DNA from: an uncultured Pseudomonadota bacterium
Lineage (GTDB): Bacteria > Pseudomonadota > Alphaproteobacteria > RF32 > CAG-239
NCBI GenBank assembly: GCA_949295025.1
Contig: CASFJK010000008.1
Span: 606 to 64,605 of the forward strand
Direction: 5' to 3'
Length of the DNA: 64,000 bases
The translations under genes and the position numbers were made by a program. Below the pieces are notes generated by a model. The model made no database searches, had not been told where the DNA came from, and saw only the letters and a list, made by a program, of their open reading frames with translations. Positions 1 through 64,000 of this stretch are shown here, piece after piece; the stretch's first letter is position 1; each line of letters opens with the position of its first letter.

Positions 1-2
1 GC

Positions 3-647
3 GGTTTCCAAACTCTGGGAATTGAAGGTAACAGAGATGCCGGAAATGCCAAAGAATTAAGCACCGAGCGTACCAGCTATGCAAAACAATTTAACGAAAT
101 TTTGGAACAAATAGATGCTTTGGCAAATGATGCTGGTTATAAAGGTGTCAACTTGTTGCAAGGCAACAAATTAACGGTAGTCTTCAACGAAGATCGTTCT
201 TCAAAAATCGAGATTCAAGGTGTGGATGCAAGCTCAAAAGGTTTGGGTATTGCCGCCGCTCAAAACGATTGGCAAAGAGATGAAAATATTGATGTTTCTA
301 TCTCTCATATTGAAGATGCAATTACTGAACTTCGTACTATGGCTTCAGACTTTGGTAACAACTACTCTATTGTTCAAAGCCGTGAAGACTTTACGGATAA
401 TTTGATTAACGTATTAACCGAAGGTGCCGATAAGTTGACCTTGGCTGATATGAACGAAGAGTCAGCAAACATGTTGGCATTGCAAACCAGACAGCAATTG
501 GCTATTAACTCATTGAGTTTGGCTTCACAAGCTGCTCAGTCAGTAATAAAAAAAGAAAGAACCCTCGTCAGAATGGCGAGGGTTTTTTTTGTTTGCATTT
601 GTTTACCAAGTTATGTATACTATTTTGCTATAATAGACAAAAGGTGA
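3..647 (+). CDS. Flagellin, 3' part (5' end outside window); native stop apparently lost, possible pseudogene
   Basis: Frame open from base 3; alphaproteobacterial flagellin C-terminal motifs GADKLTLADMNEESANMLALQTRQQLAINSLSLASQAAQSV, then an aberrant 35-aa tail. Confidence 0.9.
   Translation, partial: GFQTLGIEGNRDAGNAKELSTERTSYAKQFNEILEQIDALANDAGYKGVNLLQGNKLTVVFNEDRSSKIEIQGVDASSKGLGIAAAQNDWQRDENIDVSISHIEDAITELRTMASDFGNNYSIVQSREDFTDNLINVLTEGADKLTLADMNEESANMLALQTRQQLAINSLSLASQAAQSVIKKERTLVRMARVFFVCICLPSYVYYFAIIDKR
560..590 (+). terminator. Intrinsic terminator of the flagellin gene
   Basis: AACCCTCGTCA-GAA-TGGCGAGGGTT followed by a T-run. Confidence 0.85.
593..621 (+). promoter_or_regulatory. 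sigma70-like promoter for the 651..2444 gene
   Basis: TTGCAT-N17-TATACT. Confidence 0.6.
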
Positions 648-650
648 AAT

Positions 651-2444
651 ATGGCAAAATACGAAGAACTTTTAGCAAGAATAGATAATGCATATCGAAA
701 AGGTACCAGACTTTACATACCTGCTTGTGATATAGAATATTTAAGCAGAGAAGAAATTCAAAACCTTCAACAAAAAATAAATGCTTATAATATCAACTAT
801 ATAAATGAATCTGAAAAGAAAAATGTTATAGATGCAAATACTGCAGAATATTTGCGTAATGTTTGTACCAATCCATCGCAAATCATCAACAATATGGTAC
901 AAAAAATAAGTTATTCTATTTTGCATGAATATCGTTCGGGTAAGATTAAAAAATTGGAAGAATTAGGAGAAGAAATTGCTCCTGATGAAATTAATGCTAT
1001 TGATTTGCATTCCGGAAAAATAGAAGAAAATCCATATTCAGATGGCGATAACAGGCACACAAATAAAGAATATCAGACCAAACATATCACACCATTTACG
1101 TCTATGCGTTTAACATTTTATGATTTTCGTGATAATCCGATATACGTCATCATGCCCGGAATGAAAGATATTCGCAGAGCTATAGATAAAGTACGTTTGC
1201 CAGTTTATGATAACAACGGCAAATTAATATCTCGCGGCGGAAAATACTATGAACAATATCTGAAAGACATGCAAAAGGTTGTCTCATCTTTTGAAAATAA
1301 ATATGCCGCAAAGTATAAAAAGGGCTCTGCTGAATATAAAAAAGCAATGAAAGCCGCAGAACCGGAGATTCAAAAAGAACAAGCTAAAGTTCTGTTGCCG
1401 TTCCAACGCTTAAAAGATATATACAGATTTACAATTTGCCGTAAATATTATCAAGATACGGAAGAAACATTGCAACTCTTTGCACAAGATCCGCAATATG
1501 CCGTTCAAAAAGACGAAATTAAAGACGCGTTTCATGGTAATGTAAATGAAAGTAGTGCCTATGAAACCAAGAATTATAGAGATAAAAAAGTTTATTTGAA
1601 CTTAGATGGTATCAAAATAGAGGTTCAGATAAAGATAACTAAGTTGCATGGTGGAGATGTTATAACCAGTGAAATATATGCCGGCGTTGAAAATAATGAA
1701 AGCCGAGATGATAATGTTTTGCTTATAAGTCAACAAAATACAAAAAATAAAGGCTTACGTTTTTGGGAAGAAAATAAAGGACGCTATATTGCTGAAGGTG
1801 ATAAAAAAATTGTCAATATGAAAATTTTAGAAAGACAATTAGCCGCTCAAAAAGTAAATAAAAAGAATATCCGCGAATACAATCTTCAAGTTTTGGATAA
1901 AGCATTTCGCTTGGAAGATGCCAAGAGAGCAAATAATAAAGAGTTTGATGAAGAAAGAGTGCATCCGATTAATAAGCAAAAGAAAAACACCTATAATATG
2001 GTGGCCAATTTTATTCAGGATAACTTTATATATCGCCCATTTAAAGCTTTTGATATGCAGCAAAAATTCAATGTAACCGATGAAGAATTAAAATCTTTGG
2101 GTTTAGTGGTAACAAAGGCACAGTTAGATGACCTGTTTGATCGCTATGCAGACATAATTTTGCCAAGGTACAACGGACGTATTGAAGGTAATGAAGCCGA
2201 GCAATTTGCAAATCCAAAAAATCAAGAAAAAATAAGATTACAATTTGCAGAAAGTGCGTTCAATGAGCAAAGCTTTGCTGAGGTAAAACCCTCAAGAGCA
2301 GAAATTCAAATGCTTCAGTCTTTAGATAAAGAACCGCTTGATGTACAAAAATATCATAAAATACTTGCTAATAAAAACAGATATTACCATAATAGAGGTA
2401 ACCAAAAATATAGAATGATGAGAACTTATTCTCAAGAAAGATAA
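651..2444 (+). CDS. Orphan protein with divergent RelA/SpoT-like nucleotidyltransferase (alarmone synthetase-like) domain
   Basis: Ordered motifs PGMKDIRRAIDK / RLKDIYRFTI / IKDAF / NYRDKKVYL / IEVQIKITKLH; SD AAGGTG. Confidence 0.65.
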   Translation: MAKYEELLARIDNAYRKGTRLYIPACDIEYLSREEIQNLQQKINAYNINYINESEKKNVIDANTAEYLRNVCTNPSQIINNMVQKISYSILHEYRSGKIKKLEELGEEIAPDEINAIDLHSGKIEENPYSDGDNRHTNKEYQTKHITPFTSMRLTFYDFRDNPIYVIMPGMKDIRRAIDKVRLPVYDNNGKLISRGGKYYEQYLKDMQKVVSSFENKYAAKYKKGSAEYKKAMKAAEPEIQKEQAKVLLPFQRLKDIYRFTICRKYYQDTEETLQLFAQDPQYAVQKDEIKDAFHGNVNESSAYETKNYRDKKVYLNLDGIKIEVQIKITKLHGGDVITSEIYAGVENNESRDDNVLLISQQNTKNKGLRFWEENKGRYIAEGDKKIVNMKILERQLAAQKVNKKNIREYNLQVLDKAFRLEDAKRANNKEFDEERVHPINKQKKNTYNMVANFIQDNFIYRPFKAFDMQQKFNVTDEELKSLGLVVTKAQLDDLFDRYADIILPRYNGRIEGNEAEQFANPKNQEKIRLQFAESAFNEQSFAEVKPSRAEIQMLQSLDKEPLDVQKYHKILANKNRYYHNRGNQKYRMMRTYSQER

Positions 2445-2465
2445 TATCTGTTTTTAGGAAAGAAA

Positions 2466-3626
2466 ATGAAAAAAATTTCAATGTTTTTAGCATGTGTTAG
2501 TCTTGGTGTTTCTCAAGCTCATGCTCAAGATGCTGTCTTGACCCTAACGGGCGATGATGTTGTTAGTATATCGGCAGCAGAGGCTCAAGCCGCTAAGGAA
2601 CAAACAACAGAAGTCAAAGCAGAACCGCAAGCTGAAGATAAAGGAATTTTTTCATTTCTTAATTTCTGGAACAAAGACAACAAGCCTCAATTAACAGACA
2701 CTTCAACAACGCCGCAAGAAACACTTTTGCAAAAGTTAACTCGTATGGCCGGTGAGGGGGATTTGAATGCACAACTTACTTTGGCTTATATGTATTTATA
2801 CGGTGATGAAAACGCGCAGGTTAGCCAAGATTACGCTCAAGCTTTCAAATACTATGAAATGGCTTCTGCGCAGAATGATAACGTGGCAATCAATAATTTA
2901 GGTAGCTTATATTATAGTGGCATTGGCACCTCAAGAGATATAATTAAAGCAACTCAAATGTTTTCTAAGGCGGCAGAGTTAGGCAATACTGAAGCCATGG
3001 TTAACTTGGCATTTATATATCTTTCAGAGCAAGGCGATTTTTATCGTCCCAAAGAGGCAATAGAACTTTTTAATAAAGCTTCCGCCGCTAAAAATCCAAC
3101 AGCAGACTTTATGCTTGGTTATGCTTATTATAAAGGCTTTATGATTGAAAAAAATTATCTTAAAGCTTTTGAATTGATAAAAAGAGCAGCCAACACCGGT
3201 TATGATGAAGCAATGTATGTTTTATCTATGATGTATATGAATGGAGAAGGAACACCTCAAAACTATGGTAATGGTGTTAAGGTTTTAGATTTAGCAGTTA
3301 AACAAGGTAATGTACCATCTATGATGGAACTGGGATATATTTTGGCAAATGGAGAAAAATATCCTAAGAATATTTATAAAGCCCATATTTTGTTTAACGT
3401 AGCCTCTGTTAGAGGTGCGGAAGGTGCGGCAGAAAGAAGAGAAATCTTAAGAAAAAATATGAAAATTGAAGAGTTGCTTCAAGCTCAATCTGCTGCAGAA
3501 GCATATAAAGAGCAACCAAGTCAATTAACATTATATATTCGCCAAACATTTGGAGATAATGTCCGCCAATATATTGATAACGGAATAGAACAACAAAAAA
3601 GTAACAATACTAAAAAAGCAAAATAA
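2466..3626 (+). CDS. Exported Sel1-repeat protein
   Basis: Signal peptide ending AHA-Q; about 6 Sel1 repeats (AQLTLAYMYLYG, AINNLGSLYYSGIG, AMYVLSMMYMNGEG). Confidence 0.9.
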   Translation: MKKISMFLACVSLGVSQAHAQDAVLTLTGDDVVSISAAEAQAAKEQTTEVKAEPQAEDKGIFSFLNFWNKDNKPQLTDTSTTPQETLLQKLTRMAGEGDLNAQLTLAYMYLYGDENAQVSQDYAQAFKYYEMASAQNDNVAINNLGSLYYSGIGTSRDIIKATQMFSKAAELGNTEAMVNLAFIYLSEQGDFYRPKEAIELFNKASAAKNPTADFMLGYAYYKGFMIEKNYLKAFELIKRAANTGYDEAMYVLSMMYMNGEGTPQNYGNGVKVLDLAVKQGNVPSMMELGYILANGEKYPKNIYKAHILFNVASVRGAEGAAERREILRKNMKIEELLQAQSAAEAYKEQPSQLTLYIRQTFGDNVRQYIDNGIEQQKSNNTKKAK

Positions 3627-3641
3627 TCTTTGAATTGTTAT

Positions 3642-3675
3642 AAAAAAAAGCTACCTAAGAAGGTAGCTTTTTTTT
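3642..3675. terminator. Bidirectional intrinsic terminator
   Basis: A8-GCTACCT-AAGA-AGGTAGC-T8 between convergent genes. Confidence 0.9.
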
Positions 3676-3700
3676 CATTGAACTATGTATGAAACTCAGC

Positions 3701-4861
3701 TTAAGCAGCTTTGTTCATTTTATTTTCAGCAAACTTGTTCATAGTCTCAATGATATAGTCTTGAACATCACTATCCAAATACGGGTGCATCGGGATAGAA
3801 AGAACAGTCTTAGAAAGTATTTTGCAAACCGGCAATTTACGAGTATTCCATTTTGCATAAGCAGTTTGAGTATGAACCGGACGCGGATAGTAAGCACCAC
3901 AAGGAATACCATTTTCTTTCAAATAAGCCATCAATTCATCTCTGTCATCACAGTTAATGGTGTAGAGAGCATAAGCAGATTGGCAGTTGTCCAAAATGCG
4001 TTGTTTGCGGAAATAAGGGCTCAATTCATTGTCATATCTTTTAGCAATAGTATAACGATCTTTGAGTTCTTGATCAAAAACTTTAAGCTTTTGCAAAACA
4101 ACAGCTGCTTGGAATGTGTTCATACGACCAGTCATGCCCAAACGAACGTTGTCATAGTGGTCTTCAGGGCTCATACCATGAACACGGCAAGATTTAACCA
4201 TTTCGTTTTCTTCATTTGTGTTAGAGAAAACAGCACCGCCGTCACCATAGCAAGCTAAAGGTTTGGTTGGGTAGAAAGATGTAGCGGTCATATCAGTAAT
4301 GTTACCAGCTCTTGTTCCGTGGTAAACAGAACCATAGCTTTGAGCAGCATCAGACAAAACTTTCATACCATTTTCATGAGCAATTTTGATGATTTCATCA
4401 TATTCGCAAGGAGAACCGAAAATATCAACCGGAATAACAACTTTCGGAGTAAGTTTTCCTTCTTTTTTAACTTCATCAATAGCGCGTTGCAAATCAGCAG
4501 GATCCATAGTGTATGTATCAGGTTTAGAGTCAACAAACACCGGAGTAGCCCCAACAATGGCAGCACATTCAGCAGAAGCAACAAAGGTGAAAGAAGAAAC
4601 AAATACGGCATCACCTTGTTTTACATCCCAAGCCATCAAAGCCAAGGTCAAAGCATCAGTACCTGAACCGCAGGTAGAGCAATATTTTGAACCAGAGTAG
4701 TTAGCCAATGCAGTATCCAATTCTTTTGTTTCAGGACCTTGAGCATAGCCGCCATGGTTCAAAATAGTTTGAAAAGCGTTCAAGAAATTTTCTTGACCGA
4801 TAATTTTTTGAGAAGCTTGAACATCAAACAAATTAATCGGTTTGTTAGGTTTATTAGTCAT
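3701..4861 (-). CDS. DegT/DnrJ/EryC1/StrS-family PLP sugar aminotransferase (WbpE-like)
   Basis: SGTDALTLAL, DAAQSYG, TSFYPTKPLACYGDGGA (PLP lysine). Confidence 0.92.
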   Translation of the reverse strand: MTNKPNKPINLFDVQASQKIIGQENFLNAFQTILNHGGYAQGPETKELDTALANYSGSKYCSTCGSGTDALTLALMAWDVKQGDAVFVSSFTFVASAECAAIVGATPVFVDSKPDTYTMDPADLQRAIDEVKKEGKLTPKVVIPVDIFGSPCEYDEIIKIAHENGMKVLSDAAQSYGSVYHGTRAGNITDMTATSFYPTKPLACYGDGGAVFSNTNEENEMVKSCRVHGMSPEDHYDNVRLGMTGRMNTFQAAVVLQKLKVFDQELKDRYTIAKRYDNELSPYFRKQRILDNCQSAYALYTINCDDRDELMAYLKENGIPCGAYYPRPVHTQTAYAKWNTRKLPVCKILSKTVLSIPMHPYLDSDVQDYIIETMNKFAENKMNKAA

Positions 4862-4955
4862 TATACAAATCCTCTATTGTTGTTTTAACTGATTCGGATA
4901 GTAAGTTATTTTTTTGTACAATGCAAAACACAAAAGATTACATCAATGTAACAAA

Positions 4956-5711
4956 TCAAAGCGTCACTGCGTAAGAAATCATTTTTTCGTGTTCAAAACG
5001 GTGAATATAATATCCTACAGGACGAGATTGATTCTTTAGATTCTCCAAAGGTTTAAAGTCAAAATCAGCTTGCCAGTTTGCACTAAAAGCAGAAATAACT
5101 AGTGTTTCTCCAATATGAGAAATCACAGAATTATGCAAATGCCCACACGCCACAAGTTTTATTTTATTTTGATATTTTTCAATTAAAGTAGTAAACGCAA
5201 TGCGCCATGGTGAAGTCGTTTTAATATCAAAAAAATCAAGATGCGCATTTAGAGGAAATTGATGTACCATAATGATAATGGGTTTAGAACTTGCAACAAT
5301 TTCTTTTTCTAAAAAAGCCAATTGTTGAGAAGAAATTTCTCCACCGGGAACATTTTCTTTAAACGAGTCTAATGTGATAATTTTTATAGGAAAATCGTTA
5401 CATATATAATCTAACTTTGTTGAGGTTATGGGTTTAGGATGCGATGGATAAAGTTTTTTCAGGGCAGAAATCAAATTTTGTGAGTTATCATGATTTCCGG
5501 TACAGCAAAAGAAAGACATGTGCAAAGAGAAAATCTTGTCAAAAATTGGTTCATAATCAGAATAATCTTTATTCAAAATATCTCCAGAAATTAAAAGAAT
5601 ATCATCGCTTTGCTTATATGAAGCAATACTTTCTATTATTTTTTCTATATTATGTGTACCAATTTTATCCTCAGGATTAAAATGTAAATCAGAAATATGA
5701 AAAAATTGCAC
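4956..5711 (-). CDS. Calcineurin-like metallophosphoesterase (CpdA/Icc-like)
   Basis: HISDLH, SGD, GNHD, H, CGHLH motifs; GTG start with SD AGGAG. Confidence 0.88.
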   Translation of the reverse strand: MQFFHISDLHFNPEDKIGTHNIEKIIESIASYKQSDDILLISGDILNKDYSDYEPIFDKIFSLHMSFFCCTGNHDNSQNLISALKKLYPSHPKPITSTKLDYICNDFPIKIITLDSFKENVPGGEISSQQLAFLEKEIVASSKPIIIMVHQFPLNAHLDFFDIKTTSPWRIAFTTLIEKYQNKIKLVACGHLHNSVISHIGETLVISAFSANWQADFDFKPLENLKNQSRPVGYYIHRFEHEKMISYAVTL

Positions 5712-5836
5712 GAAAAACTCCTTGTCTTAAATCAGTTTAATACATACTGATTGTATCCAAAATTATATTGATTTCAAATAATTTAATGCTATATTAATAA
5801 AAAACTAAAACCAACCGTAATAGGTGATAACAAATT

Positions 5837-6607
5837 ATGAAAAAAACAGCTCTGTTTTCTTTTGCTTCTGCTGCAGCTTTGTTAACAACATCTTGCGCAA
5901 TGGCAACCAATCTTGATAAACATGATCCCGATGATCCTTATGAATCTTTCAACCGAGCAATGTTCGAGTTCAATATGCAGCTCGATAAATATATCTTGAA
6001 GCCGGTTGCAGAAGGCTATCGTTCTATTACAACACCGGCTGTCAGAGAAAGAGTTCGCAATGCTTTCAATAACATTAAGGAACCTATTTCTGCTGTTAAC
6101 CAAGTTCTGCAAGGTGAGTTTCAGCGTTCCGGAACTAGTGTGGGCAGATTTGTTATCAACTCGACCTTGGGTTTGGCTGGTACATTTGATGTTGCCTCAG
6201 CTTGGGGATTGGAACATCATCCTGATGGTTTTGAAGAAACTTTGGCCAAATGGTGCGTGCCATCAGGACCATATCTTGTTTTGCCATTCATCGGCTCAAC
6301 AACACCGAGAGCATTTACCGGTGAAATTGCAGATTCATTTACCAATCCTGTATATTGGTTGAGTGAAGACCACGAAGATGGTTACTATGCATACGCCGGA
6401 TATGTTGCTGTTAAGACAATCATCAATCGAGAGGCATATCTTGATTTGAGCGATGATTTGCAAAGAAATTCAGTCGATTTCTATACAACTATGAAATCCG
6501 CATATATGCAAAACAAGAGCAAATTAAATTCTTGTTCTGGAGAAAGTCAGGCTTCTTATGATTTTGATTTTGAAATCGATGAAGAAGTTGATGATATGGA
6601 AATATAA
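5837..6607 (+). CDS. mlaA: MlaA/VacJ lipoprotein
   Basis: DPYESFNRAMFEFN, RFVINSTLGLAGTFDVA, GPYLVLPFIG; lipobox-like TSC. Confidence 0.92.
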   Translation: MKKTALFSFASAAALLTTSCAMATNLDKHDPDDPYESFNRAMFEFNMQLDKYILKPVAEGYRSITTPAVRERVRNAFNNIKEPISAVNQVLQGEFQRSGTSVGRFVINSTLGLAGTFDVASAWGLEHHPDGFEETLAKWCVPSGPYLVLPFIGSTTPRAFTGEIADSFTNPVYWLSEDHEDGYYAYAGYVAVKTIINREAYLDLSDDLQRNSVDFYTTMKSAYMQNKSKLNSCSGESQASYDFDFEIDEEVDDMEI

Positions 6608-6619
6608 GGAGTCTTATTA

Positions 6620-7246
6620 ATGAAAAAAAGTATTTTTATTGCTGTTTTAGGTCTTTTAATGTCATTTTCCAATGGTGCCAAAGCCGATGTTAATGCTGAA
6701 AAGGCAGACGCTTTTGTTAGAGAAGTAACAAGCAACGGTATTGAAGAAATTATCAATGCTAACGTCTCTCAAAAAGTAAAAGATGAAAGATTTGAAAAAT
6801 TATTCAATCAAGCATTGGATTTAGACTTTATTGGTCAATTTGTTTTAGGTCGTTATTGGCGCACAGCAACTCCTCAACAAAAGAAAGATTTTATCCAAGT
6901 GTATAGAGAATTAAATATAAAAACTTGGTCTGCTCGTTTTGATGAATTTAAAGGAAAATCATTTGTTTTCACCGGTACAACACCATCCACCAGTAAAAAT
7001 CAAATCTTTGTCAATTCTACCGTAGATATGGGCGAGGGTGCTCCTGCCAAAGTTGTTTGGCGTGTTAAACAAAACGGAGATAAGTTCAAAATAGTTGATA
7101 TCATTATTGAGAATGTTAGCTTGGCTATCACAGCACGCAATGAATATACAGCTTTTATTAAAAATAATAATGGTAATGTAGATGCTTTAATTAAAGATTT
7201 GCGTAACAAAGTTAACGCTCCGGTAGCTTCTAAAAAAGCTGCTTAA
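6620..7246 (+). CDS. mlaC: MlaC/Ttg2D phospholipid-binding protein
   Basis: FVLGRYWRTATPQQ, KIVDIIIENVSL; signal peptide; follows mlaA. Confidence 0.9.
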   Translation: MKKSIFIAVLGLLMSFSNGAKADVNAEKADAFVREVTSNGIEEIINANVSQKVKDERFEKLFNQALDLDFIGQFVLGRYWRTATPQQKKDFIQVYRELNIKTWSARFDEFKGKSFVFTGTTPSTSKNQIFVNSTVDMGEGAPAKVVWRVKQNGDKFKIVDIIIENVSLAITARNEYTAFIKNNNGNVDALIKDLRNKVNAPVASKKAA

Positions 7247-7258
7247 AAAAGAGAGAAT

Positions 7259-7292
7259 AAAAAAAGCTCTGTATTATGCAGAGCTTTTTTTT
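7259..7292. terminator. Bidirectional intrinsic terminator
   Basis: A-run-GCTCTGTA-TTA-TGCAGAGC-T-run. Confidence 0.85.
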
Positions 7293-7971
7293 ATGCCATT
7301 TTTTCGAGAACATACAATAATTTAGGAATGAAAACTTTTCGATAAGAAATGTCAGCTTCAAATTTTTCAATTCCATAAAAAGAACTGCATTCCAATATTT
7401 CTAAATTATTGCGAATAAATTTTATTAATGCCGGTTGAGAACATTGTTTGAAATCCAAATCAGAATCTTTAAGGAGTTTCAAAACAGCAGATGCGTTAAT
7501 GATGATTTGAGACCAAAGTTTTGCAATATGAGCACTTTCAGATGCAATATGTTGCAAATCTTCTTGAATATAAGAACACACGTTTGCTATTTCATTATAA
7601 AGACGTACATTCTTAATGTTGCATGTGTTTATGCTAAATTTTTTATCACATATGGCGTCATTGATTTTTTGCAAAAACTCAATATCATTATCAATCTCAA
7701 ATCGTACGACCCACATTTTTCCGGAAATATAAGAAAGACGAATTTTTTTATTAAAGAAAATTCGATTAAATTTCTCACACATAATTCCATTACTATAAAA
7801 ACAACCTTTATTTCTGCTTTCAATAACAAGTAGATTGTTAAAAGTGTTTTTAGATAAATATTTTTCAATTAAATTTGTTTGAAAAGGGGTTGTTCTCAGA
7901 ACCGAAATGGCATTCTGATAAGGTACGGCACAAGATATTAAAGCGTGCGCGACATCATAATTTCTTTCCAT
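7291..7971 (-). CDS. Hypothetical protein (very AT-rich orphan, no SD)
   Basis: 226-aa ORF with its own TTGATT-N17-TATAAA promoter; no recognisable motif. Confidence 0.7.
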   Translation of the reverse strand: MERNYDVAHALISCAVPYQNAISVLRTTPFQTNLIEKYLSKNTFNNLLVIESRNKGCFYSNGIMCEKFNRIFFNKKIRLSYISGKMWVVRFEIDNDIEFLQKINDAICDKKFSINTCNIKNVRLYNEIANVCSYIQEDLQHIASESAHIAKLWSQIIINASAVLKLLKDSDLDFKQCSQPALIKFIRNNLEILECSSFYGIEKFEADISYRKVFIPKLLYVLEKMA

Positions 7972-8039
7972 ATTGTATAAATTTTAATAATAAATAAAAC
8001 ATAAGTTTTATACTTCTAAAAAATAAAAAAATCAAACAT

Positions 8040-8073
8040 AAAAAAAGCAGCTTTAATTGTAGCTGCTTTTTTT
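8040..8073. terminator. Intrinsic terminator after accC
   Basis: A-run-GCAGCT...AGCTGC-T-run. Confidence 0.85.
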
Positions 8074-8087
8074 ATGTTTTGCTAAGC

Positions 8088-9434
8088 TTATGCTTTGTGC
8101 TTAGAGTTCATATATTTTTCCAACCAGTGAATGTTATATTGACCATCAATAAAGTCAGGTTGAGATATAATTTCCTGATGGAGAGGAATGGTTGTTTTCA
8201 CACCTTCAATAACAAACTCTTCCAAAGCACGACGCAAGCGCATTAAAGCAGCATTACGTGTTTTGCCATGAACAATAAGTTTTGCAATCATACTATCGTA
8301 ATAAGGTGGAATTCTATATCCAGAATAAATTTCAGAATCTACACGAACACCTAAACCTCCAGGAGCGTGCCATTCTGTAATTTTGCCCGGCCAAGGAGCA
8401 AAAGTTTCCGGATCTTCAGCATTGATACGACATTCAATAGCATGTCCGTTAAATTGAATATCTTTTTGGCTGTATCCGAGCTGAGCACCACTAGCGATTC
8501 TAATTTGCTCTTTAACAATATCAATACCGCTGATAGCTTCAGTAATTGGGTGTTCAACTTGCAGACGGGTATTCATTTCCAAGAAGTAGAATTTACCATC
8601 TTCATACAAGAATTCCATTGTGCCGGCATTGTTGTAGCCAAGGACTTCCGCAGCATGACGAGCAATTTCACCAATTTCTTCACGTTGTTTTTGGTTCAAA
8701 GCCGGAGACGGAGTTTCTTCAATCACTTTTTGGTGATTACGTTGAATAGAACAATCGCGTTCACCTAAATGAACCACATGACCATAGTTATCTGCCAAAA
8801 CTTGCATTTCAATATGACGAGGTTTTTGCAAATATTTTTCCATATAGACAACATCGCTGGTGAAAGCATTTTTAGCTTCAGCTTTAGCCATGGTATAAGC
8901 TTCTTTCATTTCATCATCGTTGAAAGCAGTTTTCATACCTTTACCGCCGCCACCATCTTTAGCTTTAACAATAACGGGATAGCCAATTTTATGAGCCCAT
9001 TCAATAGCGTGTTCAACGCTCTCTAAAGCTGGAGAACCTGGAACGACAGGCAAACCTGCTTTAATAGATGCTTCACGAGCAGTAATTTTATCACCCATCA
9101 TACGCATGATTTCTGGTCTTGGACCAATGAAAGTAATACCGTGCTCTTCGACCATTTCAGCGAAGTCAGCACTTTCAGATAAGAAACCAAAGCCGGGGTG
9201 AATAGCATCAGCACCGGTAATATGAGCTGCAGAAATAATTGCAGACATATTTAAATAAGAGTCGGTAGAACGAGCCGGACCAATACAAACAGCTTCATCA
9301 GCCAAGCGGACGTGCATAGCGTCAGCATCAGCTTCCGAGTGAACAGCCACAGTGCGGATTCCCATTTCACGACAAGCGCGATGGATACGCAAAGCTACTT
9401 CGCCACGGTTCGCAATTAAAACTTTTTCAAACAT
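8088..9434 (-). CDS. accC: Acetyl-CoA carboxylase biotin carboxylase
   Basis: MFEKVLIANRGEVALR, GGGGKG, ERDCSIQR, EMNTRLQVEHP; start moved to MFEK. Confidence 0.97.
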   Translation of the reverse strand: MFEKVLIANRGEVALRIHRACREMGIRTVAVHSEADADAMHVRLADEAVCIGPARSTDSYLNMSAIISAAHITGADAIHPGFGFLSESADFAEMVEEHGITFIGPRPEIMRMMGDKITAREASIKAGLPVVPGSPALESVEHAIEWAHKIGYPVIVKAKDGGGGKGMKTAFNDDEMKEAYTMAKAEAKNAFTSDVVYMEKYLQKPRHIEMQVLADNYGHVVHLGERDCSIQRNHQKVIEETPSPALNQKQREEIGEIARHAAEVLGYNNAGTMEFLYEDGKFYFLEMNTRLQVEHPITEAISGIDIVKEQIRIASGAQLGYSQKDIQFNGHAIECRINAEDPETFAPWPGKITEWHAPGGLGVRVDSEIYSGYRIPPYYDSMIAKLIVHGKTRNAALMRLRRALEEFVIEGVKTTIPLHQEIISQPDFIDGQYNIHWLEKYMNSKHKA

Positions 9435-9462
9435 ATTATAATCCTCAAAGTTAAAGGACAAA

Positions 9463-9948
9463 TTATTCAATAATGACTAAAGGTTCGCCATATTCAACAG
9501 GATCGCCGGTAGAAACAAGAATATTTGTAACTTTACCGCCTTTGTGAGCTTTAACCGGATTAAAGGTTTTCATAGCTTCAATCAAGCAAACGGTGTCACC
9601 TTCAGCAACGCTGTCACCAACTTTGACATAGTTTGGAGAATTTGGATCGGCAGACAAGTAAACAACACCGACCATCGGAGACTTAACGGCACCCGGATGT
9701 TTTGAGAAATCTTGATCAGAAGCGGCAGGAGCAGGAGCTTCAGCGACCGGAGCCGGAGCAACAGCTGCAGGAACAATTGCCGGCATAGGTTGCGGCATAG
9801 GAGCATATGCCGGAGCCGGAGCAATATTTTGTTCACGGGTCAAGCAAATTCTGCATGTTTCGTCTTCATATTCAAGTTCTGTTAAGTTGCTTTTATCAAG
9901 GATTTCAGCCAATTTGCTGATAACTTTAGTATCCAATGGATTAGCCAT
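9463..9948 (-). CDS. accB: Biotin carboxyl carrier protein
   Basis: Ala/Pro linker, VKSPMVG, EAMKTFN biotinylation site. Confidence 0.96.
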   Translation of the reverse strand: MANPLDTKVISKLAEILDKSNLTELEYEDETCRICLTREQNIAPAPAYAPMPQPMPAIVPAAVAPAPVAEAPAPAASDQDFSKHPGAVKSPMVGVVYLSADPNSPNYVKVGDSVAEGDTVCLIEAMKTFNPVKAHKGGKVTNILVSTGDPVEYGEPLVIIE

Positions 9949-10009
9949 TTTATTTTTTCTCTCTAATGTTAAAACAAATAAATCAAGAAGATTCATATCT
10001 CGTATTTAT

Positions 10010-10088
10010 CAAAAAAACAACAAAAATTATCAAAAAAACGCAAAAATAAGCAAAAATAGAGCAAAAATGTGCATTTTTTAATCAAAAA
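10010..10088. repeat. Helically phased CAAAAA tracts (intrinsically curved DNA)
   Basis: CAAAAA at 10010, 10021, 10031, 10041, 10051, 10062, 10083, plus CATTTTT at 10072. Confidence 0.75.
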
Positions 10089-10162
10089 TGTGTATATCTT
10101 TAAAGCTTTTAAAATGTGGTTGAATATATTTTAACAAAACAACCAAAATAAGAAAGTGTGTT

Positions 10163-10180
10163 TTGGCATGTTTTTTGCAT
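10163..10180 (+). promoter_or_regulatory. sigma54 -24/-12 promoter of stand-alone flgE
   Basis: TTGGCATGTTTTTTGCAT; GG-N10-GC spacing. Confidence 0.85.
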
Positions 10181-10213
10181 GTATGAAATGAGATTTAATA
10201 GAGGAGATAATAT

Positions 10214-11434
10214 ATGGCATTAAGTATTTTTACACCATCTGTTACCGGTATGGATGCACAATCTCATGCATTGGAAACCGTAAGTACAAATATTGCCAAT
10301 ATCAATACCGTAGGATATAAGTCGAGCGAAACCATGTTTTATACCATGTTGGGTTCGGCTCCTGTTGTCAAAGGCAATGCTTCTAACGGTCTGCAGTCAT
10401 CAAGAGTTGATGTCAATGGTGTTGGCTATTATGACCGTGCTCATATCACAGCACAAGGACAAGTTGTTTCTTCTGGAAATAATTTTGATGTGGCCATTAA
10501 TGGTAACAGCAATGCATTTTTCACGGTTAGAGACAGTTATTCTGGAGATATATATTATACAAGAGCCGGAAATTTTCGTATTCAGCTGACAGATGGGCAA
10601 TCTTATTTGGTTGCAAACAATGGAATGCGTGTACAAGGTTACGTTGCCAATGAAGATGGAAGCTTTGGTTCTTCAATAGAAGATATTGTAATTAAATATC
10701 CTGATGAAATTCCGGCCACACCAACGAGCAAAGCAGAGATTGTTGCAAATGTTCCGGCAGATGGTGTTGATAGAAGCAGCTATAGTATTATGGTTTATGG
10801 CCCAAATAACAATAGCAGCAATATGAATATGATATTTAAAAAGGTTGAAGGTAAAGCCAATACATGGACTGTTTCTTTTGAAATGGAAGGAGCAACTGTA
10901 ACCGGTACTGAAGACCTAGAAGTTCAGTTCTCTAGCGATGGTAAGTTAATCAGCCCCAGAAATTTTGATATTAATGTTGCTTGGGCTGATGGAAGCAGTA
11001 ATACCATTGCTATGAATATAGAAAATATGACACAATATTCTGGTAGCAGTGGTATAACCACCGTTAAGCAAGATGGAAAAGAAGGTGGTGGTTTCAAATC
11101 TGCAGGAATAGGTGAAGATGGCATAGTTCAAGCTCTTTACAGCAATGGTCAAACTGTCAATTTAGGTAAAATTGCTTTAAGTAGCTTTGCTGCACCAGAT
11201 AACCTCACCCCAATTTCAGGTACTTTGTTTGAAGCAAACGGAGCTAGTGGTAATGGCGTGTTGATAGAAGATGGCGGAGAATATCTCGTTCCGCAAGCTT
11301 TGGAACAATCCACGGCCAATGTCGAAACAGAGTTCAGCAAAATGGTTGTAATCCAAAGAGCATATGGTATGAACTCAAGCTCTTTCACAACCGCTGATGA
11401 AATGTTACAGGTTGTCAGAGACTTAAAAGCCTAA
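10214..11434 (+). CDS. flgE: Flagellar hook protein FlgE-like (short paralog)
   Basis: NIANINTVGYK, YYTRAGNF, LEQSTANVETEFSKMVVIQRAY. Confidence 0.8.
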   Translation: MALSIFTPSVTGMDAQSHALETVSTNIANINTVGYKSSETMFYTMLGSAPVVKGNASNGLQSSRVDVNGVGYYDRAHITAQGQVVSSGNNFDVAINGNSNAFFTVRDSYSGDIYYTRAGNFRIQLTDGQSYLVANNGMRVQGYVANEDGSFGSSIEDIVIKYPDEIPATPTSKAEIVANVPADGVDRSSYSIMVYGPNNNSSNMNMIFKKVEGKANTWTVSFEMEGATVTGTEDLEVQFSSDGKLISPRNFDINVAWADGSSNTIAMNIENMTQYSGSSGITTVKQDGKEGGGFKSAGIGEDGIVQALYSNGQTVNLGKIALSSFAAPDNLTPISGTLFEANGASGNGVLIEDGGEYLVPQALEQSTANVETEFSKMVVIQRAYGMNSSSFTTADEMLQVVRDLKA

Positions 11435-11455
11435 GATAAAAATCTTCTCAAAATA

Positions 11456-11497
11456 AAAGAAAACCCCTGAAAAAATTTTTTTCAAGGGTTTTTCTTT
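11456..11497. terminator. Bidirectional intrinsic terminator
   Basis: AAACCCCTGAAAA...TTTTCAAGGGTTT hairpin between convergent genes. Confidence 0.75.
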
Positions 11498-11520
11498 ATG
11501 CAGATATATCAGAAAACTTT

Positions 11521-12849
11521 TTATTCTTCGTTATCTTCGATGGCATAACGCACAGAAACTTTCACGCGAGTAATACGCATATTATTCACGCCCAAAACTT
11601 CATATGTGCAATAAAAGTCTTCAGCTTTATCACCTACGTTTGGAACTCTTCCCAGAAGTCCGAAAACATATCCACCGATAGTGCTTTCTTCATATTCAGG
11701 CAGAGGCAAACTCATATTTTCATAAGCATCTTCAATTAAGTAAGCTCCATCAAACTCAAAAACGCCATCTTTAAGTTTTTTCATTGGAACTTCTTCCTCA
11801 TCATGCTCATCTTGAATTTCGCCAACTAATTCTTCTAAAATATCTTCCATAGAGAGCAAACCTGCGGTTCCGCCATATTCATCAACGACAACAGCCATAT
11901 GGATTCTTTTGCTCATCATTTCATGCAAAATATCTGAGATAGATTTATTTTCAGGGACAAAAAGTACTTTTCTGGCCAATTTTTTCAAAACATATTGTTC
12001 GCCGTTTTGAGGATTAAATTCCAGCATATCACGAATATGAATCATTCCTAAGATATGGTCTTTATCTTTATCGCAAAGCGGAAAACGAGTATGGTTATTA
12101 TTTTTTACAAATTCCAAAGCCTCATCATATGTTTGTCCTTTATACAAGCATTTGATGTCTTGTCTAGGAATCATTACTTCATGAGCCAGAATTTCAGAGA
12201 AATCGATGGCGTTTTGAATGATTCCACGTTCGGTATCGTCAATAACCCCACCTTTTTGAGAAGCATCAATAATAAGTTTAATTTCTTCTTCTGAGTGAGC
12301 ATCATCATTTTCATTAGAAACTTGAGTTCCCATAAGGTGTAAAATACCATTGGTTACATGATCAAAAACCCAAATAAATGGTGCAAAAATTTGGTTAAAT
12401 ACATATAATGGTTTTGCGATTCTTAAAACATAACTTTCAGTATCTTGAATGGCCAAAGATTTTGGAACCAATTCACCAAGAACCACGTGCAAAAGGGTAA
12501 TAAAAGCAAAAGCCACACCAAAGCTGACAGAATGTAGCAAAATTTTATTATCACCAAAAAAGTCTGCAAATATATCTTCTAACAAATGAGAAACAGCAGG
12601 CTCACCAATCCAACCTAAACCCAAAGAAGCGAGGGTGATACCGAGCTGAATTGCGCTCAAAAAAGTGTTTAATCTGGCATTAATTTTAAGTGCGGTTTTT
12701 GCTCGTTTATCGCCGGAATGAGCCAATTCTTCCAACTTAGTACGACGAATTTTTACAATGGCAAATTCAGAAACCACAAAAAAAGCATTAGCAAAAACTA
12801 AAAAGAAAACAAAAAATAAATAAATTAAATCTCTATATACGGATTCCAT
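11521..12849 (-). CDS. CNNM/hemolysin-family transporter (DUF21 + 2 CBS + CorC_HlyC)
   Basis: QLGITLASLGLGWIGEP, GELVPKSLA, HTRFP, AVVVDEYGGTAGL. Confidence 0.93.
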   Translation of the reverse strand: MESVYRDLIYLFFVFFLVFANAFFVVSEFAIVKIRRTKLEELAHSGDKRAKTALKINARLNTFLSAIQLGITLASLGLGWIGEPAVSHLLEDIFADFFGDNKILLHSVSFGVAFAFITLLHVVLGELVPKSLAIQDTESYVLRIAKPLYVFNQIFAPFIWVFDHVTNGILHLMGTQVSNENDDAHSEEEIKLIIDASQKGGVIDDTERGIIQNAIDFSEILAHEVMIPRQDIKCLYKGQTYDEALEFVKNNNHTRFPLCDKDKDHILGMIHIRDMLEFNPQNGEQYVLKKLARKVLFVPENKSISDILHEMMSKRIHMAVVVDEYGGTAGLLSMEDILEELVGEIQDEHDEEEVPMKKLKDGVFEFDGAYLIEDAYENMSLPLPEYEESTIGGYVFGLLGRVPNVGDKAEDFYCTYEVLGVNNMRITRVKVSVRYAIEDNEE

Positions 12850-12931
12850 AACTTTTTAATCAAAAACCTCATAAATGTTATATAAACAAGAATATTTAAT
12901 AAAAAAAATCTTAATATGTCATTAAAATTAA

Positions 12932-12969
12932 GAAAAAAACAAAGCCCACGTTACAATACATGAGCTTTG
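12932..12969 (-). terminator. Intrinsic terminator of the HD-like gene
   Basis: Minus strand CAAAGCTCATGT-ATTGTA-ACGTGGGCTTTG-T7. Confidence 0.75.
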
Positions 12970-12986
12970 CAAAATATTATTCAGAC

Positions 12987-13808
12987 CTAAAAAAAGAATG
13001 GGTTAGTGCTCAAAGCTTTATAATCATGCTTTATTGGTTCAAGTTTTTTTGCACATTGAAACGATTGATATTGATTAAAAAGCTCCAACTTTTCTGAGAG
13101 AATTTTATTTACACTATCTATATCTATTTTTTGGTTACGTCGGCGTTCCATAATTTTTAGACAGTTGTAAAAAAGTTCCCAAGGATCCATATGATGAATG
13201 TTTGTGTTGATGAGAGCTTCAATTTGCACATTCTTCTTTGCGGCAATTGATGCCATACAGAAGCGAGCTCTTTGATACCATATACGATTATATGCTTCAG
13301 CTTGAAACAGATAAGCATTATATCCCTTTTTTCTTCGTTCGTCCAAATCCATAACAAAAGGAGAAACTCGATCCGGAGCAATGGCTAGGCAAATCGGAAA
13401 CATAATCATGATTTGTTCTTGATAAAAATGCAGTAAAGTTGCATAAGCATCGAGGGGTTTATCTGGTTTGGTAATAGCAGCGCAATCCCAATCAATATAC
13501 ATTTCCATCAGATGTTGCACTCTGTTTTGTGCGCGATTGATGTGGTGTGGTTGATGTCTTCTATGTATTTGTTGAATCTTGTTTTCAGCAAGAAAAGGTG
13601 TAAAATACATAAAAAGCTTATCAATATCATGCAAAACACCATCAGCAGAATATATCCCGAAAAGATAATGTTCTCTCTCCAAAAAAGCCAACTTGTGCTC
13701 TAAGGTATAAGCAAAAGAAGGCAAACGCCACGGACCGTTAGGATTCCATTTTTCACTTTCTTTGGTTAAAATTCGTCTGAATTTTGAATTTAATAATTGT
13801 AAAGCCAT
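12987..13808 (-). CDS. HD-superfamily-like protein (DUF5662-like N-terminal domain), no SD
   Basis: EHK...LHDIDK...HRRHQPHH...EMYIDWDCA His/Asp pattern. Confidence 0.6.
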   Translation of the reverse strand: MALQLLNSKFRRILTKESEKWNPNGPWRLPSFAYTLEHKLAFLEREHYLFGIYSADGVLHDIDKLFMYFTPFLAENKIQQIHRRHQPHHINRAQNRVQHLMEMYIDWDCAAITKPDKPLDAYATLLHFYQEQIMIMFPICLAIAPDRVSPFVMDLDERRKKGYNAYLFQAEAYNRIWYQRARFCMASIAAKKNVQIEALINTNIHHMDPWELFYNCLKIMERRRNQKIDIDSVNKILSEKLELFNQYQSFQCAKKLEPIKHDYKALSTNPFFF

Positions 13809-13944
13809 AATAAAAAATTTTTAATATTAAACAGCAAAATGCAAATTAGCAAAAAAGTTGCAATATTTCAAGCAAATAAAATCTTGCAAAAAGGAATGAA
13901 GCAGAATAAACTCAAGCGTAGTTAATTATTAAAATAGATATATT

Positions 13945-14241
13945 ATGGAAGTAAGATTTTTTATTGCAATGTTTTATGTTGTTTTGGTCGGCGCATTATA
14001 TGCCGCTATCAATGTTTCTCCTAACAAATATAAAAATAGCGAAGCGCTGATTACACATCCTATTGTAGGTATCTTAATTGTTGGTTTATGCACAAGCGGT
14101 GGTGCAGCCATTGTTGGCTCTTTCTATCAGGGTGTATGGAAAGGAATTATATCTCTTATTTGTCTTGTGGTAGGATATTGCATCGCTTGGTATATTATAA
14201 AAATACCGGAAAGAAAATATTTAAAAGAGCAACAAAATTAA
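13945..14241 (+). CDS. Small 3-TM membrane protein, orphan, no SD
   Basis: Three hydrophobic segments; promoter TTGCAA-N17-TAAACT at about 13884-13912. Confidence 0.7.
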   Translation: MEVRFFIAMFYVVLVGALYAAINVSPNKYKNSEALITHPIVGILIVGLCTSGGAAIVGSFYQGVWKGIISLICLVVGYCIAWYIIKIPERKYLKEQQN

Positions 14242-14242
14242 T

Positions 14243-14283
14243 AAAAAAGCTGTTCAGGGTGAAAACTTTGAACAGCTTTTTTT
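14243..14283 (+). terminator. Intrinsic terminator
   Basis: A-run-GCTGTTCAGGGT-GAAA-ACTTTGAACAGC-T-run. Confidence 0.85.
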
Positions 14284-14295
14284 GTTGTTTAAAAT

Positions 14296-14325
14296 AAAAA
14301 AAAGTTCCTTAACGGAACTTCTTTT
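14296..14325 (-). terminator. Terminator downstream of tRNA-Phe
   Basis: AAGTTCC-TTAAC-GGAACTT with A-run on + (T-run on -). Confidence 0.7.
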
Positions 14326-14331
14326 AGTAAA

Positions 14332-14407
<76 letters not shown>

Positions 14408-14490
14408 ATCAATCACGAAAGTGTTTATAGAGCATATTTTTTTTATTGTCTAGTATTATTTTTAATAAATTTAAAAAATATCAACACTTT

Positions 14491-14721
14491 TTAGCGCACA
14501 GATGTTTTTTTCAATAAACTAGCTGCTCTAATGATATTTGTTTGGTTGTTTTTTGCTGTACCAAACATTTGTCCTTGCTTTAAAACGGCAGCGGTATTTT
14601 GTGCGCGCAATTGATTGATGGCTGCATTCCAGTTATCCATACCACAATCATATTTTTTATCGCCGTTTTTCCAAATATAATAAGCAGCCTCTCGAATGGC
14701 TTCTTCCCTAAATTTAGTCAT
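14491..14721 (-). CDS. DUF2934-like small protein
   Basis: IREAAYYIWKNG...DNWNAA pattern; SD AAGGG. Confidence 0.65.
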   Translation of the reverse strand: MTKFREEAIREAAYYIWKNGDKKYDCGMDNWNAAINQLRAQNTAAVLKQGQMFGTAKNNQTNIIRAASLLKKTSVR

Positions 14722-14801
14722 ATTTTTTACCCTTAAAAAATCAATATGCTTTTGTATAACACAACAAGTGTTAAAATATTGTTATGCAAAAATAATGCCA
14801 T

Positions 14802-14839
14802 AAAAAATAAAGCCTCTGGAAAGAGGCTTTATTTCTTTT
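14802..14839 (-). terminator. Terminator after thrS
   Basis: AAATAAAGCCTCT-GGAA-AGAGGCTTTATTT. Confidence 0.85.
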
Positions 14840-14848
14840 ATGTTACTA

Positions 14849-16780
14849 TTATTTATCTTGAGACGGCATCTTGGCTTCTTCAACCAAAGCTTTGATAAAG
14901 TCATCAAGTTTGATAACCTCTTGTTTGTCAGAACCAATACGGCGAACCGTAACAGTTCTTTCTTCTTTTTCTTTGGCACCGACAACGGCAATAACCGGAA
15001 TTTTAGCGACAGAGTGTTCACGTACTTTGTAGCTGATTTTCTCGTTACGCAAATCAGATTTAGCATAAAGTCCGTTTGCTTTCAAAAGTTTGGTAACCTC
15101 TTCAGCATAATCATCCATATCACTGGTAATTGGGCAAACCACAACTTGTTCCGGAGAGAGCCAGAGTGGCAATTTTCCGGCATGGTTTTCAATCAAAATT
15201 CCGAGGAAGCGTTCGATAGAACCAAACAAAGCGCGGTGCAACATTACTGGTTGGTGTTTTTCACCATCTTCGCCGATATAAGAAATATCAAAGCGTTGTG
15301 GCAAGTTCATATCAACTTGGATAGTACCACATTGCCATTCACGACCAATTGCATCTTTCAAAATGAATTCAAGTTTCGGTCCATAGAAAGCGCCTTCGCC
15401 GGGGTTGATTTCATATTTGTAACCATGGCTTTCCAAAGCGTGAGCCAAAGCATTTTCACATAAATCCCAAATTTCATCAGAACCGATTCTGTAAATGCTG
15501 TCCGGACGTGTAGAAAGATAAATCTTCACATCTTCAAAGCCAAAGTCTTTATAAATATCCAAAATGAGTTTCAAAGTTGTGATGCATTCAGCTTCCATTT
15601 GTTCCGGAGTGCAGAAAATGTGAGCATCATCTTGTGTAAACTCACGTACACGCATCAATCCCATCAAAGCACCGGATGCTTCATAACGGTTCACTTTACC
15701 AAATTCGGCAATACGTAGCGGCAAATCACGATAAGATTTAATACCTTGTTTGTAAACAAGCAAACCACCAGGGCAGTTCATTGGTTTAATGCAGAACCAT
15801 TTTTTATCTTCGGTTTGACCGGAATAGTTATGAGCACCATACTTATCCCAGTGACCAGAAGTTTCCCACAAACATCTGTCCATAACGCGAGGAGTGCAAA
15901 TTTCAATATAGCCGTTATTCTCTTGGCGTTTGCGCATATATTCAATCAATTTACGATAGATTTTGTAACCTTTGTCATGCCAGAAAACAGCACCCGGAGC
16001 ATATTCCGGTTCAAAGTGGAACAAATCCATTTCTTTGCCAAGTTTACGGTGGTCGCGCTTAGCTGCTTCTTCCATCATTTTCAAATATTCATCTAAATCT
16101 TTTTTAGAAGCCCAAGCGGTAGCATAAATACGTTGCAACATTTCTTTTGTTGCATCACCACGCCAATAAGCGCCGGCAACTTTCATCAATTTGAAAGCAT
16201 CACCGATTTTGCCGGTTGAAGGGACGTGCGGACCACGGCAAAGGTCTGTAAAGTCACCTTGACGATAAAGAGAAATAGTTTCATCTTCCGGCAAATCTTC
16301 AATGATTTCTGCTTTGTAGTGTTCACCTTTGTCTTTGAAGAATTTAATAGCTTCATTACGAGGCATAACAATACGCTCTAACTTTTCATCACGTTTAACA
16401 ATCTCGTGCATTTTGGCTTCAATTTTAGCAAAATCTTCAGTAGTGAAAGGTTCTTTACGAGCAAAGTCATAGTAGAAACCATTGTCGATAGCCGGTCCGA
16501 TTGTTACTTGAACATCTTTCCACAACTCTTTTACGGCTTGAGCCATAACGTGAGAGCAAGAGTGACGCAAAATTTCCAAGCCTTCTTTATCCTTGCCGGT
16601 GATGATAGTCACGGTTGCGTCGGTAGTGATAGGAGTGCTTAAATCTTGTGTCTTTCCGTTAACGGTGATAGCTAAAGCAGCTTTAGCCAAACTAGAACTG
16701 ATTTTATTGGCGATGTCAAAACCATTGACCCCGCTTTCCATATCTAACATACTGCCATCTGGCAATTTAATCGCAACCAT
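14849..16780 (-). CDS. thrS: Threonine--tRNA ligase
   Basis: TGS domain, RHSCSH, DLCRGPH, RDHRKLG, KPMNCPG, RVREFTQDDAHIFC. Confidence 0.98.
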   Translation of the reverse strand: MVAIKLPDGSMLDMESGVNGFDIANKISSSLAKAALAITVNGKTQDLSTPITTDATVTIITGKDKEGLEILRHSCSHVMAQAVKELWKDVQVTIGPAIDNGFYYDFARKEPFTTEDFAKIEAKMHEIVKRDEKLERIVMPRNEAIKFFKDKGEHYKAEIIEDLPEDETISLYRQGDFTDLCRGPHVPSTGKIGDAFKLMKVAGAYWRGDATKEMLQRIYATAWASKKDLDEYLKMMEEAAKRDHRKLGKEMDLFHFEPEYAPGAVFWHDKGYKIYRKLIEYMRKRQENNGYIEICTPRVMDRCLWETSGHWDKYGAHNYSGQTEDKKWFCIKPMNCPGGLLVYKQGIKSYRDLPLRIAEFGKVNRYEASGALMGLMRVREFTQDDAHIFCTPEQMEAECITTLKLILDIYKDFGFEDVKIYLSTRPDSIYRIGSDEIWDLCENALAHALESHGYKYEINPGEGAFYGPKLEFILKDAIGREWQCGTIQVDMNLPQRFDISYIGEDGEKHQPVMLHRALFGSIERFLGILIENHAGKLPLWLSPEQVVVCPITSDMDDYAEEVTKLLKANGLYAKSDLRNEKISYKVREHSVAKIPVIAVVGAKEKEERTVTVRRIGSDKQEVIKLDDFIKALVEEAKMPSQDK

Positions 16781-16803
16781 ATTAAAATATCCTTTTTTTA
16801 TTT

Positions 16804-16828
16804 ATTAATCATCACGCCATTAATTAAT
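16804..16828 (-). promoter_or_regulatory. Candidate thrS translational operator (anticodon-mimic hairpin)
   Basis: Sense AUUAAUUA(A)U-GGCGUG-AUGAUUAAU, with CGU in the loop, about 9 nt before the SD. Confidence 0.45.
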
Positions 16829-16876
16829 TATTGTTTCATAAAGGCAATGGCTTTCCTTTATCAAACTGCAGAAGAG

Positions 16877-18031
16877 TTATTCTTCTGCTAAAAGCTCTTC
16901 ATAAACTTTAATAGTCTTATCACACATTATTTCTTTGGTAAAGTTTTCTCTTACATTTTTTTGCGCTGCAGCTGAAATTTTTTTCTTTTCACTCATAGAG
17001 AGGGATAGAGCCCAATCTAAAGCATCAGCCAAAGCTTGCGGATTGTCATATTGATAAAGCTTTCCTGTAACACCATCGCTAATAGAATCAAGAGAGCCGC
17101 CAATATTAGAAGCAACTACAATTTTGCCCATGGCTTGACCTTCAATGGCAATACGACCAAAGGCTTCGGGTTCAATAGCCGTGGAAAGTACAACATCAGA
17201 AACCATCATAGCAGCGGGCATATCCAAAACTTTGCCGTAAATTCCGATTTTATTACCGAGATTATATTTTTTAGCCAAAGCCATAAGGCTCTTGAAATAT
17301 TCTTCTCGGCCTTGTTCATCTCCGGCAATAATGCAGTAATAATCTTGATTTTTCATTTTAGAAAGGGCTTCAATCAACAAATGTTGTCCTTTCCATTTAG
17401 TAATTCTTCCTCCTAAAAACAAAACAGGTTTGTCATCAGGAATGTTATATTCTTTAACTTTTTGAATCATCCTTTCTTGAGAAACAGCCTCAGGAGAAAA
17501 TCTTTCTAAGTTAACACAACGGAAAACAAGGCGTAATTTATTTTCATCAACCTTATAGTTTTTCAAAACGTGATTTTTAATGTGGTTGGAAATGACGATG
17601 ACACGTTCACCCATAACCATAACTTTATTATATATTTTCTTAATTCCCCAAGGTCCCAAACCATAAGTTCCATGAAAGGTTGCCATATAGTGTACGCCGG
17701 CTCTTTTTGCAGCCAAATATGCACTCCATGCCGGAGCGCGAGAACGAGCATGAACAATATTGATATCGTTTTCTTTAATATAAGCTTCTAATTTTTTAGC
17801 ATTCTTTAAAATGGTAAAAGGATTTTTGCTTTTTAAATTAAGTGTGAAATGAGGAACACCAAGCTTTTGCAAATCGTGAACCATACGTCCGCCCTTCGAA
17901 GCAACAAAATTTTTGATGCCGTGTTTTGTAAGCTCAGATGCAATCTCAACCGTTCCAAGTTCGACACCACCGGTTTCGAGCTCAGGCAACACTTGTAAAA
18001 CAACTGGTTTTTTATCTTTACCTTTTTCCAT
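16877..18031 (-). CDS. GT4-family glycosyltransferase
   Basis: QVLPELETGGVE, HARSRAPAW, KWKGQ, EPEAFGRIAIEGQAMG. Confidence 0.92.
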   Translation of the reverse strand: MEKGKDKKPVVLQVLPELETGGVELGTVEIASELTKHGIKNFVASKGGRMVHDLQKLGVPHFTLNLKSKNPFTILKNAKKLEAYIKENDINIVHARSRAPAWSAYLAAKRAGVHYMATFHGTYGLGPWGIKKIYNKVMVMGERVIVISNHIKNHVLKNYKVDENKLRLVFRCVNLERFSPEAVSQERMIQKVKEYNIPDDKPVLFLGGRITKWKGQHLLIEALSKMKNQDYYCIIAGDEQGREEYFKSLMALAKKYNLGNKIGIYGKVLDMPAAMMVSDVVLSTAIEPEAFGRIAIEGQAMGKIVVASNIGGSLDSISDGVTGKLYQYDNPQALADALDWALSLSMSEKKKISAAAQKNVRENFTKEIMCDKTIKVYEELLAEE

Positions 18032-18074
18032 TTTCTTTCTAAAATCCTCTACAATGAATATCAGGAGTTTTTAT

Positions 18075-18839
18075 ATGATACAAAATCACACATTTAAAGC
18101 AAAATTTACAACTAAAATTGAATTGAGCCAAGAAAAATCTTTGAAAACACACAAAAACTCTGCAGATTTAACAGTTGTTTATATTCATGGCCTCTTTTCA
18201 GACCCTTGGGGAAGAAAGCCCGAAGAGGTAAAATCTTTTTGTGAAGAAAATAATTTGAACTTTTGCCGATTCGAATTGGTCGGTCATGGCAGTGATAAAG
18301 ACAATTACGAAAATATAGATTTTAATGATTGGAAAAATCAGGTTTTGGAAGTTTTGGATGAACTTGTCCATGGCGATGTTATAATGATTGGATCTTCTTT
18401 AGGAGGCTGGCTGAGTTTGGTGTCAGCCAAAGAAAGACCTAATCGTGTCAAAGGAGTGATCGGCTTAGCTGCAGCACCTGATTTTACATATGATATTGAA
18501 CAATATATATTTACTCCTGAGCAAAAAACAGAAATGAAAGAAAAAGGTAAAATTTTATTCCCGATGAAAGATTTTACTTATATTTTTACTTCCAAAATTT
18601 TTGATACGGCTCGTGAAAATTTGTTGCTGAATAAAGAGCTGCCGATTACTTGTCCGGTGCATTTATTGCAAGGAAGCGAAGATAAAAACGTCATGCCGGA
18701 TAAGCCGTTTAAAATCATGAAATGCTTAAGCTCTGATGATGTTGTCGTCAAAATCATCAAAGGCGGAAATCACCGCTTGGGTAGAGATATAGATATCGCC
18801 GAGATGAAAAAATCCTTAGCTTCGATGTGCGGTTTATAA
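18075..18839 (+). CDS. Alpha/beta hydrolase (ABHD10-like esterase)
   Basis: YIHG, GHGSD, GSSLGG nucleophile elbow, AAAPDFT, HRL; ATG at 18075 follows AGGAG. Confidence 0.88.
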   Translation: MIQNHTFKAKFTTKIELSQEKSLKTHKNSADLTVVYIHGLFSDPWGRKPEEVKSFCEENNLNFCRFELVGHGSDKDNYENIDFNDWKNQVLEVLDELVHGDVIMIGSSLGGWLSLVSAKERPNRVKGVIGLAAAPDFTYDIEQYIFTPEQKTEMKEKGKILFPMKDFTYIFTSKIFDTARENLLLNKELPITCPVHLLQGSEDKNVMPDKPFKIMKCLSSDDVVVKIIKGGNHRLGRDIDIAEMKKSLASMCGL

Positions 18840-19313
18840 ATCGCCCGGATCAAAAGGTTTGTTTTGCAGAACGCGTTGCGGCTTATATACATAAATATTG
18901 GTAATTTCGGGAATGTTGGCATTGCGTTGCCAATATCCGCGAGCTTCCATACATTGACGATATTTTCTTGGGCTGACTTCACTATCATCTCTTACGGAAT
19001 TTACAATCAAAGGCTGTGCACCGACATAGGGAACATAAGATGCCCAAATACCTTTTCCGGCATGCCAGTCGGCTCGAATTTTTAATTTTGCTTCTTCTGA
19101 ATAAAACCAGCTTGATACATCAGGCATCCATCTTGTCGGTTCGGCTACGCGCATACATTCGGAGTGGTCGGTTGCAAATTTTTGCACACCGGTATTTTCT
19201 TTTGCCCAATGATATATAACCTGTCCTTGAGGTTTATCTTCATAAAATGAAAACCAACCACAGTTGCTCAGAGACAAACACAAAAAAGATGCTAATATAA
19301 ACTTTTTATTCAT
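18834..19313 (-). CDS. Hypothetical lipoprotein
   Basis: Lipobox LSNC; W...DHSEC...YRQCMEARGY cysteine pair. Confidence 0.75.
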   Translation of the reverse strand: MNKKFILASFLCLSLSNCGWFSFYEDKPQGQVIYHWAKENTGVQKFATDHSECMRVAEPTRWMPDVSSWFYSEEAKLKIRADWHAGKGIWASYVPYVGAQPLIVNSVRDDSEVSPRKYRQCMEARGYWQRNANIPEITNIYVYKPQRVLQNKPFDPGDL

Positions 19314-19324
19314 GAACGTACTTT

Positions 19325-19990
19325 CTAGAAATCCAAATCGGCATAGTGCTTAGAAGGTAAAATACCTCTGATATTATCTTTCAGAATATCTTTAAAACTT
19401 GGACGAGATTTCATTTTAGAATACCATAATTTTGCATTTCGGTATCCTTCCCAAGGAACGTCACCTAAATAGTCAATAACGGAAAGATGTGCCGCTGCAG
19501 CAATATCGGCCCAAGTGAGTTCTTCACCGGCTAAATAGTTTCTTCTTTCAATCAGCCAATCAATATATTCCATATGAAAATTCAAATTGTTTAAGCCGAT
19601 TTTCAAAATTTTAGAATCTGGAGCCAAGCCTTTTGAAAAGCGCTTATGCACTTTTTCGCAGACAATGTTGCGATAAACCTCACGATAAAATTTATCATCA
19701 AACCATTCAATTAAGCGACGAACTTCAGCGCGTTCTTTAGGTGTTTCCGGCATAAGTTTAATTTCTCGGCTGGTTTCTTCCAAATATTCCATAATAGAGT
19801 TATGGCCGCACAGAGCCATGCCGTCATTAAGAAAAATGGGCAACTCTCCTGCCGGATTAAGTTTGTATACATCGGCGGACAAATTCCATGGTTCTTCATT
19901 CCGCAAAATGAAGAGCATTTTCTTTTCGCTCATACCGATTCTTATTTTTCTACTTTGTGGTGAAACCGGATGTTGAATGAGTAAAACCAT
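19325..19990 (-). CDS. Glutathione S-transferase family protein, FzlA-like
   Basis: SPQSRKIR, EEPW, LNPAGELP, AAAHLSVIDYLGDVPW, KSRPSF, C-terminal YADLDF. Confidence 0.8.
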   Translation of the reverse strand: MVLLIQHPVSPQSRKIRIGMSEKKMLFILRNEEPWNLSADVYKLNPAGELPIFLNDGMALCGHNSIMEYLEETSREIKLMPETPKERAEVRRLIEWFDDKFYREVYRNIVCEKVHKRFSKGLAPDSKILKIGLNNLNFHMEYIDWLIERRNYLAGEELTWADIAAAAHLSVIDYLGDVPWEGYRNAKLWYSKMKSRPSFKDILKDNIRGILPSKHYADLDF

Positions 19991-20011
19991 TTTTTTTGAA
20001 TCCCGTTAAGT

Positions 20012-20950
20012 TTATTTATTCTGGATTTTATCCTCTTGAGTTAAAAGGTCAAGAGATGATGTTTGCTCGTCTGAATTTTCTTGTTTTATAAAAGCAGGCG
20101 GAACAACACCTCTGTTTTGTAACTCTATTTCTTGAATAATATTTTGCAATTTTTGTTCGATTTTGGTTTTATTTTTAGGATTCTCAGAATAAGACGACAA
20201 TTTTTGAACCAAAAATTTGCGATTGGGTGAAAGTTGAGAAATACCTATAAATAAAGGCATATTCCATATAACTTGCTTAGAAAAGCTTAAATAATCGCGA
20301 ATTCCTAGTTTTGATGCTTCAATAATGCCAAAATATTGAGAGGCAAAAGCAAAATCAACTTCACCGGTATAAAGTTTTTCAAACATTTCATAAGGTGTAT
20401 CTACAAATTCAACCGGATATTCTTGAATTTTTTTCTGAACATAATCGGAAAACTGGTCTTGCGAGCAAGCAATACCTTTCATTTGTTTGAGCTGGGACAA
20501 ATTCTTTAGTTTGGATGCCGTTTCAGGCATGGTGATAAGGGTAACCGGATTATTTAGGATTGATGGATAAATTAACTCGGTGCGATGAAACTTTTGGGTA
20601 TCATAATATGCACCAAGAAAAATATCGATTCCACCGCGGTTAATTTCAGAGAGATAAGCCTCTTCGCTGGTGTTTGGATCATATTTATAAGCAATTTTTA
20701 AATTTGTGTTTTGCTTGAAGTCTTCTATAATTTCTTTAAATACGGAACGATAAACAAAATATGGCTTTTCGTTTTTGCCTTCGTAACGTTTTTCAATATA
20801 CCCTAAGGGAGGATAATTCATATATCCCGTTACGCTGATTGTGTCGCTGTTATCTGTGTCATTCGTCACATTTTTCATTTGAGCTTGCGCCTGAACATTT
20901 AAAAGCAATGCTGTAACAACAATCAAAAAAGATAAAACATATTTTTTCAT
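20012..20950 (-). CDS. Periplasmic substrate-binding protein (family 3), orphan
   Basis: Signal peptide AQA-Q; NYPPLGY, GGIDIF, LYTGEVDF. Confidence 0.75.
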   Translation of the reverse strand: MKKYVLSFLIVVTALLLNVQAQAQMKNVTNDTDNSDTISVTGYMNYPPLGYIEKRYEGKNEKPYFVYRSVFKEIIEDFKQNTNLKIAYKYDPNTSEEAYLSEINRGGIDIFLGAYYDTQKFHRTELIYPSILNNPVTLITMPETASKLKNLSQLKQMKGIACSQDQFSDYVQKKIQEYPVEFVDTPYEMFEKLYTGEVDFAFASQYFGIIEASKLGIRDYLSFSKQVIWNMPLFIGISQLSPNRKFLVQKLSSYSENPKNKTKIEQKLQNIIQEIELQNRGVVPPAFIKQENSDEQTSSLDLLTQEDKIQNK

Positions 20951-21050
20951 AAGTCCCAATCCTAAAAAAGATAAATATAATTTATAATAATTTAACTAAA
21001 TTGTATTAAAAAAGATTTTAGAAGACGATAATAATTATTAGAGGGAGAGA

Positions 21051-21440
21051 ATGAATATATCACAAAGGTATGCCGAAACAGAAGTTTCCGGAATGAATCA
21101 AATTGAGCTCGAAAGTAGAGCGCTGATAAAAACAGCTTCGAGCCTCAACTATATAAAAGAAAATTGGGAACAAAAGCGCGGCGACCTGAATGAGGCTTTG
21201 GATAAAAATCGCCGTTTGTGGACGGTGATAGCCGGAGCTATGAGTGATGATACTTCGCCGCAGCCTCCAGAAATGAGAAAAAATATATTGTCCTTGGCAA
21301 TGTTCGTATTTAAAAGAACGCTGGAAATAATAGCAAATCCCAAGCCTCAAAGCTTAGATATTTTAATTAATATAAATATGAATATAGCTCGTGGTTTGTT
21401 AGGAAATTCAGATGGCCAAGAAGATGTTCCTAGCTTATGA
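21051..21440 (+). CDS. flaF: Flagellar biosynthesis regulator FlaF
   Basis: ALDKNRRLWT, PEMRKNILSLAMFV, LININMNIARGL. Confidence 0.88.
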   Translation: MNISQRYAETEVSGMNQIELESRALIKTASSLNYIKENWEQKRGDLNEALDKNRRLWTVIAGAMSDDTSPQPPEMRKNILSLAMFVFKRTLEIIANPKPQSLDILININMNIARGLLGNSDGQEDVPSL

Positions 21441-21455
21441 TTAATTAATTTAATT

Positions 21456-21490
21456 AAAAAAAAGAGTCTCGGTTGAGACTCTTTTTTTTT
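21456..21490 (+). terminator. Terminator after flaF
   Basis: A8-GAGTCTC-GGTT-GAGACTC-T9. Confidence 0.9.
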
Positions 21491-21504
21491 GTGTCTTATT
21501 TTTT

Positions 21505-21521
21505 TTGGCACGAGTTTTGCA
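21505..21521 (+). promoter_or_regulatory. sigma54 promoter of fliK-flgD-flgE
   Basis: TTGGCACGAGTTTTGCA, consensus match. Confidence 0.92.
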
Positions 21522-21558
21522 TATATTTCGAGAGTAGGTCATTTGTTAGGATAAAGAA

Positions 21559-23427
21559 ATGGATATTAACGAATTAAATAGTATGAACGTTGTTGCTCAG
21601 TTTAATAAACTGGTGTCTCAAACCGGAATAGCTAATTCTGCAGGCGAGAGCTTCGCTTGCATGTTGGAAAAAAGCGTTTCGGATATTTCTTTCGCTGCAA
21701 ATAATACTGAAAATAAAACTCCGGTAGAAAATAAAAATCCCGCAAATGATAAGCAAGAGAAAGTAGAGGCAAAAGACGGTGCTCCTGTAGTTGATAAGAG
21801 TAGTAAAAAAAATGATGTCAACAAAACAGAAAAAACATCAGGCAAAGAAAAAGTTAAGAAAACTGAATCAAAGACAGTAGATGAAAAAAATGTTGCTGAT
21901 ACTAAAGATGTGCAAGAAGATGATACTGTTACTCCTGTGGCAGCTCCTATGACTGCAGAAGTAAAAGCACCGGAAATGGTGGAAGAAAACGTTGCTGTTG
22001 AAAATATCTCTTATGAAGATATGGAAATTTCTGCTGAACCGACGAATATTGTGCAAAACGTTACTCCAGAGGAAAATTTTTCCTTATCAATGCAAAATTT
22101 GCTGGCAGATGTTCTTTCTGGAAAAAGTCAACTTCTGGATGAAAATGGCAATATTTTGAATTTGCAAGAAATAAAACCTGAAGATATGTCTGAAATGGCT
22201 AATTTGACAATTGTTAATTTGCAGACAAAGGAAAAGGTTCAAATTAAGGGTTCTGATTTGCTTGCTCAACAAGTAGCAGAAATGCAGCCTGCCGCTTCTG
22301 ATTATTTAACAGCTAATGATGCTGTGTCTATGGTAAATCTTCCTGAAACAGAAACAAAACCGGAAATCTTGCCTCAAGATGACACTTTTGTTGTACCGCA
22401 AAATCAAGATAATCAGAATAAAGTGTTTGCTCCAAATGTAAATGCTGAAGAGATAAAAGAGGAAACACCGGTTGAAAATACTGTAAAACAAGATGTTGCT
22501 CTTTCTAGTGTGAAGCCACAACAGAAAATAAATGTTGAAATTGAAGAAAAAACACCAGCTTTTAATGAGGAAATAATCGTTGATGAAGACGAAAATCCTC
22601 TTGAGCAAGTGGCTGTAAATAAAAATTTGAAAGTTGATGTAACCGTAAAAGAGGAAAAAATTTCCTTTGTTAATAATAAAGATTTGTTGAAAGATGGTTT
22701 GTCTTTACAAGAAACGGTTCAAAATGTTGATGCCGAGGCTACTCAAGATATTTCACAGCCTGTTTCAAATAAAGCAACCCCATCTAATCAAAATATCAAT
22801 CTTAACACTGTGGCTGCAACACAAACAATGGCAACTGCAGAAGATACAGCTTCTGTTCACAATGCATCTGTAACAGAAGCTAAACAAGTTTCATCAACAA
22901 GTGCAACATCGCAAGCTGCATTAAGCGGAGCTGAGCTGGTGGCATCTGCTAAAGCAGACGCAGCTTCTAAAAGCCACCAAACCACGCTTAATGATGTTTA
23001 CAAAGGAATGAGCAAAGAGGCTGTAGAACAAGTTAAAGTCAATATTACCAAGTCTGCTGTAAAAGGTGTTGATACTATTGAAGTTAACTTAAAGCCGGAA
23101 GATCTCGGTCACATTGAGATTAAAATGCAAATTAAAGATGGAAAACTGCATGCTCACATCATTTCAAGCCGACAAGAAACTATGGAAGCATTGCAAAGAG
23201 ATGCCCAAGTTTTGGAAAAAGCTTTCAATGATGCCGGTTTTCAAACAGATGCAAATAGTTTGAGCTTTAGCTTCAGACATGAGGGTAATCAAGCTCAAGA
23301 ACAACATGAACAACTGCGCAACTTCATCGGTAAGGTTTTTGAAGAAGAAGCCAATTCTGATGTTCAAAAAGCAGAAGCCGCTAATCAAAATTGGATTACG
23401 GAAAAAGGTGTGAACATTAGAGTTTAG
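21559..23427 (+). CDS. fliK: Hook-length control protein FliK
   Basis: Low-complexity N-terminus; C-terminal LKPEDLGHIEI...LQRDAQVLEKAF; precedes flgD. Confidence 0.9.
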   Translation: MDINELNSMNVVAQFNKLVSQTGIANSAGESFACMLEKSVSDISFAANNTENKTPVENKNPANDKQEKVEAKDGAPVVDKSSKKNDVNKTEKTSGKEKVKKTESKTVDEKNVADTKDVQEDDTVTPVAAPMTAEVKAPEMVEENVAVENISYEDMEISAEPTNIVQNVTPEENFSLSMQNLLADVLSGKSQLLDENGNILNLQEIKPEDMSEMANLTIVNLQTKEKVQIKGSDLLAQQVAEMQPAASDYLTANDAVSMVNLPETETKPEILPQDDTFVVPQNQDNQNKVFAPNVNAEEIKEETPVENTVKQDVALSSVKPQQKINVEIEEKTPAFNEEIIVDEDENPLEQVAVNKNLKVDVTVKEEKISFVNNKDLLKDGLSLQETVQNVDAEATQDISQPVSNKATPSNQNINLNTVAATQTMATAEDTASVHNASVTEAKQVSSTSATSQAALSGAELVASAKADAASKSHQTTLNDVYKGMSKEAVEQVKVNITKSAVKGVDTIEVNLKPEDLGHIEIKMQIKDGKLHAHIISSRQETMEALQRDAQVLEKAFNDAGFQTDANSLSFSFRHEGNQAQEQHEQLRNFIGKVFEEEANSDVQKAEAANQNWITEKGVNIRV

Positions 23428-23447
23428 ACTTTAGAAGGAGAAAAGCC

Positions 23448-24248
23448 ATGGCAACAGATCTTAGTGGAATTACCGGATATTATACCAACGGAACAAACAG
23501 TACTAATAGTAGTTCTCAACAACTTTCTGCTGATATGAACACTTTTTTGCAACTGTTAACCACTCAATTAAAATATCAAGATCCGATGGATCCTATGGAT
23601 ACAGCCGAATTTACCAACCAGTTGGTACAATATTCATCAGTTGAACAAGCAATTCAAACCAATGAAAAATTAGACACTATGATGTCTTTAAGTATTGCAA
23701 ATTTGGGAGCTCAAGCTGTTTCTTATATTGGTAAAACAGTGCAAGTTTTGGGTGATGTTATGCCTCTTGCAGATGGCAAGGCCAAAGCTGCATATACTCT
23801 TGATAAAGATGTTTTGTCCGCAACCATTGTCGTCAAAGATATGTCTGGAAATATCGTTTATACCGAAAGCGGTGACAAAACATCAGGTACTCATGAATTC
23901 ACATGGGATGGAAAAGATTCTGATGGAAATCAATTGGAAGATGGTGCTTATCAAATAGAAGTAACAACCAAGGTTGCGGAAGGAGATAGCGCAGCTACCG
24001 TAACAACAACCATCTTTGGTAAAGTAACAGGTGTCGCCAGTGATCAAAACAATATTTACGTTGGTTTGGGTGATGCTGTTACCGCTCAACTCGGAGATAT
24101 CGTTACAATTCGTTATGACGATTATTTTGATAAAGATCCCGGAACCGGAGAAGGCGGGGATGGTAATGGAAACGAAGGCGGAGAGGGTGAAACTCCCGGA
24201 GATGGAGAAACTCCTCCCACAGAAGAAACAAGTTATTACAGATTATAA
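23448..24248 (+). CDS. flgD: Hook capping protein FlgD
   Basis: FLQLLTTQLKYQDPMDPMD, FTWDGKDSDG. Confidence 0.95.
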   Translation: MATDLSGITGYYTNGTNSTNSSSQQLSADMNTFLQLLTTQLKYQDPMDPMDTAEFTNQLVQYSSVEQAIQTNEKLDTMMSLSIANLGAQAVSYIGKTVQVLGDVMPLADGKAKAAYTLDKDVLSATIVVKDMSGNIVYTESGDKTSGTHEFTWDGKDSDGNQLEDGAYQIEVTTKVAEGDSAATVTTTIFGKVTGVASDQNNIYVGLGDAVTAQLGDIVTIRYDDYFDKDPGTGEGGDGNGNEGGEGETPGDGETPPTEETSYYRL

Positions 24249-24269
24249 TTAAAACTTTAGGAGAAAAAA

Positions 24270-26516
24270 ATGAGTCTTTTTGGTGCAATGCAATCAGGTA
24301 TTTCGGGAATGACCGCCCAGTCTAATGCTATGGGTGCAATTTCCGATAATATCTCAAACGTAAACACTATCGGTTATAAAGGTACCACTGTTGCTTTTCA
24401 AACTTTGGTTACCAAACAAGCTTCTACAAACTTTTATTCACCAGGTGGTGTACAACCTGTATCAAAACAAGGTATTAACGTTCAAGGTTTGTTGTCTTCA
24501 ACATCATCATCAACAGCGTTGGGTATTTCCGGAGAAGGTTTCTTTGTTGTAAACCAAGCCGCAAACCCACAAGAAGGTGATGCTTGGGCATATACCAGAG
24601 CTGGTGATTTTGGCTTAGATAGCAATGGCTATTTGAAAAATACCGGTGGTTATTATGCTCAAGGTTGGACATTATTGCCTTGGGATAATAATCCGAATGC
24701 AAGTGTCGTTGAAATTAACGGCGTAAAATATATGAAAGCTTACTATGCTGCAGATGGTTCAACAGTCTATGTTAACGATAACGTGGTAGATGGTAGCAAC
24801 TTGCGCCCAATTAACTTATCTTCAATTGGTGGTACCGCTAACCCAACCCAACAATTGAATTTTGGTGCAAACTTGCCGTCTGGTGACCCAATTTATGACC
24901 CGTCTGTTCCAACTGCCGGTGGAAGACACTCTATCTCTGCATTAATTTATGATAGTTTGGGTAATTCAAGCAATCTCAGCCTCACCTTTACTAAAGAGTC
25001 TTCAAATGGTTGGGGAATGTCTGTAAATGTTCCTGACGGAGCTTCAAACATTACACTTTCTGGTAGTTTTGAAAATTCAGACGGTGGTTCTTCCGATGTT
25101 TATTATGCTGCTGGTCAATTGGAATTCACAACAATTCCAAGTAACGGTTCCAGCATTACAATTACGGACGAAGCAACCGGTATCAATTATATTTTTGATT
25201 TTTTGAACGCTGGTGAAGCTGCTCCGGTTGGCGATGCTAAAAACGTTCATGTGGCAGTAGATATTCAAACAGGTATCGTTTCAACAACCGATTTTGTTGA
25301 GAAGTTTAACGCTGCAATTCAAGCCAACTTATCAAGTGCAGATCGTTTTTCTTGCGATGCAAACAGCATTCAGATCGTACAATCCACAGCTGGCGCAGGA
25401 ATTAGCATTGATGCAAGCAAAACCTTGGCTTGTGTTCAATCTGCAGCCAATCCGGTTCCGGAAACAGGAATCCCGACCGGTCAATTTAGAATTCCTGAAA
25501 TTGATGAAGATATCAAAAACTGTGCTCGTATTGATTTCACATCAACCACATTGTCAGACTATACAGACAAGACCTTCACAATCGATGGAAAAACATTTAC
25601 ATTGAAAAATGGTGGTGCTGTTGACCCAACAGATATTGATATCTCTGGTGCCGTTAAAGATGGAAAAGTTGATGTTGATGTTTTGGTTGGTTTAATTGTA
25701 GATGGTATCAAATCTCAAGTAAGCGAACCTGAAAGATTCAACGCTAGCGGTAGCAGTATGGAGATTTTGCCAACTTCAACCGGAGATAACATTACCATCA
25801 ATATGAACGGTATGGCTGGTGTTAGCGGAAAATTGCGTAACAATGGCGGAACATGGGTCGATGGAGATGCTGTTGCTACCGGAGAATATACAATTTCCAA
25901 TAGCTTCAAAACCAACGGAACAGATGTAGAAGTTGGCTCAAAGGTTCCTGCCGTAAGATTTAATTCTGATGGTACACCAAAATATTTCTTCGTAGATGAT
26001 ATGGCAATTGAATGGGCAAATGGTGCCGAAAATATGAACAATGATTATAATCAAGGCACATCCATTTCTATCGGTATGGGTAACACCGGTACCAACGATG
26101 GTTTGACCAGCTTGTCTGGTAACTTCACCACTAACTACATCAAACAAGATGGTGCAAAATATGGTAGCTACTCTGGTGTAACCGTAAGTGAAAGTGGTGT
26201 TGTAACCGCTTTGTTTGACAATGGTGAAACTCGTCCGATTGCAATTTTGCCGTTAGCTACATTCTCCAACCCAAATGGCTTGGAAGCCTTAACTGGTAAC
26301 GTTTGGATTGAAACCGACTACTCAGGTCTTCCGATGTTAAGACAAGCCGGAACAAGCGGTGCCGGAGAAATCAGCGGCAACTCTTTAGAAAATTCAACCG
26401 TAGATTTAGCTACCGAATTTTCTAACATGATTGTTACACAAAGAGCTTATTCTGCTTCAACCAAAATCATCACCACAGCAGATGAAATGCTTGAAGAATT
26501 AACAGCTTTGATTTAA
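24270..26516 (+). CDS. flgE: Flagellar hook protein FlgE (long form with large central insertion)
   Basis: SDNISNVNTIGYK, YTRAGDF, LENSTVDLATEFSNMIVTQRAY. Confidence 0.92.
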   Translation: MSLFGAMQSGISGMTAQSNAMGAISDNISNVNTIGYKGTTVAFQTLVTKQASTNFYSPGGVQPVSKQGINVQGLLSSTSSSTALGISGEGFFVVNQAANPQEGDAWAYTRAGDFGLDSNGYLKNTGGYYAQGWTLLPWDNNPNASVVEINGVKYMKAYYAADGSTVYVNDNVVDGSNLRPINLSSIGGTANPTQQLNFGANLPSGDPIYDPSVPTAGGRHSISALIYDSLGNSSNLSLTFTKESSNGWGMSVNVPDGASNITLSGSFENSDGGSSDVYYAAGQLEFTTIPSNGSSITITDEATGINYIFDFLNAGEAAPVGDAKNVHVAVDIQTGIVSTTDFVEKFNAAIQANLSSADRFSCDANSIQIVQSTAGAGISIDASKTLACVQSAANPVPETGIPTGQFRIPEIDEDIKNCARIDFTSTTLSDYTDKTFTIDGKTFTLKNGGAVDPTDIDISGAVKDGKVDVDVLVGLIVDGIKSQVSEPERFNASGSSMEILPTSTGDNITINMNGMAGVSGKLRNNGGTWVDGDAVATGEYTISNSFKTNGTDVEVGSKVPAVRFNSDGTPKYFFVDDMAIEWANGAENMNNDYNQGTSISIGMGNTGTNDGLTSLSGNFTTNYIKQDGAKYGSYSGVTVSESGVVTALFDNGETRPIAILPLATFSNPNGLEALTGNVWIETDYSGLPMLRQAGTSGAGEISGNSLENSTVDLATEFSNMIVTQRAYSASTKIITTADEMLEELTALI

Positions 26517-26545
26517 CAATCAAAAAACATTTTTTTCCTAAAGTT

Positions 26546-26576
26546 GGCCCCCGTTTCAAAGACGGGGGCTTTTTTT
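26546..26576 (+). terminator. Terminator after flgE
   Basis: GGCCCCCGTT-TCAAA-GACGGGGGCT-T-run. Confidence 0.9.
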
Positions 26577-26704
26577 GGTCAGTAGATATAACTTGTGAAT
26601 ATTTAAAAATATCGTTTAACTATATAAAATTTTACGTTATGTATAACGAAAGGGAAGTATTTTTATTTTTAGGGGCTGAAAAGCTCCGCAATTGGGGAAT
26701 ATAA

Positions 26705-28327
26705 GTGAATAACTTTTTGCAAAGTATAAAAAATTTGTCACCCGGCAGATTAATATCTCTGGCTGCAATTGTCATTTTTCTCATCAGCTTCTTTGCTTAT
26801 ATAGCAATGCAGATTAATTCTGTTGAATATTCGGTTCTGTATACGGATTTGGAACTCGAAGATGCAAAGCAAATTGTTTCCAGATTAGAAGCCGATAATA
26901 TCAAATATAAATTAACCAAAAACGGAACGGAGATTCTTGTACCTCAAGATCAGGTAAACAAGATGCGCGTAGAAACCGCCGAATTAGCCTTGGCTTCCAA
27001 AGGCTCTAACGTTGGTTATGAAATTTTTGATAATACAGATGCTTTGGGTACAACCAACTTTGTTCAAAATATCAATTTGGTTCGTGCATTAGAAGGCGAG
27101 TTGGCTCGGACGATTCGTTCTGTAGATAATATAAAAAGTGCAAGAGTTCACTTGGTTTTACCCAAAAGAGAAATGTTTTCAAGAGAAGAACAACAGCCAT
27201 CTGCTTCGGTCGTAATTAAGACCGTAAAAGGTTCTCTTGATTTAAAAGAAATCCAATCAATTCAAAAGTTAGTCGCTGCGGCTGTACCAAAGCTTGATGT
27301 AAAAAATGTATCCATTGTCGATAGCTCTGGAAAATTACTCACCAACGATTCGGAAGATAAACAAAGTCTGGATAATGCCGCCAATGAGGTCTTGCGTTTG
27401 GAACAAGAACGTAAAATGACCAAAAGCGTAGAAGAAATGATGGAAAAAGCTGTTGGTCAAGGTAAAGCAAAAGCTCGCGTTAATATCGAAATGGATTTTG
27501 ATCAAGTTGTGACCAATGAAGAAATTTATGATCCCGATTCTCAAGTTGCACGTTCAATGCAAACCATCACTGAGAGCGGAATGTCAAATGAAACTCAAAG
27601 TCCGGTAACGGTATCACAAAATATTCCGAACGGAGATACGGTTACTCAAAACAATGGTCTGGTTTCTCAGAATGCCAAAACGGAAGAAACCGTAAATTAT
27701 GAAATATCCAAGACCATAAGAAATAAAGTAAAAAATACCGGCGAAATTAAGCGCTTAACAGTTGCTGTTATGGTTGACGGCGTCTATGAAAAAGATGCTG
27801 ATGGTAAAATGGTATACAGAGCACGTACACCGGAAGAAATGGAACAATTAAAGGCTCTGGTTAAATCGGCTGTAGGTTTTGATGCAAACCGAGGAGATAT
27901 GGTTGAAGTTGAAAACATCCGCTTTGCAAACATTTCTCCTGAAGTAGAAAAAGTTCAAGAAATTTTGATTATGGGCTTTACCAAATCAGAGCTGATGCGC
28001 ATAGCAGAAGGTTTAGGTGTTGCCATCGTTGCAATTTTGGTCATCTTATTGGTAATCCGTCCGTTGATTAACAATGCCTTTGACAATGCCTCACAAGCTG
28101 GTCCGAATGCTAAATTGCTGGGAGAAAATCCAGACGATGATAACTTGTTGTTATCTAATTTCTTAAATGAAAATGATGGCGATATGGATAATTTGGTTAA
28201 TCTTAATAAGGTTGATGGTCGAGTCAAAGTTTCATCTCTTAAAAAGATTAGTGATACCATTGAGAAAAATCCGGAAGCAGCTGTCAGCATCATTCGCAGT
28301 TGGTTGTATTCCAATGATGCCAATTAA
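26705..28327 (+). CDS. fliF: MS-ring protein FliF
   Basis: GYEIFD, RALEGELARTI, ARVHLVLP, AVGFDANRGD. Confidence 0.96.
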   Translation: MNNFLQSIKNLSPGRLISLAAIVIFLISFFAYIAMQINSVEYSVLYTDLELEDAKQIVSRLEADNIKYKLTKNGTEILVPQDQVNKMRVETAELALASKGSNVGYEIFDNTDALGTTNFVQNINLVRALEGELARTIRSVDNIKSARVHLVLPKREMFSREEQQPSASVVIKTVKGSLDLKEIQSIQKLVAAAVPKLDVKNVSIVDSSGKLLTNDSEDKQSLDNAANEVLRLEQERKMTKSVEEMMEKAVGQGKAKARVNIEMDFDQVVTNEEIYDPDSQVARSMQTITESGMSNETQSPVTVSQNIPNGDTVTQNNGLVSQNAKTEETVNYEISKTIRNKVKNTGEIKRLTVAVMVDGVYEKDADGKMVYRARTPEEMEQLKALVKSAVGFDANRGDMVEVENIRFANISPEVEKVQEILIMGFTKSELMRIAEGLGVAIVAILVILLVIRPLINNAFDNASQAGPNAKLLGENPDDDNLLLSNFLNENDGDMDNLVNLNKVDGRVKVSSLKKISDTIEKNPEAAVSIIRSWLYSNDAN

Positions 28328-28345
28328 ATAAAGAAGGAAAATCAA

Positions 28346-29368
28346 ATGAAACCAAACGTGATAGATGATTATAATTTGCTTAGCGGCCAACAAAAGGCAG
28401 CAATTTTGATGTTGTCGCTAAATGAAGATTTGTCTTCTTCTTTATTTGCATTGATGGATGATGAAGAAATTAAAGAGCTTTCAGTTGTTATGGCCAGTCT
28501 GGGTAAAGTCAATTCAGATGTAGTTGAACAACTTTTTGAAGAGTTTTTGGATAGAGCTTCCAACAGTGGTATGCTGATGGGAACCTACGAAAGTACAGAA
28601 CGCTTGTTGTCAAAAGCTTTGGATAAAGATAGAATTTCTGTCATTATGGAAGAAATTCGAGGCCCTGCCGGAAGAACCATGTGGGACAAGCTTGGCAATG
28701 TTAACGAACATGTTTTGGCTAACTATCTTAAAAACGAATATCCGCAAACCATTGCTGTTATTTTATCCAAAATTAAGGCAGAACATGCAGCAAAGGTTAT
28801 TGCTTTATTGCCTGAAAACTTTGCCATGGAAATTGTAATGCGTATGTTGCGCATGGATTCTGTTCAGAAAGAAGTTTTGGATGGTTTGGAAAAAACTTTA
28901 CGCAAAGAGTTTATGAGCAACCTGTCCAAGTCTTCTCGTCGCGATTCTCACGAACTTATTGCTGATATCTTCAATTCTTTGGATCGCAGTACCGAAACAC
29001 GCTTTATGGAAGCATTGGAAGAGCGTAACCGCGAAAGTGCTGAACGTGTTAAATCTCTTATGTTTACATTTGAAGATCTTATCCGTGTCGATTCTCAAGG
29101 AATTCAGATCTTGCTGCGTAATGTTGATAAAGACAAATTGGCAATTGCTTTGAAAGGTGCCTCAGACACCATCAAAGACTTGTTCTTCAATAATATGTCA
29201 ACTCGTGCCGGCAAGATTATTAAAGAAGATATGGAAGCCATGGGACCAGTACGTTTGCGTGATGTTGAAGAAGCTCAACAATATATTGTTACCACCACTA
29301 AAGAACTTTCCAATACCGGAGAGATTGTCATTAGTGAAGGTAAAGATAATGATGAATTGATATACTAA
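28346..29368 (+). CDS. fliG: Motor switch protein FliG
   Basis: EYPQTIA, MFTFEDL, MGPVRLRDVEEAQ. Confidence 0.97.
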   Translation: MKPNVIDDYNLLSGQQKAAILMLSLNEDLSSSLFALMDDEEIKELSVVMASLGKVNSDVVEQLFEEFLDRASNSGMLMGTYESTERLLSKALDKDRISVIMEEIRGPAGRTMWDKLGNVNEHVLANYLKNEYPQTIAVILSKIKAEHAAKVIALLPENFAMEIVMRMLRMDSVQKEVLDGLEKTLRKEFMSNLSKSSRRDSHELIADIFNSLDRSTETRFMEALEERNRESAERVKSLMFTFEDLIRVDSQGIQILLRNVDKDKLAIALKGASDTIKDLFFNNMSTRAGKIIKEDMEAMGPVRLRDVEEAQQYIVTTTKELSNTGEIVISEGKDNDELIY

Positions 29369-29388
29369 TTAATGTTTAGGGTAGGTTG

Positions 29389-30156
29389 ATGGAAAAATAT
29401 CAAAAGTTTCAGTTTGATAACTTCATTATAGATGAAGATAGTCAGCCTTATGCCGAAGACTGGGAAAATACACATATCAATGTAGAGCCTCAGGAAGAAG
29501 AGGTCATTTCTGAGCAAGCTCAGACAGAGACACCGGAAGATACCGAGATAAAAGAAGTAGAACCTCTCCTAGAACCGGAAGTTATTCCCGAACCCGAGCC
29601 TGAAGTTATTGAAGATATCATAACCTATACAGAAGAAGAGGTTCAGGAAAAAGAAAACAAAGCTCGTGCGGAAGGATATGATGCCGGCTATAAACAGGCT
29701 CAAACCGAGCAACAAGAAGAGCATAATCGTTTGTTGGTAGAAATTAACAATCATTTGATGTTGCTTTCAGCAGATATGAGCTCACAAACAAAAGCAGCAG
29801 ATAATCAATTAATAAATTTAAGTACGGCAATTATCCATCATCTTGTTCCGGTGATTGAAAAAGAGCAGGCTCAGAATTTAGTTAAAAACTTTTTAGAAAA
29901 GAATTTTTCTCAATTTAAAAACGAGAGTAAGTTGTCTTTTTACTTTCATCCGCAAACATTGCCATATGTTCAGGAAGAAATAGCGCATTTAGCCAATATT
30001 CATGATTATGAAGGTAAAATTTCTTTACATAAAGATGAGCAGATGCAAGTGGCTGATTGCCGCGTGGAATGGGAAAATGGCGGAGTTGAAAGAAATAGCA
30101 TAAAAATGCTGGACAAGATAGATAAAATATTTGATGCTAACAAAAGCAATGATTAG
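29389..30156 (+). CDS. fliH: Flagellar assembly protein FliH
   Basis: AEGYDAG repeat, DCRVEWENGG; position between fliG and fliN. Confidence 0.8.
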   Translation: MEKYQKFQFDNFIIDEDSQPYAEDWENTHINVEPQEEEVISEQAQTETPEDTEIKEVEPLLEPEVIPEPEPEVIEDIITYTEEEVQEKENKARAEGYDAGYKQAQTEQQEEHNRLLVEINNHLMLLSADMSSQTKAADNQLINLSTAIIHHLVPVIEKEQAQNLVKNFLEKNFSQFKNESKLSFYFHPQTLPYVQEEIAHLANIHDYEGKISLHKDEQMQVADCRVEWENGGVERNSIKMLDKIDKIFDANKSND

Positions 30157-30171
30157 AAAAAAGAGGGGACT

Positions 30172-30525
30172 ATGGTTGATAAAAATTTAGAATTAGATGA
30201 AATGCCGGATTCCGGAGCAGAAGGTGAAGAACCTATTTTGCGTACTCAGGAAGACATGGATAACTTTAATATTCCAAGTTCTGTTAATGATTTGGAAGCA
30301 GTTTATGAAATTCCGGTAAAAGTTTCTGCCGTTTTGGGAAAAACCAAAATGAAAGTAAGCCAATTAATGAGCTTGAACAAGGGCGCCATCATAGAATTGG
30401 ATCGTAAAGTCGGTGAAGCCATCGATATTTATGTTAACAATAATTTGGTTGCCAGAGGAGAAGTTGTTGTGGTTGATGATAAATTAGGCATAACCATGAC
30501 AGAAGTTGTTAAAGCAACAAAATAA
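30172..30525 (+). CDS. fliN: Motor switch protein FliN
   Basis: IPVKVSAVLG, ELDRKVGE, ARGEVVVV. Confidence 0.95.
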   Translation: MVDKNLELDEMPDSGAEGEEPILRTQEDMDNFNIPSSVNDLEAVYEIPVKVSAVLGKTKMKVSQLMSLNKGAIIELDRKVGEAIDIYVNNNLVARGEVVVVDDKLGITMTEVVKATK

Positions 30526-30554
30526 AAAGGCAATAAATAAAAGAGGGTATAAAA

Positions 30555-31886
30555 GTGGAACTGCTTATCGTTGGAACATTAGATGGTCAAATTGGAGCTG
30601 CCAGTAAAATTGCCATAGCTCAAGGCGGTCATGTTTCTTTAGCAGATAATGAAGATTCTGCATTGGAAATTTTGCGTTCCGGTAAATCGATAGAGTTGGT
30701 TATGATAGATGTAAAATTAGATGTCTATCGTTTTATCAAATCATTAGAAAGCGAGCGTATCAATGTTTTGGTAGTTGCTTGCGGTGTTGCCAATGATCCT
30801 AATTTAGCAGTTAAGGCAATCAAAGCCGGTGCTAAAGAATATATTCCCCTCCCACCGGATCCCGAGCTTATCGGTGCTGTTTTAGCAGCGGCAACACGCG
30901 AAAATCATGCTCTGATTTATGGCGACAAAAAAACAGAAGCAGTTTTAAAAATGGCAAAGCAAATTGCCCCCTCTGAAGCCAGTGTTTTATTAACCGGTGC
31001 ATCCGGAACCGGTAAGGAAATTTTTTCTCGTTTTATTCACGATAATTCCAAACGTGCCAATAAAAAGTTTGTGGCCGTAAACTGCGCCGCCATTCCCGAA
31101 ACTTTGTTGGAATCAGAACTTTTCGGTTATGAAAAAGGTGCTTTTACGGGAGCCGTTTCACGTCGTATCGGTAAGTTTGAAGAAGCGTCAGACGGAACCT
31201 TGCTTCTTGATGAAATTTCTGAAATGGATATCGGAATTCAGGCAAAATTACTGCGCGCCATTCAAGAAAAAGAAATTGACCGTATTGGCGGAAAAGCTCC
31301 GATAAAGGTCAATACACGCATTATCGCAACCTCTAACCGCGATTTGAACGAAGCTGTTAAAAATGGCACTTTCCGCCAAGACTTATACTATCGTTTGAAT
31401 GTTGTAAATATTCAGATTCCTTCATTGAAAGATCGTCCCGGAGATATTGTGGTTTTAGCCAAACATTTTGTAAAAAAATATTCAGAATTAAATGAATTTC
31501 CAATGAAACCCATGTCTGCAAAAGCAGAGGAAAAATTGTTAAATTATCTATGGCCCGGTAATGTGCGTGAGCTGGAAAACACAATACATCGTGCCGTTTT
31601 ATTAAGTACCGGAGATCAAATCGAAGAAGATGCCATCATTTTAGATGATGTCGATTCTATTATCAATAAAACAGAAAGCACATCTCCGGAACAAATTCCT
31701 CAAATAAAGCCTGTGTTTGGAACAACTGTGGCCGCAATGGAAAGAAATTTGATTATAGATACGCTTAAACACACATTAGGCAATCGTACGGTTGCTGCTC
31801 AAATTTTAGGAATTTCGATTCGCACGTTGCGAAATAAACTCAAACAATATGAATCTGAAGGCTTTGACATAGCAGCAGAAAACTAG
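30555..31886 (+). CDS. flbD: sigma54-dependent flagellar activator FlbD
   Basis: Receiver domain, GASGTGKE, ESELFGYEKGAFTGA, WPGNVRELEN, Fis-type HTH. Confidence 0.9.
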   Translation: MELLIVGTLDGQIGAASKIAIAQGGHVSLADNEDSALEILRSGKSIELVMIDVKLDVYRFIKSLESERINVLVVACGVANDPNLAVKAIKAGAKEYIPLPPDPELIGAVLAAATRENHALIYGDKKTEAVLKMAKQIAPSEASVLLTGASGTGKEIFSRFIHDNSKRANKKFVAVNCAAIPETLLESELFGYEKGAFTGAVSRRIGKFEEASDGTLLLDEISEMDIGIQAKLLRAIQEKEIDRIGGKAPIKVNTRIIATSNRDLNEAVKNGTFRQDLYYRLNVVNIQIPSLKDRPGDIVVLAKHFVKKYSELNEFPMKPMSAKAEEKLLNYLWPGNVRELENTIHRAVLLSTGDQIEEDAIILDDVDSIINKTESTSPEQIPQIKPVFGTTVAAMERNLIIDTLKHTLGNRTVAAQILGISIRTLRNKLKQYESEGFDIAAEN

Positions 31887-31904
31887 GATTAATGGTAAGA
31901 AGCA

Positions 31905-34007
31905 ATGCAAAATAACATATTTGGCAATAAATCATTTAAGGATATGTTGGTCGGCGCAACCAAGCGCGGCGATTTGTTTTTTGCCTTATCCATTATTTTG
32001 ATGTTGGTGATTTTGATTATGCCGATGCCGGCATGGCTGTTGGATATAGCTTTAGCTTTATCCATAACAATGTCTTGCTTGGTTTTAATGACGGCAATTT
32101 TTATTGAAAAACCAACGGAGTTTAGTGCATTCCCATTGGTTTTATTGATTACCACCATGTATCGTTTAGCTCTAAACTTAGCATCAACACGTTTGATTCT
32201 ATCCAGAGGTTATATCGGTCCCGATGCCGCCGGTGAAGTTATTAAGGCCTTTGGTGGTTTTATTATGGGTAACAACTTTGTCATCGGTGTAATTGTATTT
32301 GCAATTTTGGTTTTGGTAAATTTTGTTGTAATTACCAAAGGTTCAGGTCGTATTGCTGAGGTTGCTGCTCGTTTTGCATTAGATGCCATGCCTGGTAAAC
32401 AAATGGCTATTGATGCTGACTTATCTTCTGGTTTGATCAATGAAGATGAGGCCAGAAAACGTCGTGAAGATTTATCAAAAGAAAGTTCTTTTTACGGAGC
32501 CATGGACGGTGCCAGCAAGTTCGTAAGAGGAGATGCCATCGCCGGCTTATTAATCACGTTCATTAATATTGTTGCCGGTATTATCATCGGAATGGTTCAA
32601 AATGATTTAACTTTTGCAGAAGCCGGTTCAACCTATACACAGTTGACGGTAGGTGATGGCTTGGTCTCTCAGGTTCCGGCATTGATTGTTTCTGTCGCTG
32701 CAGGTATTTTGGTTTCTAAAGCAGGTATGACAGATGCCACAGATAAGGTTTTGTTTGATCAAGTTGCAAATTATCCAAAAGCATTAGGAATGTCTGCTTT
32801 CTTGGCTTTGGCTTTGGGCATGCTTCCCGGCACACCGGCAATACCATTTGTCTTGCTGGCAAGTTTAACCGGAAGTACGGCTTACTATTTGGATAAAAGG
32901 CAGAAAGAAGTTGCGGCACAAGCTCAGGAAGTTATGGAGCAAGAGCAAAAGCAAGTAGGCGCCAAAGCAGTTGAAGAACCAATTTCCAATGTGTTGAGAA
33001 TAGATTTAATCCGACTGGAAATCGGCTATGGCTTACTTCCGTTAATCAATGAAGAAACCAATAAAAAATTAACCGATCAAATCAAAGCTCTACGTCGAGC
33101 CTTAGCAGCAGAGTTAGGTTTTGTGATGCCGTCGATTCGCATTCAAGATAATATGCAATTAGCTCCAAACGAATATAATATCTATATCAAAGAAGTAAAA
33201 GCAGGTCGTGGCGAACTGCGTCCGACCCAATTGTTGGTTATGGATCCGCGCGGAGAAAAGATTAATCTCCCTGGTGAAGATACAACCGAGCCAACATTTG
33301 GTTTGAAGGCTATGTGGGTAGATCAATCTTATCGTGAAGAAGCCATGTTCAGAGGCTATACCGTGGTTGATCCGTCAACGGTTGTTACCACTCATATTAC
33401 CGAGCTGGTAAAAGATAATATGCCGGAATTATTGTCATATGCCGAAACACAAAAATTGCTTGATGAGTTGGATAAAGAGCAACAAAGATTGGTTAAAGAG
33501 CTTATTCCGAACAAAGTCAGTTTGGGTGCTGTTCAAAGAATTTTGCAAAATCTGCTGCAAGAACGTGTTTCTATTCGCGATTTGCCCACCATTTTGGAAG
33601 GTATTTCCGAAGCTGTAACCACCACACGAAGTTTGATGATGATAACCGAACACGTCCGCACGCGCTTGTCTCGACAATTATCCAATGCATATGCCAATGA
33701 GTTTGGCGTCATTTCATTGGTAACATTATCTCCAAATTGGGAACAAGCCTTTGCGGAAGCCATTGTCGGAGAAGGCGATGATCGTCAGTTGGCTATGGCT
33801 CCAAGCACATTACAAGGTTTCATCACCAAGGTTAGGGATGTGATTGAAAATTTGGCCGCCAAAGGTGAAAATCCGGTACTCTTAACCAGTCCGAATATTC
33901 GTCCTTTTGTCCGTTCCATCATAGAGCGTTTTCGCCCGATGACAGTGGTCATGTCTCAAAATGAAATTCACCCTAAAGCCAAAATAAAAACTGTGGGACA
34001 AATTTGA
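31905..34007 (+). CDS. flhA: Export gate protein FlhA
   Basis: RIAEVAARFALDAMPGKQMAIDADL, GAMDGASKFVRGDA. Confidence 0.98.
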   Translation: MQNNIFGNKSFKDMLVGATKRGDLFFALSIILMLVILIMPMPAWLLDIALALSITMSCLVLMTAIFIEKPTEFSAFPLVLLITTMYRLALNLASTRLILSRGYIGPDAAGEVIKAFGGFIMGNNFVIGVIVFAILVLVNFVVITKGSGRIAEVAARFALDAMPGKQMAIDADLSSGLINEDEARKRREDLSKESSFYGAMDGASKFVRGDAIAGLLITFINIVAGIIIGMVQNDLTFAEAGSTYTQLTVGDGLVSQVPALIVSVAAGILVSKAGMTDATDKVLFDQVANYPKALGMSAFLALALGMLPGTPAIPFVLLASLTGSTAYYLDKRQKEVAAQAQEVMEQEQKQVGAKAVEEPISNVLRIDLIRLEIGYGLLPLINEETNKKLTDQIKALRRALAAELGFVMPSIRIQDNMQLAPNEYNIYIKEVKAGRGELRPTQLLVMDPRGEKINLPGEDTTEPTFGLKAMWVDQSYREEAMFRGYTVVDPSTVVTTHITELVKDNMPELLSYAETQKLLDELDKEQQRLVKELIPNKVSLGAVQRILQNLLQERVSIRDLPTILEGISEAVTTTRSLMMITEHVRTRLSRQLSNAYANEFGVISLVTLSPNWEQAFAEAIVGEGDDRQLAMAPSTLQGFITKVRDVIENLAAKGENPVLLTSPNIRPFVRSIIERFRPMTVVMSQNEIHPKAKIKTVGQI

Positions 34008-34017
34008 GGTTTAGAAA

Positions 34018-34980
34018 ATGAGAATCAAACAAATTACCGCAGCAAATATGACGGAGGCGCTGGCACAAATCAAGTCAGAATTAGGGGATGATGCGATAAT
34101 TGTTTCTTCAGAAAAAGCCAAAGATGGCAGTGTTCAAGTTTCCGTAGCGCTGGATGAAGCAGAAGAATTATTTTTTGATGACAATGAACAGCTTGACGTT
34201 GTTTCATCTTCGGGCATGATGTCCGAGCAACATATTCGTGATTGTTTGGAGTATCATGGTGTATTAGATGTTGTATCAGGAAAAATTTTAGCCACCATCA
34301 GACAAGAGCAACAATTGTTTCCCAATATATCAGAAACCGAGGTTCTAGAAAAAACACTCACAAAATTATATGCCTATGGGAATATGTTGGATATCCGCCA
34401 ACCAGTCAAAATTTTTATGGGTACCCCGGGGAGTGGAAAGTCAACAGCCATTGCCAAGGTTGCAACACAAGCCAAAATCAATGGCGTTTCTTGTTGTATT
34501 ATCAGTACGGATAATGTTCGTGCCGGAGCAAACAAGCAGTTGGAAGCTTATGCCAAAATATTGGAAGTGGATTTTTATTTTTGTAAGGATGCGCAAGAGC
34601 TATCAGATAAAGTAAATGCTTGCCGAAATAAATATAACTTGATTTTGATTGATACACCCGGAATCAATCCGTTTATAGAAAAAGAGATAAAACGGGTAAC
34701 AGATTTTTGCCAGAATTTGAAAGGACAAAAAATTCTAACTTTGGATGCAGGTCGAAATCCTATGGAAGCAGTTGAAATTGGTGAGGTGTTTATGGATATC
34801 GGTGCCAGATATTTATTACCCACAAGGCTCGATTTAACGCGCCGCATTGGAACCGTTTTGTCTGTGGCTGCCTGCTGTGATATGAGTTTTTATGCTGCAA
34901 GTGTCAGTGCTTCAATTGCAAATGGCTTGGCAGAAATAAACAGCGCATCTTTAACAAAATTAATTTTAAGTGAAGTATAA
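34018..34980 (+). CDS. flhF: SRP-family GTPase FlhF
   Basis: GTPGSGKST, DNVRAGA, DTPG, TRLD; position after flhA. Confidence 0.85.
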   Translation: MRIKQITAANMTEALAQIKSELGDDAIIVSSEKAKDGSVQVSVALDEAEELFFDDNEQLDVVSSSGMMSEQHIRDCLEYHGVLDVVSGKILATIRQEQQLFPNISETEVLEKTLTKLYAYGNMLDIRQPVKIFMGTPGSGKSTAIAKVATQAKINGVSCCIISTDNVRAGANKQLEAYAKILEVDFYFCKDAQELSDKVNACRNKYNLILIDTPGINPFIEKEIKRVTDFCQNLKGQKILTLDAGRNPMEAVEIGEVFMDIGARYLLPTRLDLTRRIGTVLSVAACCDMSFYAASVSASIANGLAEINSASLTKLILSEV

Positions 34981-34995
34981 AACAGGACTAAAGTA

Positions 34996-35808
34996 ATGGA
35001 AAATCAAACCACGGAAGAATTAAAAATAATGCCGAGAGCACCTTTGAGCCGTAGTGTGAAAAAAGGACGTAACATGATAGCTGTTGCTTCCGGTAAAGGC
35101 GGTGTTGGTAAAACATGGTTTTCCATCACATTAGCACATGCTTTAAGTTTGCTGAAACAAAAAACACTTTTGTTTGATGGTGACTTAGGTTTAGCCAACA
35201 TAGACATTCAGCTTGGTCTCATGTCAAAATATGATTTAGGGAGTGTTATTGCCGGAAAAGTAACGCTCAATCAAGTAGTGCAACAGTGCACAAAAGGTCA
35301 TTTTGATATCATTGCCGGTAGATCAGGTTCTGCAGGTTTGGCATCTATGCCGATTGGCAGATTGCAAATTTTAGGAGAGGATTTATCTCTGTTGGCATCA
35401 TCTTATAACAAAGTGATTTTGGATATGGGAGCAGGTGTAGAAAAGCCGGTACGTATTTTGTCCGGCATGGCAGAAAAAATCATAGTTGTTTGTACGGATG
35501 AACCAACATCTTTAACAGATGCCTATGCATTTATAAAAATCATGACAATGCAATATCCCAGAAGTGAAATCAGCTTGGTTGTAAATCAGGCCAATTCCAT
35601 TCGCGAAGGACAAAGAACCTATGATACTTTGCTCAAAGCTTGTAACAATTTCTTAAAGATCAATCCGCCGCTTTTGGGAATTATTCGTCGAGATACCAGA
35701 GTTCGAGATGCAATACGCAATCAAACCCCGATTATCATGCGTTATCCAACATCGGAAGCAGCAGAAGATGTAATAGCCATAGCCAAAAGGTTGTTAGCAA
35801 ATGGATAA
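34996..35808 (+). CDS. flhG: MinD-like ATPase FlhG/FleN
   Basis: SGKGGVGKT, DGDLGLAN, EPTSLTDAYA. Confidence 0.9.
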   Translation: MENQTTEELKIMPRAPLSRSVKKGRNMIAVASGKGGVGKTWFSITLAHALSLLKQKTLLFDGDLGLANIDIQLGLMSKYDLGSVIAGKVTLNQVVQQCTKGHFDIIAGRSGSAGLASMPIGRLQILGEDLSLLASSYNKVILDMGAGVEKPVRILSGMAEKIIVVCTDEPTSLTDAYAFIKIMTMQYPRSEISLVVNQANSIREGQRTYDTLLKACNNFLKINPPLLGIIRRDTRVRDAIRNQTPIIMRYPTSEAAEDVIAIAKRLLANG

Positions 35809-37639
35809 TCTGATTCCGCCTCTGACTTCAACTTTGCCGAATGTTTCCGGTACGGAAAATGAAATAACCGGAACGGTAACGGATTTGCCGGAAGAAGTGC
35901 AAATTGCATTAAAGCCCGGACAAAGTTACCTTTTGCAAATTTTAATGACGGAAGATTCTTTGTCTCTTGCAGCGGAAAACAAAGTTCCGGCGCAAATAGA
36001 TATAGAAGGTAAAAAAGTTCCTCTTAATATTAAGCTAGACAAACCGATAAAGCTTCCAGAAAAGCAAGAAGCAAACATTCAAATTAAAGTCTCATCAATA
36101 AATGATGCCGGTCAGGCAGATGTAAAAATTCAGGCTATTAACAATGAAAAAATATCGCGCTACCTTCAACGCGTTGCTGTAGCAGAAAGTTTAGGTGAAA
36201 GTTTTTCACTATCAAACAAAATTCCGGAAACAGTTGTTTCTGATAAAAGCTTGCAAAGTTCAAATTTTATAGAAAACACATCACAACAAACAACTTCAAA
36301 GGTCGAAAATATCAAAACCTCATTAACACCGGAAATCAAACCGCAAACAGAAATAAAAACTGAGGCATCTGTTGTTTTTGATGTGGCTAAAAATAAAAAT
36401 ATTTCAGAGTTTCATCCCCTCAAAATAGGACAGATGCTGAAAGATTTGACTGTAAAATTGCATTTACCTTCAGATGTCGGTAAACTATTGGATGAAAATT
36501 TTCAACAAGCAGAAATCAAAGTCAATTTACATCTGGAAGATTTAAGCCGTTTAGATAATCAAATTGCAGAAAAACCCATCCACAATACATTAGATCGAAT
36601 AGAGCTTATTTTGAAAAATTTTTCAGATAATATAAATAAGCAAAAGCCTCAGGTTTCAGATGTTGAACATTTTATCTATCAGATAAAAAATGAATTATTA
36701 CCGTTAAAAAATACCTTAATGACGGGTACGGCTTTTTCAAATGCTGATAATAAATTATTGGCTTTGCGCACAACTTTAGGAAATTTTCTACCGGATAAAA
36801 TCTTGAAGGTTGAAAATTTGAGCAATGTAACGCTTGAAGTTACGGATATCAAGTTTCCGGAAAAAGTTTCTCCAGAGCATTTAAAAGAATTAAATGCCAG
36901 CCATCAACTAACGCAAAACTTGCCGTCAATATTAGATATTTTTAAAGATTTTCTATCTTCTCAAATTCAACCTCAATCCGAAATGGATAAATTGTTGGAT
37001 ATTTTTAAAACTTTGCATAAAAACGGACATGAAGATTTGGCTCAAAAAATTATGCAAAAATTTCCCCAAGCAGAGGGACCATTGTTAGAAAATATTTTTC
37101 ATTTTGTAAAAGGAGCCGGTAGGCATAATCCGGAATTATGGTTGGGCAAAGAGATTGTTGAAGAGTTGCAAAACTTAGGTAAAGATGGGCAAGAAGTATC
37201 TGTGCGTTTGACTGATTTTATGAGTTCTTCTGTACGCGATACTGGAAGTTGGAAAATTATCAATCTTCCCATAATTAATGGCGAACAATTGAGTAAAATT
37301 CGTTTAGCAATCAAAAATCTTCAAGATGGAGAAAATAAAAAAGAAGAGCTTCGTCACAAAAAAGCTGCCCGTTTTGTTGTTGATACCATATTCACAAATC
37401 TGGGCTCATTTCAGTTTGATGGTTTTTCTTTTGTAAAAGAACGCCAGTTTGATTTAATTATTCGCACATCAAAAAATATTGACGATGACTTGAAAAGCAA
37501 CATTTTTCGCATATTTAAAATGACATTAAATAATTTGCATTATGCTGGAACAATAAAAATAAATGTTAAAGAAAATTTTATAAAAATATGCGAAGATGAA
37601 TCAAAGTCGGAAACACTTAAACAGGGGCTTTATGTCTGA
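35801..37639 (+). CDS. Hypothetical protein with FliK-like C-terminal domain
   Basis: C-terminal RFVVDTIFTNLGSFQFDG...FDLIIR; overlaps flhG stop. Confidence 0.6.
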   Translation: MDNLIPPLTSTLPNVSGTENEITGTVTDLPEEVQIALKPGQSYLLQILMTEDSLSLAAENKVPAQIDIEGKKVPLNIKLDKPIKLPEKQEANIQIKVSSINDAGQADVKIQAINNEKISRYLQRVAVAESLGESFSLSNKIPETVVSDKSLQSSNFIENTSQQTTSKVENIKTSLTPEIKPQTEIKTEASVVFDVAKNKNISEFHPLKIGQMLKDLTVKLHLPSDVGKLLDENFQQAEIKVNLHLEDLSRLDNQIAEKPIHNTLDRIELILKNFSDNINKQKPQVSDVEHFIYQIKNELLPLKNTLMTGTAFSNADNKLLALRTTLGNFLPDKILKVENLSNVTLEVTDIKFPEKVSPEHLKELNASHQLTQNLPSILDIFKDFLSSQIQPQSEMDKLLDIFKTLHKNGHEDLAQKIMQKFPQAEGPLLENIFHFVKGAGRHNPELWLGKEIVEELQNLGKDGQEVSVRLTDFMSSSVRDTGSWKIINLPIINGEQLSKIRLAIKNLQDGENKKEELRHKKAARFVVDTIFTNLGSFQFDGFSFVKERQFDLIIRTSKNIDDDLKSNIFRIFKMTLNNLHYAGTIKINVKENFIKICEDESKSETLKQGLYV

Positions 37640-38808
37640 TGAATGCAACAGAAACATATAGTAGAGATGCGCTAGGTTATTACCGCATTTTAAGCATTTT
37701 ACCTGACGCAGATGAAAATCAAGCCAAACAAAAATATAGAGAAAGAGCCAAAGTTTGGCATCCTGATCACAATAGCAGTGATGAAGCAAAAGAAAATTTT
37801 CAAAAATTATCTGTTGCATATGATATAATCAGTAATGAAGATAAACGTCTGACATACGATTTATTGTGTAGCGCTTATACCAGAGCCAATTTTCCGCCTA
37901 TGTTTGCCTTAAAACCCTATCGTAATTTAGACGGTAAAGATGATTTTAACTTAAAAGCCGTCAGCTTAACGAAAGTTATTGGTAAAATTATCAAAACCGA
38001 AATTAAAAAAGAAGACAAAATTTGTAACTATGCCGAAGCTATAAAAGAGGTTTTCAAAGCCTCAATTAACAATTGGCTGTTAGGTTGGTGGGGAATTAAA
38101 GCTTTTCCGTACAATCTTAAAGCTTTGGTTGAAAATTTTCATAATATTGGTCACAATCGTGCTGAAAATTATCGTTTGTGGCTGCACAATGCCGTAGCTT
38201 ATTGGCAAAACAAACAAATCGGTAATGCATATGTCGCAGCCATAATTGCCGGACAATATGCTGATGACAAACAAAAGCTGTTGCTCAAGAAATTAATTTC
38301 TAAATTAGGCTTAAAACCTAAATTTAAATTACAAAATTGGAATATGTTTTTGTTGCAAGCGGTACAATTGGTAATGCCGCTAATACTTCTGTTTGCCGCT
38401 TTATTACCCTTAAGCGTGAAAGTGGTTAGCGAAAGTGATTTGTGGAATTATTTCAACAAGCAAAAAAGCATAGTTTATAATCAAGAGGTTCGTTTTAACA
38501 GTGGCGGCAGTATCAGTGATGATATGGTCGTTGGAAAAATTATTAAAATTCCGGTAGATTTAACGGATATGTCAAAACTCTATCATGTAACATCAGAGCA
38601 AAAAGTTATGTATGGCCCGGCGGATGATTTTGATGTCTTGAAAAAATTAAAAACAGGTACAACCGTTCGCATTACCGGCATAACTCCAGATGAAAATTGG
38701 TATCGTGTTATGCTTGATGAGGGCGAAATGGGATTTATTAGAAAAGAAAATTTAGCTCAAGGCATTGGAAATGATATTCCTTACGGGAGCCAAATCTTTC
38801 ATAAATAA
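37639..38808 (+). CDS. J-domain membrane protein with C-terminal SH3b domain
   Basis: YYRIL...WHPDHN J-domain, TM segment, YGPADDF...WYRV...GFI; TGATG coupling. Confidence 0.85.
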   Translation: MNATETYSRDALGYYRILSILPDADENQAKQKYRERAKVWHPDHNSSDEAKENFQKLSVAYDIISNEDKRLTYDLLCSAYTRANFPPMFALKPYRNLDGKDDFNLKAVSLTKVIGKIIKTEIKKEDKICNYAEAIKEVFKASINNWLLGWWGIKAFPYNLKALVENFHNIGHNRAENYRLWLHNAVAYWQNKQIGNAYVAAIIAGQYADDKQKLLLKKLISKLGLKPKFKLQNWNMFLLQAVQLVMPLILLFAALLPLSVKVVSESDLWNYFNKQKSIVYNQEVRFNSGGSISDDMVVGKIIKIPVDLTDMSKLYHVTSEQKVMYGPADDFDVLKKLKTGTTVRITGITPDENWYRVMLDEGEMGFIRKENLAQGIGNDIPYGSQIFHK

Positions 38809-38920
38809 ATTTTATATAAGAAAATCCTAAAATACTTGCTTTGTAAAAAAATATATGATATAAGCCATACGAAAATAAAATTATTAAGAGAATTTTTTGT
38901 TTAATTTAAATATTTTTTTT

Positions 38921-40153
38921 ATGGCAATTTCAATTATAGAACTTCAAAAGAAGTTTTCGTTATTCAATGTTGGTGATAAGCGCCAGGGTGTTATTGTTTC
39001 AGAAGTCAATGGAGAAATTCAGGTTAAGTTGCAAGGTGGAGCTTTAGGCTTCATCAATGCCAACAACTTGGATTTTTATAAAAGAAGTGGAATAAATCTA
39101 TCTGTGGGCAGGGGTTTCGAATTTGAAATCAGTGATATTAAGTCAGGTATTCCATATTTGATACTTTCAGCTGAATATATATTTGCAAACTCATACCACA
39201 AAGCGAGAGTTCGTTTTTCTGGAACGCAAGGCGTTGTTGTCGAATTTGATTGGAACAAAGCCTTGAATATCGGATTTTACAATCCGGTTTTGGGTTTGCC
39301 TGATGAATTTACAGTTTTGGAGGAAAATACTCCTGTTGTCTGTAAAGGTCTGACCCCCAGACAAGATTTCTATGAAGTCGATACAATGCAGTTGGATGAA
39401 CTTCCTGAAAATATTGAAGAAGAAGCTTCGGATGAAGTTGACGATACAGAATTTGATTTCCCTTCCAAATGGAATGATGATGAAGTTCGGCAATATATTA
39501 AAGATCATGGCGGTTTTCTTTCTAAAGGTGCATACAAAGTTGGCGAATGCTACATTGCGAGCATTGTTAGAGGACAATTGATAAAGTTCAAAGATGATAG
39601 CAAAGCAACTATCAAACAAAAAGCAGATAATCAATTGCAGCCGATAGAAGGAGACAAAGTTGTTGTACGTCTGCTCAAAATCTACGATTTTGGCGATATG
39701 AAAGAAGTGGAACTGTTAAACATCGTCGATGAAAAATATTGCCGTTGGTTTAGTAAAAAGCAAAATAAGCAGTTTTTACCTGAATGTGCAGATGCCAAGC
39801 AGAAAAACAGACATTCTGTGATTGATAGCGGTTTTGTCTTTGGTCAACGTGATGATAGTGTCTTTAATGAAGGCAAAAAGAATGGATCAGAGATTAGTTT
39901 TGAACGCTATTGGTTAGGTTTCTTATACAAAGCAAAGGTCAAAAACAGATATCCGGTTTTGCTTGATAATTTGGCTCAACCAATTCAAATCACTTTGGTC
40001 GAAAATCCTGATTACAGTGTTCTGTCTGATGAAGATATTGTCTTCGTTCGATTGCTTTTCATCAAAAAAGAAGGAACATCAGTTCATTTTACCATGAGGG
40101 TAGAATTTGAACGAGCTTACAAACCGGAAGATGACAGTTATTTCATTGCCTAA
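38921..40153 (+). CDS. Orphan protein with S1/OB-fold-like segments, no SD
   Basis: FNVGDKRQGVIV...VKLQGGALGFI; AYKVGECYIASI; promoter TTGCTT-N17-TATAAG. Confidence 0.6.
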   Translation: MAISIIELQKKFSLFNVGDKRQGVIVSEVNGEIQVKLQGGALGFINANNLDFYKRSGINLSVGRGFEFEISDIKSGIPYLILSAEYIFANSYHKARVRFSGTQGVVVEFDWNKALNIGFYNPVLGLPDEFTVLEENTPVVCKGLTPRQDFYEVDTMQLDELPENIEEEASDEVDDTEFDFPSKWNDDEVRQYIKDHGGFLSKGAYKVGECYIASIVRGQLIKFKDDSKATIKQKADNQLQPIEGDKVVVRLLKIYDFGDMKEVELLNIVDEKYCRWFSKKQNKQFLPECADAKQKNRHSVIDSGFVFGQRDDSVFNEGKKNGSEISFERYWLGFLYKAKVKNRYPVLLDNLAQPIQITLVENPDYSVLSDEDIVFVRLLFIKKEGTSVHFTMRVEFERAYKPEDDSYFIA

Positions 40154-40192
40154 AAAAAGAAAGCCATTCTGATAAAGAATGGCTTTCTTTTT
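40152..40192. terminator. Bidirectional terminator
   Basis: AAAGAAAGCCATTCT-GATAA-AGAATGGCTTTCTTT. Confidence 0.9.
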
Positions 40193-41258
40193 ATTTGTGT
40201 TTAGGGGGATTAATATAGTTTTCAATCATTTTATCCATCAAGATATCATATTCTTTTTCAGAAAGGATATTATCCCCATTCCCATCAATCTGTTGAAAAA
40301 CCTGAATGGAAATTTTTTGAGCTTCAGCTGTTTTATACTGAATAAATTCATCCTTTGAGATTATGCCGTCATGATTTAAATCCATTTCAGAAAATTTCTT
40401 TTTCATCATCATTCTTGCGCGTTGTTCGGGAGAAATACGGATTCCTCTATTGAGCATATTTGTTGCGCTAGCACCCTCATTTAAAATATTTTCAGGCAAA
40501 GCCATTCCCCCATCCAGAGAGAAAGCATTTTTCTTAGGCAAACTAGGAGCAATAGATGGTACAGGTTTATGGGGAGCTATTTTTTCTTCAATAGCTTCTT
40601 GTAAGGATGGTTTCTCTTCTTGAATTTGTTCAGGAGATGAAGACGAATTTATAGGCATTTTTTCTGCAGGAGTGGCGGGCTGAGATATAACCGGAGCCTG
40701 AGGCTGTTCTGCAGATTGTGGTTTTGCAGGAATCTCCACTTTATTTTGAACAACGGGAACCGTCGGTTGAGAAACTTTTTCTTCCCCTGTTTTTATTGGT
40801 GCTTCCACTTTTTTTTCTGTAGGGATATTTTGAGGTTCCACCTTAGGCTCAACCATATTTTTTTGAGCAGGAGGCAAAACAGTATCATCAACCTTTTGTT
40901 TGGCATCAGTTTCAATCGGAATAATGGTCGGTTGAGGTTGTGTTTGAGGTGCAGGCTGAGCTTGCGGTATAGGTTGTGGTTGAATTTGATTTTTGTTTGG
41001 TTCTGCAACATTTTGAGGTGCTGTCTGCGGTTGCAAATCAGAATTTTCTTTATCTAAGGGAATGTCATTAAATATCTGAATTTCATCATTATCTGATGTT
41101 AAATCATTTAAAAAATCTTCAGAAAAGAAAATGGTTTGAGCATCTTCTTCAGTCATGACCGGAGCCTGAGCTTTTTGTTCTGCAACAGGCTGTTCCTGAG
41201 CCCATGCCGGACAAGATAATAACACAGATAACCCTAAACTATAGATAATTTTCTTCAT
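40191..41258 (-). CDS. Exported EF-hand protein with Pro/Gln-rich linker
   Basis: Signal peptide AWA-Q; DLNHDGIISKDE and DGNGDNILSEKE loops. Confidence 0.8.
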   Translation of the reverse strand: MKKIIYSLGLSVLLSCPAWAQEQPVAEQKAQAPVMTEEDAQTIFFSEDFLNDLTSDNDEIQIFNDIPLDKENSDLQPQTAPQNVAEPNKNQIQPQPIPQAQPAPQTQPQPTIIPIETDAKQKVDDTVLPPAQKNMVEPKVEPQNIPTEKKVEAPIKTGEEKVSQPTVPVVQNKVEIPAKPQSAEQPQAPVISQPATPAEKMPINSSSSPEQIQEEKPSLQEAIEEKIAPHKPVPSIAPSLPKKNAFSLDGGMALPENILNEGASATNMLNRGIRISPEQRARMMMKKKFSEMDLNHDGIISKDEFIQYKTAEAQKISIQVFQQIDGNGDNILSEKEYDILMDKMIENYINPPKHK

Positions 41259-41327
41259 AATCAGATTCCACTCCACAAATTATACGGAAAGTTTAGGTTA
41301 AAAAGAAAACATAGTCAAAAAAAATAA

Positions 41328-41361
41328 TAAAAAAAGCCCCAAAGAAAATCTTTGAGGCTTT
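41328..41361 (-). terminator. Terminator after proS
   Basis: Minus strand AAAGCCTCAAAGA-TTT-TCTTTGGGGCTTT-T-run. Confidence 0.8.
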
Positions 41362-41377
41362 GTAAAAGAATGTATGC

Positions 41378-42895
41378 TTAGTAAGAACGAGCATAAATTA
41401 CATCAATTGTTGCCGGTTTTCCGGTAAGCAAGCAAACACCTTCCGTGTTGCTTTGGTCGAGAGGCAAGCAGCGAATGTTGATTTTCATTTCTTTCAAAAT
41501 TTCTTCGCTCTTTTCATCCCCGCTCCATTTACCGCGAACAAAAGCAACCTTTTGTCCGTCAGCACCTTCAATCCAGCAGTTTGGATTAGCAAAATATGCC
41601 TTGAACTCTTCCGGAGTTTTAATATCGGTACGAATATTGTTATCTAAGCGCTTTTTAGCCTTGTCAAACATGGCTTTTTGAATATTTTCCAAACGTTCAG
41701 CAATCGTGTTGACAAATTCGGTTCTGTGAGCAATTTCCTTGCCCTCAGGTGTGCCGAGTTTAAGACGTTCTTTAACCATGAGGTTATCGCCCTCAACATC
41801 GCGCATACCAATCTCGCAAATAACCGGAGCACCTTTTTTGGTCCACTCCCAGAATTTATCAACAGATTTACGATCACGTTTATCAACTTTGATTCTGATT
41901 TTTTCAGCAAAGGGAGCTTTAGTTTTGAGCTCTTTAACCAAATTATCAATATAAGCCATAACCTTAGCTTCATCATTTTCGTTTTTAACAACCGGAATGA
42001 TAACAACTTGGTAAGGTGCAATTCTCGGCGGAACAACCATACCTTCATCATCGGCATGAGTCATAATCACACCACCGATAAGACGGGTTGAAACACCCCA
42101 AGAAGAGGTGTAAGCAAATTCAGGTTGGTTATTGGCGTTGATGAAAGAAATATTAGCAGACTTTGCAAAGTTTTGACCGAGGAAGTGAGATGTACCGGCT
42201 TGCAAAGCTTTACCGTCTTGCATCATAGCCTCAACGCAATAAGTATCAACAGCGCCAGGGAACTTATCAAATTCTGGTTTGCGTCCCATAATGACCGGCA
42301 TGGCAAGAGTCTCTTCACAAAGTTCGCGATAAGCATGCAACATGCGGATAGTTTCTTCTTCGGCTTCTTTAGCGGTTGCATGAGCCGTGTGACCTTCTTG
42401 CCACAAAAATTCACGTGTTCTCAAAAACAGACGAGGGCGCATTTCCCAACGAACCACGTTTGCCCATTGGTTAACCAAAACCGGCAAATCGCGGTAAGAT
42501 TTAACCCATTTTGAAAAAGAGTCGGCAATGATGGCTTCACTGGTCGGACGCACGATAAGAGGTTCATCCAACTCGGAAGACGGAACCAGTTTGCCGTCTT
42601 TCATAGCCAAACGAGAGTGAGTAACCACAGCCATTTCCTTAGCAAAACCGTCGACATGTTCGGCTTCTTTTTGAAAGAATGAAAGAGGAATAAACATCGG
42701 GAAATAGCAATTTTCGTGGTCGGTTTCTTTAATTTTTTCATCAAAAACGTCGCGGATTCTTTCCCAGATTCCATATCCCCACGGTTTGATAACCATGCAT
42801 CCAGGGCTGGAAGAGTTTTCAGCCATATCAGCTTCGGCTACAACGTTTTGGTACCATTCAGGATAATTTCCTGCTCTAACATTTTTTAGTGTCAT
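41378..42895 (-). CDS. proS: Proline--tRNA ligase, archaeal/eukaryote-like type
   Basis: KEAEHVDGF, VRPTSE, QWANVVRWEMRPRLFLRTREFLWQEGHT, QAGTSHFLGQNF, C-terminal ARSY; start MTLK after AAGGA. Confidence 0.97.
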   Translation of the reverse strand: MTLKNVRAGNYPEWYQNVVAEADMAENSSSPGCMVIKPWGYGIWERIRDVFDEKIKETDHENCYFPMFIPLSFFQKEAEHVDGFAKEMAVVTHSRLAMKDGKLVPSSELDEPLIVRPTSEAIIADSFSKWVKSYRDLPVLVNQWANVVRWEMRPRLFLRTREFLWQEGHTAHATAKEAEEETIRMLHAYRELCEETLAMPVIMGRKPEFDKFPGAVDTYCVEAMMQDGKALQAGTSHFLGQNFAKSANISFINANNQPEFAYTSSWGVSTRLIGGVIMTHADDEGMVVPPRIAPYQVVIIPVVKNENDEAKVMAYIDNLVKELKTKAPFAEKIRIKVDKRDRKSVDKFWEWTKKGAPVICEIGMRDVEGDNLMVKERLKLGTPEGKEIAHRTEFVNTIAERLENIQKAMFDKAKKRLDNNIRTDIKTPEEFKAYFANPNCWIEGADGQKVAFVRGKWSGDEKSEEILKEMKINIRCLPLDQSNTEGVCLLTGKPATIDVIYARSY

Positions 42896-42921
42896 AAGTT
42901 TATTCCTTAAAAAGTTTAATA

Positions 42922-42965
42922 TCGCAATTAAAAGCCCGTTCCCCCAATGGAACAAGCCTGCGCGA
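42922..42965 (-). promoter_or_regulatory. proS leader hairpin displaying Pro anticodon (candidate operator or attenuator)
   Basis: Sense UCGCG-C-AGGCUUGUUCC-AUUGGG-GGAACGGGCUU-UUAAU-UGCGA. Confidence 0.6.
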
Positions 42966-43192
42966 GCATAACAGAGATAATATATATTGTAAATATATAA
43001 AGTAAGATAAATTTCGCTTGCAAATTAAAATAGGAGAGCTAGACTCATAAACGTAACTAATTTTGGTAAGAAAGATTTTATCTTGAGATTGTTTCTTCCT
43101 GAGCAATTTTTTTGAGTTGTCTTGACCAAGCAGTTTATTAAACCAAAAGGATAGTTATATGGATTAACCTGTTTATGCAAAGGATTAAGAAT

Positions 43193-43396
43193 ATGGCAAC
43201 AGGAACAGTAAAATGGTTTAACAACAGAAAGGGCTATGGTTTTATTTGTCCTGACGAGGGCGGAAATGATGTATTTGTTCATATTACCGCAGTTCAAAAA
43301 GCAGGCTTAAAAACCTTGAAAGAGAACGCAAAAGTTTCTTATGAACTTATGGAAGAAAAAGGCAAAACAGTTGCCGGAAATTTGAAACTGGCATAG
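43193..43396 (+). CDS. Cold-shock protein
   Basis: GTVKWFN, KGYGFI, DVFVH. Confidence 0.96.
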   Translation: MATGTVKWFNNRKGYGFICPDEGGNDVFVHITAVQKAGLKTLKENAKVSYELMEEKGKTVAGNLKLA

Positions 43397-43409
43397 TTTT
43401 TTTTAGATT

Positions 43410-43450
43410 ATATCCTCCGTATACAAGTGATACGGAGGATATTTGTTTTT
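43410..43450 (+). terminator. Terminator after csp
   Basis: ATATCCTCCGTAT...ATACGGAGGATAT followed by T-rich tract. Confidence 0.8.
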
Positions 43451-43523
43451 ATTAGAGAAAATTGACAAAAAGTATCTTGCAGTAAGTCATATTTTGTAGT
43501 ATTATACGCATACAATAAACAAG

Positions 43524-45014
43524 ATGGAGTATGTAAACATGGATATAAATAAGGCTTTGGAATTAATAGAAAGCGGCCGTTTTGAGGAACTTGATATTGA
43601 TGATATTTGGGAGCTCATAAATGTGTTGTCAATCTCATCCGAGCCACAAGCATTTCAGGCATTGGTAAAATTGCAAAACAGCAAAATAGGTCAATCTTTG
43701 CCACAAATGAACATGCAAATGAAATATATCATGGAGCAAAATATTCAGGCTTTGAACAAAATTGAAAAAGATTTCAATTTGTTTGAGATGGATAAAAAAG
43801 GCAATCCTATTCAAGCCGAGGTTTTGCCGATTTTCAATTTTTTCAGCCATGTAGAAGTTAAAAATAAAGATGAGGCAGAAAAAGTTCAGCCGCAAAAATT
43901 GTTTGAACAAGCCGTATCCATTGCCAAACTTACAGCCAAAAAAGATATTGTATTAGATAAAAATTTCAGTAAACAAAAACCTGAAGAACAACAAAAGACC
44001 TATGCCAACACAGTCTTAATGGCTATGGAAGAAACCGCTTTTGTTTTAGTTTCTAACCAAATTTTGGAAGACACTCTGGCTCAAAAACACACCCCGTTAT
44101 CAAAAGCAGATAAAGAAGAAATATCAGCCAAGGCAGAAAAAAGATTTTCAGAAGTTATTAATCCAAAATCTAAAACAAGTTTTCAATTAACTAATAGCAA
44201 TATTATCAGTACTTTCAGCGCTGAAATAAATCGAGCCGGCAATAAGGCGGCATTGGTAGAAAAAAACACCACTTTCAAAGGATTAAATAACGAAGTTGCT
44301 AAAGTAGATAAAAAATTAGAAAAAGAATATCCTGAAACAATGCAATTGTTAAGACCGCTTGCTCAATATCAAAATATTGCGTTTTTGGCCGGCAGCCAAG
44401 GTCGTAACGTGTTTGGTGCGGATTGTATTGCTCAAACAGTTCATGAAAACAACCCGGCCAAAGGACAAAAAGAAGTTTCTTTATTTGCCTTTTTGAAAGA
44501 GCAACCGGCAAAAATTAAAAGTTTCAGCCAAAATATTGTTCGTTCTATCAAAAAAGCATATACCTTTATGGCAGAAGCCGTTTCGCTTAAACTCTCAAGT
44601 GAAAAAATTGCAGATGGCTTCAAAAATATGTTTTCTTTCTTCAGCCGTAATAAAGAAGATAAAAATGCCAAATATAATGGTATTGATGCCAAAACAATGA
44701 ATGCTAATTTGCACAAAATGAGTGTCTATGCCGGTGATAATCTGTTAGCACAAAGCAGGGATGATAAAAAAATCATCGCATGGAAAGATTTTCATAAATT
44801 ATATAACAGCCAATTAGGTCAAGCCATGAGATTAAATTCTGAAAGGCTCGAATTAATGTCCGAAAGAATTGAATTAACTCCGGACAATGTAAAAGATTAT
44901 ACCAAAGTAACACCGATTGTTTTATCAAAGAAGACAAAATCTCCGAAGACTCTTATTGGTAAAGCAATAAATAAAGTCATGCTTTCTCAAAAAACCGGTG
45001 GAAAAGTTCATTAA
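43524..45014 (+). CDS. Hypothetical helical protein (orphan)
   Basis: 496-aa ORF, Lys/Gln/Glu-rich, own promoter region and terminator; alternative start at 43539. Confidence 0.8.
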   Translation: MEYVNMDINKALELIESGRFEELDIDDIWELINVLSISSEPQAFQALVKLQNSKIGQSLPQMNMQMKYIMEQNIQALNKIEKDFNLFEMDKKGNPIQAEVLPIFNFFSHVEVKNKDEAEKVQPQKLFEQAVSIAKLTAKKDIVLDKNFSKQKPEEQQKTYANTVLMAMEETAFVLVSNQILEDTLAQKHTPLSKADKEEISAKAEKRFSEVINPKSKTSFQLTNSNIISTFSAEINRAGNKAALVEKNTTFKGLNNEVAKVDKKLEKEYPETMQLLRPLAQYQNIAFLAGSQGRNVFGADCIAQTVHENNPAKGQKEVSLFAFLKEQPAKIKSFSQNIVRSIKKAYTFMAEAVSLKLSSEKIADGFKNMFSFFSRNKEDKNAKYNGIDAKTMNANLHKMSVYAGDNLLAQSRDDKKIIAWKDFHKLYNSQLGQAMRLNSERLELMSERIELTPDNVKDYTKVTPIVLSKKTKSPKTLIGKAINKVMLSQKTGGKVH

Positions 45015-45032
45015 TAAGAACCGAATTCTAAT

Positions 45033-45063
45033 AAAAAAGGAGCAAAATTCTGCTCCTTTTTTT
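45033..45063. terminator. Bidirectional terminator
   Basis: A6-GGAGCA-AAATTC-TGCTCC-T7. Confidence 0.85.
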
Positions 45064-45082
45064 ATTCTCCTATCAGAGGCTA

Positions 45083-46828
45083 TTATCGTGTGTATGAAGC
45101 TTCGATAATACGGGCTTGGCGCGCTTCATCCAAGTCATAGTTAGCTTTAACATTAAGTTGAGGTGCAATTGCCGAAATAATTTTAGCGGCTGTTGGCACA
45201 GAGTTCCATCCAGATGTAGTAAAGCCCCAAGTCTCTTTGCTGCCTTTGGGTTCATCCATCATAACCAATAACGCATATTGCGGATTGCTGACGGGGAAGG
45301 TGGAGACAAAGGTGGTGCGAACCACTTTACTGTTATATTTTCCGTTTGCTGAAAGTTTGTTTGCGGTTCCTGTCTTTCCGGCAACTTCATAACCTAAAAC
45401 ATTAGCACGTTTACCGGAACCATCGGTAACAACCAAACGCAATAAATCACGCATTTGTTTTGAAGTATTATATGATAAAACACGATATCCGTTATCTTTT
45501 TTATCGCTGTTTTTCAAGAGAGTAGGTTCGTGGTAGATACCGCCGTTAACAACAGCAGAAAAAGCGGTGATAACATGCATTGGGGTTAACGCCAAGCCAT
45601 AACCATAAGCCACGGTTGCAATTGTACTTTCACTCCAACGTTTGGGTACAATAGGTTTGCTTTTTTCGGTAATTTCAAAATCAAGTTCATCAAAGAACCC
45701 CATTTTTTGCATGAATTGTCTTTGTTCGGCGCCACCAACTTTAAGAGCCATACGCGCAGAACCAATGTTGGAAGAATGAACCATAATCTCCGGTACGGAC
45801 AACCAGCGATTTTCTCCGCGATAATCTTTAATAACGTTATATTTGAGTTTAAGAGGTTCGGTTGCATCAAATTTATCGGCAACTTTAACTTTGCCGCTTT
45901 CCAAAGACATAGCTGCATTAAAAACTTTTAAAACAGATCCCGGTTCATAAACGCCTTTGGTCGCCATATTAAAATAAGAACGAGAGTTGGGGTTGACCGA
46001 GCGGTTAGGGTCATAATCAGGCAAAGAAACCAAAGCAATGACTTCGCTGGTATTAACATCCATCAAAATAGCCGCAGCACCTGCAGCGTCAAAATGCTTG
46101 ACGGCAGCAGCCAAATGCTCGCGAATGGTATCTTGAACACCGGAATCAATAGTTAATGCTAACGGAATGTCAGACTGAGTCAGTCTTTCATTTTCGGCTT
46201 TTTCAATTCCACCGATTCCTTTGTTATCAATATTGGTAGAACCAAGAAGATGAGCAAATAAATTTTTATGCGGGTAGATTCGTTTTTCCCCGTTTTCAAA
46301 TTCTAATCCGGGAATACCAAGATAATTGATTTTATATTGCTGAGAAGGGGTTAGATTGCGTTTCAGATAAACAAAGCTGCTTTTAGAAGAAAGTTTTCTC
46401 AGAACATCATTATAGTTGAGTTCTGGTAAAATTTTAACCAAGCGTTGGGCCGCCCGTTCCGGATTTAATATTTTTTTGGGGTTTGCATAAAGATTTACGG
46501 TTGGCAAAGAGGTCGCAATAATCGTTCCGTTTCTGTCAGTAATATCAGCTCTTTTGATAGGATTTTGGGCATAAGCTCGTAAGTGGTTTTCCTCTTCTTG
46601 TTCAGCCGCATGCAAGTTAGGCGCAACACAAACCTCAAACAGGCGGATGCCGATAATGGCATAAACCAAAATAAAACCAAGCATGGCAAAAGCCACGCGA
46701 TTCTTACAAATAGAAAGCGGATCTTTAGCGCAGGTATAATTCATAAAAGAACAGCTTTTACCGATTTTTATTTCCTCTCCCGGTAAATAAAAGCTTTCTT
46801 CTTTTTTGGAAAGATACTTCCCGAACAT
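45083..46828 (-). CDS. ftsI: Peptidoglycan D,D-transpeptidase FtsI (PBP3)
   Basis: RADITDRNG, YEPGSVLK (SxxK), SSN, KTGTA. Confidence 0.95.
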   Translation of the reverse strand: MFGKYLSKKEESFYLPGEEIKIGKSCSFMNYTCAKDPLSICKNRVAFAMLGFILVYAIIGIRLFEVCVAPNLHAAEQEEENHLRAYAQNPIKRADITDRNGTIIATSLPTVNLYANPKKILNPERAAQRLVKILPELNYNDVLRKLSSKSSFVYLKRNLTPSQQYKINYLGIPGLEFENGEKRIYPHKNLFAHLLGSTNIDNKGIGGIEKAENERLTQSDIPLALTIDSGVQDTIREHLAAAVKHFDAAGAAAILMDVNTSEVIALVSLPDYDPNRSVNPNSRSYFNMATKGVYEPGSVLKVFNAAMSLESGKVKVADKFDATEPLKLKYNVIKDYRGENRWLSVPEIMVHSSNIGSARMALKVGGAEQRQFMQKMGFFDELDFEITEKSKPIVPKRWSESTIATVAYGYGLALTPMHVITAFSAVVNGGIYHEPTLLKNSDKKDNGYRVLSYNTSKQMRDLLRLVVTDGSGKRANVLGYEVAGKTGTANKLSANGKYNSKVVRTTFVSTFPVSNPQYALLVMMDEPKGSKETWGFTTSGWNSVPTAAKIISAIAPQLNVKANYDLDEARQARIIEASYTR

Positions 46829-46874
46829 ACTGCTTTCTGCCTTTTTCTATATACAATTACTTATAAAACAAAGA

Positions 46875-47258
46875 TTAACGCTGAGCTTTTGCAAGCTTTT
46901 TCAAGCCTTTATTTTGGTCAGCATAATCTGAAATATTTTTCTGAGCCAGATTCCTTCTCGAATCATCAGCTTCATATTCAAATGGTAACGCAGAAAGGTT
47001 AATAATTTGTTCAGCTTGTATCGGATTTAGTGAAATATGTTTAGCAGCAAGTTTACGCAAACGAGCAGGATTGTTTAAATGGCTCCATTCGGCTTTGAGA
47101 ACATGAATGGTTTTGATATCGTTTTGAATATTTTTATTAATAACAACCAACTGTTTTTCCAAGCCTTGTACCTGATTCTTCATCACCAAAATACCAAATC
47201 CCAATAAGCAAGGAATGATAATTGATAAAACATATGAAGCGGTTTTCGTACTGGTCAT
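46875..47258 (-). CDS. ftsL: Cell division protein FtsL
   Basis: TM plus coiled coil, LKAEWSHLNNPARL; between rsmH and ftsI. Confidence 0.88.
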   Translation of the reverse strand: MTSTKTASYVLSIIIPCLLGFGILVMKNQVQGLEKQLVVINKNIQNDIKTIHVLKAEWSHLNNPARLRKLAAKHISLNPIQAEQIINLSALPFEYEADDSRRNLAQKNISDYADQNKGLKKLAKAQR

Positions 47259-47278
47259 TTCGCAAATCCTTTCTAGGT

Positions 47279-48211
47279 TCAGCGTGCTCTTTTTAATCCC
47301 CAACGTAATTTTGCCGAGCGAGAGCGAGCATTGAGCTTAATCTCTTCCTCAGAAGCCGAAATAACTTTAGATGTTTCGGCAAAAATTACGCTTTCATCAA
47401 GTTCCGGAATCTCTTTTGCATATTTTGAAATATGAACATTAGGACCGGAATTCTCTTTGAAAAAGTTTTTAACAATGCGGTCTTCCAATGAATGGAAGGT
47501 GACCACGACCAGACGTCCGTTCGGGTTGAGTCTGGTAGTTGCACCTTTGAGACCATTTTCAAGTTCATTTAGTTCGTTATTCACGGCAATACGCAGTGCT
47601 TGAAAAGTTCGTGTTGCTGGATCAATAGCATTCGGTGTTTTGTGAATAACGGTATAAATAAGTTCAGCAAGTTGTTTAGTGGTTTCAATCGGTTGAATAG
47701 TGCGATCTTTGACAATTTTTGCTGCAATTTGACGAGATTTCTTTTCTTCGCCATATTTATAGATAAGGTCGGCAAGTTCTTTTTCAGGTAAGGTGTTGAC
47801 AATGTCAGCGGCAGAAAGACCGCTACAAGACATGCGCATATCTAAGGGAGCATCTTTAGAGAATGAAAACCCACGCTCTGCATTATCAAGTTGCATGGAA
47901 GAAACGCCGATATCAAAAACGGCACCATCTATATTTTCAGAAATAAGTTCAGCAAAATCGCCAAATTGTCCGGCGCAAAATTCAAAACGAGAGCCATATT
48001 TTGCCTGCAACTCTTGAGCTCTTGAAACAACATTCGGGTCGCGGTCAAGAGCAATCACTTTACAGTTGGCAGCTTTGAGCAAAGCTTCGGTATAACCGCC
48101 GTTGCCGAAAGTGGCATCAACATAAACCTTATCGTCCTTGGGAGACAAAGCTTGCAAAACTTCAGGCAACATAACCGGAAAATGCTTTTCATAACCGCCG
48201 GGAATCATCAT
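47279..48211 (-). CDS. rsmH: 16S rRNA m4C1402 methyltransferase
   Basis: HFPVM, DATFGNGGY, DIGVSSMQLD, TFHSLEDRIVK, RSRSAKLR. Confidence 0.97.
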   Translation of the reverse strand: MMIPGGYEKHFPVMLPEVLQALSPKDDKVYVDATFGNGGYTEALLKAANCKVIALDRDPNVVSRAQELQAKYGSRFEFCAGQFGDFAELISENIDGAVFDIGVSSMQLDNAERGFSFSKDAPLDMRMSCSGLSAADIVNTLPEKELADLIYKYGEEKKSRQIAAKIVKDRTIQPIETTKQLAELIYTVIHKTPNAIDPATRTFQALRIAVNNELNELENGLKGATTRLNPNGRLVVVTFHSLEDRIVKNFFKENSGPNVHISKYAKEIPELDESVIFAETSKVISASEEEIKLNARSRSAKLRWGLKRAR

Positions 48212-48705
48212 TCATTCTCCTTTGAACGTAGAGATGGACGATTTTTCAATGCTTCGGCACGGATACGAGCTTCTTCTTTGGCCCAATTTTCAGGGTTCCA
48301 AATTTGAAATTTGCGTCCTTTACCGACAAACACGGCCTCATTTGTGATACCGGCATGTTTCAAAAGTTTTTCAGAAAGCATGATGCGTCCGGTCGAATCA
48401 AACGGAAAGCGTTTAGCATCGCCAAATACAAGGTTGGTGAGATTATCTTGAGCTTCGGAAAAGAAGTCGGTGGAGTTTTCAATATCGGCGGCAAGCTTAT
48501 CCAAAGTTTCTTCCAAACAACCTTCAATACAAGGCAGAGAAAGGCTTCTGTAACAAACTATTTCGCTGGATAAGTCTTTGACAATGGCGCGATAATCAGA
48601 AGGTAAGGAAACACGGCCTTTACCGTCAACCTTATTACAGATAGTGTCCATAAAGAGAAAAACTTTTCTCAAATCTGCATCCTTCTGAGTTATACGTTTC
48701 AACAA
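48208..48705 (-). CDS. mraZ: Transcriptional regulator MraZ (true start possibly TTG at 48672)
   Basis: NKVDGKGRVSLP and DSTGRIML repeats, FVGKGRKFQIW. Confidence 0.95.
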   Translation of the reverse strand: MLKRITQKDADLRKVFLFMDTICNKVDGKGRVSLPSDYRAIVKDLSSEIVCYRSLSLPCIEGCLEETLDKLAADIENSTDFFSEAQDNLTNLVFGDAKRFPFDSTGRIMLSEKLLKHAGITNEAVFVGKGRKFQIWNPENWAKEEARIRAEALKNRPSLRSKENE

Positions 48706-48710
48706 TAACT

Positions 48711-48746
48711 ATGGTATAACATGGGATTTTATGGGAATCAATGGGA
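48711..48746. promoter_or_regulatory. MraZ-binding direct repeats
   Basis: ATGGTA at 48711; ATGGGA at 48721, 48731, 48741 (10-nt period), matching the TGGGN repeat pattern. Confidence 0.85.
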
Positions 48747-48767
48747 AAATTTAGTATTTTATTAACT

Positions 48768-48782
48768 GTTCATGTTTTGTTC
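48768..48782. promoter_or_regulatory. Alphaproteobacterial LexA (SOS) box
   Basis: GTTC-ATGTTTT-GTTC (GAACAAAACATGAAC on minus strand). Confidence 0.65.
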
Positions 48783-48918
48783 TTTAAAAACATATACCTC
48801 GGAGTCGCAAGCCCTTGCGAACTCTTGCTTTCAAAAAAATAAAAAAATGGGGATAATTTTTTACTTTTTTTAATAAATAAACTTGCTTTTATTTTTTATA
48901 TGTTTAGAGTCTGAAAAT

Positions 48919-49301
48919 AGGCAGTCGGATAGCTGCGTCGGGAAACCGGCGAGGAAAGTCCGGGCTTCATGGAAACAAGATACCAGATAACGTCTGGCTG
49001 GGGAAACCCAAGGGAAAGTGCCACAGAAAATTACCGCCGCGGTTTGTTCTGCGGTAAGGTTGAAAAGGCGGTGTAAGAGACCACCGCAAAGCCGGTAACG
49101 GTTTTGGCAAGGTAAACCCTATCTGAAGCAAGACCAAGTTAGGAGGGCTTTGAGCAATCAAAGTTACACGAGGCGTTTCCACCTCGCTCCAGAGGTAGGT
49201 CGCGATGAGCAGCATGGTGACATTCTGCCCAGATGAATAGCTATCGTTTTGCTGAGCGGCAACGCTTGAGTAAAATACAGAACCCGGCTTATAGACTGCC
49301 T
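48919..49301 (+). ncRNA. rnpB: RNase P RNA (type A)
   Basis: GAGGAAAGTCCGGGCT, GGAAAGTGCCACAGAAA, GGTAAAACCC, ACAGAACCCGGCTTATA; P1 AGGCAGTC/GACTGCCT. Confidence 0.96.
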
Positions 49302-49344
49302 GATTATTTTGAAAAATAAGACAAGAAACAAAAGGGTAAAATAT

Positions 49345-50208
49345 ATGCAAATGCAACAAACTTTGAAACAGCCGTTAACCATAGAAGGGATTGGTTTGCA
49401 TTCCGGATGCAAAGCCATTATGACCATTCATCCCGCTCACGAAAATTTTGGTATTGTTTTCAAAAGAGTAGATTTGGAGGGACAACCCGAGCTGAAAGGT
49501 TTATATTCTCAGATTGTAGATACCAGAAATTGCTCTTGTTTGGGCGACAAAAACGGAAATTGTGTTTCAACAATTGAGCATTTGATGGGTGCTTTATACA
49601 TGAAAGGCATTGACAACGCTTTGATAGAAATTAACAATCCGGAAATTCCGATTATGGATGGTAGCGCCAAAGTCTTTGCCGATATTTTTAAAGATGTTGA
49701 ATTGGTTGCGCAAAATGCACCGCGTCGCTATTTGAAGGTCAAAAAAGAAGTTGTTTTTGCAGATGACAAAGGAAACAGCGTTACTCTCAGCCCAAACGAT
49801 AAATTGCATATTCATTTTGCCATCGATTTTCCGTCAAAAATTGTTGGTCATCAAGAGTTTGATGCCGATATAAACGAACAAGTTTTTGAAAAAGAAATTG
49901 CGCCTTGTCGCACGTTTTGCGAAAAATATCAGGTCGATTATTTGCAATCCATTGGTTTGATTAAAGGCGGCAGCTTGGAAAATGCCGTTGTTTTGGATGG
50001 TGAAAACATTTTGAACGAAGGTGGTTTTCGAGTAGAAAACGAATGCGTCAATCATAAAGTTTTGGATGCTATCGGCGATTTATATACATCCGGTTATCGT
50101 GTTTTGGGACGTTTAGATGCTTCTAAGACCGGACATTTTCACACCAACGAGCTGTTGAAAAAACTTTTTGCCGATGAAAATAATTATGAAATTGTTGAGG
50201 AGATTTAG
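49345..50208 (+). CDS. lpxC: UDP-3-O-acyl-GlcNAc deacetylase
   Basis: GIGLHSG, STIEHLM, EIPIMDGSA, HKVLDAIGDL, GHFHT. Confidence 0.96.
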   Translation: MQMQQTLKQPLTIEGIGLHSGCKAIMTIHPAHENFGIVFKRVDLEGQPELKGLYSQIVDTRNCSCLGDKNGNCVSTIEHLMGALYMKGIDNALIEINNPEIPIMDGSAKVFADIFKDVELVAQNAPRRYLKVKKEVVFADDKGNSVTLSPNDKLHIHFAIDFPSKIVGHQEFDADINEQVFEKEIAPCRTFCEKYQVDYLQSIGLIKGGSLENAVVLDGENILNEGGFRVENECVNHKVLDAIGDLYTSGYRVLGRLDASKTGHFHTNELLKKLFADENNYEIVEEI

Positions 50209-50211
50209 AAG

Positions 50212-50973
50212 ATGAAAAAAAATCTGCTTATTCTGGCTTCAATTGTAACCTTGGGGTTATTGACAGCTTGTTCTTCCACACCAAAAGAAGAGCCTAAAAC
50301 AGCAGAAGGTTTGTATGAACAAGCTCAAGTTTATTTGAAAAAAGCATCTTACACCAAGGCCGCCGAAACATTTGAAAAGGTAGAGTTGGAACATCCTTAT
50401 TCTTCTTTAGCCTCAAAATCACGATTGATGGCAGCCTACTCTTATTATGAAGACAAAAAATATGATGATGCTGTTATCGCCTTGGACAGATTCATTAAAT
50501 ATCACCCCGGCAACAAAGATATTGCATATGCATATTACCTCAAAGCCATGTGCTATTATGAGCAGATTGTTGATGTCAGCCAAGACCAAAGCAACACCCA
50601 AAAAGCCATGCAGGCTCTGCGTGAAGTTATTATCCGCTTCCCCAATACCGAATATGCCAAAGATGCACGCTTGAAGTTGGATTTGACAGTTGACCACATG
50701 GCCGGACAAGAGATGTCTATCGGTCGTTGGTATTTAGGACAAGAAAACTATCTTTCTGCTTTGAACCGCTTTTCAACCGTGGTAAACCAATATCAAACCA
50801 CCACCCAAATTGAAGAAGCTTTGTACCGTCAGGTAGAAATTTACACCATTTTGGGATTGAACACCGAGGCTCAAAAAGCTTATCAGGTTTTGGAATATAA
50901 CTATCCTAAGAGCAAGTGGACCAAACAAGCCATGAGTTTGATTGAAAAAGGAATGACGGACAAAAAGGCATAG
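50212..50973 (+). CDS. bamD: Outer membrane assembly lipoprotein BamD
   Basis: Lipobox LTAC; TPR helices, HPYS, RFIKYHPG; lpxC-bamD-recN order. Confidence 0.93.
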   Translation: MKKNLLILASIVTLGLLTACSSTPKEEPKTAEGLYEQAQVYLKKASYTKAAETFEKVELEHPYSSLASKSRLMAAYSYYEDKKYDDAVIALDRFIKYHPGNKDIAYAYYLKAMCYYEQIVDVSQDQSNTQKAMQALREVIIRFPNTEYAKDARLKLDLTVDHMAGQEMSIGRWYLGQENYLSALNRFSTVVNQYQTTTQIEEALYRQVEIYTILGLNTEAQKAYQVLEYNYPKSKWTKQAMSLIEKGMTDKKA

Positions 50974-50976
50974 AAA

Positions 50977-52650
50977 ATGCTCCAAACTTTATCCATTCGC
51001 AATGTAGTATTAATCGACAAGCTGGATTTGGACTTCAAATCCGGCTTAAGCGTGTTAACAGGTGAAACCGGCGCCGGAAAATCCATTTTGCTCGATTCTT
51101 TAGGTATGGTAATCGGTAATCGTGCCGAAACATCTTTGATTCGCATGGGTGAAGATAAATTAAGCGTGACCGGTGTTTTTGACGAGCCGGCAGCAAATAG
51201 CCCGATAAGAAGCATTTTGGCAGAAAACGAGCTCGATTGCGATGGGGATTTAATCATCAAACGCACGCTTTCCAAAGACGGTAAAGGCAAAATTTTTATC
51301 AATGACCAAGCCGTAAGTTTGAAGTTGTTGAAAGAAATCGGCAAATATTTAGTTGAGGTTCACGGCCAATTTGACAACCAAGGTTTGCTCAATCCGGCAA
51401 ATCATTTAAGCGTTTTGGACGCTTATGGTAATTATGCCGATTTGCTGAGCGAAGTTAAGCAAAATTATGCCGCTTATAAAAATGCCAAAAAGCAAAGAAC
51501 TGAAGCGGAAACCAATATCTTAAAAGCCAAAGAAGATGAAGAAAACTTGCGCCATTGGGTTAAGGAGCTGGAAGCATCCGCCACTTATGAAGGTGAGGAA
51601 GAAGAGCTAACCAATCGCCGTTCTGAGCTGATGAATGCCGAAAAAATCATCGAAAATTTGTCTTATGCTTATAATGTTTTGACCCAAGGGCATGATGTGC
51701 AGTCTGCATTAAGACATGCCCAAGCGGCTATGGATAAAGCAGCCAGCCATGTCGAAGGAAAATATGATGAAATTATCGCGACGTTAGATCGGGCTTTGAT
51801 AGAAACATCCGAGGCCGTTAATCAGATTGAAGCCGCATCGGAAAATATTTCGATGAACACCAATGAGCTGGAAAACATTGAAAGCCGATTGTTCATGCTC
51901 AAAGGTTTGGCGCGCAAACATCAGGTAAGCGTGAGCGAGTTGCCGCAAGTTTTGGCAGATTTTCAAAAGCAGTTGGGACAAATTGAGTTTGGCGAAGAAG
52001 GGCTGGAAAATTTAAGAAAACTCGAGCAAGAAAAACGCTTACGTTATATCGAAAGCGCCAAAAAATTAAGTGCCGAGCGTAAAAAAGCCGCGGCAAAATT
52101 AGATAAGGCCGTGATGTCAGAGTTACCACCCTTGAAAATGGAAAAAGCCAAGTTTGTAACTGAAGTCAAAGAGTTAGACGAAGGTGGGTGGAGCGAAAAT
52201 GGCGCTGATGATGTCATGTTTACGGTTGCCACCAACCCAAATTCTCCGCAAGGACCAATTAACAAAATTGCCTCAGGTGGTGAGCTGGCGCGTTTTATGT
52301 TGGCATTGAAAGTCAATTTGGCGAACAGTTCAAGTGTCGGCACCATGATTTTTGATGAAGTTGATGCCGGTGTCGGCGGAGCAACTGCGCAAGCCGTGGG
52401 TGAAAGATTGGCACGTTTAGCGCAAAATGTGCAGGTTATGGTTGTCACCCATTCACCGCAAGTGGCCTCAAGAGGTAACCATCATTTCAAGGTGGAAAAA
52501 CATACTGAAAATAATGTCACCACCACCACGGTGCGTGAGTTGAATGCTACGGAGCGGCAGGAAGAAATTGCTCGTATGCTGGCAGGTGATATTATTACCG
52601 ATGAAGCCCGCGCCGCCGCCAATGTTCTCATCAATGCCAAGTCTGCTTAA
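50977..52650 (+). CDS. recN: DNA repair protein RecN
   Basis: TGETGAGKS, VHGQ, ASGGELAR, FDEVDAGVGG, VTHSPQVA. Confidence 0.97.
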   Translation: MLQTLSIRNVVLIDKLDLDFKSGLSVLTGETGAGKSILLDSLGMVIGNRAETSLIRMGEDKLSVTGVFDEPAANSPIRSILAENELDCDGDLIIKRTLSKDGKGKIFINDQAVSLKLLKEIGKYLVEVHGQFDNQGLLNPANHLSVLDAYGNYADLLSEVKQNYAAYKNAKKQRTEAETNILKAKEDEENLRHWVKELEASATYEGEEEELTNRRSELMNAEKIIENLSYAYNVLTQGHDVQSALRHAQAAMDKAASHVEGKYDEIIATLDRALIETSEAVNQIEAASENISMNTNELENIESRLFMLKGLARKHQVSVSELPQVLADFQKQLGQIEFGEEGLENLRKLEQEKRLRYIESAKKLSAERKKAAAKLDKAVMSELPPLKMEKAKFVTEVKELDEGGWSENGADDVMFTVATNPNSPQGPINKIASGGELARFMLALKVNLANSSSVGTMIFDEVDAGVGGATAQAVGERLARLAQNVQVMVVTHSPQVASRGNHHFKVEKHTENNVTTTTVRELNATERQEEIARMLAGDIITDEARAAANVLINAKSA

Positions 52651-52664
52651 ATGTTTTATTTTTG

Positions 52665-52871
52665 CCTAAACGATGCTCTTTCCCTTCGCCAAGAAAGCGG
52701 AAAGCAACGCGGTTTCTTGGTACCGCCCGTATGGTAATCAAACTGATGGGATTAAACGCGCTTTCTTTTCTTGTCTGAACGAGGTACAAAAGTGCCACCT
52801 TGCACATAAACAGCATCGCGGTCCACACGGCACAAAGACAAAACTGATGCGGTCAAGCTGGCTTCAGCTTG
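52665..52871. other. Structured, relatively GC-rich intergenic element (sRNA or MITE/REP-like)
   Basis: Nested inverted repeats CGATGCT/AGCATCG, CCAAGAAA/TTTCTTGG, CAAGCTG/CAGCTTG; direct repeat AAACTGATG x2. Confidence 0.45.
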
Positions 52872-53798
52872 TTAGGGGAGATAGGAGCGAGGGTTAACGG
52901 CTTTTTTGCCGGCACGAATTTCAAAGTGCAGTTGCGGGGTGCTGACACCGCCGGTACTGCCGACCGTGGCGATTTTCTCGCCTTTGCGCACTTTTTGCCC
53001 TTTTTTAACAAGGATTTTGTCATTATGCGCGTAGGCGGTTATCCAGCCGTCATTATGTTTAATTAAAATCAAATTACCAAAACCTTTAAGCTCATTTCCG
53101 GCATAAGCAATTGTTCCGGCATCGGCAGCTTTGACCGTAGATCCCAATGGTGCCTTAATGTTAATGCCGTCATTATTGCGTCCTTTGCCGATGGTTCCAA
53201 AATTAGAAATAACCGGACCTTTAACCGGCCACAGGAATTTTGATTTGCGTTTTTTCACCGGCGTCGGTTTGGTATAAGTTGCTTTTTTAGGGGTGGATTT
53301 TTTGCTGCTCCACCAAGAAGATGAAGAAGCCTTTTTCGTTGTTGTCTTTTGGGTGGTTGTTGAAGCTGTTTTAACTGTTGTTTGAGTAGATTTTTCTACC
53401 AAGCTTCCCGGAAGAATGAGCTTTTGTCCTACGGCAAGTGTATATGGTTCATCTAAGTCATTAAGACGGCTGATTGAGCTCATATCAACATTATAGCGTT
53501 TGGAAATACTGTAAAGAGTATCACCTCTTGCTACTATATGATATTTTGCGCTTGGAAGTTTGATGGTTTGACCAACATAGACGCGGTAAGGAGGTATCAT
53601 ATGGTTGGTTTCAATAATATCACGCAAGGGAACATTATAGCGACGAGAAATGCTATAGAGGGTGTCCCCTCTTGATACAACAACGGAATCCGGCGTTTCT
53701 CCCCACCAGGAATATCCCAACAAAGGGATTCCCGAGTTGCTGGAACATCCGCTTAAAAAGAGCCATAAGGCTAAAAATATATATGCCGGTTTTCTCAT
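52872..53798 (-). CDS. LysM-LysM-M23 lipoprotein (NlpD/DipM-like)
   Basis: Lipobox LSGC; two GDTLYSIS LysM repeats; WPVKG, NDGINI (degenerate HxxxD), HFEIR. Confidence 0.92.
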   Translation of the reverse strand: MRKPAYIFLALWLFLSGCSSNSGIPLLGYSWWGETPDSVVVSRGDTLYSISRRYNVPLRDIIETNHMIPPYRVYVGQTIKLPSAKYHIVARGDTLYSISKRYNVDMSSISRLNDLDEPYTLAVGQKLILPGSLVEKSTQTTVKTASTTTQKTTTKKASSSSWWSSKKSTPKKATYTKPTPVKKRKSKFLWPVKGPVISNFGTIGKGRNNDGINIKAPLGSTVKAADAGTIAYAGNELKGFGNLILIKHNDGWITAYAHNDKILVKKGQKVRKGEKIATVGSTGGVSTPQLHFEIRAGKKAVNPRSYLP

Positions 53799-53875
53799 CT
53801 TTTTTATAAATAAATATAAGCTTATAAAAGAAAAACTAGCATAAATAATTTAATATTTTGTAAAGCTAGTCTTTC

Positions 53876-54925
53876 TCATATTTGAAAGGGAGATTGATAA
53901 TTTTTTTTATCATTATCAGAAGTTGTCACCCCATATTGATGTTTTTTGAGAGCATTTTCAATGTGGCGTTTGGTGCGTTCCAACATATTATCTTCCGTAT
54001 CGGTAAAACCTTTGCGCTCGGTATAAGAAAGAATGAGCATTTGCGCATTATAAGTATCAACTCCGAGTTTTTTGATAATAGGTTTGGAAGCTTCATAAAT
54101 CTCTTGTGCCAAAGCAGCGGTTTTTTCCCGAGAATAATCATTTAAGATGAGACCGAATTTTGTTTTTTCAAAACGACCGATGGTGCATTTATTTTCAGTC
54201 TTTTCGGCACAGAGATTATAAATGGCTTTTAGGAGTTTATCTCCTCTTTCAAAACTAATTCCTTGATTGATAAATCGGCATAAATCTTTTGCTTCCACCA
54301 CCAAAAGAGCAAAATCTTGATTATAGCGTTTGGCGCGGTTAAAATCTTTTTCCAAACAAGAGAGAAATGCTTCCTGATTAAGAGCTTGTGTTAAGATATC
54401 TCGTTCAGAGAGTTCCAAGAGCTTGCTTTGCATTTCTTTGGCGGAAGATACATTTTTGCAAATAAAGCTAATGCCGGTGCATTGTAAAATTTCATTCAAA
54501 ATCGGGCGCTGATGACATTGCATGATGAGCGTGTTTCCTTCGGCATCGCGAATAAGAATTTCATTATTGACGATTTTGGTCTTTTTCAAAATTTTGTTTG
54601 TATAGCCAAGGACGTTGCTTTTAATAGCTTCACTATCTTCCATGAGTGTTCCGAAAACAGATTTTCCGATAAGTTCTTCTTTGTTAAAACCCAAATTTTG
54701 ACAAAGGGCATCATTGGCAAAGGTGATGATGAGGTCTTTATCGGTTTTAAAGTTCATATCATCGGTTGGAGTTTGGGAGTTATCGGAAGCTTGAGCAGAA
54801 GTTTCTTGCAAAAGTTCTTTGAGTTGCTGTTGTATGGTTTTGAGCTTTTTATATTGCCAAAAACAAATGCCGATGAGGATAAAAGCAACAACAGCCAAAG
54901 AGATAATTCCGATAAGCATGGTCAA
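53876..54925 (-). CDS. TM-PAS-degenerate GGDEF protein
   Basis: ITFANDALC...GFNKEELIGK PAS; RDILTQALN; GRFEKTKF in place of RxGGDEF. Confidence 0.82.
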   Translation of the reverse strand: MTMLIGIISLAVVAFILIGICFWQYKKLKTIQQQLKELLQETSAQASDNSQTPTDDMNFKTDKDLIITFANDALCQNLGFNKEELIGKSVFGTLMEDSEAIKSNVLGYTNKILKKTKIVNNEILIRDAEGNTLIMQCHQRPILNEILQCTGISFICKNVSSAKEMQSKLLELSERDILTQALNQEAFLSCLEKDFNRAKRYNQDFALLVVEAKDLCRFINQGISFERGDKLLKAIYNLCAEKTENKCTIGRFEKTKFGLILNDYSREKTAALAQEIYEASKPIIKKLGVDTYNAQMLILSYTERKGFTDTEDNMLERTKRHIENALKKHQYGVTTSDNDKKNYQSPFQI

Positions 54926-55048
54926 GCCTTTCAGTTAGAATGAAATTTAAGATAGAATAGCGGCAAAAACTGAATTTTTTATTAAATAAGAGGTTGCAAT
55001 TTGCAAATAAAAAACCTAATTTATGGTTGGTTAGAAAAGGAAAGTTTA

Positions 55049-56497
55049 ATGAATAGTCAAAAACCTGAAATCATTGATGAAAGCGGCGATAAATATAAAT
55101 ATGGCTTTGTTACGGACATTGCTGCCGATTCTGCGCCCAAAGGTTTGAACGAAGATATCATCAGGTTCATCTCGCAAAAGAAAGGTGAGCCCGATTGGTT
55201 ATTGGAATTTCGTTTGAAGGCTTATGAGTTCTGGAAAACCATGAAAGAGCCGACTTGGGCAAAGTTGAATTATGATAAAATAGATTATCAGGACTTGAGT
55301 TACTATTCTGCGCCCAAGCAAAAAGTGGCCCCCAAATCTTTGGATGAAGTAGATCCCGAGTTATTACAAACTTATGAAAAATTGGGCATTCCGTTAAAAG
55401 AGCAAGAAGTTTTGGCTGGTGTGGTTGCTGTTGATGCGGTGTTTGACAGTGTTTCGGTGGCAACAACTTATCGGCAAAAATTAGCTGAGCAAGGTATTAT
55501 ATTTTGCTCCATTTCTGAGGCAGTAAAAGAACATCCAGATTTGGTCAAACAGTATTTAGGTTCGGTCGTGCCTTATACCGACAATTTTTTTGCATGTTTG
55601 AACTCAGCCGTGTTTACCGATGGTTCTTTTGTTTATATTCCCAAAGGCGTGCGCTGCCCGATGGAATTGTCCACTTATTTCCGCATTAATGCTAAAAACA
55701 CCGGACAATTTGAAAGAACCTTGATTGTAGCCGATGATGAAAGCTACGTCAGCTATTTGGAAGGCTGCACCGCCCCACAAAGAGATGAAAATCAGCTCCA
55801 TGCCGCCATTGTTGAGATTGTGGTCAATAAAAATGCCGAGGTCAAATATTCCACCGTGCAAAACTGGTACCCCGGAGATAAAGACGGCAAAGGCGGCGTT
55901 TATAACTTTGTGACGAAGCGAGCGGCTTGCCGTGGCGAAAACTCTAAGGTTTCGTGGACACAAGTGGAAACCGGTTCGGCCGTCACTTGGAAATATCCTT
56001 CTTGCGTGTTACAAGGCGATAACTCTAGCGGTGAGTTTTATTCCGTAGCCATTACCAACAATCATCAACAGGCAGATACCGGTACCAAGATGATTCACAT
56101 TGGTAAAAACACCTCCTCAAAGATTATTTCCAAAGGCATTTCTGCCGGATTTTCCAATCAAACTTATCGCGGCTTAGTGAGGGTTGCCCCAAAAGCCGAT
56201 AATGCCAGAAATTATTCTCAGTGCGATAGTTTGCTGATTGGAAGCCACTGCGGCTCGCATACAGTGCCTTATGTGGAAAATAGAAATAAAACCGCCAAAT
56301 TGGAGCATGAGGCCACCACCTCAAAAATCAGTGATGAGCAGTTGTTCTACTGCCAGCAACGCGGCATTGGCGAAGAAGAGGCGGTAAGCCTGATTGTGAA
56401 TGGTTTTTGTAAAGAAGTGATGCAGCATTTGCCGATGGAATTTGCGATTGAAGCGGCAAAATTAATTAATATCAGTTTGGAAGGCAGCTTCGGATAG
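55049..56497 (+). CDS. sufB: Fe-S assembly scaffold SufB
   Basis: [34 protein letters not shown]. Confidence 0.98.
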
Positions 56498-56511
56498 ATA
56501 GGAAAAATAAG

Positions 56512-57270
56512 ATGACTACACCATTATTAGAAATTGAAGATTTACATGCAAGAGTAGCGGATAAAGAGATTATCAAAGGCTTTAACCTCACCATAAACGA
56601 GGGTGAAGTCCATGCCATCATGGGACCAAACGGCGCCGGAAAATCCACCTTGTCAAACGTTATTTGCGGCAAACCAGGCTATGAAATCACCTCCGGTTCG
56701 ATTCGCTTTAAGGGTAAAGATTTGACCAAAATGTCCGCAGAAGACCGCGCCAGAGAAGGCATTTTCTTGTGCATGCAATATCCGGTAGAAATCCCCGGTG
56801 TGGCAGTTACCACATTTTTGAAACATTCTATCAATGCTGTGAGAAAATATCACAACTTGCCGGAGTTAGACACCATGGAATTTGTCAAAATGGTGCGTGA
56901 AGAAGGCAAAAAACTGGGCATTGATAACGAGATGATAAAACGCCCCGTTAATGTTGGCTTTTCCGGTGGTGAGAAAAAACGCTTAGAGACCTTACAAATG
57001 AATATCTTAAAGCCTTCTTTTGCCATTTTGGATGAAGCAGATTCCGGTTTGGATGTCGATGCTTTGAAGGTGGTGGCAGAAGGGATGAATGCTTTAAGAG
57101 ACGGCAAACGTTCCATGCTTATTATCACCCACTATCAACGCTTGTTGGAATATGTCGTGCCAGACTTTGTTCATGTTTATGCTGACGGACATATTGTAAA
57201 ATCAGGCGATAAAACCTTGGCGGCAGAAATTGAAAAAGACGGCTATGCCGAATATACAAGAGAGAGATAA
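56512..57270 (+). CDS. sufC: Fe-S assembly ATPase SufC
   Basis: GPNGAGKST, QYPVEIPGV, GFSGGEKKR, ITHYQRLL. Confidence 0.98.
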   Translation: MTTPLLEIEDLHARVADKEIIKGFNLTINEGEVHAIMGPNGAGKSTLSNVICGKPGYEITSGSIRFKGKDLTKMSAEDRAREGIFLCMQYPVEIPGVAVTTFLKHSINAVRKYHNLPELDTMEFVKMVREEGKKLGIDNEMIKRPVNVGFSGGEKKRLETLQMNILKPSFAILDEADSGLDVDALKVVAEGMNALRDGKRSMLIITHYQRLLEYVVPDFVHVYADGHIVKSGDKTLAAEIEKDGYAEYTRER

Positions 57271-58677
57271 ATGGGCGGATTGGTTCAAAAAGTAAAATTG
57301 TTCGGAGAATATATTCCGTGGTTTCAGGCCATGCGGGATAAAGGGGCTATTGCCTTTGACGAACTTGGTCTGCCAACCCCAAAAACCGAGGCTTGGAAAT
57401 ATACCAAATTAAGAGATTTGAACACTGATGATTTGGTAATTGAACCGTCTAACTTTTTGGCAGAAATGCGCGTAGCGGCAGAAGAAGCCTGCGGTTGTCA
57501 TCATGAAGACGGCGGCTGCGGCTGTCATCATCACCATGGCGAGGGTTGCTGTTGCGGTCATCATCACGAAGAAGGTGAATGTCATTGTCATGAAGAGGGG
57601 CATGTTTGCGAGTGCCAACAAAAATTGCATGTTCCGTTTGAGGCTTATGTCATCCATTTTGAAAAAGGCAAGATGATTCCGCCGTTCCCTGATTTCCCGC
57701 GCGGGGTTGAGGTCATGAACTTGATGGAAGCCGTTTTGACCGAAGATGCCAAAGAATATTTAGGCAAGGTGGTAGATATCAAACTTCATCCTTTTGCCGC
57801 TCTGAATAATGCGTATATGGAAGAAGGCATTTATCTTTGCGTGCATAAAAATGTGAAGGTCGATAAGCCGATTGTACTGATTAACCATACCAAGAGCGGT
57901 GAAGAGAATATCTTTTTTAATATCCGCAATTTGATTGTGTTGGAGCAAGGCGCTGAGGCTGAGTTTGTTGAGTGGTATAATTACACAGGAGCGGTCAAGT
58001 CACGCTATTTTGCCAATGTGGTAAACGAGATTGTCTTAGGTAAAAATGCCAAATTGAGCCATTACAAATTGCAAGACGAGGCTTTTAAGGCTAACCACAT
58101 TGCTTTGAGCGTGGTCAAACAAAAATCCGATTCGAACTATCATAATTGCTGTTTGCAAAGAGGTGCCAATATCGGCAGAAACGAGGTTAAGGTTTTGCTG
58201 AATGATGAAAATGCCTCTGCTGAGGTGAATGCTGCCTACATTATGTCTGGCTGGGCAACTTTGGATACCACCACCGATATTTTGCACTTATCGCCGAGAA
58301 CATATTCATCACAACTTGTCAAAGGCGTGGTCGGTGGCGAGGCTAAAGGTGTTTTCCAAGGCAAAATCCATATTGCGCCAGATGCCGTCCAAACCGAGGG
58401 CAACCAGTTGCATCGTGCATTGTTGTTGACTGATACGGCAGAAATTGACGTTAAGCCGGAGTTAGAGATTTTTGCCGATGACGTGAAGTGCTCTCATGGT
58501 GCAGCCAGCGGTGAGTTAGATGAAAATCAACTCTTTTATATGCAGTCCCGCGGTATCGGCAGGGAAGAAGCTAAACAAATTTTGATAGATGCTTATTTGA
58601 ATGAGGCGCTAGATAAGGTGAAAAATCCGGAAATTCGCGCTTGGCTGTCGGACTATGCCCACGCTCCGCAAGAATAA
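57271..58677 (+). CDS. sufD: SufD with His/Cys-rich insertion
   Basis: EAWKYT, KPELEIFADDVKCSHGA, LFYMQSRGI. Confidence 0.95.
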   Translation: MGGLVQKVKLFGEYIPWFQAMRDKGAIAFDELGLPTPKTEAWKYTKLRDLNTDDLVIEPSNFLAEMRVAAEEACGCHHEDGGCGCHHHHGEGCCCGHHHEEGECHCHEEGHVCECQQKLHVPFEAYVIHFEKGKMIPPFPDFPRGVEVMNLMEAVLTEDAKEYLGKVVDIKLHPFAALNNAYMEEGIYLCVHKNVKVDKPIVLINHTKSGEENIFFNIRNLIVLEQGAEAEFVEWYNYTGAVKSRYFANVVNEIVLGKNAKLSHYKLQDEAFKANHIALSVVKQKSDSNYHNCCLQRGANIGRNEVKVLLNDENASAEVNAAYIMSGWATLDTTTDILHLSPRTYSSQLVKGVVGGEAKGVFQGKIHIAPDAVQTEGNQLHRALLLTDTAEIDVKPELEIFADDVKCSHGAASGELDENQLFYMQSRGIGREEAKQILIDAYLNEALDKVKNPEIRAWLSDYAHAPQE

Positions 58678-58689
58678 AGGACAAATCTG

Positions 58690-59904
58690 ATGTTTGATGT
58701 TTATGAGATAAGAAAACAATTTCCGGTTCTGGGTAGATTAATTAACGGCAAGCCCAACACGTTTTTAGATACCGGTGCTTCCGCTCAAAAGCCCCAATGC
58801 GTGATTGATAAAATGCTAAAGGTTTATAGCGAAGATTATGCCAATGTTCACCGCGGCTCTTATCTCTTGTCGGAAGAAATCACTTTAGAATATGAAAAAG
58901 CCCGAAAAATCGTGCAAAAGTTCATTAATGCCAAAAGCGATAAAGAAATCGTCTTCACCAGAAATGCCACCGAAAGCATCAATTTGGTTGCCGCTACATG
59001 GGGTAGAAAATTCTTGAAAAAAGGCGATGAGATTTTGATTTCTGAGGCGGAACATCACGCTAATTTGATTCCATGGCAGCAAGTCAGAGATGAAACCGGC
59101 TGCACATTAAAAATTTTCAAAATTGCCGATGACGGTAGCTTTGTTTGGGATGAGTTTGCCAAATTGTTGAGTGAGAAAACCAAACTTGTTGCCGTAACCG
59201 CCATGTCCAATGTTTTGGGAACGATTTTCCCGATTAAAAAAATGGCGCAATCCGCACATGAGGTCGGCGCTCTTGTTTTGACCGATGCTTGCCAATTTGC
59301 CGTTCATCATCAAATTGATGTGCAAGATATGGATTGCGATTTCTTGGCTTTTTCGGGACACAAGACCTATGGTCCGAGCGGTATCGGTGTTTTATATGGA
59401 AAATATGATATTTTAGATTCTATGCCGCCTTATCAATGCGGGGGTGATATGGTTGACCATGTCAGTTATGAAAAGACCACCTTTGCCGAACCTCCGGCAC
59501 GTTTTGAAGCCGGAACGCCGGCAATCGTTCAGGCAATTGGCTTGGGTGAGGCGCTGAACTTTATGATGAATTTAGGCTTAGATAATATCACCGCACATGA
59601 AAAAGAGTTGACTAAGTATGCAACAGAAAAATTGTCAGAGATTGAAGGATTGGTGCAAATAGGCACCGCCAAAGACAAAGGCGGCGTTTTTTCTTTTGTG
59701 TTGAAAGGTGTGCATCCGCAAGATATGGCTTTTATTTTAGATAAAGAAGGTGTAGCTTTGCGTGTCGGACATCATTGCGCCGAACCTTTAGTGCACCGCA
59801 TGGGCTATGAGTCGGTTGCCAGAGCCACTTTGGGCTTGTATAATACCAAAGATGACATTGATAGATTAGTCAAAGCCATAGAAAAAGCCAAAACCTTTTT
59901 TTAA
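58690..59904 (+). CDS. sufS: Cysteine desulfurase SufS
   Basis: LDTGASAQKP, YANVHRG, EHHAN, FSGHKTYGP, RVGHHCA. Confidence 0.97.
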   Translation: MFDVYEIRKQFPVLGRLINGKPNTFLDTGASAQKPQCVIDKMLKVYSEDYANVHRGSYLLSEEITLEYEKARKIVQKFINAKSDKEIVFTRNATESINLVAATWGRKFLKKGDEILISEAEHHANLIPWQQVRDETGCTLKIFKIADDGSFVWDEFAKLLSEKTKLVAVTAMSNVLGTIFPIKKMAQSAHEVGALVLTDACQFAVHHQIDVQDMDCDFLAFSGHKTYGPSGIGVLYGKYDILDSMPPYQCGGDMVDHVSYEKTTFAEPPARFEAGTPAIVQAIGLGEALNFMMNLGLDNITAHEKELTKYATEKLSEIEGLVQIGTAKDKGGVFSFVLKGVHPQDMAFILDKEGVALRVGHHCAEPLVHRMGYESVARATLGLYNTKDDIDRLVKAIEKAKTFF

Positions 59905-59907
59905 GAG

Positions 59908-60363
59908 ATGAAGAATATGAGTTCCGATAACGATAAAATTTTAGATGAAAAAGAAACCCAACTATTAACCGCCATGGGGTTGGCAGAAGAAACCCCGATG
60001 GGTGAGGCTTTGCAAAACTATGTCGCAAAGGCAGGTAAAGACAAACCAGCAGATGAAAAAACTGCCACCAAAGAAGATATTATCGAGGCTTTGAAAACCG
60101 TTTCCGACCCCGAAATTGACATCAATGTCTATGACATGGGTTTGATTTATAATATTGATGTCAGAGATAACGGCGATGTTTTTATCGATATGACCGTCAC
60201 CGCCCCAACTTGCCCCGTAGCCGGTGTTTTGCCGCAACAAGCCGCCGATGCCGTTGCGCTGGTTGAAGGCACGGGCAATGTTGAGGTCAAAATTGTTTGG
60301 GAGCCGGCATGGACACCGGAGCGCATGAGTGATGAAGCCAAAATGATGATTGAGCTTTTTTAG
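59908..60363 (+). CDS. SufT/DUF59 Fe-S assembly protein
   Basis: DPEIDINVYDMGLIY, TVTAPTCP, WEPAWTPERMS. Confidence 0.92.
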   Translation: MKNMSSDNDKILDEKETQLLTAMGLAEETPMGEALQNYVAKAGKDKPADEKTATKEDIIEALKTVSDPEIDINVYDMGLIYNIDVRDNGDVFIDMTVTAPTCPVAGVLPQQAADAVALVEGTGNVEVKIVWEPAWTPERMSDEAKMMIELF

Positions 60364-61046
60364 AGCTTAAAAGTCAAGGTTTCATAGAGGGCGGGGCGAA
60401 GTTCCTGCCAAATTTTTTTCAATTTTTCTTCAGTATCACCGCGCCAAGTTTCAACCGTAATTAAGGGAATTTTCCGTTCCACCCCGGCCCAAGTTCCAAA
60501 AGACCCCGGAGTTTCATAGCCAACCGATTCGACAAATTTGTAACCGGTCTTGTCAGCATACATCAAAGCCAAATCGCGCGCCGGTCCGTCATAATCAATT
60601 AAATGCAAATCGGAGTGGATCGAGATGATGATTTTGGGGGCAAATTCTTCCACCAAAGACATCATAAATTTGGTTTCAACTTCTGAAGCTGGCGCGCCGC
60701 ATTTCACTTTTTCATAAGTGAGCGTTTGGGTTTCATTCTTAAAATTAGCGGTCGGATAGTTGCGGTTCAAATCAACCTTGTTGGCATTAAAACGTGTATG
60801 CAGTTCTTTTCCGTCTGGGTTCAAGCAAGGCAGAAAGTAGGCATTGTAAGAGCATGGAACATTTGGATTTTGTTCTAACTCTTCCATAAAGTGATTAAGC
60901 GCATATTCGCCTTCAATTTCGTCTCCATGAAAAACACCAAGAAAGAAGATATTGGGCAAATTTTCATCAATTTTACGCTCATAAAAAGCAATTTCATGCC
61001 CTTTTGGAGAAATAATTGCTCTAATCTTTTTAATATTGTTTTGCAT
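60360..61046 (-). CDS. M14 zinc carboxypeptidase, MpaA-like murein peptide amidase
   Basis: HGDE, LNPDG, NKVDLNRNYP, SIH, ETPGSFG, ITVE. Confidence 0.88.
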   Translation of the reverse strand: MQNNIKKIRAIISPKGHEIAFYERKIDENLPNIFFLGVFHGDEIEGEYALNHFMEELEQNPNVPCSYNAYFLPCLNPDGKELHTRFNANKVDLNRNYPTANFKNETQTLTYEKVKCGAPASEVETKFMMSLVEEFAPKIIISIHSDLHLIDYDGPARDLALMYADKTGYKFVESVGYETPGSFGTWAGVERKIPLITVETWRGDTEEKLKKIWQELRPALYETLTFKL

Positions 61047-61797
61047 GTTTAACCAGTCCGACTAAAATATTGCCTAGAGCTTGCGCTTGAGCTTGTTTCT
61101 TTTGTTCCATTTTTGCATTGGCTTTTTGTAAAGCTGTTTCAACCGGAACATGAACAATTTTCACCTTGCTGATGCAAAGTTTAGTTGAGCCGTTTTTGTC
61201 TTGCACAATGTGGTCCAAATCTTGTGTATCGGCAAGTGGCTGAAAACCGAAAGAATGATAAAATTTTTCACCGTTTTTGTTTTCAACATTATATTCCAAG
61301 ATGAGGTTTTTAACGCCTTTTTCTTTCATTTTGGGCAGAGTTTGTGCCAACACAAATGTGCCGAGCCCGTGTCTTTGTACATCAGGGTGCAGATAAATTT
61401 GATTCAAAATCATGGTTGAATCATCAAGCTTAACGGAAGTATCGGTAAAGTTCACCTTGCGATACCAAGCGTACTCATAACCATCCAGATAACCTTTTTC
61501 CAAATCTTTAGTTTGTCCGTTTTCAGCATGTTTATAATATTCGGGGATACGGCTGTAACGCACCAAACCAACGGGCTGACCGTCCAAATTAATCATAAAA
61601 GTGCGAGAAAGGTTGCTTTGCTCATTTTCGGCGGCAAAGCGCTTAACCTTTTGATAAAAATAATCATAGGTATAAAGAGCCATCTCCTCTTTGGATTTAT
61701 ATCCTTCGGAGAGTTTGTTATAAGAGGCGCGATAAGCGTCTGCAACCTGTTGCAGAGTCTTGTCCTCAGCAACCAATTTAGAAATAGTTACTTTCAT
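61030..61797 (-). CDS. GNAT acetyltransferase with internal insertion
   Basis: IYLHPDVQRHGLGT, NKNGEKFYHSFGF. Confidence 0.85.
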   Translation of the reverse strand: MKVTISKLVAEDKTLQQVADAYRASYNKLSEGYKSKEEMALYTYDYFYQKVKRFAAENEQSNLSRTFMINLDGQPVGLVRYSRIPEYYKHAENGQTKDLEKGYLDGYEYAWYRKVNFTDTSVKLDDSTMILNQIYLHPDVQRHGLGTFVLAQTLPKMKEKGVKNLILEYNVENKNGEKFYHSFGFQPLADTQDLDHIVQDKNGSTKLCISKVKIVHVPVETALQKANAKMEQKKQAQAQALGNILVGLVKHAKQY

Positions 61798-61954
61798 TTT
61801 TTCTCACTTCAAAATATATTAGGAATAGGGGCAAGATAGCACAGTCGAAATAAGAGTCAAACATTAATATGTTTGTTATTCATACAAAACTCTGGACGCG
61901 GAAGAAGAAAAGTGCTACATCACAAAAATAAGAAAATACAAAGCGGTTAAAAAA

Positions 61955-62353
61955 ATGGATATTGAAGAGTTAGCAGAAAATTTTGAACTTCTTGATGATT
62001 GGGAAGATAAATATCGCTATATTATTGATTTAGGCGAGAAGTTGCCTTCTTTGCCGGCAGAGTTCCATACCGATGAATGGAAAGTTCAGGGTTGCCAATC
62101 ACAAGTTTGGTTGGTGCCGGAAAAACAAGGTGACAAACTTTTCTTCAAAGGTGATAGTGATGCCATTATCGTCAAAGGTATTATCGCCATTGTTTTGATG
62201 ATATTTTCCGGTCATACGGCTCAAGAAATAAAATCCATAAATATTGAAGAAATTTTCAATCGCCTCAATTTGCGTGAGCATTTGAGTCCGAGCCGCCGCA
62301 ACGGCTTGGCCGCTATGACGGAAAAAATTTTGCATTATGCCAATGTCTTATAG
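61955..62353 (+). CDS. sufE: SufE
   Basis: WEDKYRYIIDLG, VQGCQSQVW, DSDAIIVKG, LSPSRRNG. Confidence 0.96.
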   Translation: MDIEELAENFELLDDWEDKYRYIIDLGEKLPSLPAEFHTDEWKVQGCQSQVWLVPEKQGDKLFFKGDSDAIIVKGIIAIVLMIFSGHTAQEIKSINIEEIFNRLNLREHLSPSRRNGLAAMTEKILHYANVL

Positions 62354-62365
62354 GAAATTTTGCTG

Positions 62366-63568
62366 ATGAATATCCACGAATACCAAGCCAAAAAAATCTT
62401 AAGCAAATATGGCATAGCCATGCCTAAAGGCAAAATTGCCTATACCCCGAATGAGGCAAAGAGAGTAACCTCGAGAGTATCTTTACGTGGTCCGTGGATG
62501 CTCAAAGCTCAAATTCAATCTGGTGCTCGTGCCAAAGGCTATTTTTTGGAAGAAAAAGCAGGCAAAAAAGGCGGTATCAGACTAATTAAAAGTCGTCGCG
62601 ATATCATTAAAAATGCCGAACAAATGTTAGGTTCAACCTTGGTCACACCGCAAACCGGCCCAAAAGGAAAATTGGTTAGCCGCATCTATGTTGAAGCTTT
62701 TACCAAAGTTAAAAGAATTTTTTATTCAGCCTTGGTAATTGACCGTATGGAAGCCGCCATCAGCTTGTTGTTTGCCGATATTGCCGATACCGACATTAAT
62801 GAATTGGCATTGAACCATCCTGAAAAGATTTTGAAAATTGAACTTCCGCTAGATCATGGCATTGCATCAGAACAAATTCGTCAGGTCTTAGAGTTCTTAA
62901 AATTAAATTCACGTAGCGCCAGAAGCTTGAAAAGATTTATCAATGGCTTGCACAAAGCTTTTTTGGAAAATGATGCCTCCATGATTGAGGTTAATCCGGT
63001 TGGTGTAATGGCAAACGGACAATTAATTGCTTTGGATGCCAAAATCTCCTTCGATGATAATGCGCTGTTCCGTCATAAAGAAATTGCAAAGCTGCAAGAT
63101 GATTATGAAGCTGACGAAAGAGAATTGCAAGCCGCAAAATATAAGTTCACCTATTGTGAATTTGACGGCAACATCGGTTGCATTGTCAATGGTGACGGTT
63201 TGGCCATGGCAGTGATGGATGAGCTGCAAGACAAAGGCTATGGCGCAGCTTGTTATCTGAACGTTAAAGGTGGTGTAGATAAAGATAAAATTGCCTCCGG
63301 TATCAAAATCATCATGACCAATCCCAAGGTTGAAGGTATCTTGATTAATATTTTGGGTGGTTTTTTGCGTTGTAATTTGATTGCCGAAGGTATTATTGCT
63401 GCAGCTTCTGAAGTAGGCTTAAATGTTCCGTTGGTTGTTCGTTTTGAAGGAACCAATAAAGATGAAGCTAAAGAAATTTTGCTTCACTCAAAGTTACCGG
63501 TGATTATTGCCGATGAAATGGATGAGGCGGCAGATGCCGTTATCAAAGCCATAGAGGAGAGTGACTAA
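62366..63568 (+). CDS. sucC: Succinyl-CoA ligase beta subunit, divergent
   Basis: MNIHEYQAK, EVNP, DAKISFDDNALFRH, VVRFEGTN; several signature substitutions. Confidence 0.88.
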   Translation: MNIHEYQAKKILSKYGIAMPKGKIAYTPNEAKRVTSRVSLRGPWMLKAQIQSGARAKGYFLEEKAGKKGGIRLIKSRRDIIKNAEQMLGSTLVTPQTGPKGKLVSRIYVEAFTKVKRIFYSALVIDRMEAAISLLFADIADTDINELALNHPEKILKIELPLDHGIASEQIRQVLEFLKLNSRSARSLKRFINGLHKAFLENDASMIEVNPVGVMANGQLIALDAKISFDDNALFRHKEIAKLQDDYEADERELQAAKYKFTYCEFDGNIGCIVNGDGLAMAVMDELQDKGYGAACYLNVKGGVDKDKIASGIKIIMTNPKVEGILINILGGFLRCNLIAEGIIAAASEVGLNVPLVVRFEGTNKDEAKEILLHSKLPVIIADEMDEAADAVIKAIEESD

Positions 63569-64000
63569 TGTCCATTTTGGTTGATAAAAATACCCGCGTT
63601 GTTTGCCAAGGTATTACAGGTACTCAAGCAACTTTTCATATTAAGCGCTCTTTGGATTATGGTACACATGTCGTCAGCGGTGTTACGCCTGATAAAGGTG
63701 GCGAAATGCATTTGGGCTTGCCGGTTTTTAACACGGTTAAAGAAGCTAAAGCCGAAACAGGCGCCAATGCCAGTGTGATGTTCGTTCCGGCAGTTGCCGT
63801 AAAAAGTGCTATGAAAGAAGCTGTTGAAGCAGAGCTCGATTTGGTTGTTTGCATTGCAGCCGGAGTACCTTTAAAAGATATGTTGGAAATAAAATCCATG
63901 CTCAAGGGCAGTAAAACCAAGTTGATTGGCCCCAACACCCCTGGAATTATCACTCCCGGCGAAGCCAGATTAGGAATTTTTCCTGAAAATATTCATCATA
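63568..64000 (+). CDS. sucD: Succinyl-CoA ligase alpha subunit (3' end outside window)
   Basis: Not in the ORF track; read from sequence MSILVDKNTRVVCQGITGTQATFH...GVTPDKGG...PVFNTV...IGPNTPG; TAATG coupling. Confidence 0.92.
   Translation, partial: MSILVDKNTRVVCQGITGTQATFHIKRSLDYGTHVVSGVTPDKGGEMHLGLPVFNTVKEAKAETGANASVMFVPAVAVKSAMKEAVEAELDLVVCIAAGVPLKDMLEIKSMLKGSKTKLIGPNTPGIITPGEARLGIFPENIHH

Follow-up and report, generated by a model that had tools for sequence, protein, structure and literature searches.

The leader of the prolyl-tRNA synthetase (ProRS) gene proS in an uncultured gut alphaproteobacterium carries a hairpin that goes beyond chance folding and belongs to a 48-nt RNA motif made of two hairpins, P1 and P2; this motif is a new, lineage-restricted RNA family. 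In every genome of the bacterial family in which it was found it stands directly before proS, and the P1 loop ends in three invariant G residues preceded by a variable base, like the anticodon and the following G of tRNA-Pro. From these comparisons we judge the chances to be about even that the P1-P2 leader is an operator bound by ProRS, with autocontrol like that of Escherichia coli thrS, and we treat it as a candidate of that kind. The stretch of DNA analyzed, 64,000 nt in length, is referred to as the window throughout.

The proS leader and its two-hairpin RNA motif

The window proS gene encodes a ProRS of the E type, and a structure-database search returned Thermus thermophilus 1h4q as the closest solved structure (E 4e-126, residues 9-505). 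No second ProRS was detected in the genome assembly (1.68 Mb, 36.8% G+C) using an E-type ProRS query. The features of the locus, from the gene to its promoter, are as follows.

41378..42895, minus strand: proS, E-type (archaeal/eukaryote-like) prolyl-tRNA synthetase, 505 aa, from the translation and the structure search
42904..42908, minus strand: Shine-Dalgarno (SD) sequence AAGGA, read from the sequence
42915..42932, minus strand: P2, 6-bp A/U hairpin, 42932-42927 with 42920-42915, loop UGCGAU at 42926-42921
42934..42957, minus strand: P1, conserved 9-bp stem, 5' arm 42957-42949 and 3' arm 42942-42934, 6-nt loop
42943..42948, minus strand: P1 loop AUUGGG, family consensus A-N-N-G-G-G, an anticodon-like NGG plus G
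42958..42959, minus strand: predicted transcription start, A42959 or G42958, placed by spacing 6-7 nt past the -10 element
42965..42973, minus strand: extended -10 element TGtTATGCT, consensus scan
42988..42993, minus strand: -35-like hexamer TTTACA, consensus scan

Read along the minus strand, the window hairpin consists of AGGCUUGUUCC (42959-42949), the loop AUUGGG (42948-42943), and GGAACGGGCUU (42942-42932); on its 3' side UUAAUUGCGAUAUUAAAC is followed by the SD sequence AAGGA and by the ATG at 42895-42893. P2 occupies the 18 nt that separate P1 from the SD sequence. Among the leaders, the distance from the end of P2 to the SD sequence was 0-9 nt, and in the shortest ones the last A residues of P2 belonged to the SD sequence itself.

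The preliminary description of this DNA had reported a strong hairpin with loop AUUGGG before proS, and both the coordinates and the ViennaRNA fold agreed with it. The 131-nt window leader folded with an MFE of -22.9 (z -1.84; 8 of 200 shuffles were as stable) and formed the hairpin as described, and an 84-nt piece beginning at the predicted transcript start had an MFE of -17.9 (z -2.68; 1 of 200). P2 also formed in the latter single-sequence fold, as an AU-rich hairpin between P1 and the SD sequence. At the proS leader, Rfam 15 produced no match at the gathering score and only chance-level rows up to E 10, one of which was an S15 leader (11.2 bits, E 7.2). Neither a T-box nor a tRNA matched there, even up to E 10, and the window leader held no CCN codon in a frame open into proS; the reported lack of a T-box and of a Pro-rich leader peptide was therefore borne out. 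In the whole window, only two Rfam matches reached the gathering score.

48917-49307, plus strand: RNase P RNA class A, Rfam, 281.8 bits
14335-14407, minus strand: tRNA gene, at the Rfam gathering score

In a first comparison, 41 related genomes were searched and E-type proS was found in 23. The same hairpin, with differing stem sequences, preceded proS in 19 of these 23 loci. When the 19 leaders were aligned with a MAFFT-based procedure, 93.8% of the cells were paired and the covariation score was 0.436, compared with 0.202 ± 0.018 for shuffles (0 of 500 reached 0.436) and no more than 0.134 for slid partners. RNAalifold, run without a given structure, returned a 9-bp P1 and a 6-bp P2 and no conserved alternative pairing. 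Of the 11-bp stem originally proposed, the inner 9 bp were thus conserved, whereas the two outer pairs, which extend the stem to 42959/42932 in the window, were unpaired in 8 and 9 of the 19 relatives. A further extension, UCGCG/UGCGA, paired in the single-sequence fold but was not conserved: its 3' half UGCGA is the P2 loop, and its 5' half UCGCG falls in freely varying columns and probably lies upstream of the transcript start. With transcription predicted to begin at the foot of P1, the UCGCG arm would be promoter DNA and not RNA.

The larger alignment comprised 75 leaders (62 distinct), namely 73 fetched from 77 matches plus two loci from metagenome-assembled genomes. In it, 98.8% of the cells were paired and the score was 0.529, as against at most 0.126 for slid partners; this alignment was fitted to a covariance model and leans towards the structure, a bias from which the MAFFT-based 19-leader result is free. 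All aligned sequences came from one family, and the conservation counts given here are thus not independent. Compensatory changes were seen at 7 of the 9 P1 pairs and changes on both sides at 1 of the 5 modelled P2 pairs. P2 was paired in 100% of cells, with one A-U pair replaced by C-G in 19 of the 62 distinct sequences. The closing pair of P1 was C-G in 56 of 62, a U.G wobble in its lower stem was kept in 58 of 62, and another pair was U.G in 10 of 62. The P2 loop had the consensus U-R-Y-G-W-U, which is conserved and not anticodon-like.

The position of P1 and P2, inverted repeats at +1 to +45 of the promoter, would also suit a DNA operator at which a transcription factor sits over the transcription start. 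This explanation is highly improbable: the arms changed freely while complementarity was kept, the frequent G.U pairs would count as mismatches both in a DNA palindrome and on the opposite strand, and the invariant letters lay in the unpaired loop and not in the arms. The retained U.G wobble together with the compensated pairs points to sense-strand RNA rather than a DNA palindrome. A pairing of the P1 5' arm with the SD region, 7 bp in the window, was also considered and was rejected, as it was lost in relatives with other stems.

Association with proS and distribution among relatives

We built a covariance model, R1, for the 48-nt motif. Its only significant match in the window genome was the proS leader, with 70.1 bits (E 3e-14), and the second-best scored 18.3 bits (E 0.4). 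Within the window's family, R1 matched 77 of 151 genomes belonging to 12 of 23 genera, with one match per genome and each before proS. Of the 73 fetched loci, 72 had the proS start codon 9-21 nt 3' of the motif and one was cut by a contig end; the coordinates of the four unfetched matches put the motif 12-19 nt 5' of proS. Of the 151 family genomes, 143 carried E-type proS, about half of them without the motif. In one genus, 7 of 12 genomes had the same promoter and a short unstructured proS leader, and four further genera had proS leaders of their own, different from P1-P2. The element is dispensable, being missing from many relatives that bear proS, and this counts against its being an operator.

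In relatives from four genera (L019, L020, and L195-L202), proS had no promoter or leader of its own and began 10-20 nt past the stop codon of an upstream gene, the product of which ended in ...GGELRN or ...GGELRA. From the look of this C-terminal peptide, the upstream gene is probably pheT. The same enzyme is consequently wired into an operon in some genera and placed under a structured leader in others.

A quick ProRS tree of 44 rows placed 15 motif-bearing rows in one clade (SH-aLRT 97) and the other two in its sister group among motif-less rows, and the basal genera had no motif. This topology tentatively suggests one gain and at least two losses of the motif.

Outside the family, R1 matched none of 78 E-type proS loci from the genome collection. 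When it was run on 80 genome-collection loci together with L022, only L108 and L112 were significant, and both are family members with 82-83% ProRS identity. A hairpin script applied to the genome-collection loci found no recurring hairpin with a G-rich loop. In a metagenome scan with the sister-family ProRS as the query, 80 loci of 45-60% identity were obtained; the motif was found in 0 of the 80, and a loop ending in GGG(N) occurred in only 3, at no shared place. The proS leader of the sister family, represented by one genome, had, at the corresponding position, a 9-bp hairpin with the loop GUGGG and an AU hairpin after it. It scored 12.6 bits with R1 (E 1.4), and this single sequence may be a diverged relative of the motif.

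The enzyme itself was more widespread. E-type ProRS was found in 116 of 121 genomes sampled from the window's alphaproteobacterial order, and of 15 genomes sampled from other families of the class, 14 gave weak E-type ProRS matches only and one gave none. The open frames that held the listed weak matches were about 430-550 aa long, as would fit the short bacterial-type ProRS. This distribution suggests that horizontal transfer replaced proS in the order long ago.

Promoter, predicted transcript start, and possible generic roles of a 5' hairpin

The promoter scan alone did no better than shuffles (2 sites versus 2.5 ± 1.7 expected). The arrangement TTYACA-17-TGnTAnnnT, in which the middle number is the spacing, recurred in relatives with and without the motif. 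In 54 of 73 leaders, 6-13 nt separated the end of TGnTAnnnT from the first paired base of P1, and in 7 more TATACT or TATAGT was recognized by eye 8-10 nt before P1. In 11 of the 73, the -10 element lay 22-34 nt upstream and P1 was kept though not terminal; one leader had no recognizable -10 element. By promoter spacing, P1 is therefore predicted to begin within a few nucleotides of the mRNA 5' end in most members (61 of 73). The preliminary description had named a transcription start downstream of the hairpin as evidence against its proposal; the start predicted here is at the foot of the stem.

Assembled RNA-Seq contigs of a relative 90-95% alike, from two runs of one study, gave a weak hint in the same direction. 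The proS contigs ended at 42934 and 42937 with no loose ends, and nothing covered 42938-43085. These ends are compatible with a start at P1, although contigs cannot show a start. The next contigs, starting at 43086, belonged to a csp gene (43175-43396, plus strand) that is divergent from proS and has a long leader (43086-43175). Rfam matched this leader to the cspA thermoregulator RF01766 below threshold, at 27.8 bits (E 2.6e-5) where the gathering score is 78, and the csp contigs from the two runs had high depth and carried 11-12 unmatched letters before 43086. The 11 leaders with the more distant -10 element, L015, L023, and 9 others from two genera, had an extra 5' stretch that could form a small hairpin, P0.

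A hairpin in this position might simply protect the message from 5'-end-dependent decay. P1 would then be a 5'-terminal stabilizing stem-loop and the AU-rich P2 a translational enhancer, and no specific regulator would be involved. The promoter spacing in the 54 leaders and the 7 more agrees with such a role, as does a stem sequence that covaries freely, and P1 resembles the ompA-type 5' stabilizers in being predicted within a few nucleotides of the mRNA 5' end. Stabilizing stem-loops of the ompA type have no loop sequence requirement, however, whereas the P1 loop is invariant at 4 of 6 places. The conservation of GGG, of the first loop A, of the closing C-G pair, of the U.G wobble, and of the P2 loop would be left unexplained; P1 was retained in the 11 leaders in which it is not terminal; and a generic device would not be limited to one gene per genome. 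We consider a purely stabilizing role quite unlikely, the invariant loop arguing that stabilization would not be all that P1 does.

P1 is also followed by a U-rich tail, which leaves room for a role in termination. In that case, P1 and its tail would act as a weak promoter-proximal intrinsic terminator, an attenuator stopping part of the transcripts about 35 nt in, and the conserved loop could be the handle of a modulating factor, possibly ProRS itself. P1 is GC-rich and U-rich sequence follows it in all members, with 5-6 U in the 8 nt past the stem in those members that were read off the alignment; the window tail, UUUUAAUU, has 6 U in 8 and a run of 4. To set this tail against ordinary terminators, we surveyed the window genome, in which 306 terminator-like hairpins were found at 1175 ORF ends. 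Of these 306, 237 had at least 7 U in 8 and 220 had a U run of at least 6, and only 50 had a U run of 4 or less, so that the P1 tail is far weaker than usual. Only three U residues of the tail were invariant, the base before them being other than U in 23 of the 62 distinct leaders, and those three are explained by P2 pairing, in which the compensatory change from A-U to C-G was observed. A start at the foot of P1 leaves no upstream antiterminator partner, and no conserved one was found; there is no leader peptide with Pro codons, and an invariant loop is not needed by a terminator. Attenuation in this form appears rather improbable.

The invariant loop and candidate control by ProRS

The preliminary description had predicted an invariant loop GG on a covarying stem, and the larger alignment gave this result, with GGG in all 62 distinct leaders and 7 of 9 stem pairs compensated. 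The letters of the P1 loop in the 62 distinct sequences were distributed as follows.

Place 1: A 61, G 1
Place 2 ("U33"): U 40, A 17, G 2, C 1, gap 2
Place 3 (wobble-equivalent): U 50, C 10, A 2
Places 4-6: G 62, G 62, G 62

Numbered as tRNA positions, places 3-6 read N34-G35-G36-G37, and the three triplets found, UGG, CGG, and AGG, are all proline anticodons. The four unpaired columns 5' of P1 varied freely, each base making up roughly a quarter. The invariant GGG is meaningful because these flanking columns vary, which indicates that the sample had diverged enough. The three tRNA-Pro genes of the window genome have the anticodons UGG, GGG, and CGG and the discriminator A73, and their anticodon loops (UUUGGGA, AUGGGGU, and UUCGGGA) all contain G35, G36, and G37. 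C31-G39 closes two of the three loops and A32 is present in one. The closing C-G pair and the leading A of P1 match these features of the organism's own tRNA-Pro and were therefore counted in favor of an anticodon-arm mimic.

The fit is imperfect. U33 is universally conserved in tRNA anticodon loops. The likeness to U33, anticodon, and G37 that had been claimed for the loop held for NGG and the following G, which are fixed in the sense described above, but the letter corresponding to U33 was U in only 40 of 62, and the P1 loop counts 6 nt where an anticodon loop has 7.

E-type ProRS recognizes mainly G35 and G36 of tRNA-Pro, according to one study (PMC11229370), and for E. coli ProRS G37 and its methylation are reported also to contribute (PMC9976931). 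A fixed GGG with a free preceding base fits the pattern expected of tRNA-Pro positions 34-37. A T-box-like pairing of the loop with NCCA was excluded, since the base preceding GG is not always U but also C or A.

The same invariant GGG with its free preceding base defines a specific ligand without naming it, and the G-rich loop might be read by a different partner. TrmD, the tRNA (m1G37) methyltransferase, recognizes G36-G37 in the anticodon arm; another RNA-binding protein, a small RNA, or an rRNA segment would be further candidates, and GGGG could pair with a C/U-rich RNA. Against such partners, the exclusive link with proS points to the proline system, there is no conserved C-rich stretch in the leader or the first codons, and a GGA of the CsrA type is not conserved. 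A partner other than ProRS is, in our judgment, unlikely.

We favor ProRS as the ligand because of the exclusive link with proS, the free wobble with fixed GGG, the anticodon dependence of E-type ProRS, and the nearness of P1 to the SD sequence. In the proposed ProRS operator, the P1 helix with its loop A-N-N-G-G-G would present G35, G36, and G37, with a free wobble position, to the anticodon-binding domain of the enzyme, and P2 would serve as a compact spacer between P1 and the SD sequence, so that a ProRS dimer on P1 would cover the ribosome landing site. When ProRS is in excess of free tRNA-Pro, the enzyme would bind the leader and initiation would be lowered; when tRNA-Pro is in excess, the enzyme would be competed off the leader. 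The comparisons establish the structure, the pattern of its conservation, the exclusive link with proS, and the place beside the ribosome binding site; we infer the transcript start, the binding of ProRS, and the direction of the effect, repression. Several features count against the operator: the distance of about 50 nt between the P1 loop and the start codon, the 6-nt loop, the variable U33 place, the presence of one anticodon-like hairpin only, and the absence of the motif from the E-type proS loci sampled outside the family.

The closest known system is E. coli thrS, in which anticodon-like hairpins form the operator of ThrRS and swapping the anticodon-like letters swaps the repressor; ThrRS blocks binding of the 30S subunit, and mRNA, tRNA, and 30S compete, as set out in a review (PMC11088916). 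In both cases the leader belongs to the gene of a class IIa synthetase, and a hairpin adjacent to the ribosome binding site shows the identity letters of the cognate anticodon; the same competition logic of mRNA, tRNA, and 30S would be expected for proS by analogy. The two also differ in several respects. No sequence or Rfam relationship of the proS leader to thrS was found, and the enzyme is an E-type ProRS. The thrS operator has two anticodon-like hairpins serving the dimer, whereas P1, with its 6-nt loop, is the only such hairpin in the proS leader. The thrS elements lie within a long four-domain leader, whereas the proS element is predicted to stand at the extreme 5' end of a leader of about 65 nt.

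Other leaders share parts of this design. Yeast HisRS (HTS1) and AspRS bind their own mRNAs at putative anticodon mimics and tune translation to the tRNA level (PMC6542539); those cases are eukaryotic, involve other enzymes, and lie elsewhere in the mRNA, whereas the proS element is defined by sequence comparison. The ribosomal-protein leaders are likewise small and lineage-restricted, belong to the gene of an RNA-binding protein of translation, and mimic its RNA ligand, but they mimic rRNA sites, whereas the mimicked ligand here would be the anticodon arm of a tRNA. T-box leaders control proS in many Firmicutes. Like them, the proS element stands in the leader of a synthetase gene, would read the tRNA system, and has a hairpin followed by U-rich sequence; unlike them (about 200 nt, showing a codon and pairing with the anticodon and NCCA), it is 48 nt long and shows anticodon-like letters.

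No bacterial proS operator of such a kind was found described in the text of open-access articles. Passages of a survey published in 2021 and covering 26 genomes refer to a cysS uORF motif and to nothing for proS (PMC8632094), and the tRNA-mimicry principle "may apply to other AARSs" according to a passage of a review (PMC11088916). Synthetase autoregulation by tRNA mimicry has essentially one well-studied bacterial case, thrS, and the P1-P2 motif offers a small, sharply bounded candidate for another, with a different enzyme; if the operator reading holds, it would be a variant of the thrS principle. A fuller version of this proposal is that P1-P2 is the first bacterial ProRS operator and the second bacterial kind based on tRNA mimicry, a minimal single hairpin at the mRNA 5' end that would be read via N34-G35-G36-G37 by a horizontally acquired E-type ProRS, and that it arose within one gut alphaproteobacterial order and was lost several times. 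We rate this version as possible, a little short of an even chance. In a bolder extension, TrmD would also act on the loop with G36-G37, and ProRS synthesis would thereby be tied to the m1G37 state of the cell.

The natural variation of the loop amounts to ready-made mutagenesis, with the wobble position free and G35-G37 fixed. A 48-nt motif and an ordinary soluble dimeric enzyme make the proposal directly testable even though the organisms are uncultured, and with the motif the known cis-regulatory leaders would gain a new RNA family.

The preliminary description had gone further and suggested, from the thrS leader of the same window, that several synthetases of this lineage use anticodon mimics. 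This was not upheld by thrS, the sole other gene surveyed, in which the hairpin was weak and, among the loci read, confined to one genus.

16781-16876, minus strand: thrS leader (CDS 14849-16780)

In the window, an AU-only hairpin with CGU in its loop stands in this leader about 30 nt ahead of the SD sequence. The 5' end was readable in 25 of the 26 thrS loci retrieved. A conserved stretch around the CGU loop was present in 9 of 13 genomes of the window's genus and missing in the other 4; over the 70 N-terminal ThrRS residues used for locating the start, the nine carriers shared at least 94% identity, which makes them too alike for covariation. The stretch was found in 0 of the 12 loci with a readable 5' end from other genera, where thrS mostly lay close behind an upstream gene. 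A second hairpin was observed after the stop codon of the gene upstream of thrS.
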